Source: an uncultured Mailhella sp. (lineage in GTDB: Bacteria; Desulfobacterota; Desulfovibrionia; Desulfovibrionales; Desulfovibrionaceae). From it: a stretch of DNA of 64,000 bases. The first letter of the stretch is position 1; every line of letters begins with the position of its first letter. The position numbers were made by a program, and so were the translations under genes. Shown piece after piece: positions 1 to 64,000 of this stretch. The notes under the pieces were generated by a model, which was not told the DNA's origin, did not search any database, and was given only the letters and a program-made list of their open reading frames with translations. The stretch spans positions 848 to 64,847 of the forward strand of contig CAJTMS010000005.1 in the NCBI GenBank assembly GCA_910577155.1, written 5' to 3'.

Positions 1-245
1 ACAATCAGTTCTCTGTCAGGCGCCTTTGTTTCCCAGAAAATATAGGTTGATGGCATAAATTCTATGGAACCGGTCCGTTTTTGCGTCGTGTTGCTTTCAC
101 GGTGGAAAAGTTCCTGATTGAATTCGGCTTTAAAGTTTTTCATGCTTTGGTAAGACTGCTCAACATTATGTAAGAGCGACACGTCAGCAAAGGCAGGAAA
201 AAGAAAGCAAAGAGAAAAAATGCAGGTAAAAAGAATTTTTTTCAT
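1..245 (-). CDS. LolA-like outer-membrane lipoprotein carrier, N-terminal part (gene runs off the left edge)
   Basis: Not in the ORF track because there is no stop in the window. The ATG at 245 reads MKKILFTCIFSLCFLFPAFADVSLLHNVEQSYQSMKNFKAEFNQ...GSIEFMPSTYIFWETKAPDRELIV. This is a signal peptide followed by the F-x-Q...F-W...P...IV pattern typical of LolA N-termini. Confidence 0.5.
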   Translation of the reverse strand, partial: MKKILFTCIFSLCFLFPAFADVSLLHNVEQSYQSMKNFKAEFNQELFHRESNTTQKRTGSIEFMPSTYIFWETKAPDRELI

Positions 246-251
246 AGTATT

Positions 252-282
252 CCTAAAAAGAAGGCTGTCTCATGACAGCCTT
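252..282 (-). terminator. intrinsic terminator downstream of eno
   Basis: A 9-bp stem AAGGCTGTC/GACAGCCTT (261-269 / 274-282) with a 4-nt loop. On the minus strand it is followed by CTTTTT. Confidence 0.6.
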
Positions 283-290
283 CCATTCTT

Positions 291-1613
<1,323 letters not shown>

Positions 1614-1656
1614 TTATTATTTTATGGATTAGTGGATTAATTAAATGATAAATAGT

Positions 1657-2436
1657 TTAAGCTAAAAGAGAAGAAGACGCAAGGCGTAAACCTTCTAAAA
1701 TTAAATCTTGCTGTATTACATCAATTTTGTTGCTTAATTTTGAAATCTCCCGGGCATAGCCGCCGGTAGCAATAACGCAAAGAGGAGCAGGCAGCTGTGC
1801 TGCCAGTTTTTCACAGAGCCCGTCTGTGACGGCAACAAAGCTGAAAATAAAACCATGGTTCATACTGGTAACGGTGTCTTTACCGATGAGCGGGGTATTT
1901 TGGTCAAAATTCAGGGTAATATGGGGAAGTTTTGCCGTACCTTGAGAAAGGGCATGAAGGGAAGAATATAAACCGGGGCAAATAAGTCCGCCTAAATAAT
2001 CCATTTCCACGATGCAGTCAAAGGTTGTTGCCGTGCCGTAATCAACGCAAATAATGCTTTTGCTTTTAGGATACAGCATACGGGCGGCATATGCCCCCAT
2101 GAGCCTGTCGGCACCTACTTCCTGCGGGTTTGCGTATTGATTGCCCAGAGGAACGGAAAAATCAAGGGGAAAAATTTTAGGAGCAGCATGCAGATATTTT
2201 TGACATGCCTGATAAAAGATTTTTCCCAGTTCCGGCACAACCGAACAAAGAGAAATCGTTTTAACTTTTTTTATGTGCTGTAAGCTGAGAAACTGAAGCA
2301 GTGTCAATCCCAAACTGTCCGCTGTATACAGGGATTTTGTGGGAAGTGAAATACTAAAAGCAATACCGGTTTCATTTGCAAGACCAAGTTTGATAGTGGT
2401 ATTGCCGATGTCGGCAAGTAATATATAGTTATTCAT
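1657..2436 (-). CDS. coaX: type III pantothenate kinase
   Basis: MNNYILLADIGNTTIKLG... and GADR, GTATTFD motifs. I trimmed the ORF-track start (2556), which overlaps corC, to the ATG at 2436. Confidence 0.85.
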   Translation of the reverse strand: MNNYILLADIGNTTIKLGLANETGIAFSISLPTKSLYTADSLGLTLLQFLSLQHIKKVKTISLCSVVPELGKIFYQACQKYLHAAPKIFPLDFSVPLGNQYANPQEVGADRLMGAYAARMLYPKSKSIICVDYGTATTFDCIVEMDYLGGLICPGLYSSLHALSQGTAKLPHITLNFDQNTPLIGKDTVTSMNHGFIFSFVAVTDGLCEKLAAQLPAPLCVIATGGYAREISKLSNKIDVIQQDLILEGLRLASSSLLA

Positions 2437-3265
2437 GGGAATGTATGTCTTGAGTGCTTTTCTTTGCAGAAATTTTATGAATTTGTTTTGTATCCGCTTC
2501 AATAACGGTAAATTCCCAATCGCCAATGGTAAAAACTTCATTGACAACAGGAACATGCCCTGCCTGCAGGCTTAAATAACCGCCAATGGTGTCCACTTCT
2601 TCAGATTCAATGGGAATAGCAACATCATTCAAATCATCAAGCATGGTTCGACCATGGAGCAAGTATTCATTTTCATTGATTTTTTGTATATCTTCTTCTT
2701 TTGGTGCATCAAATTCATCTTCAATGTCACCAACAATAATTTCGAGGAGATCCTCAATAGTAATCAGCCCGCTTGTTCCGCCGTATTCATCAACCACAAT
2801 GGCAATATGGTTTTTTCTGGCTCGAAATTCCTGCAATAATTCCGCAGAACTTTTTGTTTCCGGAATAAAAAATGGGGCGCGTGCGATTTTTTCTACCGGA
2901 TCAGAGTAGTCACGGTTGTTATTGATAATATACGTAAGCAAATCTTTGGCATAAATAATGCCGATAATGTTATCTTTTGTATCTTTATAAACGGGAATCC
3001 GTGAGTGCCCGTTTTCTAAAATACATTGTGCTGCTTCTTGAATTGTGGCGTCATAGGTCAGACAGGTAATATCCGTACGTGGGGTCATAATTTCCTGAAC
3101 TTGTTTTTCGCTCAGTTCCAAAACCGATAAAAGCATATTGCTCTCTTCAGCTTCAACGTCGCCCTCTTCACGTGCATCCATAATAGCTTGTTCTAAATTA
3201 TCATCAGATTTTCCAAATAAATGGGTAATCTTGTCCCACATAGAACGCTGCGAATCACCGTCCAA
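2429..3265 (-). CDS. corC: CorC/HlyC-family protein (CBS pair plus CorC_HlyC transporter-associated domain)
   Basis: Collinear with E. coli CorC (IMTPRTDI..., IAIVVDEYGGTSGLITIEDLLEIIVGDIEDEFD, EEVDTIGG). TTG start at 3265, preceded by AAGGAG. Confidence 0.85.
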   Translation of the reverse strand: MDGDSQRSMWDKITHLFGKSDDNLEQAIMDAREEGDVEAEESNMLLSVLELSEKQVQEIMTPRTDITCLTYDATIQEAAQCILENGHSRIPVYKDTKDNIIGIIYAKDLLTYIINNNRDYSDPVEKIARAPFFIPETKSSAELLQEFRARKNHIAIVVDEYGGTSGLITIEDLLEIIVGDIEDEFDAPKEEDIQKINENEYLLHGRTMLDDLNDVAIPIESEEVDTIGGYLSLQAGHVPVVNEVFTIGDWEFTVIEADTKQIHKISAKKSTQDIHSHE

Positions 3266-3597
3266 AACAAAACTCCTTTGTTATGGTTTATAAAAATGCA
3301 TTTCCCTGTGAAATACTTTAGTTATTTATAGCTTATTTTTCCTGTTCTGTCCAGTATATGACGCAGGATAAAAAATAATCGCTTTGCTATGGAACGCCGT
3401 TGGGAGAAATTTTATAGCTGTTATTTTTTTTCATTTGTGAACGCTTGGTTATAGTATACGGTTGTTTTTATAATAATTTGATTTAATTATAAAAATAGGA
3501 AAAAAGAATTTCTTGAAATATTCTGTAATAATATCACATTGTTGTAAGTTAAATCTTATGCCATGGCACAGCTGAAATAATGAAAAGGGAAAAGAAA

Positions 3598-4377
3598 TCA
3601 GGAAAAAATTTTGAAGTTTGCAGAAAGGAAATTCATCATAATGGTATTTTCGCTTTCGTTTTCCGTATAAAGCATAATATTGTCAAGGGCATAAATAGTA
3701 ACAGGCATAAGCGTATGCTTTTGGGTGGGCAAAAGAGGGGGTAAGTCAAGTTCGGAAATTGTTTGCTCACCAAAAACAACTAAGACCCGTGGACGGATTA
3801 AATCAATGGCAGACCAAAAAAAAGAATATTCCTGCTCTGCTGCAATTTCTGATTTTCCTTCTGCATTAATGATGCGGTAGGGCAGGAAAATATGCGTCCC
3901 TTTGGGCAGAGCAAGGGTTTTGATGATTTGGTTCAGGAGCTGCCTGCGCTTATCGCTCGGCGTATCCGTGAATAAATCATATTCCAGACCGGCATAGGTC
4001 CAGATAATTTGCCGTGAAAGATGTGCAGGCTTTTCAGAAGAAAATTTACATTGTTTTTGGATTTGCTTCCAAGCAGGACACCATTTATCATAAGGTAAAA
4101 CAGGCTGACGCAGAGGGTTTTTCTCAAACGCACTTTTTTCAGGTTCTTTTTTACTTTTTTTCTCTTTTAAAAGTGGAGGAAATTTGTCTTTATAAGGATT
4201 TTCTTTTGGGAGAGTTTTTATCTTGAACTGTTCGGCGGGGCTTTGAATTGTAGGTACAGATTTTTTTTGCGGCACAGCTGCAAGCGCTTTTTTTTGTGCT
4301 TCCGTATCTGCAAGCAAATACTGTAAGCCTTGGGACTTGAGGTTTTGGATAAGATAGGGGTTTTGCATATTATACAC
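3598..4377 (-). CDS. hypothetical protein, possibly a degenerate uracil-DNA-glycosylase-like fold
   Basis: 259-aa ORF that overlaps the coaBC stop by 8 nt (translational coupling). The C-terminal half loosely follows the family-4 UDG layout but lacks the catalytic motifs. Confidence 0.5.
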   Translation of the reverse strand: MYNMQNPYLIQNLKSQGLQYLLADTEAQKKALAAVPQKKSVPTIQSPAEQFKIKTLPKENPYKDKFPPLLKEKKSKKEPEKSAFEKNPLRQPVLPYDKWCPAWKQIQKQCKFSSEKPAHLSRQIIWTYAGLEYDLFTDTPSDKRRQLLNQIIKTLALPKGTHIFLPYRIINAEGKSEIAAEQEYSFFWSAIDLIRPRVLVVFGEQTISELDLPPLLPTQKHTLMPVTIYALDNIMLYTENESENTIMMNFLSANFKIFS

Positions 4378-5623
4378 TTTCCAGATAAGACAATAAATCC
4401 CATGCTAAATCCGCTTTGGACATCGTTCCCCATTCTTCTTCAATATTATTTTTATCGGCAACATAGACTTTATTGCTTTTTTTGCCCATGGCTTCACTGA
4501 TGAAGTTTCCCACAACAATATCACAATTTTTTGCAGATAATTTTTGGCGGACAGATTGAGCCAGTTCATGGAGCTGCGAACCTGCTTCAGCACTGAAGCC
4601 CATGAGTTTTTGATGAGGTTTTTTGATTTGCCCAATGCTTTTTAAAATATCCTGATTAGGGCTGAAGTGGATGTCAAAGCCATCGCTGTGATATTCTTTT
4701 TTAAATTTTTTGGATTGGAAAAAGCCGGTATTCTCTTCCTGATTAATACCTGCATCCGGTTTAAAATCAGCCACTGCAGCCGTAAAAATGCCATAATCCA
4801 TGGTATGCCATAAATCATGACACGTTTCATACATTTCATCGGCACCGGTGACAGGAAAAACATGTATACGCATATCTTCCGGTAAATATTGCTGGTTGGG
4901 ACCAGCTACGGCATATACTTCTGCCCCGCGAAGCCATGCTGTTATGGCTATGGCTGTACCCATGGCTCCACTGGAATTATTTGTCCAGACACGCACGGCA
5001 TCCCATTTTTCAGCCGTTGGTCCAAGGGTAATAAGGATTTTTTTACCCAAAAGGTCTTGCTCTGTTATAAGAGCCAGAGAATCATAATAAATTTTTTCAA
5101 GTCTTGCCAGTCTGCCCTGTCCTTCTTCTTTGCAGGCGACAAGCCCCGTTTCCGGTTCAGTGAGGAAATATCCGCGTTCCAGCAGTGTTTCAACATTGGC
5201 GTTTGTGGCAGGATTTGTCCACATTTTCGGGTTCATAGCAGGGGCGATAAGAACAGGACCGTCAAAGGCAAGAGCCTGACAGGCAAGCATTTCATCTCCA
5301 AGTCCATGGGCGAGCCTTGCGATGGTTGTTGCACTTGCCGGAGCAATAACCATTGCATCGGCAAGTCCCCCCGGTTCTAAATGGTCAAAGGCTTGTTCCC
5401 CCTGAAAGATCTGTTTGTAAACTTTGCTTGCTCCCAGAGCTTCAAAGCTGAGCGCTTGGATGAATTTTTCCGCTGAGGGTGTGAGGGTCACACTGACATG
5501 AATATTGCATTTTAAAAAGGCACGCATGAGTTCGAGGCTTTTATAGGCGGCAATGGAACCGCAAACTCCCAAGTGGATATGTTTTTGGGCATGTTTTTTA
5601 TATTGCAATAATTCGTAAGGCAT
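4370..5623 (-). CDS. coaBC: bifunctional phosphopantothenoylcysteine decarboxylase / phosphopantothenate-cysteine ligase
   Basis: 417 aa with an N-terminal flavoprotein domain (GVCGSIAAYKSLELMR) and a C-terminal DFP ligase domain (ITLGPTAEKWDAVRVWTNNSSG). Confidence 0.93.
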   Translation of the reverse strand: MPYELLQYKKHAQKHIHLGVCGSIAAYKSLELMRAFLKCNIHVSVTLTPSAEKFIQALSFEALGASKVYKQIFQGEQAFDHLEPGGLADAMVIAPASATTIARLAHGLGDEMLACQALAFDGPVLIAPAMNPKMWTNPATNANVETLLERGYFLTEPETGLVACKEEGQGRLARLEKIYYDSLALITEQDLLGKKILITLGPTAEKWDAVRVWTNNSSGAMGTAIAITAWLRGAEVYAVAGPNQQYLPEDMRIHVFPVTGADEMYETCHDLWHTMDYGIFTAAVADFKPDAGINQEENTGFFQSKKFKKEYHSDGFDIHFSPNQDILKSIGQIKKPHQKLMGFSAEAGSQLHELAQSVRQKLSAKNCDIVVGNFISEAMGKKSNKVYVADKNNIEEEWGTMSKADLAWDLLSYLESV

Positions 5624-5625
5624 AG

Positions 5626-6165
5626 CTATTTCCCGTCAGAAAAAACTGAGTTTGCCCCAAAGTCATTAAAATTATCATTGAGCGGAGCGGATTGGAAAGC
5701 GGGAGTATCTCCAAAATTAAACGGATCATTGCCTTGATTTGGCAGGGAGAAATTATTGATATGGTTGACAACCCAAACTTGCATATTGGTGTTGAACGTA
5801 CCTGATTCAATGAAAATAATTAAATATCTTGAGTCCTTTTGATAGAGCTGCAGGGTTTTTTCTCCTTGTATTGCCCCAACCAAAGACCAGCTTTGTGAAG
5901 TAAGGTTTTGTACCATATGAGCAGCTAAATTGCTTGCTTCCATATTTCCTTTAAAGTTTTCACGTCCCAGTTTTTCGCCTGCTGAATTAACGGTGGTCAG
6001 GCTGTTTTTAGGATCCGGTTCCATGAGCATGGGAATAGGCACTTCCGGGAATTGGCTTGTATAGACATTGCTGACAGTGCTTGCTGCAGGACTGTCAGAA
6101 GACATATCCATATTAAAACACGCAGTAAGAAAAAGAAAACTTGCAAGCAAAATAAATTTTTTCAT
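5626..6165 (-). CDS. lipoprotein, function unknown
   Basis: N-terminus MKKFILLASFLFLTAC has a lipobox (LTAC). It is tightly packed upstream of coaBC. Confidence 0.65.
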   Translation of the reverse strand: MKKFILLASFLFLTACFNMDMSSDSPAASTVSNVYTSQFPEVPIPMLMEPDPKNSLTTVNSAGEKLGRENFKGNMEASNLAAHMVQNLTSQSWSLVGAIQGEKTLQLYQKDSRYLIIFIESGTFNTNMQVWVVNHINNFSLPNQGNDPFNFGDTPAFQSAPLNDNFNDFGANSVFSDGK

Positions 6166-6224
6166 AGGAACTCCTTATTTTTAAAAGTAATATCCTGTTT
6201 TAATAAATGGTGCAACAGAATTTC

Positions 6225-7709
6225 TTATCGCCAGAATTTTGGCATAAAGAGCAGCAGAATGGTAAAAATTTCCAAGCGTCCGTACAGCATGAGAAAGGAA
6301 AGCACAGTCAGGTCGAAATCATTAAAAATACTGAAATTATGAGTTGGTCCCAGCATGCCAAGAGCAGGTCCAATATTGGAAATACAGCTTATTGTTGCAG
6401 AAAATGTTGTTTCTAAATCAATATCGGGTGTTGTCAGGACAAGGGTGCCAAGCGCAATACTCAGGATATAAAGCGCAAAAAAGATAAGAACACTTTTGAC
6501 AGCAGTATCATCAAGGGGATTACCGTTGATTTTGATGCGTTCTATGGCACGGGGGTGGCTTAAGCGGTTGAGTTCATTTCTAATAAGTTTAAAAATAATC
6601 ATAACCCGCATGAATTTCATGCCGCCGGAGGTTGAGGCCGTACAGCCGCCGCAAATAATGGATAACAGAATAATAAGATGTGTAAAAAGAGGCCATTGCA
6701 TATAATCTGCTGTGACAAAACCGCTTGTTGTCATGAGGCTGACAAGTTGGAATGCCGCATCGCGTAAAGCCCGTTCTATGGTATAAATGCCCCGTTCTTC
6801 GTGCAAAAGGTATTGGGCATGGGTGTCGCTGAAATAAAGACAGGCGGCAATAAGAAATATTCCCACAAGCAGATACAGGGTATAACAGCCCCATTCTTCA
6901 TTTTTGAAATAGGTTTTTATGCCGTCGTGCAGAAAGAGAAAATGCAGGGTAAAATTGATACTTCCCAAATACATGAAAAAGATCATGGTCCATTGGGTGA
7001 GTGGACTGAAAGCCGCAATGGAAACATTTTTGCTGGAAAAACCGCCTGTGGAAAGGGTGGAAAGGGAATGAACCAAAGCGTCAAAAAAAGAAAGTCCCTG
7101 TAAATATAAAACAGCAATAAGGGTAAGGGTGAGGACAAAATAAATAACCCATAAAGAACGGGCAGTATCAATCATTTTTGGGGCAACTTTATCCTTGCTG
7201 ACGCCCGGGGTTTCAGCTTTGTACAGCTGCATGCCTCCTGCACCGATAATAGGCAAAAGGGCAAGAGAAAAAACAATAATTCCCAGTCCGCCAAACCACT
7301 GCGTAAAGCTTCGCCAGAATAAAACTCCCTTTGGCAAAATTTCCACATCGGCGAATATACTTCCGCCTGTAGTGCTCAGTCCCGAAGCAGATTCAAAAAA
7401 ACTTTTGGCAAAGGAAACTTCGGTGATAAAGTAATAGGGCAGCGCACAGATAAAGGTTGCAAAAATCCAGCAAAGTCCCACAATGGCAACTCCGTCACGG
7501 GTGGTAAGCTGGATTTTTTCTCCTTTAGGAGGCTTGCTTGCAAGAGCCAGTAAAATCCCGCCAAAAAAAGTGAGTATAAAGCATTTTACAAAAAGAGTTA
7601 ATGTTGCATATTCTTCATAGAAAAAAGAAACAATACCGGGAAAAACCAGAAAAAGGGCAAGGCATATTGTCAATAAGCCCAAAATAAAGAATATGTTTCT
7701 TAATTGCAT
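6225..7709 (-). CDS. trkH: TrkH-family potassium uptake membrane protein
   Basis: 494 aa, polytopic. Repeated pore-loop signatures (SGLSTTGG, LSTGGFS, MTTSGF, TSGGMK) are typical of TrkH/KtrB. Confidence 0.9.
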   Translation of the reverse strand: MQLRNIFFILGLLTICLALFLVFPGIVSFFYEEYATLTLFVKCFILTFFGGILLALASKPPKGEKIQLTTRDGVAIVGLCWIFATFICALPYYFITEVSFAKSFFESASGLSTTGGSIFADVEILPKGVLFWRSFTQWFGGLGIIVFSLALLPIIGAGGMQLYKAETPGVSKDKVAPKMIDTARSLWVIYFVLTLTLIAVLYLQGLSFFDALVHSLSTLSTGGFSSKNVSIAAFSPLTQWTMIFFMYLGSINFTLHFLFLHDGIKTYFKNEEWGCYTLYLLVGIFLIAACLYFSDTHAQYLLHEERGIYTIERALRDAAFQLVSLMTTSGFVTADYMQWPLFTHLIILLSIICGGCTASTSGGMKFMRVMIIFKLIRNELNRLSHPRAIERIKINGNPLDDTAVKSVLIFFALYILSIALGTLVLTTPDIDLETTFSATISCISNIGPALGMLGPTHNFSIFNDFDLTVLSFLMLYGRLEIFTILLLFMPKFWR

Positions 7710-7739
7710 TGGTATGCCTTTTTATCCCTATTTCTATTT

Positions 7740-8600
7740 CTATTTTTCCAGTTCAATGCTCAAATGTTCTGCCAGCTTTGCATCTTGGTGAGGCAGTGCT
7801 TTTGCTTTTTGGAAATGCTCTTTTGCAAGGGGGTCCTTGTTTAATTGATAGCGGTACAGCATGCCGAGGGAATAGTGCAGTTCTGCGGAATCCTGCAGGG
7901 ATAATGCCCGTTCCCATTGTTCGGCAGTTTTGTCAAATTGAGAATTTTTGGCAAACACTTGTCCGTATAAAAAGGGAAATACGGCATTGTTGGGTGCAGC
8001 TATAATTCCCTGCTGCAGGAGAGTTTCTGCTCCCTCTGTTTCATTATGGGTCAGGAAAATTTCTGCTACGGCAGCAAGGGCAGTTTCATTGTTTGGATTT
8101 CCTTGGAGAGCGGCAAGGTTTTCTTCAAGGTATTTTATGCTTGCCGTATCGCTGTGACCTTTTATGTGGCTGACAGCTTTTTGGACAGGATCGGCACTTT
8201 CCTGTTCCCGGGCTTGTTCCTGAGCAGCAAGAGCCTTTAGCATTTCTTCAGGGAAAGCTTTTCCCTTAGGCATGTTTTGCATGGCAGGCATGCCCTGATT
8301 TGTCTTTGAATCTTTTTGTAAATCCTCAATGGTAAGCCCTTTTTCCTGCATGGCTTTCAACATTGCAGGGGGGATATTTTCCGGAAGCATGGTTTGCGGA
8401 GGAAGGTTGGGAGCTTCCTGTTCCCGCATTTGTCCTTGATTTTCCGCAGGCTGGAATGCGACTTTTGTTTCGCTGTTTGCCGTTTGTCTCACGGCTGCCG
8501 GCGTGGATTTATTTTTTTCAATATAAAAGTTCACGCTGACGAAAAGCATGGCAAGAACGCCAAGACCGCTTATTGCCAAAATAAGTTTTTTAAAATTCAT
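7740..8600 (-). CDS. membrane-anchored TPR-repeat protein, possible CcmI/CycH-like cytochrome c maturation factor
   Basis: An N-terminal TM helix followed by C-terminal TPR-like repeats (LAAVAEIFLTHNE..., FLYGQVFAKNSQFDKTAEQWERALSL..., HYSLGMLY). It is the last gene of the ccm transcription unit. Confidence 0.65.
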   Translation of the reverse strand: MNFKKLILAISGLGVLAMLFVSVNFYIEKNKSTPAAVRQTANSETKVAFQPAENQGQMREQEAPNLPPQTMLPENIPPAMLKAMQEKGLTIEDLQKDSKTNQGMPAMQNMPKGKAFPEEMLKALAAQEQAREQESADPVQKAVSHIKGHSDTASIKYLEENLAALQGNPNNETALAAVAEIFLTHNETEGAETLLQQGIIAAPNNAVFPFLYGQVFAKNSQFDKTAEQWERALSLQDSAELHYSLGMLYRYQLNKDPLAKEHFQKAKALPHQDAKLAEHLSIELEK

Positions 8601-8611
8601 AGAAACTCCGT

Positions 8612-8749
8612 TTATTTTTCTGTTTGTTCAGAAAGTATCTGGATTTGTTTTTCAAGTTTACGCTGTTTGCCGGTCAAGAGGAAAAAATACAAGGCAAAGC
8701 CAAGCCAAAGGGCAATATTTGCACAAACCAGTGAATAGAGAGCACTCAT
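8612..8749 (-). CDS. ccmD: CcmD-like small membrane protein
   Basis: 45-aa ORF below the ORF-track cutoff: MSALYSLVCANIALWLGFALYFFLLTGKQRKLEKQIQILSEQTEK. It has one TM helix and a basic tail and sits exactly between ccmC and the TPR gene. Confidence 0.45.
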   Translation of the reverse strand: MSALYSLVCANIALWLGFALYFFLLTGKQRKLEKQIQILSEQTEK

Positions 8750-8758
8750 AAAAAATCC

Positions 8759-9457
8759 TTATTGTTCTTCTTCGTAAAGAAGTTTTGTTTTTATTGTTTC
8801 AAGTTTTAATTCTTGGGTTAATTGTTGTTTTCTGTAGCTGACGAGCCAAAACCATAAAAAGACAAAGGAAAGGACGCAGAAAATAATGGTATGCACCATT
8901 TCCGGTTCAAGCCCCGTGCCGTTTGAATGAAAAACGGCAGGGTGAATGGAACGCCAGAGGCGGGTGGCAAAGAAGACCAGAGGAACGTCCATAAATCCGA
9001 TAATGGCAATGACAGCACAAATATTATTTTTTTGTTCTTTGGGCATGGGCATGCTTCGGATAATAAGGTAAGAAGCAAAAATGAACCATAAGATAAGGGC
9101 GGTAGTCAGTTTTGGATCCCAAGTCCACCAGACCCCCCAAGAGTGTTTGCCCCAAAGACTGCCTGTGATAAGGGTTAGGGAGGCAAGAACAAAACCTACT
9201 TCCGCATTGGCATGGCTTAAAATATTAAAGCGCTGTGATTTTTTGACAAGATAAAGGATGGCAAAAAGGGCAGAAAAGAAAAAACTGACAAAAGCCCACC
9301 ATGCAACGGGTAAATGATAATAAAATATTTTTTGGGCAAGTCCGAGGGTTTGTTCCATGGGGGCATAGAAATAGATGAGAAATTGAGAAATGACAGCGGA
9401 AAGAATAATGCCTGCCGCAAGGCAAAGGGAAACAGATTTTTTCATGTTATTCTCCAT
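8759..9457 (-). CDS. ccmC: heme exporter protein CcmC
   Basis: WWD-type tryptophan-rich motif (WGKHSWGVWWTWDPKLT) in a polytopic membrane protein. Lies within the ccm operon. Confidence 0.9.
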   Translation of the reverse strand: MENNMKKSVSLCLAAGIILSAVISQFLIYFYAPMEQTLGLAQKIFYYHLPVAWWAFVSFFFSALFAILYLVKKSQRFNILSHANAEVGFVLASLTLITGSLWGKHSWGVWWTWDPKLTTALILWFIFASYLIIRSMPMPKEQKNNICAVIAIIGFMDVPLVFFATRLWRSIHPAVFHSNGTGLEPEMVHTIIFCVLSFVFLWFWLVSYRKQQLTQELKLETIKTKLLYEEEQ

Positions 9458-10136
9458 GATAGAGATAGGGGAAAAGGATTAAGCCGACAGCACTGAAAAT
9501 ACAGTCAAAGGCAAGGGCAATGCCGAGCCACTGATAGATTTGTGTTATATCAACAAAGGAATTTTGTAAATCAAGTAATCCCACGGAACTTAAAGAAATA
9601 GCGGATAAAAGCAAAGGAATTAATAAGGGAAAGAGGATAATGCTCAACAGGGATTCTTTGCCTGACTGTCCTACACATAAGGCTCCGAGTAAACTTCCGC
9701 AGGCGCAAATTCCGACATCGGTTAGGAAAATTCCCAGTAAGGAGTAGAAATAATGCGTTCCCAAATGCTGAGCTAAAAAAACAAAAACTGCTGGGATGAA
9801 AATAAGCTGTGAAACAAATAAAAGGAAAATTCCCGCTGTGAATTTACCCAGCCAAACGGTTTGCAACGGACAGGGAAGGGTTTGCAAACCTGCCTTTGCC
9901 CCGTTTTGTTCTTCAATGGCATAGAGCATTTGAAAAATGAGTACCTGACAAAAAATAGAGGCAAGCCAAAACATAGTTGAAGCTGAATGGGGAGAAAGCA
10001 CTTCTCCTGTCTGCAGGGAAAGGCTGAACAGAAAAATGAGCAGCAGTCCCAGCAAAAGAGCTTGGCACAGCCCTGCACTTCTGCTCAAAATAATGGTTAA
10101 ATCTTTTTTGGCAAGGAGGAATGCTGTTTGTATCAT
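9447..10136 (-). CDS. ccmB: heme exporter permease CcmB
   Basis: 229-aa, six-helix-type membrane protein located between ccmA and ccmC, with overlapping starts and stops. Confidence 0.85.
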   Translation of the reverse strand: MIQTAFLLAKKDLTIILSRSAGLCQALLLGLLLIFLFSLSLQTGEVLSPHSASTMFWLASIFCQVLIFQMLYAIEEQNGAKAGLQTLPCPLQTVWLGKFTAGIFLLFVSQLIFIPAVFVFLAQHLGTHYFYSLLGIFLTDVGICACGSLLGALCVGQSGKESLLSIILFPLLIPLLLSAISLSSVGLLDLQNSFVDITQIYQWLGIALAFDCIFSAVGLILFPYLYHGE

Positions 10137-10774
10137 TCGCGTTCTCCTTGTGCGGCAGTAAGCGCCATTTGCTGTTTTTCAATGTGCAGGGTATGGGTGG
10201 CATAGCTTAAATCTTTTTGCGGATTGTGGCTGACCCATAAAATACAGGCTTTTTGCGCTTGGAACTCGCGGATAACAGCGTAAAAAAGCTCCTGAGATTC
10301 TTTATCAAGTCCAGTGCCCGGTTCGTCCAGCAGCAACAGCTGTGGATTTTGCAGAATAATTCGGGCAATATTGAGGCGCTGCGCCATACCGCGGGAAAAA
10401 ATCCCTGCCTGATCATGGCTGAATTTTTCTAAAAATACTTTTTTTAGCACAGCCGTAATTTCTTGTTCCGAACAGTCTTTTTGAAAAGCCTTTGCCCAAA
10501 ACCGTAAATTTTCATAGGCGGATAAATGGGGATAAATAAAGGTTTGGTGCCCTAAATAGCCGATTTCTTTTTTATCCGGAGTACAGGTTATTTTTCCCTG
10601 ACTTGGTTTTGTCAGCTCTGTGACCATTTTGAGCAAGGTAGATTTTCCTGAACCGTTTTTTCCCGTAATCAGAACGGTTTGCCCCGGATATAAGCAAAAA
10701 CTTACGTTTTTATAGAGTAAACGTAAGTCATAGAGTTTGCTTATATTTTCAAAGGTCAATACAGGATTATTCAT
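10133..10774 (-). CDS. ccmA: heme exporter ATP-binding protein CcmA
   Basis: Walker A GKNGSGKST, ABC signature FSRGMAQR and Walker B LLLLDEP. Confidence 0.9.
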   Translation of the reverse strand: MNNPVLTFENISKLYDLRLLYKNVSFCLYPGQTVLITGKNGSGKSTLLKMVTELTKPSQGKITCTPDKKEIGYLGHQTFIYPHLSAYENLRFWAKAFQKDCSEQEITAVLKKVFLEKFSHDQAGIFSRGMAQRLNIARIILQNPQLLLLDEPGTGLDKESQELFYAVIREFQAQKACILWVSHNPQKDLSYATHTLHIEKQQMALTAAQGERE

Positions 10775-12707
10775 GGTGACTGTTTGATGATGCAGTACTT
10801 TGTGCTGTCTTTTTGCGTCTTCTGCAGGCGTAAACAGTAATGAAAGGTGCTAGGCTCATAATGGTTCCCCCAATCCAAAGCCAGTTTACAAGGGGGTGGA
10901 CGGATAAGCGCATAACAGCACGGGTTTTCTCGTCAAGTCCTAAGAAGGTTGCATAAAATTCTTTGCCAAGGGAGAAAATCGTACTTGCTTCAGCATAGGC
11001 ATTTTGGGGAAAACTTGCATAAATACGGCGCTGTGCCTGTGTAATGCCTATTTTTTTTCCGTCTTTCATCACAAGAAGTTCTGCTTCCAAAAAGTCGTAG
11101 CGTCCGTTTTGTTCGCGTCCTTCGTAGAGTTCATTGAGCTTGACGGTAAATGTATCTATTTGTATTTCTTGTCCTTTTTCAAGAGCAACTTCCTTTTCCA
11201 CTTTATAGGGACCGGAAAATGCTACACCAAGCGCCATAATGGCAAAACTGATATGGACAAGGATAGGGGAAAGCTTATAAAAGGGATATTTGAGAACAGC
11301 AAAGAATAAAATCCAGCTCACTATGCAGGCAAGAGAAAGACTTGCGGCAATAAGAGCGGTTGGTTCCCTGACTGCAAAAACACTCCAGAAAATTCCCATA
11401 AACGCGATAAATGTGACAAGGACAACAAGGAAGTTTTTTGTATGGCTAAGTCCTTGCTGCCATGAAATCCATGGGGCAAATGCAGCTAGAGCAAGGATAA
11501 CCGTAAGCAAGGGCAAAATAATGCTGTTATAGAAATTAGCCTGTAATCCCACAGGGTTGGCAGACCATAATTTGCTGATGACAGGCCAAAGCGTTGCAAA
11601 GCCGATGATAATGCTGATGGTGATAAGAACAACAGCACCGGAAAGCAGGAAGCCTTCTTTTGTTTCCAGTCCACTGAAAGGTGTTCCCTTGTTTGGCATT
11701 TGCAAAACAACGGCAAAGGCAACAAGCGCTGTTCCGATGACAAAGTTTAACAGCATGGGACCAACTCCGCCGGAGCCAAAGGCATGGACAGAATCAACCA
11801 CATTGCCGCGCACAAGCCATGTTGCAAAAAAGGCAGAAATACAGGTCAGAGCCATGAAAAGCGTATGGAAGCGCTGGGCTTTATTTCTGTATTGCTCAAT
11901 AAAGCCGAAATGTATGGCAGCAGTGCCGAAGAACCAAGGAATAGTCGAGGCATTTTCCACCGGGTCCCATGCCCAATAGCCGCCCCAGCCAAGTTCCATA
12001 TATGCCCACCATGCACCAAGGACAATACCTGCGGTCAGCAGGAGCCATGCAATGAGGATAATGGGTTTAGTGCAGATATGCCAAGCCATTTCTTCCTGAG
12101 CAGTATTGTTGTTTTGGGAAAGAGCCTGTGCCAGAGCAAGACAGGCCGGAATAGTAAAGCCGCCGTAACCAAGCAGCAAAAGGGGCGGGTGGAAAATCAT
12201 GCCCGGGTTTTGCAAAAGAGGGTTTAATCCCCGTCCGTCTGATGGAGCAGGGTTTAATATTTCAAAAGGATTATTATGGGTTGTCAATAATGCCCCGAAA
12301 AAAGCAAGAATAACAAAATAGAAAAGCAAATACCAAATTCTGGTTTCAAGGCTCAGACTTTTGTAACTTTCCGTGCTTTGGAAATAGGCACCGCAAAGAA
12401 CAAGGCATAAAGCCCAAAAAAGCAGAGAACCTGCCTGTCCTCCCCAAAACGCGGTGAGCCGATAAAAGAGGGGCAGGGAAAGATCGCTGTAATCATGGAC
12501 ATATTTTATACTGAAATCATAGCTCCAAAAACCGAAAAAGAGTATGCAGGATGCAACAACATAACAAAGGGTAATAATGATGTTGATGTTTTCCAAAAGC
12601 CCAATGGAATAGGCTTTTGCTTTATACAGTTGGAGAATGCAGTAAAGGGACCCCGCAACCGCAAGGGTGAGGGAAAGTATCATAAGAACGTGTGCTAATG
12701 GTGTCAT
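10767..12707 (-). CDS. ccmF: cytochrome c-type biogenesis protein CcmF
   Basis: 646-aa polytopic protein with the WWD motif WGGYWAWDPVENAS. Confidence 0.92.
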   Translation of the reverse strand: MTPLAHVLMILSLTLAVAGSLYCILQLYKAKAYSIGLLENINIIITLCYVVASCILFFGFWSYDFSIKYVHDYSDLSLPLFYRLTAFWGGQAGSLLFWALCLVLCGAYFQSTESYKSLSLETRIWYLLFYFVILAFFGALLTTHNNPFEILNPAPSDGRGLNPLLQNPGMIFHPPLLLLGYGGFTIPACLALAQALSQNNNTAQEEMAWHICTKPIILIAWLLLTAGIVLGAWWAYMELGWGGYWAWDPVENASTIPWFFGTAAIHFGFIEQYRNKAQRFHTLFMALTCISAFFATWLVRGNVVDSVHAFGSGGVGPMLLNFVIGTALVAFAVVLQMPNKGTPFSGLETKEGFLLSGAVVLITISIIIGFATLWPVISKLWSANPVGLQANFYNSIILPLLTVILALAAFAPWISWQQGLSHTKNFLVVLVTFIAFMGIFWSVFAVREPTALIAASLSLACIVSWILFFAVLKYPFYKLSPILVHISFAIMALGVAFSGPYKVEKEVALEKGQEIQIDTFTVKLNELYEGREQNGRYDFLEAELLVMKDGKKIGITQAQRRIYASFPQNAYAEASTIFSLGKEFYATFLGLDEKTRAVMRLSVHPLVNWLWIGGTIMSLAPFITVYACRRRKKTAQSTASSNSHHE

Positions 12708-12737
12708 AATGTTTTGTAAAATCCGTGTAAAATGGCG

Positions 12738-13154
12738 TTAGGCGTTTTTTTCTCTATTTTCTTTCTGGTATTTGGAAGGACATTTTGTCATAAGGGTTTT
12801 TGCCGTAAAAACAGTCCCTTGCATGGATCCTTCAATAATTACTTCAGAACCGTTGGTAAAGGTATCAGGAACAACCCCTTTATACGTGACATGAATAGTC
12901 TGGGCTTTGTTTTCATAATCCTCAAGGAGGAAACTTGCACCCAGTCCGTCCTGAGGGCGTTCGATACTTTCGTTGGCAACAGTCCCGAAAATTCTGGCAG
13001 AAAGAGGCGTCTGGGCTTGCTCTTTGGCTAAGGCTTCGGAAACATTAAGGAAATAGACGCTGTTTTGAGAAACTCCTGACCAAACCATATATCCGATACC
13101 GAAAGCAAAGAGGAGAAAAGCGACAATAAAAAGGGATGATGATTTTTTTGCCAT
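12738..13154 (-). CDS. ccmE: heme chaperone CcmE, CxxxY variant
   Basis: TM anchor plus OB-fold sequence (VYFLNVSEAL..., RIFGTV..., SEVIIEGS). The C-terminal heme-binding motif reads CPSKY (12768-12782) instead of HxxxY. I chose the ATG at 13154 over the TTG at 13190. Confidence 0.88.
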   Translation of the reverse strand: MAKKSSSLFIVAFLLFAFGIGYMVWSGVSQNSVYFLNVSEALAKEQAQTPLSARIFGTVANESIERPQDGLGASFLLEDYENKAQTIHVTYKGVVPDTFTNGSEVIIEGSMQGTVFTAKTLMTKCPSKYQKENREKNA

Positions 13155-13201
13155 AGTAAACCTTTTTTGCGATAGTTTATTGTGTTTCAACGTGTTTAAT
13201 C

Positions 13202-13230
13202 ACTATACAATAAAATAGTTTTATAAGCAA
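13202..13230 (-). promoter_or_regulatory. candidate sigma70-type promoter of the ccm operon
   Basis: Minus strand: TTGCTT (13230-13225), 17 nt, TATAGT (13207-13202). The implied transcription start is downstream of the TTG at 13190, which supports the ATG at 13154 as the ccmE start. Confidence 0.4.
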
Positions 13231-13257
13231 GTAGGAATTATTCTTATTAAGAAAAAT

Positions 13258-14439
13258 TTATAAAATAAACATGGCATCGCCGTAAGAAAAGAAACGATAC
13301 TTGGCAGTTACAGCATGTTTATAGGCCTGCATGACATGTTCATAGCCCGCAAAGGCAGAAACAAGCATAATCAGGGAAGATTTAGGAAGGTGAAAATTGG
13401 TGAGAAGCCCATTGACAAGGTGAAATTGTTTTCCCGGATAGAGAAAAATATTGGTGTAACCAAAACAGCCATGGGCGGGGAAAGGCGTATTGTCCAGTCT
13501 CTCACTGTCTTCATAGCAGAAAAAAGTGTTTGCTGCTTCTTTTTTTGCCTGTATAAATGCCTCAGCCATTCCCTCAAGGCTGCGCGTACTTGTGGTTCCC
13601 ACGGCAATGACAGGGCGATTTTCTGCTTTTGCCCTGTTAACAGCGGAGGCTGTTTGGGCTGAAATCTCCACGTATTCGGAGTGCATGGCATGGTCACGGA
13701 TATCCTCTGCCCGCACAGGGCTAAACGTGCCGTAGCCGACATGCAGGGTTATTTCTTCCCACGAACAACCTTTATCAAGCAAGAGTTGCTGTATTTCAGG
13801 GGTAAAATGCAGTCCGGCCGTGGGGGCGGCAATGGAGCCTATATGATTTTCTTTGGCATAAACAGTTTGGTAGCGCGTAATATCATTTTCCTGTATGCCT
13901 TGCTCCCTTTTTATGTATGGTGGAAGCGGCAGGCTTCCGTATTTTTTCAGCAGGGGGATGAGGCTGTTTTGATAGGAAATTTCAACAATATGTTTGCCAA
14001 AGTCATGGCGTTCCAAAACAGTGACGTTCATTTCCGGAAATTGCAGTGTTTCACCCATTTTGACCCGTTTTGCTCCTTTGAGCAATACTTCGGTACGGGC
14101 TAGACGCAGGGCAGTATCATGCTGAGCATTTTTGCCGATGAGAGCCTTTTTTTCAATAAGTGGTGCCGGTTCCAGAAAAAGCATTTCTATTTTGCTTCCG
14201 CTTTGGCGATGTCCTTGGATTCGGGCAGGAATGACTTTGGAATTATTGGCAATAATCAGGGCGTTATCAGGAATAAGATCAACAATATTTTCAAAAGAAT
14301 AATCCGTATACGCCCCTGTTTGCCGGTCAAGAAAAAGCAAACGGGAATGATCCCTTTTGTCGGCAGGGCATTGGGCTATCCGTTCTTCAGGCAAAAAATA
14401 ATCGTAACTTTCTAAAAGAAAAAGGTTTTTATCGTTCAT
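13258..14439 (-). CDS. queA: S-adenosylmethionine:tRNA ribosyltransferase-isomerase
   Basis: YDYFLPEERIAQCPADKRDHSRLL..., AAPTAGLHFT and VGTTSTRSLE are canonical QueA. Confidence 0.93.
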   Translation of the reverse strand: MNDKNLFLLESYDYFLPEERIAQCPADKRDHSRLLFLDRQTGAYTDYSFENIVDLIPDNALIIANNSKVIPARIQGHRQSGSKIEMLFLEPAPLIEKKALIGKNAQHDTALRLARTEVLLKGAKRVKMGETLQFPEMNVTVLERHDFGKHIVEISYQNSLIPLLKKYGSLPLPPYIKREQGIQENDITRYQTVYAKENHIGSIAAPTAGLHFTPEIQQLLLDKGCSWEEITLHVGYGTFSPVRAEDIRDHAMHSEYVEISAQTASAVNRAKAENRPVIAVGTTSTRSLEGMAEAFIQAKKEAANTFFCYEDSERLDNTPFPAHGCFGYTNIFLYPGKQFHLVNGLLTNFHLPKSSLIMLVSAFAGYEHVMQAYKHAVTAKYRFFSYGDAMFIL

Positions 14440-14444
14440 AATAG

Positions 14445-15125
14445 TTAAAAAATATAGTTTTTTACAAGAAAAAAGACAATGGGAACAAGCAGAGAAGGTA
14501 AAAGATTAAGGGTTTTGCTGTCTTTTATTTGCAGGATACTGAGCCCGGATGCAGCAATTAAAATTCCTCCCACAAGGGAAAGCTCATTTAATAAATCCCC
14601 CTGTAAAAAACCGGAAAGGCTTAATGCCGCGAGATAAAGAGAGCCCTGCCATAAAAAAAGTACGGCGGCAGCAAGCATAATTCCATAGCCGTAAGCGGAA
14701 GAAAGCACAATGGAAGTAATAAAATCAAGCGTTGCATTGGTATATAAAAACGTATTATTTCCATTTAACGCACTTTCAACAGGTCCTAAAATTGAAAGTG
14801 TCCCGATACAGAAAATTAAAATCGCAGTGGAAAGCCCTTTGCCCAGATGTCCATGCCCAGAGCGGGCTGCCAGCCTATGAAAATTATCGTCAATATTGAA
14901 ATACGTGCCCAAACCGGAGCCAAGGGCAAGGCTGACAATAAAAAGCACAGGATACTGTGTTTTGGGCATGGTATGCACAACGGCATTAATCCCGATAAAA
15001 AGAGCTGCAAGCCCCATGGCTACAAACAGACAGTCCTGAATTTTTGTCGGCAAGGCTTTTTTTACCGTTCCGCCGATGAGTGAACCGAGAATAATACCAC
15101 TGACATTTGCTATGGTTCCGAGCAT
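14445..15125 (-). CDS. DUF554-family membrane protein
   Basis: MLGTIANVSGIILGSLIGG... in a 226-aa polytopic protein, typical of the YdfK/YqgA family. Confidence 0.75.
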   Translation of the reverse strand: MLGTIANVSGIILGSLIGGTVKKALPTKIQDCLFVAMGLAALFIGINAVVHTMPKTQYPVLFIVSLALGSGLGTYFNIDDNFHRLAARSGHGHLGKGLSTAILIFCIGTLSILGPVESALNGNNTFLYTNATLDFITSIVLSSAYGYGIMLAAAVLFLWQGSLYLAALSLSGFLQGDLLNELSLVGGILIAASGLSILQIKDSKTLNLLPSLLVPIVFFLVKNYIF

Positions 15126-15252
15126 AAAAACCTCTCAATGCGAAGAAAACAGAGTAGAAAAAAGAGCATGAAAAAGCAAGAAAAATATGATGCAGGGAAA
15201 AGCAAAAAAAAAAGACAAAAGAATACACCGGAAAATTGGAAAGAGAGAAAAA

Positions 15253-16083
15253 TTATATTTCCTGACTGCGCTTTCTGTTTGCCATAACCTGAAAGACCCA
15301 GTTAGAAAGAGGAGGAATGCCGTTATCGTCCGGAATACTGTTCCATGTGCTGTAATTTTCCAAATATGCCCAGCGGATAAATCGTATCCCCATGGAATAC
15401 CATTCGGGATTTTGGGCATTTCTGGCATAGCGTCTGACAGTGGAAAGCATGGAAAGACAAAGAGGCTCTTTCTTTTCATACGGGAAAATTCCGGTAAGAA
15501 GGAGTTTGGAGCCTTCTTTGAGCTTTTTGGAAATGGGCGCTTCACCGTTAATCAGGAAAAGCATGCCGCCTGTTGAGAGGTCGACAATGTCGAAATCTTC
15601 ATCTTGAATGGCGACCCATTGCAATTGATCACTGTTTTCACCGTGGCTTTCAACCCAGATCTTGAGATTGGGAATTTCTCGTTTCGTAATGGGAATCCGG
15701 ACACAGTTGCGGCGCTGAGAATGCCCGATATAATGGGGTATTGCAATATCAATGAAAAATAAACTATTGTGCACAAAACTGTTTTTTATGCCGCTGATAA
15801 AATTGCAGGGAACCTGTTTACCTTCTTTTTCAATATAAAAAAGAAGAGATGCTTCTGCATTTTGAGGAATTTTAATTTCTTGTTTTGTTTGGATAAAAAG
15901 GCGGACAATGGATTTATTATGGTCAATGCAATAGACACGAACCTGATGGATAGTTTTTCCTTCGTGGATAATATCAACATAAATGAGTGTCTTATGTGCC
16001 TGCGCATAACTGAGGGTACTATGTATGCTTTTTGTACTTTGCTCAGATACGGAAACAACCATTTTATTTAATGATGATGTCAT
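15253..16083 (-). CDS. PilZ-domain c-di-GMP receptor (YcgR-like two-domain layout)
   Basis: RxxxR motif (SQRRNCVRIPI) and D-x-S-x-x-G motif (DIVDLSTGGM) in the C-terminal half. The N-terminal beta-rich domain resembles PilZN. Confidence 0.75.
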   Translation of the reverse strand: MTSSLNKMVVSVSEQSTKSIHSTLSYAQAHKTLIYVDIIHEGKTIHQVRVYCIDHNKSIVRLFIQTKQEIKIPQNAEASLLFYIEKEGKQVPCNFISGIKNSFVHNSLFFIDIAIPHYIGHSQRRNCVRIPITKREIPNLKIWVESHGENSDQLQWVAIQDEDFDIVDLSTGGMLFLINGEAPISKKLKEGSKLLLTGIFPYEKKEPLCLSMLSTVRRYARNAQNPEWYSMGIRFIRWAYLENYSTWNSIPDDNGIPPLSNWVFQVMANRKRSQEI

Positions 16084-16121
16084 GATACTATATTTTATTT
16101 AAGTCTGAAAAAAATGTCAAG

Positions 16122-17372
16122 TTATATGATTGTTATTTTGCCATATTTTCCGTCAAATCCACAGATTTTTTGGAGAGAATGAGAACGCATTTTAGAAAGC
16201 GCCTCGGCTAGAGCAAAATCTGTTTTTGATATTTGTTCTATCGGCACATTTTGTAAAATATTGAGTTCTGAACCGAATAATTTAATATATTTTTCATAAA
16301 GAGCGTGAATTTGTTTGCTTTTTGTCCCGACATGGTACACTTCGGAAAGTATTTCTTTGAGCGGAATACAGGATTCAAATCGGATTTCCGGAAGAGGGGC
16401 TTCCTTTCTGTCCGCTAACTCTTTTACCCTGCTGTAAACCCCAATGGTGAGGGGTTTGCCGCAGACGGGGCAAAGGTTGTTATGCTTTTTGCTTTCTTCC
16501 GGCAGAAAGCAAATATTGCAGTTTCTGTGTCCGTCTGCAAAATATTTTCCTTCTTCAGGGTAAAATTCTACTGTTCCGCAAAAAAGATTATTTTTCTTTT
16601 TGAGTGCATCAAACAAACTTTGGTATGTCGGGGCAGAATGGAAAATATTTACTTCCCGCCCGAGGTTTTCTCCGGAATGAGCGTCAGAATTGGAAATAAG
16701 CGTATAGCTGTCAAGGGCTGACCACAGCTTGTTCATAGGAGGATCGGAGGAAAGCCCTGTTTCCAGTGCAAAAATTTCTGTTGTTAACTCTTCAAAACAA
16801 TCTTCAAGATGATTAAAACCTGATTTTGAGCCAAAAACAGAAAACCACGGCGTCCAGATATGCGCCGGGATAAGATAATTGGGATTTTTTACATCTGAAA
16901 CCGTAAGGAGTATTTCCAGAAGAATTTTTGCATCAAGTCCCAGTATAGGGCGTCCGTCAGCGGATAAATTCCCAATCCGTGCAAGTCTGGCATTCAGTTT
17001 TTTCGCTGCTTCTATGTGAGGGACAAAAATGAGTTGGTGATTTTTGCGTGTTGCTCCCAGTTTTTTATAAATACAGCTGATTTCTCCCTGAAGAATAAAC
17101 TGCGGACTGAAAGAAACAGTTTCCACATGGATATTGGTTTGCGTTAAAATATCATGGGGATGAAGAGGATTTTTTAATTGATAAAATCCCGTTTGTTCAT
17201 TATATACAAGTTCATCGGCAATTTCCTGCAGCCATATTGGGTGCGTGATATCACCCGTGCCTATAAGGTGGATACCTTTGATATATGCATAGCTTGCAAG
17301 GTTTCTCAGGGTGAGATTTTTGGATGTTGCCCGTGAAAACCTCGAGTGTATATGTAAATCTGCGCGAAACAT
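16122..17372 (-). CDS. endonuclease Q-like PHP-domain nuclease (TIGR00375 family)
   Basis: Collinear with archaeal EndoQ: DLHIHSRFSRATSK, GTGD, GRP, PAHIWTPW, LETGLSSD, SNSDAHSGENLGRE, Zn-ribbon CPVCGKPLTIGV, ELADR and C-terminal FDGKYGKI. Confidence 0.7.
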   Translation of the reverse strand: MFRADLHIHSRFSRATSKNLTLRNLASYAYIKGIHLIGTGDITHPIWLQEIADELVYNEQTGFYQLKNPLHPHDILTQTNIHVETVSFSPQFILQGEISCIYKKLGATRKNHQLIFVPHIEAAKKLNARLARIGNLSADGRPILGLDAKILLEILLTVSDVKNPNYLIPAHIWTPWFSVFGSKSGFNHLEDCFEELTTEIFALETGLSSDPPMNKLWSALDSYTLISNSDAHSGENLGREVNIFHSAPTYQSLFDALKKKNNLFCGTVEFYPEEGKYFADGHRNCNICFLPEESKKHNNLCPVCGKPLTIGVYSRVKELADRKEAPLPEIRFESCIPLKEILSEVYHVGTKSKQIHALYEKYIKLFGSELNILQNVPIEQISKTDFALAEALSKMRSHSLQKICGFDGKYGKITII

Positions 17373-17392
17373 AGTTTAACCTGAAAACGTAT

Positions 17393-17421
17393 TTGCATGA
17401 GTATAAAAAACTGCGTATACT
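17393..17421 (+). promoter_or_regulatory. candidate sigma70-type promoter of the methyltransferase operon
   Basis: TTGCAT (17393-17398), 17 nt, TATACT (17416-17421), 28 nt before the ATG at 17450. Confidence 0.4.
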
Positions 17422-17449
17422 TTTGCAAGATGTGATTTGCTGAGGCCAT

Positions 17450-18229
17450 ATGGATTTTTATCAACCGGAAGGAAGCTATCGCTTTAGTTCTGATGCTGTA
17501 TGCATGGCACGTTTTGCCTGCAGTCTGATTTTGGATGAACTGCAAAAGAAAAAGCCGCTCAAGAAGTCTTTTGAACCGTATTTAATAATGGATATTGGCT
17601 GTGGCTGCGGAGTCATCGGTATTCTTATCCTGCAATTTTTTAAAGAATTATATCCGGAATTTTATCCGTATCTTCACATTGTAGGCATTGAAAAAGAGGA
17701 AGAACTCTATCAGGCGGCAAAATATAATGCCCGTATTTTTGCCCATGAGAAAAATTATTTTGCCGTGCAGGCGGATATTTTTCAAAAAGAAAGTGTGGGA
17801 CTGGTGCAAAAGTTTGTGCTGGAAACGGTTTTTCTTGATAGGCTCCCCGCCTTGCAAAGACAGGACGGAGGCATTTTGAAAAATCCCCGTTTATTTGATA
17901 TGGTAATCACAAATCCTCCATGGTATCGGGCAGAAAGCAAGCTCCACAGCGTTTTTGCCTTGAGAAATAAAGCTTTATTTGGAAACGAAAATGTGTTAGA
18001 AATGTTTTTTGCCTTTGGTGAAAAGTTTTTGAAAAAAAATGCATCCTTGATAACAGTCGCCAAGAGTGCGTGTTTTATGGATTTTGTGCATGCCATGCCC
18101 GAAAAAATCCGGTTAGTCGCCATGCAGTCTGTCCATAAGCCTTTATATAAAAAAGCAATTTTCTTTGTGCTGCAGGGGAAATTCCAAAGTAAAGCCGTTT
18201 TTGAAATTTTTGCTCCAACAACGCTCTAA
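17450..18229 (+). CDS. class I SAM-dependent N6-adenine methyltransferase, TrmN6/YfiC-like
   Basis: Motif I MDIGCGCGVIG and catalytic NPPW (ITNPPWY). The layout resembles tRNA m6A37 methyltransferase. Confidence 0.7.
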   Translation: MDFYQPEGSYRFSSDAVCMARFACSLILDELQKKKPLKKSFEPYLIMDIGCGCGVIGILILQFFKELYPEFYPYLHIVGIEKEEELYQAAKYNARIFAHEKNYFAVQADIFQKESVGLVQKFVLETVFLDRLPALQRQDGGILKNPRLFDMVITNPPWYRAESKLHSVFALRNKALFGNENVLEMFFAFGEKFLKKNASLITVAKSACFMDFVHAMPEKIRLVAMQSVHKPLYKKAIFFVLQGKFQSKAVFEIFAPTTL

Positions 18230-18246
18230 GCTGGAAAGGAAAATAT

Positions 18247-19017
18247 ATGAGTTTGGAAAACTATCGGGAAATTGTTGCAATACCGCGTTTGCATGAAGAA
18301 TTTTCAGAAAATGATCGTGCCAAGGTACTTGATCCGACTATGAAAAACAGCGGGAAAAATACCAAGGTGTATATTCCTTCCCCTGCTTTTTGCTGGGATA
18401 CGGCGCATGCCCTGCAGTATTTAAAAGATTTGCAGGAAAATACTGCTCAGCTGGCAAAGGAAAAAAATACCTCACTGCTTGACAGACTAGCTTTCCAAAG
18501 CCAAAATTCACAGGCATTGACAGCCGATGATCTGCAGGCATTACAGGAATTTTCCGGGAAAAATGCAGAAGAAAATCCCGAAAATCAGCTTTTTGAACGT
18601 GCCCAGCGCATGCTCCTTATTGCCTATTATAATGAGAGCTTATATTTGGAACTTGCACAGGTAAATAAAGCCTTGGCAAAACAGCAGGAAAAGCTCAAGT
18701 CTTTGCTTGATGAAAATGAACATGTGAAGCAAAATGCGTATTCCATGGATGATGTTCTTCTTTCATGGAAACAAATTTTGCCGGCTTTTATGCTCTATAC
18801 GCAGGAAGTGTCGGCGTATTTTGTCAATGATGCAGCCATGGCAGAAGAAATCGCTTGTCTGGCAAAAGAAAAGATTGAAGAAGAAAACTCTTTTTGTTAT
18901 GCAGTGGATAAAGATGTTTTAGCCCGTTTTATAGGAAAAGAGTTTCTTCCTTACTGTAAAAAAAATCAGTACCGCTTTATTGCGAACAAAGAGCAACGTG
19001 AGGGTAGTTATGAGTAG
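18247..19017 (+). CDS. hypothetical protein
   Basis: 256-aa ORF with no overlapping competitor. It is translationally linked to flanking genes. No motif recognised. Confidence 0.55.
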   Translation: MSLENYREIVAIPRLHEEFSENDRAKVLDPTMKNSGKNTKVYIPSPAFCWDTAHALQYLKDLQENTAQLAKEKNTSLLDRLAFQSQNSQALTADDLQALQEFSGKNAEENPENQLFERAQRMLLIAYYNESLYLELAQVNKALAKQQEKLKSLLDENEHVKQNAYSMDDVLLSWKQILPAFMLYTQEVSAYFVNDAAMAEEIACLAKEKIEEENSFCYAVDKDVLARFIGKEFLPYCKKNQYRFIANKEQREGSYE

Positions 19018-19708
19018 CTGCAGCGATTGCATGGATTTAAATTTTATTATTCATTATATTAAAGATAACTGCAAAGGTGTTCCGAAAGGGATTATTTTTG
19101 ATTGTGACGGTGTTTTGATTGACTCTGTGGAAGCCAATATGGCGTTTTATAATATGATACGTAAAAAATTAGGCTTGCCGGAACTCAATGCCGAGCAAAG
19201 GGAATACTGCCAAATGAGCACTGCCGCTCAGGCGCTTGAATATATTACGCCGAGTGCTTTAAAGTCACAAATGCATGAAGTTGTGCGGGAAGTTTCCTAT
19301 GCCCGCGATATTGAACCTATGATACAGGCTTCTGAAAATTTTGTACCTTTTTTAAAAACCATTGCCGGGAAATTTTTATTGGGTATCCATACCAACAGAA
19401 CAGGTCCCATTGATTATATGTTAAACAGGCTCGATATGGGGGGATACTTCGATCCTATTATGACTGTCCGTTATTGTGAGCCAAAACCCTCACCGGACGG
19501 TGCCCAAAAAATTTTAGCCCAATGGAAAATACAGCCCCATGAGGCGCTTTTTATCGGGGACAGCATTATGGATATGCAGGCGGCAAGAGGGGCGAATATT
19601 CCTTTTCTTTCCTACCGCAATGAAAGAATAATGGAAGACGGAACATGCTGTGATTTTGCCTTGCTGGAAAAGGCGTTAATGTTCTTGTATAATGAAAAAA
19701 ATGCATAG
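19010..19708 (+). CDS. HAD-superfamily hydrolase
   Basis: HAD motif I FDCDGVLIDS, motif III K, and motif IV GDSIMDMQAA. The ATG at 19010 overlaps the upstream stop and follows GAGGGTAG. Confidence 0.8.
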   Translation: MSSCSDCMDLNFIIHYIKDNCKGVPKGIIFDCDGVLIDSVEANMAFYNMIRKKLGLPELNAEQREYCQMSTAAQALEYITPSALKSQMHEVVREVSYARDIEPMIQASENFVPFLKTIAGKFLLGIHTNRTGPIDYMLNRLDMGGYFDPIMTVRYCEPKPSPDGAQKILAQWKIQPHEALFIGDSIMDMQAARGANIPFLSYRNERIMEDGTCCDFALLEKALMFLYNEKNA

Positions 19709-19813
19709 GGTTAAAAATATTTTTCTTTACAAATAAAAATTTTTCGCGTAAACGTGTCGAAAACGTATTAGCTAACTCATGTCAGGTTTTTCTGGCATTG
19801 GAGGAGGAACACT

Positions 19814-20176
19814 TTGACACCTGATGATTTAGAATTTTTCAAAAAACTGCTTGATCAAATGCTTATTGAAGCACAGCAAAACGGTGATTCTACATTAGAG
19901 GATTTGACCGAAAGTCCAAGCAGTTACGCTGACCCTACTGACAGAGCTTCCGTTGAATCAGATCGTTCCTTTACATTGCGTATACGGGATAGAGAGCGTA
20001 AGCTCATCCACAAAATTTATGATGCACAACAACGTATTGAAAGCGGAACATACGGAATTTGCGAGGAATGCGGTGAAGAAATCGGTTTTGCAAGGCTCAA
20101 GGCAAGACCGGTAACAACGCTTTGTGTGGATTGTAAAGCCCGCCAGGAAGAAGGTGAAGATATCCAAGGCAGCTAA
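19814..20176 (+). CDS. dksA: DksA/TraR-family C4 zinc-finger regulator
   Basis: CEECGEEI...CVDCK zinc finger after a coiled-coil region. TTG start preceded by GGAGGAGG. Confidence 0.85.
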   Translation: MTPDDLEFFKKLLDQMLIEAQQNGDSTLEDLTESPSSYADPTDRASVESDRSFTLRIRDRERKLIHKIYDAQQRIESGTYGICEECGEEIGFARLKARPVTTLCVDCKARQEEGEDIQGS

Positions 20177-20196
20177 TCCTGAACAGCTAAAAATAT

Positions 20197-20231
20197 AAAG
20201 TTCTTTTATTTCGGTAAAAGAACTTTTTTTT
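20197..20231 (+). terminator. intrinsic terminator after dksA
   Basis: A 12-bp stem AAAGTTCTTTTA/TAAAAGAACTTT with a 6-nt loop, followed by a T-run. Confidence 0.6.
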
Positions 20232-20241
20232 ATGAGAGAAT

Positions 20242-22065
20242 ATGGACGCACATCTTTTTCGCCGTTTTTGCGAAGATTTACTGCCTGCTTTGATTGGTGC
20301 AAGAATAGAAAAAATTTATCAGGTTGCAGACGGTATTATGACATTTTCACTGTATGGACTGGGAAATGTCCGCCAAAAATATTTTGCCCAAAAAAACAGA
20401 GATATTGTATCGCCCTTCAATGCCCAAAAATATTATTTGACGTATAAAGAAGGCAAGGACGCTTTTTTACTTTTAAGCCACAGCCGTACAGCAAAAAATG
20501 ATGAACCGCCCGCCTTTATTATGCGGCTGCGGAAATATTTGACAGGCAAGCATATAAAAACAGCCGCTGCAAATTGGCTCCGGCGGAAAATTATTCTTGA
20601 AGTACAGGATGTATGGCTTGAAATTGATTTGCGTCATGGCGTGGAACTCCATTTTGCCTGTCCGCAGCATGCGCTTTGTTCTCCGCAGGATACCTATTTT
20701 CCTTTTGAAAATTCTTACCGTTTATCACCGGCTTTGACGGATGATGATTTTTCTGCATACTGGGCGGATTTTTCTCTTTTACCGCAAATAACCGCACAGG
20801 ATATTTGGAGGGAATTTCAAACACTGACCCCGCTTTTACGCAAAACATTGCCGTATTTGCCTATAGAGGAGCAAGCCTCTTTATATGCCGACCTGCAATA
20901 CGGGGGCGGGGATGTTTTTGTTTATACAGAAAATGGACGGCAATTAAAAATTAACCGGTCTGTGGAAAATAATCCTCTGCATTTTGCAAGGACAGATGAC
21001 AGTTTTTTGCTCAGTGCATGGAAACTTCCGCAGGAATTATTAAAAACCATGGGTTATTCCCCTGAGAGCAAAGAACTTATTTTTGAGAATGCTCTTGAGG
21101 CGTGTTTATATATTGGGGATATGGTTTTAGCAAAAATCCAAAAGCAAAATGCGGGTACTTCCGTAAAACAATTCCAAGCACAATTAAAACGCCTGACACG
21201 TTTGGAAATAAAACTCATCGAAGAGGAAGAACGGCTGAATGCACTGGTACGAAAAAAAGAACAGGCACTTCTTATTCAGGCAAATTTGTACCGATTTTCG
21301 GCAGAGCATAAGGCAGAATATATTTTGCTTCATGATTATGCAGGGCGGGAAGTAAAAATATTACTGGATAAAGCGAAGACTGTTCGGGAAAATATGGAAA
21401 ATTATTTTCATGCGGCTTCTCGGGGTATGCGCGGGCTTGAGCATTTGGTGCGGAGAAAACAAGAACTTGCACAAGAAAAACAGGGACTTTTCGATAAAAT
21501 CTGGGAAGAAAATGCAGGGGGGGCGATAAAAGAACCTCAAACAAAGAAACGGAAAGACCAGCAAATCCAATATGGCTTACTTGGCAAAATCAAGAATGTC
21601 AACAAAAAAGCTAAGTTTAACCAAGAGATTGTCCTTAAAAGTGAAAAAAATAAAAGCACGAGCAAATATCCGAAAGAAGTGCAGGTCTTTCGCAGTTCTG
21701 ACGGGTTTATGATTTTGCGGGGCAGGGATACGAAGGGGAACGGACTCGTTTTAAAAATGGCTTCGCCTTATGATATATGGGTGCATATTGCCGAAGGAGC
21801 CTCTGCCCATGTTCTTATCAAGCGTGACCATGCAAAACAGGAAATACCTTTGCAAACCATGCGGGAGGCAGGAACTCTGGCACTTTTAAAAAGCTGGGTA
21901 AAGGGACAGGAAAAAGGCTATATCCAGTATAGCTATGCAAAATTTATCCGTCCCATGAAAAATGCGTCCCAAGGTCTGGTACATGTGGATAAAAGTGAGG
22001 GAACAATGGAAATAACTATTGTTCCGGAATATGAAGAGCAATTAAAAATAGAAAAGCACGAATAA
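20242..22065 (+). CDS. NFACT-family (RqcH / FbpA-like) protein
   Basis: N-terminal NFACT-N-like region (PPAFIMRLRKYLTG), a central coiled coil, and a C-terminal NFACT-R/DUF814 (SSDGFMILRGRDTKGN..., DIWVHIAEGASAHVLIK). Confidence 0.8.
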   Translation: MDAHLFRRFCEDLLPALIGARIEKIYQVADGIMTFSLYGLGNVRQKYFAQKNRDIVSPFNAQKYYLTYKEGKDAFLLLSHSRTAKNDEPPAFIMRLRKYLTGKHIKTAAANWLRRKIILEVQDVWLEIDLRHGVELHFACPQHALCSPQDTYFPFENSYRLSPALTDDDFSAYWADFSLLPQITAQDIWREFQTLTPLLRKTLPYLPIEEQASLYADLQYGGGDVFVYTENGRQLKINRSVENNPLHFARTDDSFLLSAWKLPQELLKTMGYSPESKELIFENALEACLYIGDMVLAKIQKQNAGTSVKQFQAQLKRLTRLEIKLIEEEERLNALVRKKEQALLIQANLYRFSAEHKAEYILLHDYAGREVKILLDKAKTVRENMENYFHAASRGMRGLEHLVRRKQELAQEKQGLFDKIWEENAGGAIKEPQTKKRKDQQIQYGLLGKIKNVNKKAKFNQEIVLKSEKNKSTSKYPKEVQVFRSSDGFMILRGRDTKGNGLVLKMASPYDIWVHIAEGASAHVLIKRDHAKQEIPLQTMREAGTLALLKSWVKGQEKGYIQYSYAKFIRPMKNASQGLVHVDKSEGTMEITIVPEYEEQLKIEKHE

Positions 22066-22073
22066 TTCGTGCT
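22055..22073. terminator. hairpin between the convergent NFACT and cheW genes
   Basis: An 8-bp stem AGCACGAA/TTCGTGCT whose 3-nt loop is the NFACT stop codon. Flanking sequence is A/T-rich. Confidence 0.35.
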
Positions 22074-22086
22074 TGTTATAGATATT

Positions 22087-22596
22087 TTATTTTACTGAGG
22101 CAAGGGCAAGGGTTTCCGGAAATTCTGAATTATTGAATAAAAAGTCCATATTCAATAAAATAAGCAGCCGATCGTCTAATTTCCCAACACCCTCAATATA
22201 TTCGGCACCAACGCCCGCAACAACCGGAGGAGCCTCTTCCACAGTATTGGCAGGTATTCTGAGAACTTCGGAAACAGAATCCACCAAAAAGCCTACAAAT
22301 TGATTTTCCCAAATCATAACGATAATTCTCGTTTTATCCGTCTGCCCAATTTCAGGCATGTGGAAACGCTTTCTGAAATTGACAACAGGAAGCACACGTC
22401 CGCGCAGGTTAATAACCCCTTCAATAAAATGGGGAGCATGGGGCACGGGGGTAATTTGCATGAGGCGGATAATTTCGTTTACTATTAAAATATCAACAGC
22501 AAATTCTTCCTGACCGAGTTTAAAAGAAACCAATTGTAATATTTTATTATTTTGTTCATTAACAGCATTAGGTTTTATTTCATGTGCTTGGCTCAT
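22087..22596 (-). CDS. cheW: chemotaxis coupling protein CheW
   Basis: FAVDILIVNEIIRLMQITPVPHAPHFIEGVINLRGRVLPVVNFRKRF is a canonical CheW domain. Confidence 0.9.
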   Translation of the reverse strand: MSQAHEIKPNAVNEQNNKILQLVSFKLGQEEFAVDILIVNEIIRLMQITPVPHAPHFIEGVINLRGRVLPVVNFRKRFHMPEIGQTDKTRIIVMIWENQFVGFLVDSVSEVLRIPANTVEEAPPVVAGVGAEYIEGVGKLDDRLLILLNMDFLFNNSEFPETLALASVK

Positions 22597-22755
22597 AAAT
22601 ATCCCCTTTCAAGAAATTGCAAATCATTCAAGCTACCTTAATACATCGGCTGCTTCGTTTAAAAGTATAGACTTCTTTCGCATATTTTGTTTAATTGCAG
22701 TGTATCAAAAAAAATGTACTCGTCAAGATTTTTTACAGGGAACGTACCGCATTAA

Positions 22756-24420
22756 CTAAATAAAATGAATAATATTTTCTATTATAGGTTCGCGTTCAAG
22801 AACATCGCGGAAAAAACGCCGCAGGGCAAGGCGTATCATTTCAGGCAGTTTGTCAAGATTTTTACCATTCAAAAGTTCCAATTGCTCAAAAATCAGACAT
22901 TGGGCATCCTGCAGATAATGGTTAAATTGCTGTTCAAAAACAAAACCATGGGAATATACGTGCGGACCTGTCAAAACACTTCCTGTTTCCTTATCAAGGA
23001 CAAGAGAAACAATGACAATGCCTTCATTGGATAAAATGCGCCGTTCTTTTAAAACAAGCTGCCCCACATCGCCAACCCCCTTGCCGTCCACAAGAACAAA
23101 GCCTGTAGGTTCGCTGTTTTCCTTGACAACACTGCCGTCGCTGTAAAAACAAATGGGCTGCCCGTCCTCTAAAAGGTGGCAATTGGGAGTGCCTATTTCT
23201 TTTGCTAACGCAATATGCTGAGATAAGTGCCTGTATTCCCCGTGGAGAGGAATAAAATGTTCCGGTTTGCAAAGGGATAATATGGTTTTGAGCTCTTCAT
23301 GGCAGGCATGTCCTGTAGCATGGATAATGAATCGGTCGTTATGAAAAACTGTAGCTCCCTGCTTGTACATTTGGTTAATCATACGGGAAACGGCCTTTGC
23401 ATTGCCCGGGATTGTCCGGGAAGACATGATGACAGTATCCCCCTCCTGCAAGGCAAGGCGTTTATGCTCGCCGGAAGCTATGCGGGTAAGGGCGGAAAGG
23501 GCTTCTCCCTGTGTGCCTGTTGCGAGAACAACGGTATTTTCGCGGTGCAGCTCGGTGATTGTTTCATCATTTTCCGGATAGTATCTTTCTTGGGGCAAGT
23601 AGCCTAATTCTGTGGCAATATTTATATTGGCAGCAAGGCTTCTTCCGCTGATGATGACATGTTTTTGGTGCTTTTTTGCAAGTTCGAAAACAGTGCCGAT
23701 ACGCTGGATATGGCTGGCAAAAAGGGCTATAATAATGCGTCCGCAGGTTGTTGAGAAAATCCGGTCTAAACCTGCTTTTACCATGGTTTCCGAGGCGGAA
23801 TGACCATGGTTTTCAATATTGGTGGAATCAGAAAGCAGGAGTTTTATACCATCTTTTTGAAATTCTTTTAAATCATTTTGCAATGCACAGGTATTTTGGA
23901 GGGCATAGGTATCTGAATATTCATCCAGTTTAAAATCGCCCGTATAGACAATTTTGCCAATGGGGCTTTCGATAAAATAAGCATAGCCGTCGGGAATTGA
24001 ATGGCAGACAGGGATTGCCTGAAAAGAAAGAGAGCCAAGCTTTATAGTGTCATAGGCTTCCACTAAAATGAGATTTGCCCGGTCAAGAAGTCCGCGTTCC
24101 GAAAGCTTGTGTTTGACAAGGGCAAGGGTAAAAGATGAGCCGTAAATATTGACATTTTTTATGGTACGCAAAAGCCATGGCAGCGCCCCGATATGGTCTT
24201 CATGCCCATGTGTCAGGATTACGCCCAGAAATTTTTGGTTTTCCTTTTTAAGCGTATCAAAGGAGGGAATAACGGCATCAACACCAAAATGGCTGTCGTC
24301 AGGAAACATCAGCCCGCAGTCCATAAGCAAAGAGCCTTCCGAACATTCCCATTTCTGGCAATTAAGCCCAATTTCTCCCAAGCCCCCCAGAGGGTGTATG
24401 CGTAAAAAATCTGCAGCCAT
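22756..24420 (-). CDS. rnj: ribonuclease J
   Basis: MBL motif THGHEDHIG, a beta-CASP region and a C-terminal domain. I trimmed the start to the ATG at 24420 (MAADFLRIHPLGGLGEIG), preceded by AGGAGA. Confidence 0.9.
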   Translation of the reverse strand: MAADFLRIHPLGGLGEIGLNCQKWECSEGSLLMDCGLMFPDDSHFGVDAVIPSFDTLKKENQKFLGVILTHGHEDHIGALPWLLRTIKNVNIYGSSFTLALVKHKLSERGLLDRANLILVEAYDTIKLGSLSFQAIPVCHSIPDGYAYFIESPIGKIVYTGDFKLDEYSDTYALQNTCALQNDLKEFQKDGIKLLLSDSTNIENHGHSASETMVKAGLDRIFSTTCGRIIIALFASHIQRIGTVFELAKKHQKHVIISGRSLAANINIATELGYLPQERYYPENDETITELHRENTVVLATGTQGEALSALTRIASGEHKRLALQEGDTVIMSSRTIPGNAKAVSRMINQMYKQGATVFHNDRFIIHATGHACHEELKTILSLCKPEHFIPLHGEYRHLSQHIALAKEIGTPNCHLLEDGQPICFYSDGSVVKENSEPTGFVLVDGKGVGDVGQLVLKERRILSNEGIVIVSLVLDKETGSVLTGPHVYSHGFVFEQQFNHYLQDAQCLIFEQLELLNGKNLDKLPEMIRLALRRFFRDVLEREPIIENIIHFI

Positions 24421-24594
24421 TTTTTCTCCTTGCCTGAGTGTAGCGTATCTTTTCAAAAAAGACAAAAACTTTTTCTTACATTTCCTGCGGTTGTCAAGTA
24501 AAAAAAGGTAAAAAAATGCCTGTTTTTAGTCTTGCAATAGCTTTGAGATTATGTTAAAAAAAATAAAATTAATTAGGGTGATAGTGAGTTTTCC

Positions 24595-25194
24595 ATGCTG
24601 AAACCAAAAAAAGACTTTTCTTGTGCTTTTTTGAATGCTGCGAAGAATTTAAATCTTGCAACGAAGATAACGCTTCTTCGTATTGCCATTATCATCCCCA
24701 TTTTAATGCTTCTTTCCTCCGCAACAAAAATTGCTTGTTTTTTTGCCTGTTTATTGTTCGTTGTTGCGGCGCTCAGTGATTTTATCGATGGGTATATCGC
24801 AAGACGCTGCGGGCAAGTAACCACGCTGGGCAAATTTCTTGATCCTCTGGCTGATAAATTTCTTATTTGCACCGTTTTAATTGAGTTATGTTCCTTGGGC
24901 TGGATTCCTGCATGGGCCGTGCATATCATTATTGTCCGTGAACTTGCCGTGACAGGGCTTCGCGCTGTTGCTTCCGACTATGGCATTGTTTTGGCTGCGG
25001 ATACGTTTGGAAAATGGAAAACAACATTTCAGATTTTAGCCTGTATTCCCTTAATGTTGCATTATGCCTACCTCGGAATTAATTTACACCAAATAGGTGT
25101 GATTTTATTATACGTCGCTGTCTTTTTTACTATTTTGTCCGGCTGCAATTATTTTTATACATTTTGTGTCGATATACGTGATAAAGAAGTGTGA
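24595..25194 (+). CDS. pgsA: CDP-diacylglycerol--glycerol-3-phosphate 3-phosphatidyltransferase
   Basis: CDP-alcohol phosphatidyltransferase motif DFIDGYIARRCGQVTTLGKFLDPLADK. Confidence 0.9.
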   Translation: MLKPKKDFSCAFLNAAKNLNLATKITLLRIAIIIPILMLLSSATKIACFFACLLFVVAALSDFIDGYIARRCGQVTTLGKFLDPLADKFLICTVLIELCSLGWIPAWAVHIIIVRELAVTGLRAVASDYGIVLAADTFGKWKTTFQILACIPLMLHYAYLGINLHQIGVILLYVAVFFTILSGCNYFYTFCVDIRDKEV

Positions 25195-25560
25195 GTGGAG
25201 CCTATGAAAAAAACTGTTTCTTTATCTTTTTTTTGGCGAACCTTATTTTTGGGTTTTGCATTATTGTTGAATGTCACCCTTGGTTATCGCTTATTTTTCA
25301 GTGAGCAAAGCTTTTTTGCGTGGCAGGGGGTGCAGCGGCATTTTTCCAATATGCAGCAACAATTGCTTGATATTCAACAAAAACTGACTTTTTTGAGTGA
25401 AGAAATCCGTCTTTTGCAAAGTAATAATGACTATATTGAGCGGGCTGTTCGTGAACGGTTAAATTATGTACGTGAAAATGAAATTTTGTATGTTTTTGAA
25501 AAAAAACAATTAGTTAATTCTATTTGGACGGAAACAGAAGAAGATTTGCAAAATGAATAA
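25195..25560 (+). CDS. FtsB/DivIC-like septum formation initiator
   Basis: An N-terminal TM helix, a coiled coil and a conserved tail (ERAVRERLNYVRENEILYVF). The start is ambiguous (GTG 25195 or ATG 25204). Confidence 0.65.
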   Translation: MEPMKKTVSLSFFWRTLFLGFALLLNVTLGYRLFFSEQSFFAWQGVQRHFSNMQQQLLDIQQKLTFLSEEIRLLQSNNDYIERAVRERLNYVRENEILYVFEKKQLVNSIWTETEEDLQNE

Positions 25561-25562
25561 TT

Positions 25563-27101
25563 TTGTGGTATTATGATAAAATGAAAGGTATGAATATGTC
25601 CGTTGATGAAAAAACAGTCAAATATGCAAAATTAGAATGGTATAAAGAAGTTCTTTCTTTAGAGCCAAATTCAAAACTGTTTTTACCTCTTGCAAGACTG
25701 CTCGCCGAACTTGGTACTGAAGATAATAATGCCGACATGATGAATGAGGCATTTGAAGTGCTGCGGCGTGGTCTTGATATTCAGCCTGAATTTATGGAAG
25801 CCCGCCTTTTTTTGATTGAATTATTGAATACATGCGGCTGCAAAGCACAATGCGGGGCTGAAGTTGCCCGCCTTGCGTCCTTATTTTTGAGTTATCCGGA
25901 TTTTTGGGATGCGTGGCGTGAATATGCCATTATCGAGCATGAGAGTTCTGATTTTACTGCTGCTCTTGGTTTCATGAGTGCAATTATGCGCAATAAATCC
26001 CTGAGCATAGTGCAGGTTTTGGAAGCAGGGCTCAATACTTTAAAAACAAATTCCGTGCCCTTATTTTCACCGGAAACGGTTAATGCTGCTAAAAATATTG
26101 AAAAAAGCGGTATAGCCAAAATGCCGCAGGAACATTTTTCACAAATAAAAACCTGTCTTGAAGGTCTTTCCAATCAGCAGGAAACCGCTAATTCTGCGTC
26201 TTTTACTGTATCAGAACAGCCTGTGGATCCGGAGCAAGTACAGGAAGAAAATCTGCCGAAACCTGAAAATTTTGCGGAACCGACTCTGCCGGAAGAAAAG
26301 TTTGCAGAAGAACATTTTGCTGCTGAACAGGCTGATACCGATAAGCAAATCATGCCTTCAGAGCTTACTGATGTTTTGCCAAAAGCCCATGTTGATAATT
26401 ATATGAATTTTGCAGAACAGCAAAATACTCTTGTGCAGGATAAAACAAAAAGTACCAAAGAAACCTTGGCAGAGCTTATCAAAGACGCAAATATTACCAT
26501 AGAGCCGGTAGAAAATTCCCTTTTCAGAACCAAGAGTATGGCTGATTTATTGGCAGAACAAGGGGACTATAAAGGTGCCTTGGAAATTTATCATGAATTA
26601 TTGGCAAAAGGCTATGGAAATAAAGAAGAGTTAGAGGAACGCATAGCTGATATCAAAATTCTTGCACCTGAGCTTGATGTTAAAATAGATAAATCAAAAT
26701 TACTTGCCATTGATGATTTGGTGGATACATCTTTTGGAACAATGGCAGAAAGTTTATCTACTTTACAGGCCGGAAATCTTGATTTGGATACTGTACCGGC
26801 AGAAAACACAGAATTGCAGCCGGAAACCGCTCAGGCGGAAATGGAGCTTGCCGTTTCTGAGGCAGATGCGGGAGCGCAGGCAGAAGCTGCTGCCCCGGAA
26901 TTTACTGAGGAACAAATTTCTGCTTCAATGAATCAATCTGAAGCTGTTTTTGAAACCATGCCAAATACAATGGAAACAAGAGCAGAAGAATCTCTTACTG
27001 AAGAGCAGGGCAGCAAAGCGGAAAAAAAAGCAAAATCACAAACAGATGTAGCAGATTTACTGACAAAACTTGCGGAACGGTTGGAAATCCGGGCAAGTTA
27101 G
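25563..27101 (+). CDS. acidic TPR-like protein, function unknown
   Basis: Long ORF whose start is ambiguous (ATGs at 25581, 25590 and 25596). Helical-repeat N-terminus, an E/P/A-rich acidic centre, and one clear TPR-like unit (MADLLAEQGDYKGALEIYHELLAKG). Confidence 0.6.
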   Translation: MWYYDKMKGMNMSVDEKTVKYAKLEWYKEVLSLEPNSKLFLPLARLLAELGTEDNNADMMNEAFEVLRRGLDIQPEFMEARLFLIELLNTCGCKAQCGAEVARLASLFLSYPDFWDAWREYAIIEHESSDFTAALGFMSAIMRNKSLSIVQVLEAGLNTLKTNSVPLFSPETVNAAKNIEKSGIAKMPQEHFSQIKTCLEGLSNQQETANSASFTVSEQPVDPEQVQEENLPKPENFAEPTLPEEKFAEEHFAAEQADTDKQIMPSELTDVLPKAHVDNYMNFAEQQNTLVQDKTKSTKETLAELIKDANITIEPVENSLFRTKSMADLLAEQGDYKGALEIYHELLAKGYGNKEELEERIADIKILAPELDVKIDKSKLLAIDDLVDTSFGTMAESLSTLQAGNLDLDTVPAENTELQPETAQAEMELAVSEADAGAQAEAAAPEFTEEQISASMNQSEAVFETMPNTMETRAEESLTEEQGSKAEKKAKSQTDVADLLTKLAERLEIRAS

Positions 27102-27110
27102 GAGTGTCAT

Positions 27111-27869
27111 TTGAAAAAGAATACTATTTTATGTTTATGTTTAGCCATGGCATGTTCTGCCTGTCTGGCTATTACTGATTCTCAAACGTATAAAGATACG
27201 AAAAGATTTTATTATACGTATGTTAATAAGCCTGCTGTTGTGGACTATACTGTTGCTGAAATTTCTCCTATTGACAGCAGACTGACAAAAACATTTGCAA
27301 AAATGGACAAAGAGTTAACCCAGTTGGAACGTGCACTGGACGGTATTTTAGATATTACCAATGTGGAGGCTATTACTAATTTATTTTCACAATTTTCATG
27401 GATTTCACATGTTTATGCATTGAGCCCTGAAGGAGAAGTCTTGGGAGCTATTCCTTCTTATGTTCCTGATAATGTAAATTTTGCTTATATCCAAGAAAAG
27501 GAAATAAAAGCACGTGAGATTATTGCTGAAATCCAAGAAAATCCTTTGGGGTATGAAATTATTTTATTCCGTCCCTATATGATGAGCGGGGAAATTCAAG
27601 CTTTTCTTGCTGTCACATTTGATCCTAAATCCCTCTTGCCCTATGTGGGTGACCCTTCTCATGTTCTGTTTTTATCTGAGCAGGCACCTTTTTGGACAGG
27701 TGAGCATTATTATGAGGATACCCCTTTTGCGTTGGATTGGACGCAAGAGCTTAAAAGTAAATCTTATGATACGGTCAGCAATGATTCCTATGAAGGGGCA
27801 TGGATTGTGCGCTATTATGGCGGACAGCGGCTGATATACGGTATCATGGAAGAAAAAGGGAAAGAATAA
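27111..27869 (+). CDS. lipoprotein, function unknown
   Basis: TTG start after AGGAG. Signal and lipobox-like N-terminus MKKNTILCLCLAMACSAC. Confidence 0.6.
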   Translation: MKKNTILCLCLAMACSACLAITDSQTYKDTKRFYYTYVNKPAVVDYTVAEISPIDSRLTKTFAKMDKELTQLERALDGILDITNVEAITNLFSQFSWISHVYALSPEGEVLGAIPSYVPDNVNFAYIQEKEIKAREIIAEIQENPLGYEIILFRPYMMSGEIQAFLAVTFDPKSLLPYVGDPSHVLFLSEQAPFWTGEHYYEDTPFALDWTQELKSKSYDTVSNDSYEGAWIVRYYGGQRLIYGIMEEKGKE

Positions 27870-27877
27870 TTTTATAC

Positions 27878-27912
27878 AAGCCCCCCCTTTGGCATTTTAC
27901 GGGGGCTTTTTT
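27878..27912 (+). terminator. intrinsic terminator
   Basis: Stem AAGCCCCC/GGGGGCTT followed by a T-run. Confidence 0.55.
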
Positions 27913-27938
27913 ATGTTGTTTTTTATTTGAGGTATAGT

Positions 27939-28913
27939 ATGGCAGAAATCAGTGTTATTGAGCATATTCATTCCATGCAGCTGAAGTGGTCACCTACAGC
28001 AACAGGGCAGTTTACGTCACTTTTGCATGATTTAATTTTATCTGCAAAAATTATTTCCCGCAGCGTGACCAAAGCAGGGCTTGTGGATATTTTAGGCGGA
28101 ACCGGTGATATCAATGTGCAGGGAGAGTTAGTACAGAAATTGGATGACTTTGCCAACAGCGTCATGATTTATCGGATGAAAAATTGCGGTGTGGTTTGTG
28201 CCCTTGGCTCCGAAGAAGAAGATGAGCTTGTTGTTATTGATAAAGACAAAAAACGCGGAAATTATGTGATTTTTTTTGATCCTCTCGACGGTTCTTCCAA
28301 TATTGACGCCAATGTCAGCATCGGGACAATTTTTTCTATTTACCGTGTGAGTGACGATGTAGAGCTGACCAAAAAAAATATTTTATGCCAAGGCGATAAG
28401 CAAGTTGCAGCCGGATATTTTCTTTACGGACCTTCTACCATGATGGTGTATTCCACAGGGCATGGTGTGTTTGGTTTTACGCTTGACCCCAGTGTTGGTG
28501 AATTTTTACTTTCTCATGACAATATTAAAATTCCTGAAACCGGAAAATATTATTCCGTGAATGCTGCCTATTATGACAGGTGGAGCAAGGAAGATAAAAA
28601 GGCTATGGATCTTTTTACCCACGGTGATTATTCACTGCGTTATGTGGGCTCTTTAGTGGCTGATTTTCATAGAACTTTGCTTTACGGCGGGCTTTATGCC
28701 TATCCTGCGGATACAAAAAATACTCATGGAAAACTCCGCTTGCTCTATGAAGCAAATCCGCTTTCCTTTTTGATGGAACAGGCAGGGGGGCTTGCTTTAA
28801 ATGGTGAGGGAAAGCGTATTCTTGAAATTGTGCCGGAACAAATCCATACACGGACGCCTTTTATTTTTGGTTCTAAAAAAGAAGTTGAAAAATATAGAAG
28901 TGCATTTGTCTAG
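27939..28913 (+). CDS. fbp: class 1 fructose-1,6-bisphosphatase
   Basis: [38 protein letters not shown] and LRLLYEANP are canonical. I chose the ATG at 27939 (after GAGG) over the TTG at 27927. Confidence 0.93.
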
Positions 28914-29138
28914 GCTTCAGCCTGCTTTTTTATACATGTTTTTTATGGGAGAGCCGCCTTTGTCACTGTTCGGAACAGTCCAAGCTCATGCTGCTGTATA
29001 ACTTGTAAACTTGCAAAGGCTGTCACTTCCCGAAAAAGCATGCAGGATAATTAATGCAGTTTTTCCTGCTGAATTGAATACGCTGTCATTTTTGTTGAGA
29101 TAATGGTTTCAAAACCATATTTTTATTGAGGGGCATAT

Positions 29139-30212
29139 ATGCTTGTTCTTGGAATTGAAACTTCCTGTGATGATACGGGCTTGGCATTAGTTGATGACAA
29201 GGGACTTGTTTCCTCTGTTATGGCTTCTCAAGTTGAGCTTCATGCCCTTTTTGGGGGTGTCGTTCCGGAACTTGCGTCAAGGGAGCATGCCCGTTTTATT
29301 GGACCGCTTTTTGATAAGCTGCTGGCTGAAAGCGGAAAAACGTTAGCAGATATAGACAGAATTGCGGTTACCAGAGGACCGGGTTTACTCGGCAGTTTAC
29401 TCGTAGGGGTAGCTTTTGCAAAAAGCCTGTCTTTGGCAGCCGATATTCCTCTCATTGGCATAAATCACCTCCATGCCCATTTGCTGGTTGCAGGTTTGGA
29501 AAATCCTTTGACTTTTCCTGCGCTGGGCATTTTAGTGTCAGGCGGGCATACGCATTTAATCCAAATGAACAGTCCCGTTGATATGAAAGTATGGGGGAAA
29601 ACCCTTGATGATGCAGCGGGCGAGGCTTGCGACAAGTTTGGAAAAATACTCGGACTGCCCTATCCCGGCGGAATGTATTTGGATAAATTAGGACAGCTCG
29701 GAAGTGTTGATAAAAGTCTTTTTCCTCGTCCCTATACAAAAAATGAAAATTATGATTTTAGTTTCAGCGGCATGAAAACAGCGGCGTCTTTATGGCTGGA
29801 GCAGCATCAAAATGCCCGGCTCTCACTTCCTCCTCTTGGGCAAAAGTATGCTGACGATTTTTTTGAAAAAGCGGATGAAGAAGCAAAAAATGCTTCTGCT
29901 TCTTATTTATATGCCATGGCTGATACTCTTGTGATTAAAGCAAAACGGGTTTTAAAAGAATTTTCTCCCACGTGTCTTGTTGCTGCAGGGGGTGTGGCGG
30001 CAAATAGTTTTGTCCGAAAACAGCTGTCTGATTTTGCACAGGAAATCCATTTGCCTTTGTATATTCCAAAACATAAATTTTGCTCCGACAATGGAATTAT
30101 GGTTGCATATACAGGGTTATTACTGGCAAAAATGGGCTTACGGCACGACGAAAATTTAACTGCGCTGGCACGCGGAAAACCTATTCCGAACGACTATTTG
30201 GAAATGCTTTAA
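29139..30212 (+). CDS. tsaD: tRNA N6-adenosine threonylcarbamoyltransferase
   Basis: MLVLGIETSCDDTG..., HLHAH, VSGGHTHL and GGVAAN are canonical TsaD/Kae1. Confidence 0.93.
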   Translation: MLVLGIETSCDDTGLALVDDKGLVSSVMASQVELHALFGGVVPELASREHARFIGPLFDKLLAESGKTLADIDRIAVTRGPGLLGSLLVGVAFAKSLSLAADIPLIGINHLHAHLLVAGLENPLTFPALGILVSGGHTHLIQMNSPVDMKVWGKTLDDAAGEACDKFGKILGLPYPGGMYLDKLGQLGSVDKSLFPRPYTKNENYDFSFSGMKTAASLWLEQHQNARLSLPPLGQKYADDFFEKADEEAKNASASYLYAMADTLVIKAKRVLKEFSPTCLVAAGGVAANSFVRKQLSDFAQEIHLPLYIPKHKFCSDNGIMVAYTGLLLAKMGLRHDENLTALARGKPIPNDYLEML

Positions 30213-30307
30213 AATGCATTTTCCGGCGTTGACAGAAACGTATTTTAACCTTAATTAAATAAAGAAAAAAATTAAATGTGCGCTCATAGGAGCAAAAGGA
30301 GAATAAT

Positions 30308-30625
30308 ATGGCTATCGAAGTAACTGATGCAAATTTTGACGCAACTGTTTTAAAAAATACTCTTCCGGTTTTAGTTGATTTCTGGGCTCCATGGTGTGGT
30401 CCTTGTCGTGCAGTTAGCCCTATTGTTGAAGAAATTTCCAAAGAACTTGACGGTAAAGTTGCGGTCTGCAAAGTGAATGTTGATGAAAATCAGGCTTCAC
30501 CAAGCCGTTTTGGTATCCGTGCTATTCCGACTTTAATTGTGTTTAAAGACGGAGAAGTTGTGGATCAGATAACAGGTGCTGTTGCAAAAAACAATATTAT
30601 GGATTTAATTAACAAGGCATTGTAA
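30308..30625 (+). CDS. trxA: thioredoxin
   Basis: 105 aa with the WCGPC active site. Confidence 0.95.
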   Translation: MAIEVTDANFDATVLKNTLPVLVDFWAPWCGPCRAVSPIVEEISKELDGKVAVCKVNVDENQASPSRFGIRAIPTLIVFKDGEVVDQITGAVAKNNIMDLINKAL

Positions 30626-30626
30626 T

Positions 30627-31565
30627 ATGTTACAGTTTGATGCGGTTGTTATTGGTTCCGGTCCCGCAGGACTGAACGCAAGCCTTTATCTTATACGCGC
30701 AGGGCTTCGTACTGCTCTTATTGAAAAAAACAGCGCAGGCGGACAGGTTTTGAGCACCTCGGAAATCGAAAATTATTTAGGCTTTCCAAAAGGTGTAAAA
30801 GGCTGGGAATTAGCTGACCTTTTTTCTGCCCATGTTGCGGAATATCCTGTTGAGCATATCCGAAATGAAGTTCTTAACATGGAAACTCAGGAAGAAAACG
30901 GACCGATGCATATTCTTCATATGCAAGGGGGAGAAGATATAAAAACGCGTACCGTGATTATTGCAACGGGTGCAGCGAGCCGTCCTCTTGGTGTTAAAGA
31001 AGAAGAAAAATATAAGGGCAAAGGCGTTTCTTACTGTGCGTTATGTGACGGTAATTTTTATCGCGGACTGGATGTTGCCATTGTCGGCGGGGGAAATGCG
31101 GCTTTGGAAGAAGCCTTATACCTTTCCCGTATTGTGAATAAAGTATACCTTATCCATCGCCGTGAAGGGTTTAGAGGCGCACAGATTTATCTTGATAAAA
31201 TCCGTGCTGTTCCTGAAAAAATCGAACTGGTTACCAGTGCTGTTGTCGATAGTCTCGAAGGGGAGCCGACCTTGAAAAAAGTGGTTGTCCGTCATGTGAC
31301 AACAAATGAAAAACGTGAAATTCCTGCAGAGGGTATTTTTGTGTATATTGGGCATGTTCCCAATGCACAATTTGCACCTGAAGGACTTGAACGGAATGAA
31401 CAGGGCTTTTTAGTCACAGACCAAGAAATGCAGACTAATATTGCCGGTATTTTTGCCGCGGGTGATATCAGGGCAAAATTATGCCGTCAAGTTTGTACTG
31501 CTGTTGGTGACGGGGCAGTTGCAGCCAGCTCTGCTATCCGCTATTTGGAGCACTTAAATGCGTAA
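30627..31565 (+). CDS. trxB: thioredoxin-disulfide reductase
   Basis: FAD motif VIGSGPAG, redox-active CALCDG, NADPH motif VGGGNAALEEA, and GIFAAGD. Confidence 0.93.
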   Translation: MLQFDAVVIGSGPAGLNASLYLIRAGLRTALIEKNSAGGQVLSTSEIENYLGFPKGVKGWELADLFSAHVAEYPVEHIRNEVLNMETQEENGPMHILHMQGGEDIKTRTVIIATGAASRPLGVKEEEKYKGKGVSYCALCDGNFYRGLDVAIVGGGNAALEEALYLSRIVNKVYLIHRREGFRGAQIYLDKIRAVPEKIELVTSAVVDSLEGEPTLKKVVVRHVTTNEKREIPAEGIFVYIGHVPNAQFAPEGLERNEQGFLVTDQEMQTNIAGIFAAGDIRAKLCRQVCTAVGDGAVAASSAIRYLEHLNA

Positions 31566-32283
31566 TATAGTTATTTCTTTGATTTTCTGTTTTTCTTTAA
31601 CCGGCTGTGGCGGTCTTATTGATGATTATTTCATGGAAACCCCGACAGATACAGTGCAGGAAAAATTTGAAGTTGCCGCAGAGTCCATGCAGTCAAATGA
31701 GTATGGTAAAGCAGCGCTCTTGTTTACAGAAATCAAGGATAACTACCCCTTTAGCCCCTATGTTATCGAATCAGAATTGGGGCTTGCCGATGCTTTGTAT
31801 TTAAATGAAGAATATCTTGATGCTGCTGATGCATACCGTGATTTTGAAAACCTGCATCCACGTCATGAGGCAATTCCCTATGTGCTTTTACAGGTGGCGC
31901 GATCTTTGCGGTTGAGTTACCGCTCTATTGACAGAGCGTCAACCAATGTGCAGGTTGCAGAAGAGTATGCCAGCCGTGTTTTAAATGAGTATCCTGATAC
32001 GGAGTATGCAGAAATTGCAGAAAAAGAATTAAAAACATGCCGTAATCTGTTGGCGGAAAGGGAAGTTTTCATCAGTAACGTCTACTGGAACATGGGGAAC
32101 TATGAAGCTGCCTATAACAGATATCTCCGCATTATGGAACAATTCCCCGATGTTGAGCATGTATACGACTATGCCCAAAAACAGGCTGAAGCCTCCTATA
32201 TCCGCTTTAGAAAAGAAGAATCTGAAGAGATGAGAGAGAAAAAAGAAGGCACGTGGAAAAGCTGGTTTAAAAGCTGGTTGTAA
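31558..32283 (+). CDS. bamD: outer membrane protein assembly factor BamD
   Basis: Lipobox LTGCGG followed by TPR-like repeats (YPFSPYVIESELGLADALY..., FENLHPRHEAIPYVLLQVARS). Confidence 0.85.
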   Translation: MRNIVISLIFCFSLTGCGGLIDDYFMETPTDTVQEKFEVAAESMQSNEYGKAALLFTEIKDNYPFSPYVIESELGLADALYLNEEYLDAADAYRDFENLHPRHEAIPYVLLQVARSLRLSYRSIDRASTNVQVAEEYASRVLNEYPDTEYAEIAEKELKTCRNLLAEREVFISNVYWNMGNYEAAYNRYLRIMEQFPDVEHVYDYAQKQAEASYIRFRKEESEEMREKKEGTWKSWFKSWL

Positions 32284-32320
32284 AAGGAGCATAAAAATAC
32301 TTTGAAAATACAGCGAAAAA

Positions 32321-32348
32321 GCCCCTCTTATTAAAGAGGGGCTTTTTT
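32321..32348 (+). terminator. intrinsic terminator after bamD
   Basis: Stem GCCCCTCTT/AAGAGGGGC, loop ATTA, then TTTTTT. Confidence 0.75.
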
Positions 32349-32430
32349 GTACACGATTTTTATTGTGTATTATGCATTTTCAATAATTTTTTGCTTTGCT
32401 GCAGTATCTTGTTGATTTTATACTACTGAG

Positions 32431-32517
32431 AGCATTTCAGTACGACATTCAGAACACACCAATAAGTATTTCCGTATAATATTCGTAAGTTATATTTTTT
32501 TTGAGGGAAATGATTTC
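32431..32517. repeat. intergenic repeat element, copy A
   Basis: Shares GACATTCAGAACACACCAATAAG (32444-32466) and GAGGGAAATGATTTC (32503-32517) with copy B at 45961-46036, in the same order and orientation. Confidence 0.5.
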
Positions 32518-32575
32518 ATAAAAAATCAAGTAATCCCTTTCATGATTTTTAGAAAGAAAAGCACAGAACATTATG

Positions 32576-34000
32576 TCAGCGTTTTTTGATATTAACCTGC
32601 CGTGCCCGAGCAATGGCTAAGTCATTTTCCGCTGTATCTTTGGTAATGACAGAACCTGCGCCCACCAAGGTATTTTTTGCAATTTTGACGGGTGCCACAA
32701 AGGCGCAGTTAGAGCCAAGAAAAGCATTATCTCCGATGATTGTCCGGTGTTTATTTTTTCCGTCATAGTTGCAGGTAATACAGCCGGCACCTACATTAAC
32801 GCCGCTTCCCACCTGACTGTCCCCAATATAGGAAAGGTGATTGACTTTTGAGCCTGTACCGATAACACTTTTTTTAATTTCACAAAAATTACCCAAGTGC
32901 ACATCATCAGCAAGTTTTGCCTCCGGACGCAGGCGGGCATAGGGACCAAGCTTAGCATTATTTCCCACCGCGGCATTTTCAAAATGACAAAAACTTTGTA
33001 CAACACAATTTTCGCCAATTTTCGTATTTTTAATCACGCAATGGGAGTTAATCGTGGTGAAACTTTCAATTTCGCTTTTTCCGTAAATTTCACAGGGACC
33101 AAAGATTTCCACTCCTCTTTGGATAACTGCAAAAGGACTTATGCGTATACTTTGCGGATTATGCATGACAACACCGTTCTGCATGAGGGAGAGATTAATT
33201 TCCTGCTGCAAAATTTCTTCTGCCTGATTGAGTTCAAGGGGATTATTCACTCCAAGCAGAGCCTTTGCATTTTCAAAGCAGAATGCTTCAACAGGGATAT
33301 TTTCCTTTTTGGCAAGGCTGATAATATCGGTTAAATAATATTCTTTGCCGGCGTTGCTGTTGGAAAGTTTTGGGAGATACTCCAGCAATACTTTTGCATC
33401 GACCAAATAAATACCGGAATTGACCTCAAAAATTTCACTACCCGGATAGGCAAGACGAAAATCTTTTGCCTCAATAATTTGTGCTACATTGCCCGTATTT
33501 TCGGTGTGTGTTTTTATAGGGGCATGCTGCACATTCTTGCGGAAATTTTCCCGCATGACACGTCCGTAATTTTGTCCGCTGTCCAACAAAAGACTTATAA
33601 AACTAAGAGGATAGTCCTTTGCTTTTTCAATAAATTCTTCCAGTAATTCTTTTTTGATAAGAGGCACATCAGCGTTTAAAATGAGAATTTTTGTATTTTC
33701 CACATCGATGCTGTCTTTAATTTTTTCCATGGCGCAAAGCACAGCATGTCCGGTGCCTAATTGCTTTGTTTGCAGCACACAGTGACTGCCTGCAGCTTCC
33801 CCAAATTCTTTGTTTAAATGTTTTTCCACCAGCTCGGCTTTATGCCCGATAACAGTCCAAACGGAAGAACTGACGTAAGCGGCGGTTTGGTAAACATGGG
33901 AAAGCATAGCCTCACCCAAAACTGTCTGCAATGCCTTTGGATTGGCAGAGGGCATTCTTGTGCCTTTTCCTGCGGCAAGAATAAGTGTACATATTTGCAT
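32576..34000 (-). CDS. glmU: bifunctional UDP-N-acetylglucosamine diphosphorylase / glucosamine-1-phosphate N-acetyltransferase
   Basis: LILAAGKGTRM motif and C-terminal hexapeptide repeats. I trimmed the start to the ATG at 34000 (MQICTLILAAGKGTRM). Confidence 0.92.
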   Translation of the reverse strand: MQICTLILAAGKGTRMPSANPKALQTVLGEAMLSHVYQTAAYVSSSVWTVIGHKAELVEKHLNKEFGEAAGSHCVLQTKQLGTGHAVLCAMEKIKDSIDVENTKILILNADVPLIKKELLEEFIEKAKDYPLSFISLLLDSGQNYGRVMRENFRKNVQHAPIKTHTENTGNVAQIIEAKDFRLAYPGSEIFEVNSGIYLVDAKVLLEYLPKLSNSNAGKEYYLTDIISLAKKENIPVEAFCFENAKALLGVNNPLELNQAEEILQQEINLSLMQNGVVMHNPQSIRISPFAVIQRGVEIFGPCEIYGKSEIESFTTINSHCVIKNTKIGENCVVQSFCHFENAAVGNNAKLGPYARLRPEAKLADDVHLGNFCEIKKSVIGTGSKVNHLSYIGDSQVGSGVNVGAGCITCNYDGKNKHRTIIGDNAFLGSNCAFVAPVKIAKNTLVGAGSVITKDTAENDLAIARARQVNIKKR

Positions 34001-34013
34001 AATTTTTCCTTTT

Positions 34014-34211
34014 TTATGGACGAGCCAGCCAAACAAAGAAAACTCCAAGAAGAAGGAGAAAATAACCGTAATATCTTAATTGGTATGGATCAATGTTTGC
34101 CAATTGAAATAAAAAATCTCTCATTTTTTCCGGACTGATAAGCCAAGGCAATGCTTCCAAAAAACAGGCAAAACCAAGACCGGTAAGAAGATATTTGAAA
34201 AATTCATTCAT
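34014..34211 (-). CDS. DUF2065-family small membrane protein
   Basis: 65 aa with two TM helices and a LEALPWLISPEKMR motif typical of YjeT/DUF2065. Has an ATGA overlap with the upstream gene. Confidence 0.7.
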   Translation of the reverse strand: MNEFFKYLLTGLGFACFLEALPWLISPEKMRDFLFQLANIDPYQLRYYGYFLLLLGVFFVWLARP

Positions 34212-35308
34212 TGCAGCTCATATCCGCGTTTTAAAATTGCCAGCACATCGTCTTTTGAAAGGGGCAGGACAAAAGTCCCTGCGCGTTCAGGGGTAAACAT
34301 TTCATCAATTTTACTTTGTGCTTCCTCAAGAGAACAATGTTTGCGGATAAGAATATAGGGCTTATAGCGGGTTAAAAATTCATGCATTCTGTTGATAAAG
34401 CCTTGGTCTAACGGAGTCATAAAAGCATTTTTTTCAATAATTAATTCCATAATGGGCAATAAAAATGCGGAGCATGCCAAACCGTGGGGTGCGCCATAAT
34501 GCAGGGTCAAAGGATAGGAGATGGAATGGGAAATGGAGCTGTGGCTTTGGCTGATGGCAATGCCTGCTTCCATGGCTGCTTCCTGCAAATAATAGCGGTT
34601 TTTCATGTCATACGGTTCATGCTCAATATAATGCAGGGAATTCATGACAATTTCCAAAGCCCTTTTTGCATAAAAGAGACTGAGCGGTGTTGCGTGCTTA
34701 TTCCACAGGGTTTCAAGAGCATGGGAAAAAGTATCCAAGGCACTGTATACTGTTTGTTTCCAAGGTAATGTTTTTGTAAAAAACGGATCAAGCAAGGCAA
34801 GTTTTGCATAACAGGCTCGCGTTGCTAACGAGCATTTTTTCATTTTCTGCCTGTCCCATATGGTGGCAAAACTGGTTACTTCTGAGCCGGTGCCTGCTGT
34901 TGTCGGAATGGCAACGAGCGGAATGGCTTTGGCGGGTAAGGGGCTTTTGTCGCGTAACCATGCATGCAGGGGCTTTTCATAGTCTGTCTGCATAAAGGCA
35001 CAGGAGAGAGCTTTGGCACTGTCAATGACAGAACCCCCGCCAAGGGCAATAATTGTTTGATACGTTTTGTGTTTATTTTGGCTGTAGAACGTATCAAGTT
35101 TATCTAAATCAGGTTCCGGCTGGGCGGTAAACACTTCATAGGGCAGGGATAAATAGTTTGTAATTTCCGCTAATTGTCCGCGCTCTTGTATACCTTTTGT
35201 CGTGACAATCAAAAGAGGACTTTTTTCAGGCAATACGGTATTGATTTCCTTACGGCAATCAAGTCCTGCATGGATTTCTACAGGATTATAATGTGTCCAT
35301 CCAATCAT
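34208..35308 (-). CDS. iron-containing (group III) alcohol dehydrogenase family protein
   Basis: IALGGGSVIDSAKA, PTTAGTGSEVT and histidine-rich metal-site region. I trimmed the start to the ATG at 35308 (after GAGGT); the longer ORF reads through a terminator hairpin. Confidence 0.75.
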   Translation of the reverse strand: MIGWTHYNPVEIHAGLDCRKEINTVLPEKSPLLIVTTKGIQERGQLAEITNYLSLPYEVFTAQPEPDLDKLDTFYSQNKHKTYQTIIALGGGSVIDSAKALSCAFMQTDYEKPLHAWLRDKSPLPAKAIPLVAIPTTAGTGSEVTSFATIWDRQKMKKCSLATRACYAKLALLDPFFTKTLPWKQTVYSALDTFSHALETLWNKHATPLSLFYAKRALEIVMNSLHYIEHEPYDMKNRYYLQEAAMEAGIAISQSHSSISHSISYPLTLHYGAPHGLACSAFLLPIMELIIEKNAFMTPLDQGFINRMHEFLTRYKPYILIRKHCSLEEAQSKIDEMFTPERAGTFVLPLSKDDVLAILKRGYELQ

Positions 35309-35346
35309 GGTTACCTCACTAGCATAAGAGAATGGATAAATAGTAC

Positions 35347-35378
35347 AAAAAAAAAGGAGAAAAGCAAAGCTTCTCTCC
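35347..35378 (-). terminator. intrinsic terminator downstream of trpB
   Basis: Minus strand: GGAGAGAAGC-TTT-GCTTTTCTCC (35378-35356; 9 of 10 bp) followed by T9 (35355-35347). Confidence 0.7.
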
Positions 35379-35529
35379 ATTAATTTTTTTTGCTTTGGAT
35401 GAGGATTATTTTTTGAGAAAATAATTGGTTTTGCTGTCGTTATCCGCAAGCCGGTCAATTGATGGCAGCTGCCGCTTCCCGTATTTCCTCATCGCCTCTT
35501 TTCCTTTTCATAAAACGAAAAGTTTGGGA

Positions 35530-36759
35530 TTATGGCATTTGGATAAGGTTTTGTTTAAGCATATCGGAAATCTGGTCAACGTCCTTATCACCGCGTCCGG
35601 AAAGGCAAACAAGGATTTTTTTGCCTTTCATGTCAGGAGCAATTTTAATGGCATGGGCAAGGGCATGGGCAGATTCCAGAGCAGGAATAATGCCTTGCGT
35701 TTTAGAAAGAATAAAGAAGGCGTCAATGGCTTCCTTATCCGTAACGGCAACATAGCTTGCCCGTCCGATATCTTTTAAGTAGGCAAGTTCAGGGCTGACG
35801 GAAGGATAGTCAAGTCCTGCGGAAATAGAATAAACAGGCGCTACTTCACCCTTATCATCGAGGCAAATATAACTTTTGAAACCATGCAAAACTCCTTCTT
35901 TGCCATAAACAAGGCTGGCGGCATTATCGCCTACTTTGCTTCCGCGTCCTCCGGGTTCCGCTCCCACAAGGGCAACTTCTTTTTCTTCAATAAAATGAGC
36001 AAACATGCCTGTTGCGTTGGAGCCGCCGCCAACACAGGCAATAACCATGTCAGGCAGGGTATTGGTCATTTCTTTGAATTGTGCTTTTGCTTCAAAGCTG
36101 ATAACGGATTGGAAATGGCGTACCATTTCCGGGTAAGGGTAAGGACCGACAGCGGAACCTAAAAGATAATAACTGTCTTTGTCGTTGATATATGCATCCA
36201 AAGCCTCATCAACAGCTTCTTTCAGTGTTCTTTGTCCGCTTTGGGCTGAAACAACTTCCGCTCCCATCATCCGCATACGCAGGACATTGAGCTCTTGGCG
36301 TTTGATGTCTTCTTCACCCATGTAAATGGTGCATTTTAATCCGTAAAGGGCAGATACGGCTGCTGCTGCAACCCCGTGTTGTCCTGCTCCTGTTTCTGCA
36401 ATAATATGTTTTTTGCCTAAGCGTTTTGCAAGGAGCAGCTGCCCCAGAGCATTATTGAGCTTGTGAGCCCCTAAATGGTTGAGATCTTCACGTTTCAAAT
36501 AAATATCCGCGCCGCCCAATTGTTTGGAGAGGTTTTCGCAATGAAAAATAGGGGTTGGACGACCACAAAAATGCTTGTAAAGATTGTCTAATTCAGCTAA
36601 AAAGTCTTTGTCGTTTTTGTATTTCAAAAAACATTCGGCAACTTCGTCAAGACGATCCTTCATGTCATCGGAAACAAATTGTCCGCCGTGACGTCCAAAA
36701 AAGCCGATTTTGTTTTCCTGCATGTTTTGAGCTTGAGTGTTTTGAGATTGGCAAGACAT
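35530..36759 (-). CDS. trpB: tryptophan synthase beta chain
   Basis: GRPTPIFHCENL..., YLKREDLNHLGAHKLNNALGQ (PLP lysine), GAGQHG and GGGSNA are canonical TrpB1. The ATG at 36759 is preceded by AGGAGA. Confidence 0.93.
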   Translation of the reverse strand: MSCQSQNTQAQNMQENKIGFFGRHGGQFVSDDMKDRLDEVAECFLKYKNDKDFLAELDNLYKHFCGRPTPIFHCENLSKQLGGADIYLKREDLNHLGAHKLNNALGQLLLAKRLGKKHIIAETGAGQHGVAAAAVSALYGLKCTIYMGEEDIKRQELNVLRMRMMGAEVVSAQSGQRTLKEAVDEALDAYINDKDSYYLLGSAVGPYPYPEMVRHFQSVISFEAKAQFKEMTNTLPDMVIACVGGGSNATGMFAHFIEEKEVALVGAEPGGRGSKVGDNAASLVYGKEGVLHGFKSYICLDDKGEVAPVYSISAGLDYPSVSPELAYLKDIGRASYVAVTDKEAIDAFFILSKTQGIIPALESAHALAHAIKIAPDMKGKKILVCLSGRGDKDVDQISDMLKQNLIQMP

Positions 36760-36805
36760 AGTTTTCTCCTTTTTTTTCTTCCGAACTATGCCTAGTCTGA
36801 AGAAT

Positions 36806-36835
36806 AAAAAAAAACGACCAAGCATATTCGGTCGT
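36806..36835 (-). terminator. attenuator terminator in the trpB leader
   Basis: Minus strand: ACGACCGA-ATATGC-TTGGTCGT (8 bp including one G-U pair) followed by T8 (36813-36806), 46 nt upstream of the trpB ATG. Confidence 0.7.
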
Positions 36836-36877
36836 AATTTTTTTAGGTTAAAATTTGGCTGCAAAAAATCCGACCCG

Positions 36878-36934
36878 TTATCTAACGAGCCACCACCAAG
36901 AAATATATGTGTGTTGTATTTTTTGCGTATTCAT
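36878..36934 (-). CDS. trpL: trp leader peptide (18 aa, three tandem Trp codons)
   Basis: Minus-strand ORF ATG AAT ACG CAA AAA ATA CAA CAC ACA TAT ATT TCT TGG TGG TGG CTC GTT AGA TAA encodes MNTQKIQHTYISWWWLVR. It lies between a promoter and the terminator upstream of trpB and is below the ORF-track size cutoff. Confidence 0.65.
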   Translation of the reverse strand: MNTQKIQHTYISWWWLVR

Positions 36935-36941
36935 AATGTTG

Positions 36942-36970
36942 CTTATATACAGAGCAAAAATTTTTGTCAA
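36942..36970 (-). promoter_or_regulatory. candidate sigma70-type promoter of the trpL-trpB unit
   Basis: Minus strand: TTGACA (36970-36965), 17 nt, TATAAG (36947-36942). The leader ATG lies only 7 nt downstream. Confidence 0.5.
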
Positions 36971-36988
36971 GCAAAAAGTGAGGAAAGC

Positions 36989-37831
36989 ATGGGACATAAA
37001 AAGAAAGTATATATCGACCCGAAAACATTGAATTTACCCTTTGCGGGCTGTGACAGCCATGCCCATATTGTAACGGCACCTTTATGGGAAGAGAGGGATG
37101 CTGTTTTGGAACGGGCAAAAGAAGCAGGCGTAAAAACCATTGGCGAAGTGCTCCTTGGGCATACGCAGTATAAGAACTGCAAAGATTATTTTAATGATAA
37201 AGAAGATGTCTTTTTTATTTATGGTCTGCATCCGACGGATTTATTGGAAATTGAGGAAGGCGAAGTGGAACGTATTTATAATGACATTGTGCAGGATAAA
37301 AAAGAAAAGCAAAAAATCAAAGCTGTCGGGGAAATAGGACTGGATTATTTTTGGCAGGAAGTTCCCCATGATTTGCAGCATGACTATTTTCGGAAAATGC
37401 TGGCTGTGGCAAAAAAATGCGAACTGCCTGTTGTTATCCACAGCCGTGATGCCTTTGAAGATACCGTTGCGATTTTGCTTGAAGAAGGTTTTGACGGGTA
37501 TCCTTTGCTGTGGCATTGCTTTGACCGTGACAGCGAGTGTGCAAAAATTGTTATGTCCCATGGCTGGCATATTTCCATTCCCGGCTCTGTAACCTATAAG
37601 GCAAATGCGCATGTACGGGAAGCTCTGCACGTTTTGGACAGGAAACGTTTGCTGGTTGAAACGGACAGTCCCTATTTGAGCCCCGAACCATGGCGGGGCA
37701 AGCCCAATGAGCCGGCATTTACCGTCTTTACAGCGGAATGTGTGGCAAAGGAATTAGGCATGGAAACCGCAGAACTTTGGGCACAATGCGGAAATAATGC
37801 CCGTCGATTTTTTGGAATGAACGAATCTTAA
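36989..37831 (+). CDS. TatD-family metal-dependent hydrolase/DNase
   Basis: CDSHAH, GEIGLDY, VVIHSRDA and ETDSPYL motifs. I trimmed the start to the ATG at 36989; the ORF-track start would overlap the trpB leader. Confidence 0.88.
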   Translation: MGHKKKVYIDPKTLNLPFAGCDSHAHIVTAPLWEERDAVLERAKEAGVKTIGEVLLGHTQYKNCKDYFNDKEDVFFIYGLHPTDLLEIEEGEVERIYNDIVQDKKEKQKIKAVGEIGLDYFWQEVPHDLQHDYFRKMLAVAKKCELPVVIHSRDAFEDTVAILLEEGFDGYPLLWHCFDRDSECAKIVMSHGWHISIPGSVTYKANAHVREALHVLDRKRLLVETDSPYLSPEPWRGKPNEPAFTVFTAECVAKELGMETAELWAQCGNNARRFFGMNES

Positions 37832-37895
37832 GATGAGGGCTAAGTTTTTTTTCCATAAAACCGATAAGAAAAGTATACTGTGAAAGGAGGTTTTT

Positions 37896-38075
37896 ATGGA
37901 AATAGATACTTCTTGTTTAAGTACTGCCCAAGGCCAAATGTCACTTGGCATTCAAAGGCAAAGCCTTGATTTCCAAGCTGATATGACAAATCAGCTTGTA
38001 CAAGGATCACTTGACGCTGCAAATTCCGCACGTGCAAGTCAGGGCATTGGAACGCATTTAAATATAACAGTTTAA
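37896..38075 (+). CDS. YjfB-like small 'putative motility' protein
   Basis: 59-aa ORF below the cutoff, preceded by AAAGGAGG: MEIDTSCLSTAQGQMSLGIQRQSLDFQADMTNQLVQGSLDAANSARASQGIGTHLNITV. This pattern is typical of the YjfB family. A strong hairpin follows it. Confidence 0.5.
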   Translation: MEIDTSCLSTAQGQMSLGIQRQSLDFQADMTNQLVQGSLDAANSARASQGIGTHLNITV

Positions 38076-38110
38076 TGGTGTTATATTTTTTGGATGTTCT
38101 TCCTGAACAA

Positions 38111-38145
38111 CACATAAAAACGCTCATTTTGAGCGTTTTTATGTG
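38111..38145. terminator. bidirectional terminator between the yjfB-like gene and miaA
   Basis: Perfect 15-bp stem CACATAAAAACGCTC/GAGCGTTTTTATGTG with a 5-nt loop. It overlaps the last codons of miaA. Confidence 0.7.
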
Positions 38146-39047
38146 TTTAAAAAGTCAAGAATATACGGCAGACTTTGTTCTTCCGGTCTAAACCATTTTA
38201 TGCGGCTGTCCGCTCTAAACCATGTCCACTGCCGCTTTGCGTAGGCACGGGTATTTTTATTCCAAAGTTCTTGACATTCCTGCAAATTATATTCCCCCAA
38301 AAGATAGCGGGCAAGTTCGATGCAGCCTATGCCTGTCCAGCCCGGAGCAGTGATATCCGGACAATTTTCAAGGGCTTTTTTCGCTTCCTCAAGAGCTCCG
38401 TTTTGGAGCATGACGTCTGTCCGTTTATAGAGAAAAGGCGTTAGTTCTGTGAGCGGCAAGCCAATGCCTATGCGTAAAACATCGTAATTAGTTTGCTGCG
38501 GAGTTATTTTATGCCAGTCGCTGAATTTTTTTCCTGTGGCGGCATAAACTTCCAGAGCACGGGCAATGCGCTGTTTGTCATTAAAATGAATTTTTTGTGC
38601 ATATTCGCTGTCTGTTTTTTGCAGTTCTTCATAAAGGAGGCAGCTTCCTTTTTCAGTTATTTCTTTGATAAAATGTTCATGGATATCTTTCGGAATATCC
38701 GGTATTGCAGCCATTCCGTCGAATAAAGCCCGGAAATAAAAGCCTGTTCCGCCCACAAGTACGGGAATTTGTTTGTTTTTCCATGCATGTTCAATTTCCG
38801 CTTTTGCCCTTTCCTGCCATTCACCTGCAGAGCTTGTTTCCTCTGTTTTTAAATAGCCAAAAAGTTTATGGGGGCAGAGGGATTTTTCTTCTTCACTTGG
38901 TTGTGCTGAAATAATGGGGAAATCTTTGTAGATCTGACGGGAATCCGTATTGATGATGCAAATGGGCAGACCGGCTTTTGCCATGGCAAGGGATTGGGCG
39001 GTTTTGCCTGCACCGGTAGGTCCCATGATACAAATAACTTTATTCAT
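38139..39047 (-). CDS. miaA: tRNA dimethylallyltransferase
   Basis: MNKVICIMGPTGAGKT (P-loop) and DSRQIYKDFPIISAQP. I trimmed the start to the ATG at 39047. Confidence 0.9.
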   Translation of the reverse strand: MNKVICIMGPTGAGKTAQSLAMAKAGLPICIINTDSRQIYKDFPIISAQPSEEEKSLCPHKLFGYLKTEETSSAGEWQERAKAEIEHAWKNKQIPVLVGGTGFYFRALFDGMAAIPDIPKDIHEHFIKEITEKGSCLLYEELQKTDSEYAQKIHFNDKQRIARALEVYAATGKKFSDWHKITPQQTNYDVLRIGIGLPLTELTPFLYKRTDVMLQNGALEEAKKALENCPDITAPGWTGIGCIELARYLLGEYNLQECQELWNKNTRAYAKRQWTWFRADSRIKWFRPEEQSLPYILDFLNT

Positions 39048-39555
39048 GCGGCTGCTGCGGTTGCTGCTGATATTTTTTGCAAAGGGCTTTCCAAACATTT
39101 GGGGGGATTAAATCTGATATATCACCGCCTAAACCGGCGACAGTTTTTAAATTGGTGGAGCTTACATACATGAGATGAAAATCAGCCATTAAAAAAATAG
39201 TCTGGATAGAAGGAGAGAGTTTTCTGTTCATGAGTGCCATTTGGAATTCATAATCAAAATCAGAAATAGCCCGCAGTCCCCGGACAATAGCAATTGCGCC
39301 GTGTTTTTGTGCGTATTCCGCCAATAAACCGTCAAAAGGTTCAACGATAATTTGCTCTTTGTACGGGGTTGTCTGAAAAAACTCATGGGTAAGCCGGACA
39401 CGCTCTTCAAGGGAAAATAAGGTGTTTTTGCCTGTATCGTTGGCAACACCCACTATAAGTTTATCCAAAAGAGGCAGGCTTCTTGTAATAATGCTTATAT
39501 GTCCGTTATGAATAGGGTCAAAGGTACCTGCATAAATACCTATTCTTTGTACCAT
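39040..39555 (-). CDS. coaD: phosphopantetheine adenylyltransferase
   Basis: GIYAGTFDPIHNGH, RGLRAISDFDYE and SSTNLK are canonical CoaD. Confidence 0.93.
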   Translation of the reverse strand: MVQRIGIYAGTFDPIHNGHISIITRSLPLLDKLIVGVANDTGKNTLFSLEERVRLTHEFFQTTPYKEQIIVEPFDGLLAEYAQKHGAIAIVRGLRAISDFDYEFQMALMNRKLSPSIQTIFLMADFHLMYVSSTNLKTVAGLGGDISDLIPPNVWKALCKKYQQQPQQPHE

Positions 39556-40097
39556 ATAATTATCCTTGTAGAACCATAATTTCTGTCCAGTTCAAGAGTA
39601 AGTCCCTCAAAGCTGTCTGTGTTCAGTTTGCTGTGCTTTTCTACTTCTGCAATAACAAATGCCCCGTCCTCAAGCCATTCTCGGCGAAGAAGATTTTTGA
39701 GGGTTTGGGGCAAAACATTTTCCGCATAGGGCGGGTCGATGAAAACCACAGAAACGGTTTCCGCAGGTCTTTTTCCTGCGTATTTAATGGCGTCTTCCGT
39801 GGCGATAATACATTTTTCGCTGATACCCAAGGTACTTGCATTTTTTGCAATGCAGGCAGAGGCTTTTGGGTCTTTTTCCACAAAATAGGCTTTTTGTGCA
39901 CCACGGCTTATGGCTTCAAACGCCAAAGAGCCGCTGCCTGCATATAAATCTAAAATAATGCTTTCAGCCCAAATAACTCCTCGGGCTTCAAGCAGGGAAA
40001 AGAGGGATTCTCTCACTTTTCCCATTGCGGGTCTATATCCGGGACCACTCACGGTTTTTAAGGTGCGTCCTTTCAAAGCACCGGCAATAATTTTCAT
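39540..40097 (-). CDS. rsmD: 16S rRNA (guanine966-N2)-methyltransferase
   Basis: MKIIAGALKGRTLK..., LDLYAGSGSLAFEA and FIDPPY are canonical RsmD. Confidence 0.88.
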   Translation of the reverse strand: MKIIAGALKGRTLKTVSGPGYRPAMGKVRESLFSLLEARGVIWAESIILDLYAGSGSLAFEAISRGAQKAYFVEKDPKASACIAKNASTLGISEKCIIATEDAIKYAGKRPAETVSVVFIDPPYAENVLPQTLKNLLRREWLEDGAFVIAEVEKHSKLNTDSFEGLTLELDRNYGSTRIIIWYKE

Positions 40098-40117
40098 ATA
40101 CTTCCTAAAATGTCCCT

Positions 40118-41737
40118 TTATAACTGGGCGATAAGCTTGTAAATATCGTTATTGAGCTTTGCAACCTTATCATGGATTTCAGTTTGGTCTTCCCATGCGA
40201 GTGAATCAACATTATTAAGCTTGTGATGGAGCTGCTTGAGACGGAAATCAAGATCATCAAAGATGAATTGCCAATCGAGTTTTGGCATGGTGTGCTTAGC
40301 AAGAGTCATAACAGCCTGTTCTTCATCGCTCGCTTTGGCAGTCAGTTCAAGTTCGTCCAAATAAGCAGGAATAATGGTATTCAAATCAAATTTTTGTTTG
40401 ATAAGTTTTCCCAGCTCTTCTTGGGATTCTTTTTCCCCGTGGACGAGGATAATTTGCGGATGGCATTTTGCAATGGCGCTCACCCATTCGAGGAGCTGTT
40501 TTTGACCTGCGTGTGCAGAAAAACCGTTAATAGTGAAAATTTTTGCTGACACATTCAAATCATTATTCATAATGTTAACAGTGGAAGCACCTTCAACAAT
40601 TTTACGTCCAAGGGTACCGACAGCCTGAAAGCCTACAAAAACAATAGATGTTTCCGGACGCCAAATATTGTGTTTTAAATGGTGTTTGATACGCCCTGCG
40701 TTACACATGCCGCTTGCAGAAAGAATAATCATTGGTCCGTCCATGGCGTTCAGAGCCTGTGATTCTTCTGTTCCTAAGGTGTAATTAATTGCAAAGCCAA
40801 AATCGACAATAGGCGGTAAATCGTCTTTTATTTCAGGAAGATCAAGGTCATTTTTATATTTTTCAAAAACTTCCGTTGCTTTAATTGCTAAAGGGCTGTC
40901 CAGATAAATCGGCATATCATGCGGTAATTTTCCTTCACGGTAGAGCAAAAAGAGGCAATAAATAATTTCCTGTGCTCTTTCAACCGCAAAGGTCGGGATA
41001 ATAACTTTACCGCCTAATTTGTAGCTGCGGTTAATGGCTTTGGAAAGTTCTTCAAGGCTGTTTTCATCATCCTTGTGGTTTCTGTTGCCATATGTAGATT
41101 CAAGGAACAGATAATCGGTTTTTTCAAGTGGCTGCGGGTCATGCAAAAGCATATTTTCATGTCTGCCAAGGTCACCGGAAAATGTCAGACGCTTTGTTTC
41201 ACCGTTTTCAGTAATATCAATAACAATAAAGGCAGCACCCAATATATGGGCAGCGTATTTATAGGTAACTTTAATATTGGGGACAGGTTCAAAGGTTTTA
41301 TTAAATTCAACAGGAGAAAATTGTTTTAAACAAGCTTGCGCTTCTTCAAGACTGTACAAAAGGTCGTCGTCTTTTTTCTTTTTCCCTTTTCTTTTTCTTT
41401 GTTTTTCACGCCAAGTATATTCCATTTCCTGAATGTGGGCACTATCTTCAAGCATGAGGGAAACAAAATCAAGGGTCGGAGCAGTGCAGTAAACAGTTCC
41501 TTTAAATCCATTGGCAGCAATACGGGGAATAAGACCTGAATGGTCGATATGGGCATGGGTCAGCAAAATAAAATCTAAAGAATCAGGTCGGTAAAGCTCG
41601 GAATTAAAGTTTCTGTCTTCAATAGCTTTGTTACCTTGGTGCATTCCGCAGTCAATGGCAAATCTGTGACCTGCCGCTTCGACGATATGGCAGGAACCCG
41701 TAACTGTTTGGGCAGCACCTAAAAATTGTACTTTCAT
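40118..41737 (-). CDS. MBL-fold beta-CASP ribonuclease-like hydrolase
   Basis: LTHAHIDHSG, beta-CASP and RMMBL regions (ESTYG, GFSAHAG, LVHGE), plus an approximately 90-aa coiled-coil-like C-terminal extension. Confidence 0.85.
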   Translation of the reverse strand: MKVQFLGAAQTVTGSCHIVEAAGHRFAIDCGMHQGNKAIEDRNFNSELYRPDSLDFILLTHAHIDHSGLIPRIAANGFKGTVYCTAPTLDFVSLMLEDSAHIQEMEYTWREKQRKRKGKKKKDDDLLYSLEEAQACLKQFSPVEFNKTFEPVPNIKVTYKYAAHILGAAFIVIDITENGETKRLTFSGDLGRHENMLLHDPQPLEKTDYLFLESTYGNRNHKDDENSLEELSKAINRSYKLGGKVIIPTFAVERAQEIIYCLFLLYREGKLPHDMPIYLDSPLAIKATEVFEKYKNDLDLPEIKDDLPPIVDFGFAINYTLGTEESQALNAMDGPMIILSASGMCNAGRIKHHLKHNIWRPETSIVFVGFQAVGTLGRKIVEGASTVNIMNNDLNVSAKIFTINGFSAHAGQKQLLEWVSAIAKCHPQIILVHGEKESQEELGKLIKQKFDLNTIIPAYLDELELTAKASDEEQAVMTLAKHTMPKLDWQFIFDDLDFRLKQLHHKLNNVDSLAWEDQTEIHDKVAKLNNDIYKLIAQL

Positions 41738-41895
41738 AAAACCTCACTTTAATTAATGCGTTAAGGATTATTACTTTTTTTTATCATATGCTTTTTTTTG
41801 GACTTTGGAAAGTGTTTTACAAAAAAATTAAAATTTGATTGATTTTTTTTATTTTTTTTTCTATGATAAAAAAAATACAAAGGAGAGGTGTTATT

Positions 41896-42570
41896 ATGTT
41901 TAGACATCAATTTCAGGGTGAAAATGATATTAATATGGAATCTTGGCGCGTGTTTAGAATGCTGGGAGAACTTGTTGACGGGATTGATACATTAAAAGAT
42001 CTTCCTCCCTGCGTATCTATTTTTGGCTCAGCCCGGTCCCAAGAAACAGACCCGCTGTATCAAGCAGCCAGAACTATTGCAAAACAAGTGACAGAATTAG
42101 GCTGCGGCGTTATCACAGGCGGTGGTCCAGGCTACATGGAAGCCGGTAACAGAGGTGCAAAAGAAGCAAAAGGTGTTTCTGTCGGCTTGCATATCGAATT
42201 GCCTCATGAACAGGAGCCTAATCCGTTCCTTACTCTTCGCTGTAATTTCAGATACTTCTTCCTGCGTAAGCTTATGTTCGTAAAATATGCCTTCGCCTTT
42301 GTTGTTATGCCCGGCGGTTTTGGTACCCTTGATGAACTTTTTGAAGCTGCTGTTTTGGTTCAAACACATAAAATCAGCAAATTCCCCATTATTTTATATG
42401 ACAGCAACTACTGGAAAGGTATGATTGACTGGGTTCGCGCACAAATGGTTACCCGCGGATATTTGAGAGAAGAAGAAATTGATATGTTCACAATCTGCGA
42501 CACCCCTGAAGAAGTAATGAGCGTTATCAAGGATTACAGAGCATTAGAAAAGAACTACAGACAAATGTAA
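41896..42570 (+). CDS. LOG-family (TIGR00730) nucleotide phosphoribohydrolase
   Basis: GGGPGYMEA and PGGFGTLDELFE motifs. The ATG at 41896 is preceded by AAGGAGAGG. Confidence 0.85.
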   Translation: MFRHQFQGENDINMESWRVFRMLGELVDGIDTLKDLPPCVSIFGSARSQETDPLYQAARTIAKQVTELGCGVITGGGPGYMEAGNRGAKEAKGVSVGLHIELPHEQEPNPFLTLRCNFRYFFLRKLMFVKYAFAFVVMPGGFGTLDELFEAAVLVQTHKISKFPIILYDSNYWKGMIDWVRAQMVTRGYLREEEIDMFTICDTPEEVMSVIKDYRALEKNYRQM

Positions 42571-42577
42571 AAGCTAC

Positions 42578-43090
42578 ATGCAAGAACATGATTTTGTGAC
42601 TGCAAAAACATGGGGACCCGTTCCAAAAGCTCCGCATGGGTATACATGGGAACAGCTCATGGAATTGGCTCTTGCTGAGGCAAGAGCCGGAGCGAAAGCA
42701 GGAGAAATCCCCGTGGGTGCCCTTGTGTGCGATATGCAGGGAACAATTTTAGCTGCGGCACATAATGCGAGTATCAAAGAAAATGATCCCACTGCCCATG
42801 CTGAAATTGCAGCCCTTCGAATAGCAGGGAAAAAACGGAAAAACTACCGTTTATCCGACTGTGTGCTTGTGGTGACATTAGAGCCATGCATAATGTGCAT
42901 GGGGGCAATCCGTGAGGCACGGCTTGCCGGTCTTGTATATGGTGCATACGATAAAAGAGCCGGAGCAATTTGTTCTTGTTATGAAGGACTGAATTGTCCT
43001 GCTCTTGGTGTTAATACATGGCATTATGGCGGGGTTCTGGCTGATGATGCCATAGCCCTTTTACAAAAATTTTTTAAGGAAAAGCGATAG
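42578..43090 (+). CDS. tadA: tRNA adenosine(34) deaminase
   Basis: CDA zinc motifs HAE and PCIMC. Confidence 0.9.
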   Translation: MQEHDFVTAKTWGPVPKAPHGYTWEQLMELALAEARAGAKAGEIPVGALVCDMQGTILAAAHNASIKENDPTAHAEIAALRIAGKKRKNYRLSDCVLVVTLEPCIMCMGAIREARLAGLVYGAYDKRAGAICSCYEGLNCPALGVNTWHYGGVLADDAIALLQKFFKEKR

Positions 43091-43091
43091 A

Positions 43092-43391
43092 ATGAGCAGT
43101 ACTATTGATGAAATTACAATAAATTATGAAGAAGACGGAGTTTTACTGGTAAAAGAAGTTGATAAAGAAATTTTATCAAAGGGCTTAAATACAACGATTT
43201 TCTTTCGCTATAAAGAATATATTGCTGATGCGGACGACTACGGTCCTGATAAATTTACCATTCGCCGTTATAAAAAAATTGGCGGTGAATTCCGTCAGCA
43301 GGCAAAGTTTAATATTTCCAGTGTCCGTCAGGGAAAAATTATTGCTGAAACATTGACACGCTGGATAAAAGAAGTGGAAGCAGAAGAATAA
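43092..43391 (+). CDS. hypothetical protein
   Basis: 99-aa ORF that starts 1 nt after the tadA stop. No motif recognised. Confidence 0.55.
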   Translation: MSSTIDEITINYEEDGVLLVKEVDKEILSKGLNTTIFFRYKEYIADADDYGPDKFTIRRYKKIGGEFRQQAKFNISSVRQGKIIAETLTRWIKEVEAEE

Positions 43392-43474
43392 TTTTTTGGA
43401 TTTTACAAAAATAAAAATGAACATAGCACCGGCTTCAAGCCATAAATATTAACGCTCCTCTTTTTTGTTCTGTT

Positions 43475-44230
43475 ATGACATTGTATAATAAAGCAGAAAT
43501 ACGCCTTGTAAAATCGCTCATGGAAGATTGGTGGCGGCGCGGCTCACAGGTTTTGCACCTTGGGCTGCATTCTTCTGTTTATCCGGAATTTTTTTGGGAC
43601 AGCGGGCTCGATGTCACCGTGTGCGAAGAAAATCATCTTGCTGCTGAAGAAGCACGCAAGCGTTCCGGACCAAGAATTTCCTATCAGATTGGCAAGGCTG
43701 ATTATTTGCCCTTTGAAGATGACAGCTTTGAATACGCTTTTTTTTCTTTGTATGCCTGTTCGGTATATTATGATAAATACGGTATCTCAACGTGTTTGCA
43801 GCAAAATTGTTTTTTTGAGAAAATTTTGCCGGAACTTTGCCGGGTGACACAGCGCAGTATAATTATCCTTGCAAAAAATAATTTTTCTTGGAACAGGGCA
43901 AAATGTCAGGGAAAATTTTATAATCCCTATAGCTTATGGCGAGAATGTAAATCTTGGTGCTCCAATGAACAAAAAGAACAAAGGGGGCGTGTTCGCTTTG
44001 CGAGTACCGGTTTTGTGCCCCGTTTTATGCTGCCTCTCATGCCTAAAAAATTGGATTTTTTAAACTGTTCTGTTTCCTATTTGCCCTTTGGTGCTTTGAT
44101 AGGCTATAATTTGACGTTTAATGCTCCGCCTGTGACAGGGATCGGGGAATTCATCAAAAAAGAACAGCGAAAATTAGAGCAGATGTCTTGTATACAGCGG
44201 AACAGTTCGTTTCAAAATATGAAAAAATAA
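43475..44230 (+). CDS. methyltransferase-fold protein with a degenerate SAM-binding loop
   Basis: Methyltransf_11-like layout (ADYLPFEDDSFEYAFF), but motif I reads VLHLGLHSS instead of VLDxGxGxG. No SD is visible. Confidence 0.55.
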   Translation: MTLYNKAEIRLVKSLMEDWWRRGSQVLHLGLHSSVYPEFFWDSGLDVTVCEENHLAAEEARKRSGPRISYQIGKADYLPFEDDSFEYAFFSLYACSVYYDKYGISTCLQQNCFFEKILPELCRVTQRSIIILAKNNFSWNRAKCQGKFYNPYSLWRECKSWCSNEQKEQRGRVRFASTGFVPRFMLPLMPKKLDFLNCSVSYLPFGALIGYNLTFNAPPVTGIGEFIKKEQRKLEQMSCIQRNSSFQNMKK

Positions 44231-44308
44231 TGTTTTATCATAGATACGGGTGATTTTATATTGCGTAGGGTTAATGACAAAAATTTTTGGTCAATCTTTT
44301 TTTATGGG

Positions 44309-44369
44309 GGAAATGAATTATCTTTGCTGTCACTATCCGCAGAGCTTGTTCACTCGCTGACGGCTGCCG
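44309..44369. repeat. left inverted repeat flanking the creD-like gene
   Basis: GGAAATGAATTATCTTTGCT (44309-44328) and TCGCTGACGGCTGCCG (44354-44369) both recur as reverse complements at 46126-46144 and 45927-45942. Confidence 0.45.
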
Positions 44370-44507
44370 TTCATACCCCTCACCTTTTATTCCAAAAAAC
44401 AAGAGTTATATGCTGTAAATGAAGGAATAACAGGTAGTTATCAGCCACTTTCTTTAACAGAGCGAAAAAGAAAAGTAAAAAAATTCTCTCAAAAAAGAGG
44501 AAGATAT

Positions 44508-45817
44508 ATGATTAATTTAAAAACCAATAACTCTCTTGTAAAAAAAATAGGCTTTCTTTTTATTCTTACTCTTTTATTGCAGCTGCCCGTATATTTTATT
44601 AACTAGTTGATGACAGAGAATATTCCTATCGCAATATGACAGAAGAGCTTGGAAAAGAATGGGGAAGAAAACAAACTATTGCAGGAGTTTTTTTGATGGT
44701 GCCTGTTTATAGTCTGGAAAAATATTATGACGATGAGCTGGAAAAGGAAGACAAACGGTACGTTACAAGAAAATTAGTCATACTTCCTGAGGAGTTAAAC
44801 GTAAAAATTCATTTAAACGATGAAGTGCGGCAAAGAGGAATATACAAAACGGCTGTTTATACTGCAGATATTATTCTATCGGGAACTTTTCCAAGTATAA
44901 CACTTCCTGATGGTGATGTTCCTGAGAATCTTGAGGCAGGACTTGGGATAAGAGATACAAAATCCATTATGAAGATTGAAGAGTTTATTATTGAGGAAGA
45001 AAATATAGAGCTTGAATCAGGAACCGGGCTGAAAGCGTATGGAATGAATACCGGTATTTCAGGAGCTATAAAACAGGACCTTAATCGGGCGGAAAAAATC
45101 CGTTTTTCTGTAAAATTAAGTTTAAGAGGAAGTGAGGGGATAGATATTCTTCCTTTTGGAAAGAATAATCATTTTGAAATAAGCTCACCTTGGAAATCTC
45201 CAAAGTTTTATGGCATCTTGCCCAATTCAAAAATCATAGATGAAACAGGGTTTAAAGCTGAATGGGAAGTCTCTTCCTTTGTCAGAAATTATAAGCAAGT
45301 TTTAGGAGGCGGCTCATCTAATGAAATCCTCTCTAATGAGATCCGCGAAGTGAAAATCGGAGTGGATTTGTATGAGGGAGTTACCCATTACAGACAAGTG
45401 ATGAGGGCTGTAAAATACAGCATGCTTTTTATCATGTTAAGCCTTTTTGTCGTCTATTGTTTTGAAGTAATCAGCAAACGTTTTACGCATTATGTCCAGT
45501 ATGGCGTTGTTGGATTTTCACTGACACTGTTTTATTTGGTTTTACTTTCCATGTCGGAATATTTCAGCTTTGGTATGGCATACATTATAGCTGCTTTAAT
45601 GGTTATCATTCCAAATTCGTTGTATATAAAAGCCGTTACAGCCAATGATAAATACGGATTGGGAATGTTTGTCTTTTTATCAGGAATATACGCAGTCTTG
45701 TATTCTATTTTAAAAATGGAGCAATACGCGCTTATGACAGGAACACTTTTATTGGTCATAGTTCTCTATGTCATTATGTATCTGACAAGACATATTGAAA
45801 TTATTGAAGAAAAATAG
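44508..45817 (+). pseudogene. creD: creD-like inner membrane protein gene, interrupted by a frameshift
   Basis: 44508-44606 encodes the first TM helix (MINLKTNNSLVKKIGFLFILTLLLQLPVYFIN*). The main frame is open from 44603 (LVDDREYSYRNMTEELGKEW...) and is collinear with E. coli CreD through the C-terminal TM bundle. The frames differ by one base near 44592-44603. Confidence 0.7.
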
Positions 45818-45926
45818 GGTATTTCCACCTTGATATTCAAAATATTAATATCTCGTCAGTATATATTAAAATTGACGCCGCAATGGCGGCAAAATCATTT
45901 CTCTTATGCCGAGTTTACGAGGCTTG

Positions 45927-46144
45927 CGGCAGCCGTCAGCGAAGAACGGCTTTACGATAGAACACTTCCGTATGACATTCGGAACACACCAATGAGATTT
46001 ATAATATTTTTTATTTTTCTTGGGGGAAATGATTTCCCCCAATCCCCCTCAATGCTGTTATAAATAATATTCATAACAGGGAAAATATTTTTCATTCTTA
46101 ATGTTAACCGGAAACGCTTTAGCGGAGCAGAGATAATCATTTCC
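45927..46144. repeat. right inverted repeat flanking the creD-like gene (interrupted)
   Basis: CGGCAGCCGTCAGCGA (45927-45942) and AGCAGAGATAATCATTTCC (46126-46144) are reverse complements of the left-repeat blocks. They are 183 nt apart here versus 25 nt on the left. Confidence 0.45.
45961..46036. repeat. intergenic repeat element, copy B
   Basis: GACATTCGGAACACACCAATGAG (45974-45996) and GGGGGAAATGATTTC (46022-46036) match copy A. The second block extends to the near-palindrome GGGGGAAATGATTTCCCCC (46022-46040). Confidence 0.5.
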
Positions 46145-46195
46145 ATCATGAAAAGACAAAAGCCGGAAATGCACGCAGGAAAAACAATTTTATTT

Positions 46196-47236
46196 TTAAA
46201 ATGCCTTTATCTGAATGGCTGAATGGTATTCTTTGAGGATATCCCAGAGAAATTGCTGCTGACAGCTTGCTTTGAGAACAGCAAGTACTTCCCCCGCATT
46301 ATTGACTTCTTCATTAATTCCTAAAAATTGGCAAAGGTACTGCAAAAGCGGGGCGGGGTCTGGTTCACGTGCACGTATGCTTTTCAGACTTTGGCTTGCA
46401 TGACGTTTGGCGAGGCGTTCACCTTTCTCGTCAAGAAGCAGAGGAATATGGGCATAGTGCGGAACTTGGTAACCAAGCAAATGAAAGAGATAAAGCTGCC
46501 GCGGGGTGGAGGTGAGAATATCTGCTCCCCGAACAACTTGATTGATACCCATGCACATATCATCTATGCTCACAGCAAATTGGTATGCCCAGACTTTGTC
46601 GGAACGCTGCAGGGCAAAATCGCCCCCGCAGGCATTTAAATCAAATTCTTGTTTGCCCAGAACCAAATCATTGAAAGAAAAAACAGGGGAAAGGGTAAAT
46701 ATTTCCTTAGGAATAGTCTTTTCTTCGATCCTTTCAAACGGAGGGCAGGCAAGGCGCAGACAGGCATTTTTATCCTTATTTTTTTGCCGTTCTTCAGCAG
46801 ATAAAAAACGGCAGGTTCTGTGATACACAGCTCCCATATCCGGCATAATAAGCCTGTTGCTCGGCGTTATGATTTGCGGAGCGCCTGCAAGTTCCCGCAA
46901 TTCTTTTCGCGTACAAAAACAGGGATAAACAAAATTTTTCAGCTTCTCCAAATACTGTTCATAGATTGAAAATCGTTTGCTTTGAAAAATGATTTCTCCG
47001 TCATAATCAATACCCAGCCATGCAAAATCTTCCAGAACAGCGTCCGTAAATTCCGGTTTGGAGCGTGCCGGATCAATATCTTCCATACGTAAATATATTT
47101 TGCCGCCCTCTAAACGGGCAGAAAGCCATGCCAGCAAAAAAGACCATGCATTGCCAAGATGCAAATAGCCGGTTGGGCTTGGTGCCAAGCGTCCAATAAC
47201 TTGTGCTGCGTGTTTGTCCCGTGTTTGTTCCTGCAT
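46196..47236 (-). CDS. gluQ: glutamyl-Q tRNA(Asp) synthetase
   Basis: GRLAPSPTGYLHLGN (HIGH-type) and a truncated GluRS catalytic domain without an anticodon-binding domain. Confidence 0.88.
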   Translation of the reverse strand: MQEQTRDKHAAQVIGRLAPSPTGYLHLGNAWSFLLAWLSARLEGGKIYLRMEDIDPARSKPEFTDAVLEDFAWLGIDYDGEIIFQSKRFSIYEQYLEKLKNFVYPCFCTRKELRELAGAPQIITPSNRLIMPDMGAVYHRTCRFLSAEERQKNKDKNACLRLACPPFERIEEKTIPKEIFTLSPVFSFNDLVLGKQEFDLNACGGDFALQRSDKVWAYQFAVSIDDMCMGINQVVRGADILTSTPRQLYLFHLLGYQVPHYAHIPLLLDEKGERLAKRHASQSLKSIRAREPDPAPLLQYLCQFLGINEEVNNAGEVLAVLKASCQQQFLWDILKEYHSAIQIKAF

Positions 47237-48811
47237 TTATTCCAGAGCCGGTTTTGCGTGATTTTCTTTGATATTTCTAAAAAAATGTTCCAAAATACTG
47301 TTGGATACCAGCATGCCGTTGCGGGTAAAATAAACATAGCCGTTTTTTATCCGCATAAGATTATTTTTATCTAAAAGCTGCAATAGTTTGCTGTGTTCTT
47401 TAAGAAAATTTCCCTTGCTGAGTTCATTGTACTCGACAACATTTAACCCTTTAGCGGTGCGCAGGCGGAGCATAACCAGTTCACAAAGCTGTTCTGTTTT
47501 TGATAAATATTCAGTCGTATAACTCATTTTGCCCGTGTATGTTTTTCCTTGGATTTGTGCCGCAATATCGTTGGCAAAGCCCGAGGAAATATCAAGAGCC
47601 CAATCCTCCAGAACGGCACTGTGGGTTCGGCGGATATTGCCTACCGTGCTTGCGGCAGATGGTCCAATGCCGAGATAGTCATTACCCAGCCAATAGCCTA
47701 AATTATGCCGACATTGGTAGCCCATTTTTGCGTAATTGGAAATTTCATACTGCATGTAGCCTGCTTCTTCGAGCATGGCAGAGGCGGTTTTATACATTTG
47801 GGCTTGTTCCTGTTCACCGGCGAGTTTGAGTTTACCCTCTTTATCCAATAAATCAAAATAACTCCCTTCTTCAATGCTCAAGCTATAGGCGGAAATATGT
47901 TCGGGAGCAAGCTTTATGGCTTGTTTTAAATCATCGATCCATGTCCGCAGGCGCTGCTCGGGAATTGCCCAGATAAAATCCAAACTGATATTAGCAAAAC
48001 CGGCAGAACGCAGGGCATGATAGGCTTTTTGCGCGTCATGAGGGGAATGAGGACGCCCAAGTACTTGCAGGTATTTATTATTTAAGGATTGTACGCCAAG
48101 AGAAACACGGTTAAAACCCATTTTCCTATAGGCAACAGCCTTGACAGTTGACACGCTTTCAGGATTTGCCTCCAAAGAAATTTCACAATCCTCCAAGACA
48201 GAAAAATGCCCGATAATGTAAAATAAAATATCTTCCATATCTTTAATCGGGATATAGGAGGGCGTTCCGCCGCCAAAGAAAATACTGGTAACAGGTGTAT
48301 TTTTATAGTATTCGGCAAGTATGGAAAGTTCTTTTAATATGGTTGCTTTCCAAAGCTGAAATTCCGGACTTTGCTTGAGGGGATGTTCTTCCGAAAAATG
48401 AAAACAAAATTCTTTGGGAAGCTTCATGCGTTTGGCTTTTTTTATCTGCTTTTTTTGGGGTGAAAATTCACTGACACCCAATTTAGCCCGCAGAAGGTCT
48501 GCTTGTTCCTTGGATAAAAAAGCGTCTGCAAGGGTAAGCGTCTGCACCGAATTCGTATTCTCTTCCGTAAGGACAAACTGCGATGAGTGTTCCTGCTTTT
48601 TCCCTGTTAAAAAAGAAGAAAGGGACTGCACAGTTTGGGCATTTTGGGGGATAACTTCCTCTATTCCTTCATAAATATTGGTCGAGGTATCAATTTGTGT
48701 CAGTTTAGGGCGGAAATTCTCCAAAATATTTAATTGACTTGTCGGAAGGGAAAAAAATGCACAGTAATGACATTTTTTTACACAAAAGGGAACATGGATA
48801 TATAGCTGCAT
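47237..48811 (-). CDS. hemW: radical SAM heme chaperone HemW-like protein (HemN family), with a large insertion
   Basis: LYIHVPFCVKKCHYCAF (CxxxCxxC), FFGGGTPS, and C-terminal HemN_C-like region. The stop abuts the gluQ start. Confidence 0.8.
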   Translation of the reverse strand: MQLYIHVPFCVKKCHYCAFFSLPTSQLNILENFRPKLTQIDTSTNIYEGIEEVIPQNAQTVQSLSSFLTGKKQEHSSQFVLTEENTNSVQTLTLADAFLSKEQADLLRAKLGVSEFSPQKKQIKKAKRMKLPKEFCFHFSEEHPLKQSPEFQLWKATILKELSILAEYYKNTPVTSIFFGGGTPSYIPIKDMEDILFYIIGHFSVLEDCEISLEANPESVSTVKAVAYRKMGFNRVSLGVQSLNNKYLQVLGRPHSPHDAQKAYHALRSAGFANISLDFIWAIPEQRLRTWIDDLKQAIKLAPEHISAYSLSIEEGSYFDLLDKEGKLKLAGEQEQAQMYKTASAMLEEAGYMQYEISNYAKMGYQCRHNLGYWLGNDYLGIGPSAASTVGNIRRTHSAVLEDWALDISSGFANDIAAQIQGKTYTGKMSYTTEYLSKTEQLCELVMLRLRTAKGLNVVEYNELSKGNFLKEHSKLLQLLDKNNLMRIKNGYVYFTRNGMLVSNSILEHFFRNIKENHAKPALE

Positions 48812-48896
48812 ACTCTTTTCTCAAAGTGATTTAAAAAAATAAAAATAGATTTTAATGATAAAAGCAAGAAAAAAATTAAATTTTTTTAAAAAAATG

Positions 48897-48925
48897 TTGA
48901 CAGAACAATAAAAAATCGATAAATA
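48897..48925 (+). promoter_or_regulatory. possible sigma70-type promoter far upstream of rpsJ
   Basis: TTGACA (48897-48902), 17 nt, TAAATA (48920-48925). The -10 element is weak, and the promoter would give a leader of about 540 nt. Confidence 0.3.
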
Positions 48926-49371
48926 TTCAATTCACCTCTTCGTGAGGCAATCTCTGGGCAGCAGAGAAGGACAGGTTGAGCTTGTCCTACTGTGTTTTCA
49001 ACATATTGAAAACGTTTGACATTTACAGGCGTCACCATGCCGGTATTGTCAACCGTATAAACATAAAATGCCCGTGCATTTTGTGTTGAAAGGTTATCCA
49101 ACAAGCAAAAAGGCTTGTGCATGCGTGATCCCTGTGGGACCACCTATCTCTTTACGAATAATTCGTATCAGACAGGATTGGCAAACCCGGGTCGGCTTAC
49201 ATTTTTATGATACTTTTTCGTTACGAAACGGGTGAGGCTAGTTCTCTTTCTTGTAAAATCATAAAAAAGTCGCCCAATGTGACAGCATGAGGGTTTTTGT
49301 CGTTGTCTGGTAACAAGGTGTATGGAATGAGAAGTAAGCATTTCCTGAGTTCTTGTTTGCTTCTTTTTGAT

Positions 49372-49470
49372 GGTCAATGAAAATTGACCGACCGCCGGAA
49401 AATGGCGGTGGATACTCCGAAAGAAATTTTCAGTATCTTTCGGAGCGAATTGCCTAAAATGGAGATTCGC
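49372..49470 (+). promoter_or_regulatory. structured 5' leader immediately upstream of rpsJ
   Basis: Four consecutive hairpins: GGTCAAT/ATTGACC (49372-49389), ACCGCC/GGCGGT (49391-49409), CTCCGAAAGA/TCTTTCGGAG (49415-49445) and GCGAAT/ATTCGC (49445-49470). The third has an alternative GATACT/AGTATC pairing, and the fourth encloses the SD GGAG. Confidence 0.4.
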
Positions 49471-49471
49471 A

Positions 49472-49789
49472 ATGACAACAGTTGGCAGTGATCGTATCCG
49501 TATTAAGCTTAAGGCTTACGATTATCGCATCCTGGATAAGGCTGTAGCGGAAATCGTGGATACAGCGCGTAATACAGGCGCTGGGGTAGCAGGACCAATT
49601 CCTTTACCCACTAACGTACATAAATACACGGTTAACCGCTCTGTGCACGTTGATAAGAAATCACGTGAACAGTTTGAAATGAGAGTTCATAAACGTCTTA
49701 TGGATATCCTCGACCCCACGCAGCAGACCGTGGACGCTCTTGGTAAACTTTCTTTACCAGCTGGCGTGGATGTGGAAATTAAGCTCTAG
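49472..49789 (+). CDS. rpsJ: 30S ribosomal protein S10
   Basis: Canonical S10 sequence ([14 protein letters not shown]...). First gene of the S10 cluster. Confidence 0.97.
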
Positions 49790-49800
49790 TGAGGGGCGTT

Positions 49801-50430
49801 ATGTCTGAGAAAATGGGAATATTAGGACGTAAATTGGGTATGACCCGTATCTTTGCTGGTGACGGTACCGCAGTACCTGTTACTGTAATTATGGCAGGTC
49901 CGTGCCCTATTACACAAGTAAAGACGGCGGAAAAAGATGGGTATCATGCTCTTCAAATCGCCTTCGAAGAAGCTAAGGAAAAGCATGTGTCTAAAGCCAT
50001 GCAAGGGCATTTTGCCAAAGCCAGCACAAAAAACTATCGCATTGTTCGTGAACTTCGTTTGAATGACGCAGCCACGCAGCAGGTTGGTGAAGTTCTCACC
50101 GTTGATATGTTTAGCGCCGGCGATAAAATCAAAGTAACAGGAACAAGTATTGGTAAAGGTTACCAAGGTGTAATGCGCCGCTGGAACTTTGCGGGTATTT
50201 CTGACGGACACGGTAACGAAAAAGTTCACCGTAACGCCGGTTCTATCGGTAACAATACTTTTCCAGGACACGTTTTCAAAGGAAGAAAAATGGCAGGTCA
50301 ATGGGGTAACGAACGTGTTACCGAACAAGGACTTACCATTGTGGAAGTTCGTCAGGATGATGGTGTTATCCTCGTAAAAGGCGCAGTTCCCGGTCCTAAA
50401 AACGGTCTCGTATTCGTACGTAAGCAGTAG
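49801..50430 (+). CDS. rplC: 50S ribosomal protein L3
   Basis: [14 protein letters not shown]... The ATG at 49801 follows GAGGGG. Confidence 0.96.
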
Positions 50431-50443
50431 TTAGGAGAAAATA

Positions 50444-51076
50444 ATGGCTACTTTAAAAGTTTACGATCAAATGAAACAAGAACAAGGTGAAATCACTCTT
50501 GCTCCTGAAGTATTTGAAGTAGAGGTACGCCCTGAGATTCTTAACTTGGTTGTTCGTGCTCATCGTGCTGCTTTACGTGCAGGTACTCATCAAGTTAAAA
50601 CTCGTGCGTTTGTAAGTGGTGGTGGTAAAAAACCTTTCAAACAAAAAGGCACAGGTAATGCCCGTCAGGGAAGCAATCGCTCACCTATTATGCGCGGCGG
50701 TGCAATTATCTTTGGACCACAACCTCGTGATTATAGTTTTAAAGTTAATAAAAAAGTGCGCACTTTGGCTTTGCGTATGGCTTTATCTTCCCGTGTTGTC
50801 GACAATGACGTCATGGTTGTTAAATCCATTGACCTGGCTGAAGCAAAAACCAAAAACTTTGCAAAAGTTGCAAAAGATCTTGGTTTGACAAAAGCACTTG
50901 TGGTTACCCCTGGTGATGATATGCTGAAAGATAATACTGTAGCGCTTGCTGCTCGTAATATCCCGGGCATTACGGTGGTAACACCAGAAAAGGTTAATGT
51001 TTATGAAGTGCTCAATCACAAGCAAGTTGTCCTCCTTGAAGGAAGCTTGTCACACCTTGAAGCACGTCTTAAATAG
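50444..51076 (+). CDS. rplD: 50S ribosomal protein L4
   Basis: Canonical L4 (KQKGTGNARQGS) in the conserved gene order. Confidence 0.96.
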   Translation: MATLKVYDQMKQEQGEITLAPEVFEVEVRPEILNLVVRAHRAALRAGTHQVKTRAFVSGGGKKPFKQKGTGNARQGSNRSPIMRGGAIIFGPQPRDYSFKVNKKVRTLALRMALSSRVVDNDVMVVKSIDLAEAKTKNFAKVAKDLGLTKALVVTPGDDMLKDNTVALAARNIPGITVVTPEKVNVYEVLNHKQVVLLEGSLSHLEARLK

Positions 51077-51089
51077 CCTTGAGTGAGGA

Positions 51090-51386
51090 ATGAAAATGGA
51101 TTATACCAAGATTCTTCTCCGCCCTGTGGTAACCGAAAAAGCATCCATGCTCCGCGAAGGTGCAGAGCAAATCGCTTTTTTTGTTGCTCCCAAGGCAAAT
51201 AAGATCGAAATCGGAAAAGCTGTTGAAGAAGCTTTTAAGGTTAAGGTCGTAAAAGTGAATGTGATTACGGTTAAATCACGTGCTCGCGTGCGTGCAGGCC
51301 GTGTAAAAGGACGTATTGCCGGTTATCGCAAAGCATACGTAACCCTTGCTAAAGGTGACAAAATCGAATTCTTCGAGGGAGTGTAA
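51090..51386 (+). CDS. rplW: 50S ribosomal protein L23
   Basis: Canonical L23 ([11 protein letters not shown]). Confidence 0.95.
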
Positions 51387-51389
51387 GAC

Positions 51390-52220
51390 ATGGCAGTTCG
51401 TAAATTAAAACCTACTTCTGCTGGTCGTCGTTTCCAAACTGTTTCTGATTTTGCTGAAATTACCAGAAACACATCCGAAAAGTCGCTCACTGAAGGTTTG
51501 ACGAAAAAAAGCGGTCGTAATAATAACGGACGCGTAACAAGCCGCCGCCGTGGCGGAGGTCATAAACGCCTGTATCGTATTATCGACTTCAAACGTAATA
51601 AAATGGACATTCCAGCAACGGTTGCCCATATTGAATATGATCCGAACCGTACAGCACGTATTGCTCTTTTGCATTATGCTGACGGTGAAAAGCGTTACAT
51701 TTTAGCCCCAGTCGGCATTAAACAAGGTGATGCTGTTATTTCAGGCGAAAAAGCAGATATCAAACCGGGTAATGCTCTTCCGATGGCTCGTATTCCCGTA
51801 GGTACAAACCTGCATAATATCGAACTCAATCCGGGTCGCGGCGGTCAAATGTGCCGTGCTGCCGGAACCTATGCTCAATTAGTTGCCAAAGAAGGCAAAT
51901 ATGCAACCTTGCGTTTGCCTTCCGGTGAAGTACGTCGTGTACTTTTGACCTGTATTGCTACAATCGGTCAAGTCGGCAACGTACAGCATGAAAACATTAA
52001 CCTTGGCAAAGCCGGACGTAACCGTTGGTTATCCCGCCGTCCTAAGGTTCGTGGTGTTGCAATGAACCCTGTTGATCACCCGTTAGGTGGTGGTGAAGGT
52101 CGTAGTTCCGGTGGTCGTCACCCTGTAACTCCTTGGGGTATTCCAACCAAGGGGTACAAAACTCGTGATCCGAAGAAACCTTCAAACCGTCTTATTGTAA
52201 AACGCCGCGGTCAGAAGTAA
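51390..52220 (+). CDS. rplB: 50S ribosomal protein L2
   Basis: Canonical L2 ([23 protein letters not shown]). Confidence 0.97.
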
Positions 52221-52235
52221 GAGGAGCCGATCATT

Positions 52236-52517
52236 ATGCCTAGATCATTAAAAAAAGGGCCATTTGTTGACGGCCACCTCATGAAGAAAGTAGAAGCTTC
52301 AGCCGGAGCAGGCGACCATAAAGTTGTAAAAACATGGTCACGCCGTTCTACCATTCTTCCGGAAATGGTTGGCCTTACCTTTGCCGTACATAACGGTAAA
52401 AAATTCATTCCAGTTTTTGTTACAGAAAACATGGTAGGTCACAAGCTTGGTGAATTTGCTCCAACTCGTACTTATTATGGTCACGCTGCTGACAAAAAAA
52501 CAAAAGCAAAAAAATAG
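52236..52517 (+). CDS. rpsS: 30S ribosomal protein S19
   Basis: Canonical S19 ([11 protein letters not shown]). Confidence 0.97.
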
Positions 52518-52529
52518 CGGGTAACGTAC

Positions 52530-52865
52530 ATGGAATCTAAAGCAATTGCAAAATATCAACGCGTATCTCCTCGTAAGACCCGTCTCGTTGCTCAAAACGT
52601 AAAGGGCTTACCGGTTGAAGACGCATTGAATATGCTTAAATTCACGCCTAATAAACCAGCTGGTGTTTTATATGGTGTAGTTCGTTCAGCGTTGGCTAAT
52701 GCAAACCAATCCAATATCGACGTTGACTCAATGATTGTAAAAGACGTTATTGTCAACGAAGGTCCGACTTGGAAACGTTTTATGCCGCGCTCACAAGGTC
52801 GTGCAATGCATATTCGCAAACGCACAAGCCATATCACCGTAATTCTCGCGGAAGGACAGGAGTAA
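52530..52865 (+). CDS. rplV: 50S ribosomal protein L22
   Basis: Canonical L22. Confidence 0.96.
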
Positions 52866-52869
52866 GGCT

Positions 52870-53511
52870 ATGGGTCAAAAAGTACATCCTTACGGCTTCC
52901 GGCTCGGATATAATAAAAACTGGCTTTCCCGCTGGTACAGTAAAAAAGATTATGCTTCCTTTGTTTTTGAAGACAATAAAATTCGCAAACATGTGAAGAA
53001 ACTTCTTTACCCAGCAGGAATTTCCAAAGTTGAGATCGAACGCTTCGGCGATAAAATCCGCCTTATTCTTTCAACCGCCCGTCCCGGTATCATTATCGGA
53101 CGTAAGGGTGCTGAAATTGAAAAACTCCGCGGAGATCTCAAGAAAAAATTCGGCCGTGAATTTGCACTTGAAGTTAATGAAATTCGTCGCCCCGAAATCG
53201 ATGCACAATTAGTAGCAGAAGCAATTGGCGCTCAATTGGAACGCCGTGTTGCTTTCAGACGTGCTATGAAACGTACTGTTGCTATGGCTCGCAAATTCGG
53301 AGCAGAAGGTATCAAAGTTACAGCCGGCGGACGTTTGGCAGGTGCTGAAATTGCACGTTCCGAATGGTATCGTGAAGGCAGAGTACCTTTGCAAACCCTT
53401 CGTGCAGACATTGATTACGGATTTTCCGAAGCTAGCACCACCTATGGTATCATCGGTATCAAAGTGTGGATCTACAAAGGTGAAATCCTTGATAAAGAGG
53501 TGGAACAATAA
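52870..53511 (+). CDS. rpsC: 30S ribosomal protein S3
   Basis: Canonical S3 ([13 protein letters not shown]). Confidence 0.97.
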
Positions 53512-53927
53512 TGCTTGCGCCAAAAAGAATTAAATTCCGTAAATGGCAGAAAGGTCGTTTACGTGGTCCTGCTACTCGTGGTGCTACCGTAGCTTTCGGT
53601 GACATTGCATTGAAAGCGGTGGAACATGGCAAGCTTTCCAGCCAACAAATCGAAGCGGCTCGTATCGCAATGATGCGTCATATTCGCCGTGGCGGTCAAG
53701 TTTGGATTCGTGTGTTCCCCGATCATCCTGTCACTGCAAAGCCTCTTGAAACTCGTCAAGGCAGCGGTAAAGGTGCACCGGTTGGCTGGTGTGCTCCTGT
53801 AAAACCGGGTCGTGTCCTTTATGAAATCAAGGGAGTTGACCTTGAACTTGCAAAAACAGCATTGACGCGTGCTTCTCACAAGCTGCCGATCAAGACTGTT
53901 ATTGTAACAAGAGAAGGGGCTTTCTAA
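53511..53927 (+). CDS. rplP: 50S ribosomal protein L16
   Basis: Canonical L16. Has a TAATG overlap with rpsC. Confidence 0.97.
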
Positions 53928-53928
53928 T

Positions 53929-54123
53929 ATGAAAATGACTGAAATTCGTGAATTGAGCGAAAAAGATTTGAAAGATAAATTGACGTCACTTCGTCAGGAG
54001 CTTTTCAATCTTCGTTTTCAACATGCAACAGCACAGCTTGAAAAAACTGCCTCAATTCCTGCCACTAAAAAAGATATTGCCCGTGTTTTGACAGTGATGT
54101 CAGAAAAAGGCATTAAGGCATAG
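53929..54123 (+). CDS. rpmC: 50S ribosomal protein L29
   Basis: Canonical L29 (LRQELFNLRFQ). Confidence 0.95.
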   Translation: MKMTEIRELSEKDLKDKLTSLRQELFNLRFQHATAQLEKTASIPATKKDIARVLTVMSEKGIKA

Positions 54124-54131
54124 GAGCGTCT

Positions 54132-54398
54132 ATGAATAGCGCAATTGAACAGCGCAAGGGCAGAACGCTCGTAGGTATCGTTATAAGCGATAAGAGCGAC
54201 AAAACCATTGTTGTGCGTGTAGAAACGTTGGTAAAACATCCGCGTTTGGGAAAATATGTGCGTCGCCGTAAAAAATGTACTGCACATGACCCAATGAATG
54301 AATGTGGTATCGGCGATAAAGTTAAAATTGTTGAATACAGACCCATGAGCCGCAATAAACGCTGGCACTTAGTGTCTGTGCTTGAAAAAGCTATCTAG
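54132..54398 (+). CDS. rpsQ: 30S ribosomal protein S17
   Basis: Canonical S17 (GIVISDKSDKTIVV). Confidence 0.96.
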   Translation: MNSAIEQRKGRTLVGIVISDKSDKTIVVRVETLVKHPRLGKYVRRRKKCTAHDPMNECGIGDKVKIVEYRPMSRNKRWHLVSVLEKAI

Positions 54399-54479
54399 CC
54401 TAAAAAAATTTTTTTCACGCATATTTTTGCTTTTCTTTTTCGAAAAAGTAGCATAGTATGCGTGAAGAAAAATTTTAGG
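54399..54479 (+). promoter_or_regulatory. large interrupted hairpin at the S10/spc operon junction
   Basis: CCTAAAA...TTTTTTTCACGCATA (54399-54423) pairs with TATGCGTGAAGAAAAATTTTAGG (54457-54479). The 33-nt loop contains the palindrome CTTTTTCGAAAAAG. Confidence 0.45.
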
Positions 54480-54505
54480 ATTGATTTTTTTAAGAGGAAT
54501 AAGCC

Positions 54506-54874
54506 ATGATTCAAGTAGAATCTCGACTTCAAGTGGCGGACAATTCCGGTGCTAAAGAAGTGGCTTGTATTAAAGTTCTCGGTGGTTCCCACCGCCGCTA
54601 TGCTTCTGTTGGTGACATTATTATGGTGTCTGTAAAAGACGCAATGCCGCACGCAAAAGTGAAAAAAGGCGATGTAATGCAAGCCGTTATCGTTCGTACC
54701 GCAAAAGAAGTTCGCCGTACAGATGGTTCCTATATCAAATTCGACACCAACGCAGCCGTGCTTCTTTCTAAGCAAGGTGAACCAGTAGGTACACGTATTT
54801 TCGGACCGGTAGCACGTGAACTTCGTGCTATGAACTTTATGAAAATCGTGTCCCTTGCGCCTGAAGTGTTGTAG
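54506..54874 (+). CDS. rplN: 50S ribosomal protein L14
   Basis: Canonical L14 ([17 protein letters not shown]). Confidence 0.97.
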
Positions 54875-54886
54875 GAGCATTGTGAT

Positions 54887-55210
54887 ATGAATAATTATCG
54901 TATTCGTAAAGGTGACGTAGTAAAAGTTATCGCAGGTAAAGACGCAGAAGTTGGCAAAGTAGGCAAGGTTTTAAAAATCTTGAAGAAATCCGACCGCGTC
55001 CTCGTTGAAAAAGTTAATATGGCTAAACGCAATGTAAAGCCTAATCCTTATAAACGTGAACCCGGCGGTATTGTTGACAAAGAAATGCCCATTCATGTTT
55101 CTAACGTAATGGTAGTATGCCAAAACTGCAATACTCCGACCCGCGTTGGATACAGAATGGAAAATGACAAAAAAGTTCGCTTCTGCAAGAAGTGCAACAA
55201 AACGCTTTAG
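54887..55210 (+). CDS. rplX: 50S ribosomal protein L24
   Basis: Canonical L24 with a KOW motif. Confidence 0.95.
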
Positions 55211-55221
55211 AGGGTGCATTG

Positions 55222-55761
55222 ATGAGCCGTCTTGAAACTATTTACAGAGATAAAGTTGTTCCGGTATTGCAAAAGGAATTTAACTATAAATCCTCCATGC
55301 AGGTTCCTGGAATTGAGAAAATCTCTTTGAATATCGGACTTGGTACTGCTGCACAAAATAACAAAGTTATTGAAGAAGCAGTCCAAGAATTGACAGCTAT
55401 TGCAGGTCAAAAAGCAGTCGTAACCCGTGCTAAAAAGTCTATTGCGGCATTCAAACTCCGTGAAGGTATGCCGATCGGTGTTCGCGTAACGCTTCGCAAA
55501 GACCGTATGTGGGACTTTTTAGATAAGCTTATGAACTTTGCTTTGCCGCGTGTTCGTGACTTCCGCGGTATTCCTGACCGTGGATTTGACGGTCGCGGAA
55601 ACTTTACTCTTGGTATCAAAGAACATATGATTTTCCCGGAAATGGAATCTGATCGTATCGAAAACAGCAAAGGTCTTAATATTACTATTGTTACAACCGC
55701 AACCACGGACAAGGAAGGCAAGATGCTTCTCGATGAGCTTGGTATGCCTTTCCGTAAGTAA
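55222..55761 (+). CDS. rplE: 50S ribosomal protein L5
   Basis: [14 protein letters not shown]... I trimmed the start from the ORF-track value of 55192. Confidence 0.96.
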
Positions 55762-55772
55762 GGAGTTAGAGT

Positions 55773-55958
55773 ATGTCCCGTACTGCTCTTGAAGTAAAAG
55801 CTACTCGTAAACCAAAGTTCTCTACTCGTGGTTACAATCGTTGTCCAATTTGCGGTCGTCCACGAAGCTATATGCGCCATTTTGGTTTATGCCGTATTTG
55901 TTTTAGAAAAATGGCTCTCCAGGGAGAACTTCCCGGAGTTCGCAAATCAAGCTGGTAA
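55773..55958 (+). CDS. rpsN: 30S ribosomal protein S14, zinc-binding type Z
   Basis: 61 aa with CPICGRP...CRIC. Confidence 0.96.
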
Positions 55959-55985
55959 TCAGCTACAATAATTAGGAGAAATCCC

Positions 55986-56363
55986 ATGACCGATCCCATT
56001 GCCGATATGCTTACGCGTATCCGCAACGCACACATGGCCCTTCATAAGGAAGTAAGTGTGCCGCGCTCGAAGATGAAAGAAGCTTTAGCTGGAATCCTCA
56101 AGCAGGAAGGCTATGTGGAAGATGTTAAGGTCGAAGACCGCAGCATCACCATTGAGCTAAAGTATGTCAAAGGCCGCCCTGCGATCAATGGTTTACGCCG
56201 TATCAGTAAGCCCGGTCGCCGCATCTATGTAAACGCTCACCATATTCCCCGCGTACAAAACGGACTTGGTATTTGCATTTTGTCTACCTCTAAAGGTGTT
56301 CTTGACGGTGCAAGTGCTCTTGAACGCAACAGCGGTGGAGAACTTCTTTGTGAAGTTTGGTAA
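55986..56363 (+). CDS. rpsH: 30S ribosomal protein S8
   Basis: Canonical S8 ([15 protein letters not shown]). Confidence 0.97.
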
Positions 56364-56392
56364 GCCAACATACTTAGCAAGGTGGAAATACA

Positions 56393-56938
56393 ATGTCTAG
56401 AATAGGTAAATTGCCCATCACTCTCCCACAAGGCGTTGAAGTGAAATTGGGTCAAGATATAGTGGAAGTAAAAGGACCAAAAGGTTCTTTGACAACTCCG
56501 CTTTGTGACCTTTTGGAATACGAAGTATCTGACGGTAAAGTTACTCTTACCCGTAAAGATTTGGAAGACAGAACAACTGCTCAGCAGCACGGTCTTCGCC
56601 GTACCCTTTTAGCTAACTGCATTGAAGGTGTAACAAAAGGTTTTTCAAAAACCATGGAAGTAATCGGTGTTGGTTTCAAAGTTGCAGTAAAAGGCAATAT
56701 TGTTGAACTTGCACTTGGATTTTCTCATCCTGTTATCGTAGAACTTCCAAAAGGTATTGAAGCCAAAGCGGATGGAACAAAGCTCACCATTTCAGGTATC
56801 GACAAACAGTTGGTTGGTGAAATGTGTGCTAAAATTCGTCGTTTGCGTAAGCCTGAACCTTACAAAGGCAAAGGTATTAAATACGAAAATGAAATTATTC
56901 GCCGCAAAGCTGGTAAGTCCGGCGCTAAGGGCAAATAG
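56393..56938 (+). CDS. rplF: 50S ribosomal protein L6
   Basis: Canonical L6 (MSRIGKLPI). Confidence 0.97.
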
Positions 56939-56949
56939 GGGTTATAGAT

Positions 56950-57309
56950 ATGATGCTTTCTAAAAATGAAGTTCGCGTGAAGCGTAAAATTCGCATTCGC
57001 AAGCGACTCTCCGGCACATCTGAACGCCCTCGTTTAGTGGTGTTTCGCTCTAATTTGCATATTTATGCCCAAATTATTGATGATATGACTGGATCAACTT
57101 TAGCTCAGGCTTCTACTTTAACACTTTCCAAAAATGGTGAAAAAGTAGCCTGCAATAAAGCTGGAGCTGAAAAAGTTGGTAAAGAAGTCGCTCGTATTGC
57201 GAAAGATAAAAACATTACAAAAGTTGTTTTTGACCGCAATGGTTACCTCTATCACGGACGCATCAAAGCTGTTGCCGACGGTGCTCGTGAAGGTGGCTTA
57301 GAGTTCTAA
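56950..57309 (+). CDS. rplR: 50S ribosomal protein L18
   Basis: Canonical L18 ([16 protein letters not shown]). Confidence 0.96.
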
Positions 57310-57357
57310 TGGACAGCCTTAAGGCTAAAATCTGACTATCATAGTACAGGAAAAAAC

Positions 57358-57861
57358 ATGGAACAAAAGCAAGAAACGCAAGATTCCGGTCTTATTGAAA
57401 AAATCGTCCATTTGAACCGGGTTGCAAAAGTTGTTAAGGGCGGTAGACGCTTTAGTTTTAGTGCCCTTGTTGTTGTTGGAGATGGAAACGGAAGTGTCGG
57501 CTTCGGACTTGGTAAAGCTCAGGAAGTGCCTGAAGCACTCCGTAAAGCTAGTGAAAGAGCTAGAAAATCCATGGTAAAAATTCCCCTTGTTGACGGAACA
57601 TTGCCATACGAAGTTTTAGGTCGTTTTGGTGCCGGTCGTGTGCTTTTGAAACCTGCATCCCGCGGTACCGGTGTTATTGCCGGCGGTGCGGTTCGTGCAG
57701 TGATGGAAGCAGTCGGAGTTACTGACGTTCTTTCTAAGGCTATTGGAACAAACAATTCCCATAATGTGCTTCGTGCAACTATGGAAGGACTCACTTCTTT
57801 ACGCAGTGCAGAACAAGTTTCTGAAGTTCGCGGCAAGAAGCTTGAAGCTCCTCGTAAATAA
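57358..57861 (+). CDS. rpsE: 30S ribosomal protein S5
   Basis: Canonical S5 ([15 protein letters not shown]). Confidence 0.97.
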
Positions 57862-57875
57862 GGGAGAAAATAGCC

Positions 57876-58052
57876 ATGTCCGAAATTAAAGTAAAACTTA
57901 TGCGCAGCCGTATCGGTCTCAAGCCTGCACAAAAGAAAGTTCTTGATGCACTTGGACTGAAACGCCGTGAAATGGTTAAAACTTTTAATGACAATGCTGC
58001 TGTCCGCGGCATGATTGAACAAGTTAAACACCTAGTTGAGGTCAGCAAATAA
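57876..58052 (+). CDS. rpmD: 50S ribosomal protein L30
   Basis: 58-aa ORF below the cutoff: [58 protein letters not shown]. In the conserved position, with a TAATG overlap with rplO. Confidence 0.9.
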
Positions 58053-58537
58053 TGAGACTTAACGAACTTTATCCATTCGCTGAAGAACGTAAAACACGTA
58101 AACGTGTTGGTCGTGGTGACGGTTCTGGCTTTGGTCACACAGCAGGTAAAGGCCATAAAGGTCAAAATGCCCGTGCCGGTGGTGGCGTAAGAGCTGGCTT
58201 TGAAGGTGGTCAAATGCCTTTGCAGCGTCGTTTGCCAAAACGTGGCTTTAAAAACTTTGATTTTAAAGTTACTTTTGAAGTAATCAACCTCGATCGTTTA
58301 GAAGCGTCTTTTGACGGTAAAACTGAAATTACACTAGATGACATTTACAGCCGTGGTCTTTGCAGTTACGGCGCACCCGTAAAAATCTTGGGCGGCGGAA
58401 ACGTAACCAAAGCTTTGTCTGTAGAAGCTCATCGTTTTGCGAAATCTGCTAAAGCTAAAATTGAAGCAGCTGGCGGAAAAGTAAACGAATTATGTCAATG
58501 TGAATGCTGCTGCACTAAAGAAGCAGAAAAGGAATAG
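58052..58537 (+). CDS. rplO: 50S ribosomal protein L15, with a Cys-rich C-terminal extension
   Basis: Canonical L15 core ([19 protein letters not shown]). The tail [14 protein letters not shown] follows the usual ...IEAAGGK end. Confidence 0.95.
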
Positions 58538-58540
58538 CAC

Positions 58541-59851
58541 GTGGCAGGCGCAGTTGATAAATTAGCATCTTCAAGTGAATTGCGTGTAAAAATTGCATGG
58601 ACATTCTTTTTATTGGTTTGTTACCGTGTAGGTGCGCATATTCCTGTACCCGGTGTTGATACTGCTGCTCTTGCTGACTTCTTCGCTCGTTTGCAAGGTT
58701 CCGTTTTTGCCTTGTTAGATATGTTTTCCGGGGGCGGCCTGTCCAATGTGTCAGTTTTCGCCCTTGGGATTATGCCGTACATCTCAGCTTCCATTATCAT
58801 GCAGTTATTGCAGGTAATCAGCCCTGATATCAAACGTATGGCTAAAGAAGAAGGACAGGCAGGACGTCGCAAAATTACACAATATACACGTTACTTGACA
58901 GTCTTTATTACCATTATTCAAGGCTTCGGCATTGCTGCCATGCTTGAAGGTATGACAAGTCCGGGAAGTAACTTACCTGTTGTTTTAAATCCAGGATTAG
59001 AGTTTAAATTTGTTACCGTTATTACCTTGACTACTGGTACAGTGCTTATCATGTGGTTAGGGGAACAAATCACTTCCCGTGGTATTGGAAACGGTATCTC
59101 ATTAATCATCTTTTCCGGTATCGTTGTCGGTATTCCAAGTGCAATTGGTCGTGTCTATCAACTTGTCAGCGCAGGGGATATGAATATTCTCTTCCTTATC
59201 TTACTTGTTGTTGTCATGGCAGCTGTTCTTTTCGGCATTGTGTTTGTGGAACGAGCCCAGCGCAGAATTCCTATTCATTATGCCAAAAGACAATTGGGAA
59301 GAAAGGTGTATGGCGGTCAAACAACCCACTTGCCTTTAAGAATAAACACTGCCGGTGTTATTCCACCCATCTTTGCACAAAGTTTACTTTTATTCCCTGC
59401 AACTATTGGCTCTTTTTCAACAGCGCTGTGGCTGCAGGAAATAGTACGGTGGTTCCAACCATCCAGTATTATTTATAATATTTTCTTTATAGCACTTATT
59501 TTCTTCTTCTGCTATTTTTATACTGCTGTTATTTTTGATCCGAAAGATATTGCAGAAAATTTGAAAAAAGCAGGTGGTTTTGTTCCGGGTATTCGCCCCG
59601 GTGATAAGACCAGAGAATATATAGATTCAGTACTCAGTCGTCTTACATTGTGGGGCGGTGTGTACATTTCTGCTATTTCTATTCTTCCTATGTTCCTTAT
59701 TTCCAAGTTCAACGTGCCGTTTTATTTCGGCGGTACAAGCTTGCTGATTTTGGTAGGCGTTGCTATGGACTTTATGGGACAAGTTGAATCTCATATGATT
59801 TCAAAACAATATGACAGCTTAATGGAAAAGAATAGAATTAAAGGACGCTAG
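58541..59851 (+). CDS. secY: preprotein translocase subunit SecY
   Basis: Canonical SecY (FALGIMPYISASII...). GTG start. Confidence 0.96.
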   Translation: MAGAVDKLASSSELRVKIAWTFFLLVCYRVGAHIPVPGVDTAALADFFARLQGSVFALLDMFSGGGLSNVSVFALGIMPYISASIIMQLLQVISPDIKRMAKEEGQAGRRKITQYTRYLTVFITIIQGFGIAAMLEGMTSPGSNLPVVLNPGLEFKFVTVITLTTGTVLIMWLGEQITSRGIGNGISLIIFSGIVVGIPSAIGRVYQLVSAGDMNILFLILLVVVMAAVLFGIVFVERAQRRIPIHYAKRQLGRKVYGGQTTHLPLRINTAGVIPPIFAQSLLLFPATIGSFSTALWLQEIVRWFQPSSIIYNIFFIALIFFFCYFYTAVIFDPKDIAENLKKAGGFVPGIRPGDKTREYIDSVLSRLTLWGGVYISAISILPMFLISKFNVPFYFGGTSLLILVGVAMDFMGQVESHMISKQYDSLMEKNRIKGR

Positions 59852-59853
59852 GA

Positions 59854-60642
59854 ATGAAAAAGTTTCGCGGTGTATTTTTAAAAAACGAACATGAAATTGC
59901 CAAAATGCGCATTGCAAACGGTATGGTTTCATGTGTTTTAGATGCACTTGGCGAAGCTGTCAGACCCGGCATTTCAACTATGTTCCTTGAAGAAATTGCT
60001 CAGGATATTTGTCGAAAGATGAATGTTAGACCAGCCTTTCAAGGATATTGCGGATTTCCGTTTGCACTTTGCTGCTCTGTAAACGAAACAATTGTACACG
60101 GCTTTCCTTCAAAGGAGAGAATTCTTCAGGAAGGTGATATTGTCAGCTGTGATATGGGGGTTTGTTATGAGGGCTTTTACGGAGATAGTGCCCGGACTTT
60201 TTTTGTCGGGGAAGTATCTCAGGAAGCAAAAGACCTTTGCAGAGTGACAGAAGAAAGTTTGCATTGCGGAATTGCGGCTGCTAAAATCGGCAATACCTTG
60301 TTTGATATTTCTGCGGCGGTGCAGCGACATGCAGAAAAAAATGGTTTGAAAGTAATCCGTAACTATGTCGGTCATGGAATTGGAGCAAATCTTCACGAAA
60401 AACCGGAAGTTCCCAACTTTGTGCCAAAGGGAGGGTTTGATATTCCCCTGCATGAAGGAATGGTGCTTGCTATTGAGCCCATGCTTGCTGTTGGGACCTA
60501 TGAGGTCACAATACTTCCCGACAAATGGACAGCCAATACCAAAGACGGTAGTTTGGCTGCACATTTTGAACATAGTGTTGCGATTACATCAGACGGACCT
60601 GAAATTTTAAGTTTATCTTCAAATTATACAGGTACTTACTGA
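59854..60642 (+). CDS. map: type I methionine aminopeptidase
   Basis: Metal ligand context (DIVSCDMG, GDSARTF, YVGHGIG, LAIEPM, HFEHS). Confidence 0.95.
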   Translation: MKKFRGVFLKNEHEIAKMRIANGMVSCVLDALGEAVRPGISTMFLEEIAQDICRKMNVRPAFQGYCGFPFALCCSVNETIVHGFPSKERILQEGDIVSCDMGVCYEGFYGDSARTFFVGEVSQEAKDLCRVTEESLHCGIAAAKIGNTLFDISAAVQRHAEKNGLKVIRNYVGHGIGANLHEKPEVPNFVPKGGFDIPLHEGMVLAIEPMLAVGTYEVTILPDKWTANTKDGSLAAHFEHSVAITSDGPEILSLSSNYTGTY

Positions 60643-60671
60643 TAAAATATGGAAATGGCGAGGATAGCCTC

Positions 60672-60700
60672 TTGACAAGGATAAAAAAATCCTCTAATAA
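60672..60700 (+). promoter_or_regulatory. candidate internal promoter of the alpha operon
   Basis: TTGACA (60672-60677), 17 nt, TAATAA (60695-60700), 48 nt before rpmJ. Confidence 0.4.
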
Positions 60701-60748
60701 ACACAATTCCAACGCTAATGTTGAGTTTTGAATATAACGGAGAGAGCG

Positions 60749-60862
60749 ATGAAAGTTAGGCCGTCCGTAAAAAAAATATGCCCTAAGTGTAAAGTAATTA
60801 GACGTAAGGGTGTTCTTAGAGTTATCTGCGAAAACCCCAGACATAAACAACGTCAGGGCTAG
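60749..60862 (+). CDS. rpmJ: 50S ribosomal protein L36
   Basis: 37-aa ORF below the cutoff: [37 protein letters not shown], preceded by GGAGAG. Confidence 0.92.
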
Positions 60863-60879
60863 GTTGCAGGAGTAGTACT

Positions 60880-61248
60880 GTGGCAAGAATTGCAGGTGTT
60901 GATTTGCCTCGTGGCAAAAGAGCGGATATTGCGCTCACCTATATCTATGGCATTGGTCCAAAGACCTCTTTACAAATTTTTGAAGCTACCAAGATTGAAT
61001 GGAATCGTAGCATAGATGATTTGAGTGCAGATGAGGTGAACGAACTCCGTAAGGAAATTGAAACAAATTATAAGGTTGAAGGCGATCTTCGTCGTGAAGT
61101 AAGTTCTAACATCAAACGTTTAATGGATGTTGGTTGCTATCGCGGACTTCGTCACCGTCGTGGTTTGCCTGTTCATGGTCAACGCACAAAAACCAATGCA
61201 CGTACCCGTAAGGGTCCGCGTCGTGGTGCTGTGGGTAAAAAGAAGTAA
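60880..61248 (+). CDS. rpsM: 30S ribosomal protein S13
   Basis: Canonical S13 (ARIAGVDLP). GTG start. Confidence 0.97.
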
Positions 61249-61301
61249 GGGTATTGCCCTCTCATATTTTCTGGATACAGTAAATCCAAGGGAAGTGTAC
61301 A

Positions 61302-61691
61302 ATGGCAAGAGCCAAACGCGCAGTTAAAAAAAGAGAAAAGAAGAACGTTCCATTGGGTGTGGCCCATATTCAAGCGTCCTTCAATAATACCATTATTACC
61401 TTTACCGATACTCGTGGCAATGCTATCAGTTGGGCATCTGCCGGACAAAGCGGTTTTAAAGGTTCACGTAAATCCACTCCTTTTGCTGCTCAGGTAGCTG
61501 CAGAAACCGCAGCTAAAAAAGCACAGGATAACGGAATGCGTACAGTTGGTGTTTATGTTAAGGGTCCCGGTGCCGGTCGTGAATCTGCATTGCGTGCAAT
61601 TAACGCAGCAGGTTTCAAAGTTGCGTTCATTCGTGACGTAACACCTATTCCTCATAACGGATGTCGTCCTCCAAAACGACGCCGCGTATAA
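61302..61691 (+). CDS. rpsK: 30S ribosomal protein S11
   Basis: Canonical S11 ([15 protein letters not shown]). Confidence 0.97.
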
Positions 61692-61706
61692 TTAGGAGAT
61701 AGAACC

Positions 61707-62333
61707 GTGGCTAAATATAATGATGCAAAATGCCGTATATGCCGCCGTGAAGGTGCAAAATTATTTTTGAAAGGTGATCGCTGCTTTACTGATAAATGTT
61801 CACAAGATCGCCGTCCTTATGCACCCGGTCAACATGGTCGTGCAAGAAAGAAGCTCAGTGAATATGCACTCATGCTTCGTGAAAAGCAAAAAGTACGTCG
61901 TATGTACGGTGTATTAGAAAAACAATTCAGAGGATATTTTTATTCTTCTGATATGGCGAAAGGTGTTACCGGGGAAAACCTTCTCAAAACATTGGAACGC
62001 CGCTTAGATAACGTTGTTTACCGTATGGGATTTGCAAATTCTCGTGCACAGGCACGTCAGCTTGTTCGTCATGGTATTTTTACCTTGAACGGACACAAAG
62101 TTGATATTCCTTCTTTACAGGTTAAAGTTGGAGATGTGATTGTTGTGAACGAAAAGAACAGAACAATTCCTGTTATTGCTGATGCTCAAGGCGCAATTGC
62201 CCGTCGTGGCTGCCCGGTATGGCTTGAAGTTGACGGAGCAGCGTTCAAAGGTACTGTGAAAGCATTGCCTCAACGTGACGATATTCAAACTCCTATCAGT
62301 GAGTCCCTTATCGTCGAACTTTACTCCAAATAA
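61707..62333 (+). CDS. rpsD: 30S ribosomal protein S4
   Basis: Canonical S4 ([15 protein letters not shown]). GTG start. Confidence 0.97.
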
Positions 62334-62348
62334 CAGACAGGAGTTCGC

Positions 62349-63392
62349 ATGTCCACAAATCAAGCCAATAGGCTCATCAATGCTCGTAATTGGGCAGTGC
62401 TTGTTAAACCTGATCAAATTGTTCGCAATAATGAAGTTTCCGGTCCAATGTATGGAAAATTCACCTGCGAACCGCTTGAAAGAGGATATGGCACAACCAT
62501 TGGCAATGCCTTGCGCCGAGTATTGTTAGCTTCATTACAAGGTTCTGCTTTTGTGTCTGTGAAAATTGCAGGTGTGCAACATGAGTTCACCACAATTCCC
62601 GGAGTTCTTGAAGACGTTACCGATATTATTCTGAATATCAAACAAGTTCGTCTTGCAATGGATACCGATGTTCCTCAAAAATTAACCTTGAAAGTTAATA
62701 AAAAAGGTGTGGTAACTGCTGCTGATATTCAAGAAAATCAACACGTTGCTGTGTTGAACCCGGAATTGCATATTGCAACGCTCACAGAAGACATTGAATT
62801 TGACCTTGAATTAGAAGCACGTATGGGTAAGGGTTATGTACCTGCTGATATGCATGTTGGTTTAAACGAGGAAATCGGGCTTATTAAGCTTGATTCCAGT
62901 TTTTCTCCTGTACGTAAAGTTTCCTATACTATTGAACAGGCACGTGTTGGTCAAATGACTAACTATGACAAGCTGATTTTAGAAGTTTGGACAGATGGTT
63001 CTCTTACTCCTGAAGATGCAATTGCATATAGTGCTAAAATTATAAAAGAACAGATTTCTGTGTTTATCAATTTTGATGAACAAATATCTGATGAAAGTTG
63101 TCTTGGTTCATCTGAAGCGGGAGATATTAACGAAAATCTCTTTATGAGTATTGATGATCTCGAACTTTCCGTACGTGCTACAAATTGCCTGCGCGGTGCT
63201 CAAATTGCGACCGTTGGCGAACTTGTGCAGCGTTCTGAAAATGATATGCTCAAAACAAAGAATTTTGGGAAAAAATCTCTTGATGAAATTAAAGCCCTGC
63301 TTATCCGCATGGGACTTGATTTCGGTATGAAGATTGACGGTTTTGACAAAAAATACCAAGAATGGAAAAGGAAGCAACACCATGAGGCATAA
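62349..63392 (+). CDS. rpoA: DNA-directed RNA polymerase subunit alpha
   Basis: Canonical RpoA N-terminal and C-terminal domains ([29 protein letters not shown]). Confidence 0.97.
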
Positions 63393-63774
63393 CAATTCAG
63401 GTAGAAAGCTGGGAAGAAATCCTTCTCACCGCAAAGCTTTGTTTAATAACATGGCTAAAAACCTTTTGATTCATGGTCGTATTCGCACTACTGTTGCTAA
63501 AGCAAAAGATTTGCGCAGTGTAGTTGAACCATTAATTACTTTGGCTCAACGCAATGATGTTCATTCACGCCGTCTTGCTTTTCGTGTACTTGGCGATCAC
63601 CAATTAGTAAAAACACTTTTTGATGAAATTGCTCCACAATATGCAGGTATTCCTGGTGGTTACACAAGAATTATGAAACTTGCAATGCCAAGAAAAGGTG
63701 ACAGTGCTCCAATGGCTATTATCGAATTGACAAAGAATGCAAGCGATAATCAAGCTGAAAAAAGTGCTGAATAA
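63382..63774 (+). CDS. rplQ: 50S ribosomal protein L17
   Basis: [20 protein letters not shown]... I trimmed the start from the ORF-track value of 63334. It overlaps the rpoA end by 11 nt. Confidence 0.95.
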
Positions 63775-63798
63775 GACTTAAGTATAAACTTGCAAAAA

Positions 63799-63829
63799 AG
63801 CCCTTGAATTGTTCGAGGGCTTTTTTTTG
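63799..63829 (+). terminator. intrinsic terminator after rplQ
   Basis: Stem CCCTTGAA/TTCGAGGG (one G-T pair), loop TTG, followed by T8. Confidence 0.75.
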
Positions 63830-64000
63830 TTAAAAAATTTGCTTTTATTGTGGAAATTTCCAGTTTAATTTTTCATGGAACTTTTCTGAAAATGGAGAGA
63901 ATTGATTTTTTTAATGGAATTACTCTCCCAAACCTTTACACGCAAAATAGTTCCGGACAGTCTTAGAGCAATTCCTGTTAACATCAAGAAATATTAATTC

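Follow-up and report, generated by a model that had tools for sequence, protein, structure and literature searches.

We identified, in the gap between two divergent genes of an uncultured Mailhella sp., a gut sulfate reducer of the Desulfovibrionaceae, a group of sequence elements that very probably constitutes a trpL-type attenuator, in which a translating ribosome would control, in response to Trp, transcription into a monocistronic, stand-alone trpB. Based on sequence comparison and folding models, we put the probability of this reading at about 85%. The window, i.e., the whole stretch of DNA that was analysed, is 64,000 nt long, and the locus is read on its minus strand. The elements, their conservation and covariation, and folds that depend on the state of the ribosome are established by sequence and computation. 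We re-read the elements from the sequence, and the coordinates given in an earlier note on this DNA were all correct on the minus strand. The features, from 5' to 3' on that strand, are:

36965 to 36970, minus strand: -35 box TTGACA; TTGAC(A) is conserved in relatives
36942 to 36948, minus strand: -10 region, either TATAAG (36947-36942) with a 17-nt spacer or TG-n-ATATAA with a 16-nt spacer
36878 to 36934, minus strand: leader ORF of 18 codons plus stop, MNTQKIQHTYISWWWLVR, with no Shine-Dalgarno (SD) sequence; orthologous peptides were found
36918 to 36926, minus strand: segment 0, GCAAAAAAU, leader codons 3-6, which in minimum free energy (MFE) structures pairs with AUUUUUUGC (36869-36861) and encloses hairpin 1:2
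36890 to 36898, minus strand: three tandem Trp codons, TGG TGG TGG, the predicted regulatory codons, invariant in alignments A1 and A2
36884 to 36892, minus strand: segment 1, UGGCUCGUU, 5' arm of hairpin 1:2, starting inside the third Trp codon
36863 to 36879, minus strand: segment 2, 3' arm of hairpin 1:2 plus GGAUUUUUU, which pairs with segment 1 or segment 3
36828 to 36844, minus strand: segment 3, A-run plus 5' arm of the terminator (AAAAAAAUUACGACCGA), which pairs with segment 2 or segment 4
36806 to 36821, minus strand: segment 4, 3' arm of the terminator (UUGGUCGU) plus U-run, the predicted site of premature termination
35530 to 36770, minus strand: trpB with its SD sequence (AGGAGA, 36770-36765), the predicted regulated gene
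35356 to 35378, minus strand: intrinsic terminator 3' of trpB, a 10-bp stem followed by T9

The gene calls made earlier for the two sides of the gap held up. The trpB gene (start ATG at 36759, stop at 35530, minus strand) matches TIGR00263 with 550 bits against a cut-off of 392, and its divergent neighbour, with an ATG at 36989, encodes a TatD-family protein. The tatD-trpB gap is 229 nt long. We regard trpB as monocistronic because of the intrinsic terminator downstream of it (35356-35378). The leader terminator consists of the stem ACGACCGA/TTGGTCGT (36835-36828 / 36821-36814), a 6-nt loop and a T-run that reaches 36806, 46 nt before the trpB ATG. That it serves as the terminator of an upstream gene was rejected, as tatD is divergent. 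The palindromic terminator, flanked on both sides by A and T runs, also reads as a terminator on the plus strand.

The unannotated 18-codon ORF with three consecutive TGG codons 5' of trpB is present as the earlier note described it. The motif TGGTGGTGG was found once per strand in the 64 kb, and the other copy (plus strand, 50617) lies out of frame within a 210-aa ORF. On both strands (128 kb), the only ATG-initiated mini-ORFs of 8-40 codons with WWW were the trpB leader and its own extension from an in-frame upstream ATG at 36997. When the intergenic region was dinucleotide-shuffled, a WWW mini-ORF arose in 0 of 20,000 cases and a WW mini-ORF in 36 of 20,000. These shuffles and the uniqueness of the ORF in the window exclude a chance origin of the WWW leader. 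An exact look-up of five related leader peptides (≥20 aa) found none of them in the protein collection.

We compared the locus with other trpB loci. Five close relatives were covered by a genome scan and the remaining loci by a protein search and 12 contig look-ups; the matches listed by a scan for metagenomic TrpB proteins had ≤58% identity and served as a background set only. Of 17 orthologous stand-alone trpB genes, 15 are preceded by a mini-ORF with WW(W), by hairpin 1:2 and by the terminator with its U-run; the leader carries WWW in 14 loci and WW in one more. This result bears out the conservation of W-rich mini-ORF and terminator that the earlier note had named as a check. At unrelated trpB loci, WWW mini-ORFs were found in 0 of 146 and WW mini-ORFs in 2 of 146. 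The carriers belong to Mailhella, Desulfovibrio, Pseudodesulfovibrio, Halodesulfovibrio and Maridesulfovibrio and include one contig labelled Desulfomicrobiaceae, so that the layout is conserved across genera that differ greatly in nucleotide sequence and G+C; the leader is missing from two orthologues (L164 and L168, the latter from Desulfotalea). The trpB gene stands alone in all 17 related loci. Since the genes neighbouring it vary (tatD, miaA, cheB, an HD-domain gene, a tRNA-synthetase-like gene, GntR and others), the element appears to travel with trpB. Hairpin 1:2 begins at the last Trp codon, and in most leaders the stop codon falls within the hairpin; L166 and L169 have longer leader ORFs. 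Among the Mailhella-type loci, the Trp codons, both arms of hairpin 1:2, segment 2, the terminator arms and the U-run are conserved blocks, whereas the peptide N-terminus, the loops and the spacers drift. Within segment 2, GGGTCGGATTTTTTGC is invariant in 8 Mailhella-type loci.

Compensatory changes point to the same helices. In relatives, segments 1 and 2 occur as GGCUCUG/CAGAGCC, GGCGCUG/CAGCGCC, GGCCCUG/CAGGGCC and GGCUUUG/CAAAGCC. For 1:2 and 3:4 in six GC-rich leaders, 88% of the cells were paired compared with 31-50% in slid controls, 6 pairs had changed on both sides (equalled in 1 of 500 shuffles), and the covariation score was 0.239 versus 0.107 (0 of 500 shuffles). This covariation supports the 1:2 and 3:4 helices in the compared sequences. 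In L171, segment 3 is CCGCGAC, segment 2 is GUCGCGG and segment 4 is GAUCGCGG, that is, G>A in segment 3 is accompanied by C>T in both of its partners, a triple compensatory change that supports the 2:3 helix as well. Covariation of 2:3 was not significant (85 of 500 shuffles) on alignment A2, an unrefined MAFFT alignment of the GC-rich leaders in which segment 2 is mis-registered, by +1 in L170 and by -2 in L171. We therefore drew the support for 2:3 from per-sequence folds and from comparisons of the duplex with shuffles rather than from covariation on A2. The 2:3 duplex was stronger than with shuffled versions of segment 2 in five independent lineages, with values of <0.001, 0.006, 0.027, 0.033 and 0.058. 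A value of 0.19 for L003 is an artefact, since this locus and the window share an identical segment 2. Automatic picking of the 1:2 arms merged adjacent hairpins in L003, L005, L162, L166 and L167.

The mutually exclusive 1:2, 2:3 and 3:4 pairings proposed earlier were recovered by folding. Hairpin 1:2 has an energy of -9.3 kcal/mol (z = -4.8), with G-U pairs in its stem; the leader stop codon UAA (36880-36878) sits at the junction of its loop and 3' arm, the last two bases being part of segment 2. The terminator core 3:4 reaches -9.8 kcal/mol (z = -4.2) and, with its A/U extension, -13.8 kcal/mol (z = -5.9). A generic terminator scan flagged both hairpin 1:2 and the terminator as terminator-like. 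The 2:3 pairing is the MFE structure of its segment at -10.8 kcal/mol; in the window it is by itself only modestly unusual (z = -1.9, with 13 of 200 shuffles folding equally well), and its duplex is stronger than all 1,000 segment-2 shuffles. The whole leader folds with z = -3.2.

We then modelled the ribosome in 12 leaders by masking its footprint at the Trp codons, at the stop codon, or nowhere. In the window, the fold without a ribosome contained the terminator, the fold with a ribosome stalled at the Trp codons contained the antiterminator, and the fold with a ribosome at the stop codon again contained the terminator; the folding check named in the earlier note thus came out in favour of the attenuator. 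The expected three-state switch was obtained in 10 of the 12 leaders, including the window; in L165 and L166, segment 3 paired upstream also without a ribosome. The 2:3 pairing of the stalled state was also seen in four loci added later, and it is the segment MFE in all leaders tested. With the ribosome at the Trp codons, segment 2 folds onto the 5' arm of the terminator before segment 4 exists. Segment 0 matters for the ribosome-free state: when it was included, segment 3 of the window was paired at 0 of 7 positions, and when the 5' part was removed, 2:3 prevailed and segment 3 was paired at 5 of 7. In these models, the Mailhella-type anti-antiterminator is hairpin 1:2 together with the enclosing helix GCAAAAAAU/AUUUUUUGC, not hairpin 1:2 alone. 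Full-length equilibrium folds kept the terminator intact even under the stalled-ribosome mask. Because the terminator always wins at equilibrium, antitermination must be kinetic, i.e., co-transcriptional. In the E. coli trp leader, the terminator is likewise more stable than the antiterminator and antitermination is kinetic.

Beyond these results, we propose a mechanism in which the site where transcription starts, translation of a leaderless mRNA, the termination event and its dependence on Trp are inferred. Transcription from TTGACA-N17-TATAAG would begin at the AUG or within a few nucleotides of it, so that the mRNA from which the 18-codon leader is translated would be leaderless. With ample charged tRNA-Trp, the ribosome would clear the three UGG codons and reach the UAA inside hairpin 1:2. 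There its footprint would hide segment 2. Segment 3 would remain available, and hairpin 3:4, followed by the U9 run, would terminate transcription about 46 nt 5' of trpB. When tRNA-Trp is scarce, the ribosome would stall at the UGG codons and hide segment 1, the segment-0 helix having already been melted, and the free segment 2 (GGUCGGAUUUUUU) would pair with the newly made segment 3 (AAAAAAAUUACGACC). The 2:3 pairing would block the terminator stem, and RNA polymerase would read into trpB; this antitermination would be a kinetic effect, since the terminator is favoured at equilibrium. Without a ribosome, hairpin 1:2 and its enclosing helix would sequester segment 2, so that termination would be the default.

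The earlier note had pointed out an oddity, namely that no SD sequence is visible and that the -10 element lies only 7 nt from the leader ATG. The oddity is real and conserved. In the window, the -10 region ends 7-8 nt 5' of the leader ATG, and relatives have a TA-rich, -10-like hexamer at the equivalent position, 6-8 nt from the ATG. In 14 of 16 loci, irrespective of the upstream gene, TTGAC(A) and the leader ATG are 35-37 nt apart, and none of 15 aligned loci has an SD-like motif within 20 nt 5' of the leader ATG. The predicted transcription start is at the leader AUG or a few nt away. The fixed spacing and the missing SD make it most likely that the leader mRNA lacks a 5' UTR, for which Sinorhizobium trpL is a parallel, and on this comparison the missing SD and the close -10 region are best read as a conserved design, not as a weakness of the attenuator reading. 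The same attenuator could instead be carried by a leadered mRNA, transcribed from a promoter further upstream (inside or beyond the start of tatD) and using a non-canonical ribosome-binding site. TATAAG is an imperfect -10 element, and a generic promoter scan, which requires a final T, did not list the leader promoter because TATAAG lacks one. L166 is an exception: 58 nt separate its leader ATG from TTGACA, and an AGG precedes the ATG by 10 nt, which shows that a leadered arrangement can be accommodated in this family. We nevertheless consider a leadered mRNA unlikely, as the TTGAC-ATG distance has stayed fixed although the sequence has turned over completely and the upstream genes differ, the aligned loci show no SD-like motif, and the leader ATG and the tatD start codon of the window are only 54 nt apart.

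Other readings concern what the leader RNA does. Hairpin 1:2 of the Mailhella type, together with GAUUUUUU (36892-36863), may act as a pause site or weak early terminator, which would make the element a two-checkpoint attenuator that holds or aborts polymerase until the ribosome arrives. The 1:2 hairpin of the E. coli trp leader serves as a pause signal, the scan flags 9 pairs followed by GATTTTTT as terminator-like, and GGGTCGGATTTTTTGC is invariant in 8 Mailhella-type loci. We hold this early checkpoint to be possible but doubtful. The GC-rich lineages (L005, L167 and L169-L172) lack the U6 run, which is therefore not a core feature; in Mailhella-type leaders, pairing with segment 0 and with the A-run of segment 3 already accounts for the run, and the stem is weak. 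It is improbable that the released leader RNA of about 130 nt, the 18-aa peptide, or both also act in trans like rnTrpL and peTrpL. The closest known analogue, in S. meliloti, does so (PMC6614838, PMC7298713), and the N-terminal codons MNTQ/MNTT/MKTQ, which recur in divergent lineages, resemble the MANTQ of peTrpL. Constraints of leaderless initiation or segment-0 pairing would equally account for this recurrence, however; the peptide outside WWW is poorly conserved across genera, and we found no target, partner or conservation beyond what cis-attenuation needs. The least credible reading, a chance ORF beside a bidirectional terminator or insulator, or control by a protein or tRNA (T-box, TRAP-like), could appeal to the plus-strand reading of the palindromic terminator and to weak plus-strand Rfam hits to MicC and Phe_leader. 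Yet this terminator marks the end of no gene on the plus or the minus strand, tatD and trpB being divergent; a WWW ORF accompanies trpB in relatives and is absent from the 146 controls; the stop codon lies inside hairpin 1:2 in most leaders; and Rfam searches of the window and of 14 relatives showed neither a T-box nor any other family. These comparative data, in our reading, effectively refute this explanation, and the chance ORF in particular was rejected on the basis of the shuffles and conservation in relatives. TnaC-like sensing of free Trp was also rejected: its regulatory logic does not suit a biosynthetic gene, and the terminator here is of the intrinsic, not the Rho-dependent, kind.

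We compared the putative attenuator with known systems. The E. coli trp leader has four segments, in which 1:2 is the anti-antiterminator, 2:3 the antiterminator and 3:4, with a U-run, the terminator. The leader described here would follow the same logic, with tandem Trp codons just before or inside segment 1 and a stop codon at which a terminating ribosome would cover segment 2. In E. coli, the leader includes an SD sequence and a 5' UTR, carries two Trp codons and controls trpEDCBA together with the TrpR repressor, whereas the window leader has no SD, three Trp codons, an extra enclosing helix (segment 0) and trpB alone downstream, and it does not match the Rfam Trp_leader model even at E ≤ 10. 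The resemblance to S. meliloti trpL is closer in that both have a short ORF with three consecutive Trp codons near the C-terminus (MNTQKIQHTYISWWWLVR here), an mRNA that starts at the leader ATG (measured there (PMC7298713) and predicted here), and a ribosome-dependent choice (predicted here) between terminator and antiterminator 5' of a trp biosynthesis gene (PMC7298713, PMC6614838). In S. meliloti, however, the target is trpE(G), for the first enzyme of the pathway, whereas here it would be a stand-alone, monocistronic trpB, for the last step. The two organisms differ at the phylum level (Alphaproteobacteria versus Desulfovibrionales), the two leader RNAs show no detectable homology, Rfam gives no family hit here, and the action of rnTrpL and peTrpL in trans, in addition to cis attenuation, has been demonstrated in rhizobia (PMC6614838, PMC7298713). 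Leaderless leader peptides are also known from D. deserti, where 14 have been described, including one for trpEGD with a transcription start 1 nt from the AUG (PMC4007540), and from mycobacteria, where leaderless poly-Cys sORFs were described as attenuators of operonic gene expression (bioRxiv 10.1101/834739). As in D. deserti and Actinobacteria, in which leaderless mRNAs are very common, the window has a short ORF rich in the cognate amino acid with a (predicted) transcription start at the AUG; such ORFs lie 5' of biosynthesis or tRNA-synthetase genes.

The trp attenuation mechanism itself is textbook knowledge; its occurrence in Desulfovibrionales is listed in no database or searchable paper. 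At the gathering threshold, Rfam reported no leader, T-box or riboswitch in the window or in 14 related loci, and at E ≤ 10 neither Trp_leader nor a T-box was among the 13 sub-threshold hits at the locus. The leader families among these hits were Phe_leader, on the wrong (plus) strand (18 bits versus 55), and ylbH, on the minus strand (16.9 versus 50). We rejected the sub-threshold hits to MicC, preQ1-II, Phe_leader (plus strand) and ylbH, as they reflect only the palindromic terminator and the A-rich SD region. Desulfovibrionales are not represented in the Rfam models of amino-acid leaders. In the searchable literature, with subscription-only papers outside this scope, we found no prior description of a trp attenuator in Desulfovibrio or other delta-proteobacteria or at DVU0085/trpB-1, and, for Desulfovibrionaceae, no report of leaderless translation and nothing on its frequency. 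Rodionov 2004 does not mention tryptophan (PMC545781), and a RegPrecise-based survey suggested a gamma-proteobacterial origin of such attenuators with few transfers (PMC3766115).

The analysis gives a testable regulatory annotation to an unannotated 18-codon gene and a leader RNA of about 130 nt, and places the same candidate attenuator before stand-alone trpB across Desulfovibrionales. It would also add an independent, comparatively well-supported case of a leaderless leader peptide beyond Actinobacteria, Deinococcus and rhizobia, a design that bears on transcription-translation coupling with ribosome loading at the 5' end. A wider reading, which we regard as speculative and quite unlikely, is that the Desulfovibrionales WWW leader is related to rhizobial trpL, that its RNA of about 130 nt or its peptide acts in trans, or that it governs an indole-salvage route induced by Trp starvation, in which an orphan TrpB would use environmental indole in gut and sediment sulfate reducers. 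If this were true, leaderless initiation would be a required part of the sensing kinetics. On its own, the attenuator model suggests that the orphan trpB would be induced specifically when charged tRNA-Trp is scarce. Indole is abundant in the gut, and such induction of trpB would fit a role in converting indole to tryptophan.

We re-read the minus strand upstream of trpB, where an earlier note made from the sequence alone had proposed a trpL-type attenuator, and found every element at the coordinates it had assigned.

Elements of the trpB leader region
36970-36965, minus strand: -35 box TTGACA, read from the sequence
36947-36942, minus strand: -10 box TATAAG, 17-nt spacer from TTGACA
36934 (ATG) to 36878 (end), minus strand: leader ORF MNTQKIQHTYISWWWLVR*, read from the sequence
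36898-36890, minus strand: three TGG codons, read from the sequence
36835-36828, minus strand: terminator 5' arm ACGACCGA
36821-36814, minus strand: terminator 3' arm TTGGTCGT; the T-run then extends to 36806
36759, minus strand: trpB ATG, with SD AGGAGA, 46 nt past the T-run
36989, plus strand: tatD ATG, 229-nt gap to trpB

The leader reads ATG AAT ACG CAA AAA ATA CAA CAC ACA TAT ATT TCT TGG TGG TGG CTC GTT AGA TAA. The regulated gene was identified as trpB by NCBIfam TIGR00263 (550 bits, cut-off 392), and the divergent gene encodes a TatD-family hydrolase (NCBIfam). trpB is monocistronic: a strong terminator (35378-35356) lies downstream of it, followed by genes for an Fe-alcohol dehydrogenase and glmU, and no other trp gene was found among its neighbours in the window. 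The mechanical ORF of the Fe-alcohol dehydrogenase (34208-35458, minus strand) opens with a TTG upstream of this terminator. Matches to its family start near residue 55, so the true start codon is downstream of the terminator.

We estimate a probability of about 0.85 that the leader is a functional, Trp-responsive, ribosome-mediated attenuator. Conservation, three-state folds and covariation support this reading, which the earlier note had put forward. The leader elements are unusual within the window. Across 64 kb, TGGTGGTGG was found once per strand, the plus-strand copy (50617) being out of frame within a 210-aa ORF. Counting both strands, just two ATG mini-ORFs of 8-40 codons contain WWW: the leader and one from an upstream ATG at 36997 that reads in frame into it. 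Dinucleotide-preserving shuffles of the intergenic region gave a WWW mini-ORF in 0 of 20,000 cases and a WW mini-ORF in 36 of 20,000. We refer to the anti-antiterminator hairpin as 1:2, the antiterminator as 2:3 and the terminator as 3:4. Hairpin 1:2 has an energy of -9.3 kcal/mol (z = -4.8), the terminator core -9.8 kcal/mol (z = -4.2; -13.8 kcal/mol and z = -5.9 with its A/U extension), and the leader as a whole has z = -3.2. The 2:3 pairing of the earlier note stood as the minimum free energy structure of its own segment (-10.8 kcal/mol), but by itself it stands out only modestly (z = -1.9; 13 of 200 shuffles). The terminator (36806-36844) is palindromic with A and T runs flanking both sides, and is therefore also terminator-like on the plus strand, which accounts for weak plus-strand Rfam matches (MicC, Phe_leader). 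No promoter-like plus-strand site for tatD was found between the attenuator terminator and the tatD ATG, which implies that the tatD promoter overlaps the leader region.

We compared the window with 17 orthologous trpB loci. Among species-representative genomes, the nearest TrpB loci were in uncultured Mailhella MAGs (70-88% identity) and a Desulfovibrionaceae MAG (64%). A protein search with 12 contig look-ups yielded 12 further loci (63-81% identity), including Pseudodesulfovibrio tunisiensis and Desulfotalea psychrophila; other contigs carried proteins named for Desulfovibrio ferrophilus, Halodesulfovibrio sp., Maridesulfovibrio sp. and a Desulfomicrobiaceae bacterium. trpB stands alone in all 17 loci, and the genes beside it vary (tatD, miaA, UbiD, cheB, HD-domain, tRNA-synthetase-like, GntR and others). 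The W-rich mini-ORF that the earlier note suggested seeking in relatives is conserved: in 14 of the 17 loci a WWW ATG mini-ORF precedes trpB by 150-200 nt, and a fifteenth locus has WW. When 146 unrelated trpB loci (<60% identity) were scanned identically, none had a WWW mini-ORF and two had WW.

Leader peptides of the orthologous loci
L001: MKAQKIQHSYISWWWLVQ
L002: MNTQKIQHSYISWWWLVQ
L003: MKTQKIQHSYISWWWLVK
L161: MNMQKIQHSYISWWWLV
L004: MKSQVQNIFQSQNWWWLCNL
L162: MKTQISKTFTMEMNWWWLVV
L163: MNTQIIKSSPMQTSWWWLES
L005: MNTTMRAFASSQWWWLW
L172: MNTTHALDLFSWWWLWRSKPRG
L167: MQNEIVLSLTSGNWWWRC
L170: MQKTNNSSILSLRNWWWRL
L171: MNVSFTNFTLFFWWWRS
L169: MHTAHTALINLFWWWPCSTGPRGSACV
L166: MYKHASSLSSNALQGWWWRISMRRGDVRA
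L165: MLYNLYAPSRIWWRPSL

A WW(W) leader upstream of trpB is absent from L164 and from Desulfotalea (L168). In the latter, TTGACA-N17-TAGAAT-N8-ATG (3900-4003) opens a single-Trp ORF (MNISSSRPKGHDLFFWSKK...) that overruns the trpB start out of frame; it could be a relic of a leaderless leader or a coincidence. One of the two background WW cases, MMNMNGNINIVNLWWSFS about 150 nt upstream of trpB in a Lactobacillaceae MAG (L035), may represent a Trp leader peptide that arose independently in a Firmicute. Across eight Mailhella-type leaders, the Trp codons, both 1:2 arms, GGGTCGGATTTTTTGC, CGACCG, GGTCG and the T-run are invariant, and the N-terminal half of the peptide, the loops and the spacers vary. 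This pattern is expected for selection on RNA structure and Trp codons, not on the peptide.

We modelled switching by masking the mRNA to 12 nt beyond the A-site codon and folding the portion that RNA polymerase would have made right before segment 4 emerges. With no ribosome, the window leader forms hairpin 1:2 and an enclosing helix, missing from the earlier note, between GCAAAAAAU (36926-36918; segment 0, within leader codons 3-6) and AUUUUUUGC (36869-36861; just after hairpin 1:2). Segment 3 is then paired at 0 of 7 bases, so that in this model the terminator forms. A stall at any of the Trp codons leads to pairing between segments 2 (GGUCGGAUUUUUU) and 3 (AAAAAAAUUACGACC) at -10.8 kcal/mol, which takes up 5 of the 7 bases of the terminator 5' arm. 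A ribosome at the stop codon would cover segment 2 and leave segment 3 free, giving the terminator. The same three outcomes were obtained in 10 of 12 leaders modelled, the exceptions being L165 and L166, in which segment 3 pairs upstream also without a ribosome; four loci added later showed the stalled-state 2:3 pairing too. When Mailhella-type leaders were folded without their 5' part, 2:3 beat 1:2 (5 of 7 paired), so that in the model the segment 0 helix contributes functionally to the anti-antiterminator. That CGCAAAAAATACAACAC is conserved at the nucleotide level in Mailhella leaders may thus be due to RNA pairing and not to the peptide. A comparable enclosing helix occurs in GC-rich relatives, such as CCCUCAC/GUGGGAG in L167. 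Full-sequence equilibrium folds always retained the terminator; antitermination must therefore work kinetically, as in the E. coli trp leader, in which 3:4 exceeds 2:3 in stability.

Covariation was assessed on a MAFFT alignment of six GC-rich leaders. In the terminated-state structure, 88% of cells were paired, compared with 31-50% when partners were slid by 1-3 columns. Double-sided changes affected 6 of 17 pairs, a count reached by 1 of 500 shuffles, and the covariation score was 0.239 versus 0.107 (0 of 500 shuffles). Compensatory forms of helix 1:2 include GGCUCUG/CAGAGCC, GGCGCUG/CAGCGCC, GGCCCUG/CAGGGCC and GGCUUUG/CAAAGCC. For 2:3, on this alignment with two mis-registered rows, 74% of cells were paired (33-51% slid), a level that 85 of 500 shuffles reached. 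In the correct register, the terminator 5' arm pairs in each lineage with the segment immediately 3' of hairpin 1:2 (GCCGCG, GCCGUGG, GCCGCGG or GGUCG), and the 2:3 duplex energy exceeded that of shuffled segment 2 in five independent lineages (<0.001, 0.006, 0.027, 0.033 and 0.058). In L171, the terminator 5' arm carries G>A (CCGCGAC), with the matching C>U in both alternative partners (segment 2, GUCGCGG; segment 4, GAUCGCGG). At the sequence level, these changes are the strongest single evidence that 2:3 and 3:4 are mutually exclusive, as had been proposed.

The lack of an SD and the closeness of the -10 box to the leader ATG, noted earlier as an oddity, recur in related loci. In 14 of 16 loci, TTGAC(A) lies 35-37 nt from the leader ATG; L171 (39 nt) and L166 (58 nt) are the exceptions. 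A TA-rich -10-like hexamer lies 6-8 nt upstream of the ATG. No locus has GGAG, GAGG, AGGA or AAGG within 20 nt upstream of the leader ATG. This layout does not depend on the orientation of the upstream gene (divergent or co-directional) and is kept over a very broad G+C range. A promoter scan missed the -10 site because TATAAG lacks the canonical final T. The simplest reading of these sequences places the transcription start on the AUG or no more than a few nt from it, and the peptide would then be translated from a leaderless mRNA; we consider this likely. Leaderless leaders have precedents: the Sinorhizobium meliloti leader RNA rnTrpL begins at the trpL ATG and trpL encodes a 14-letter peptide (PMC7298713; PMC6614838), 14 leaderless leader peptides are predicted in Deinococcus deserti, one of them for trpEGD with a transcription start 1 nt from the AUG (PMC4007540), and leaderless poly-Cys sORFs serve as attenuators in mycobacteria (bioRxiv 10.1101/834739). 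MNTQ, MNTT or MKTQ at the leader start is common to divergent lineages (the window, L002, L163, L005, L172, L003 and L162) and resembles MANTQ of the S. meliloti peptide peTrpL. Common ancestry, a first-codon constraint in leaderless mRNAs or chance could explain this recurrence.

In predicted function the leader is a classical trp attenuator. It falls outside Trp_leader and every other Rfam family: at the gathering threshold there was no match in the window or 14 relatives, and Trp_leader was missing even from window-locus matches at E ≤ 10. The closest known system is rhizobial trpL, a leaderless leader that contains WWW and is of similar length. The leader described here differs from it in lineage (Desulfovibrionales), in the gene that it precedes (an orphan trpB, not trpE(G) or an entire operon) and in the extra enclosing helix; Mailhella leaders also carry a U6 run downstream of hairpin 1:2, which might add a pause. 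In the literature searchable without a subscription, we found no report of a Desulfovibrio or delta-proteobacterial trp attenuator. Tryptophan goes unmentioned in a regulon reconstruction for delta-proteobacteria (PMC545781), and a survey based on RegPrecise, with 10 Desulfovibrionales genomes among those covered, was built on the four Rfam amino-acid-leader models and suggested a gamma-proteobacterial origin of such attenuators with very few transfers (PMC3766115). Five leader peptides were of queryable length, and a collection of 15 billion proteins contained none of them. The predicted attenuator is a lineage-wide, new addition to a well-known class, and its leader peptide is probably leaderless. 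The mechanism itself will not surprise a specialist; the example is clean and conserved, and useful for annotation and for the study of leaderless coupling.

The gene miaA (tRNA i6A37 dimethylallyltransferase; 38139-39098, minus strand) shares the strand of the leader and is located about 1.2 kb upstream of it; in L163 the gene (2651-3535) is directly upstream of the leader and trpB. MiaA substrates are tRNAs reading UNN codons, including tRNA-Trp. A 2026 paper tied MiaA to Trp attenuation in Pseudomonas (PMC13434334). The synteny here may be coincidental. A 539-aa metallo-beta-lactamase/beta-CASP protein is encoded at 40118-41737 (minus strand). Its top NCBIfam model, 'type VII CRISPR-associated Cas14', scores 396 bits, far under the cut-off of 800, and aCPSF1-type beta-CASP RNases match too; the protein is probably a housekeeping ribonuclease of the beta-CASP type, in synteny with rsmD-coaD-miaA as also seen in L163.
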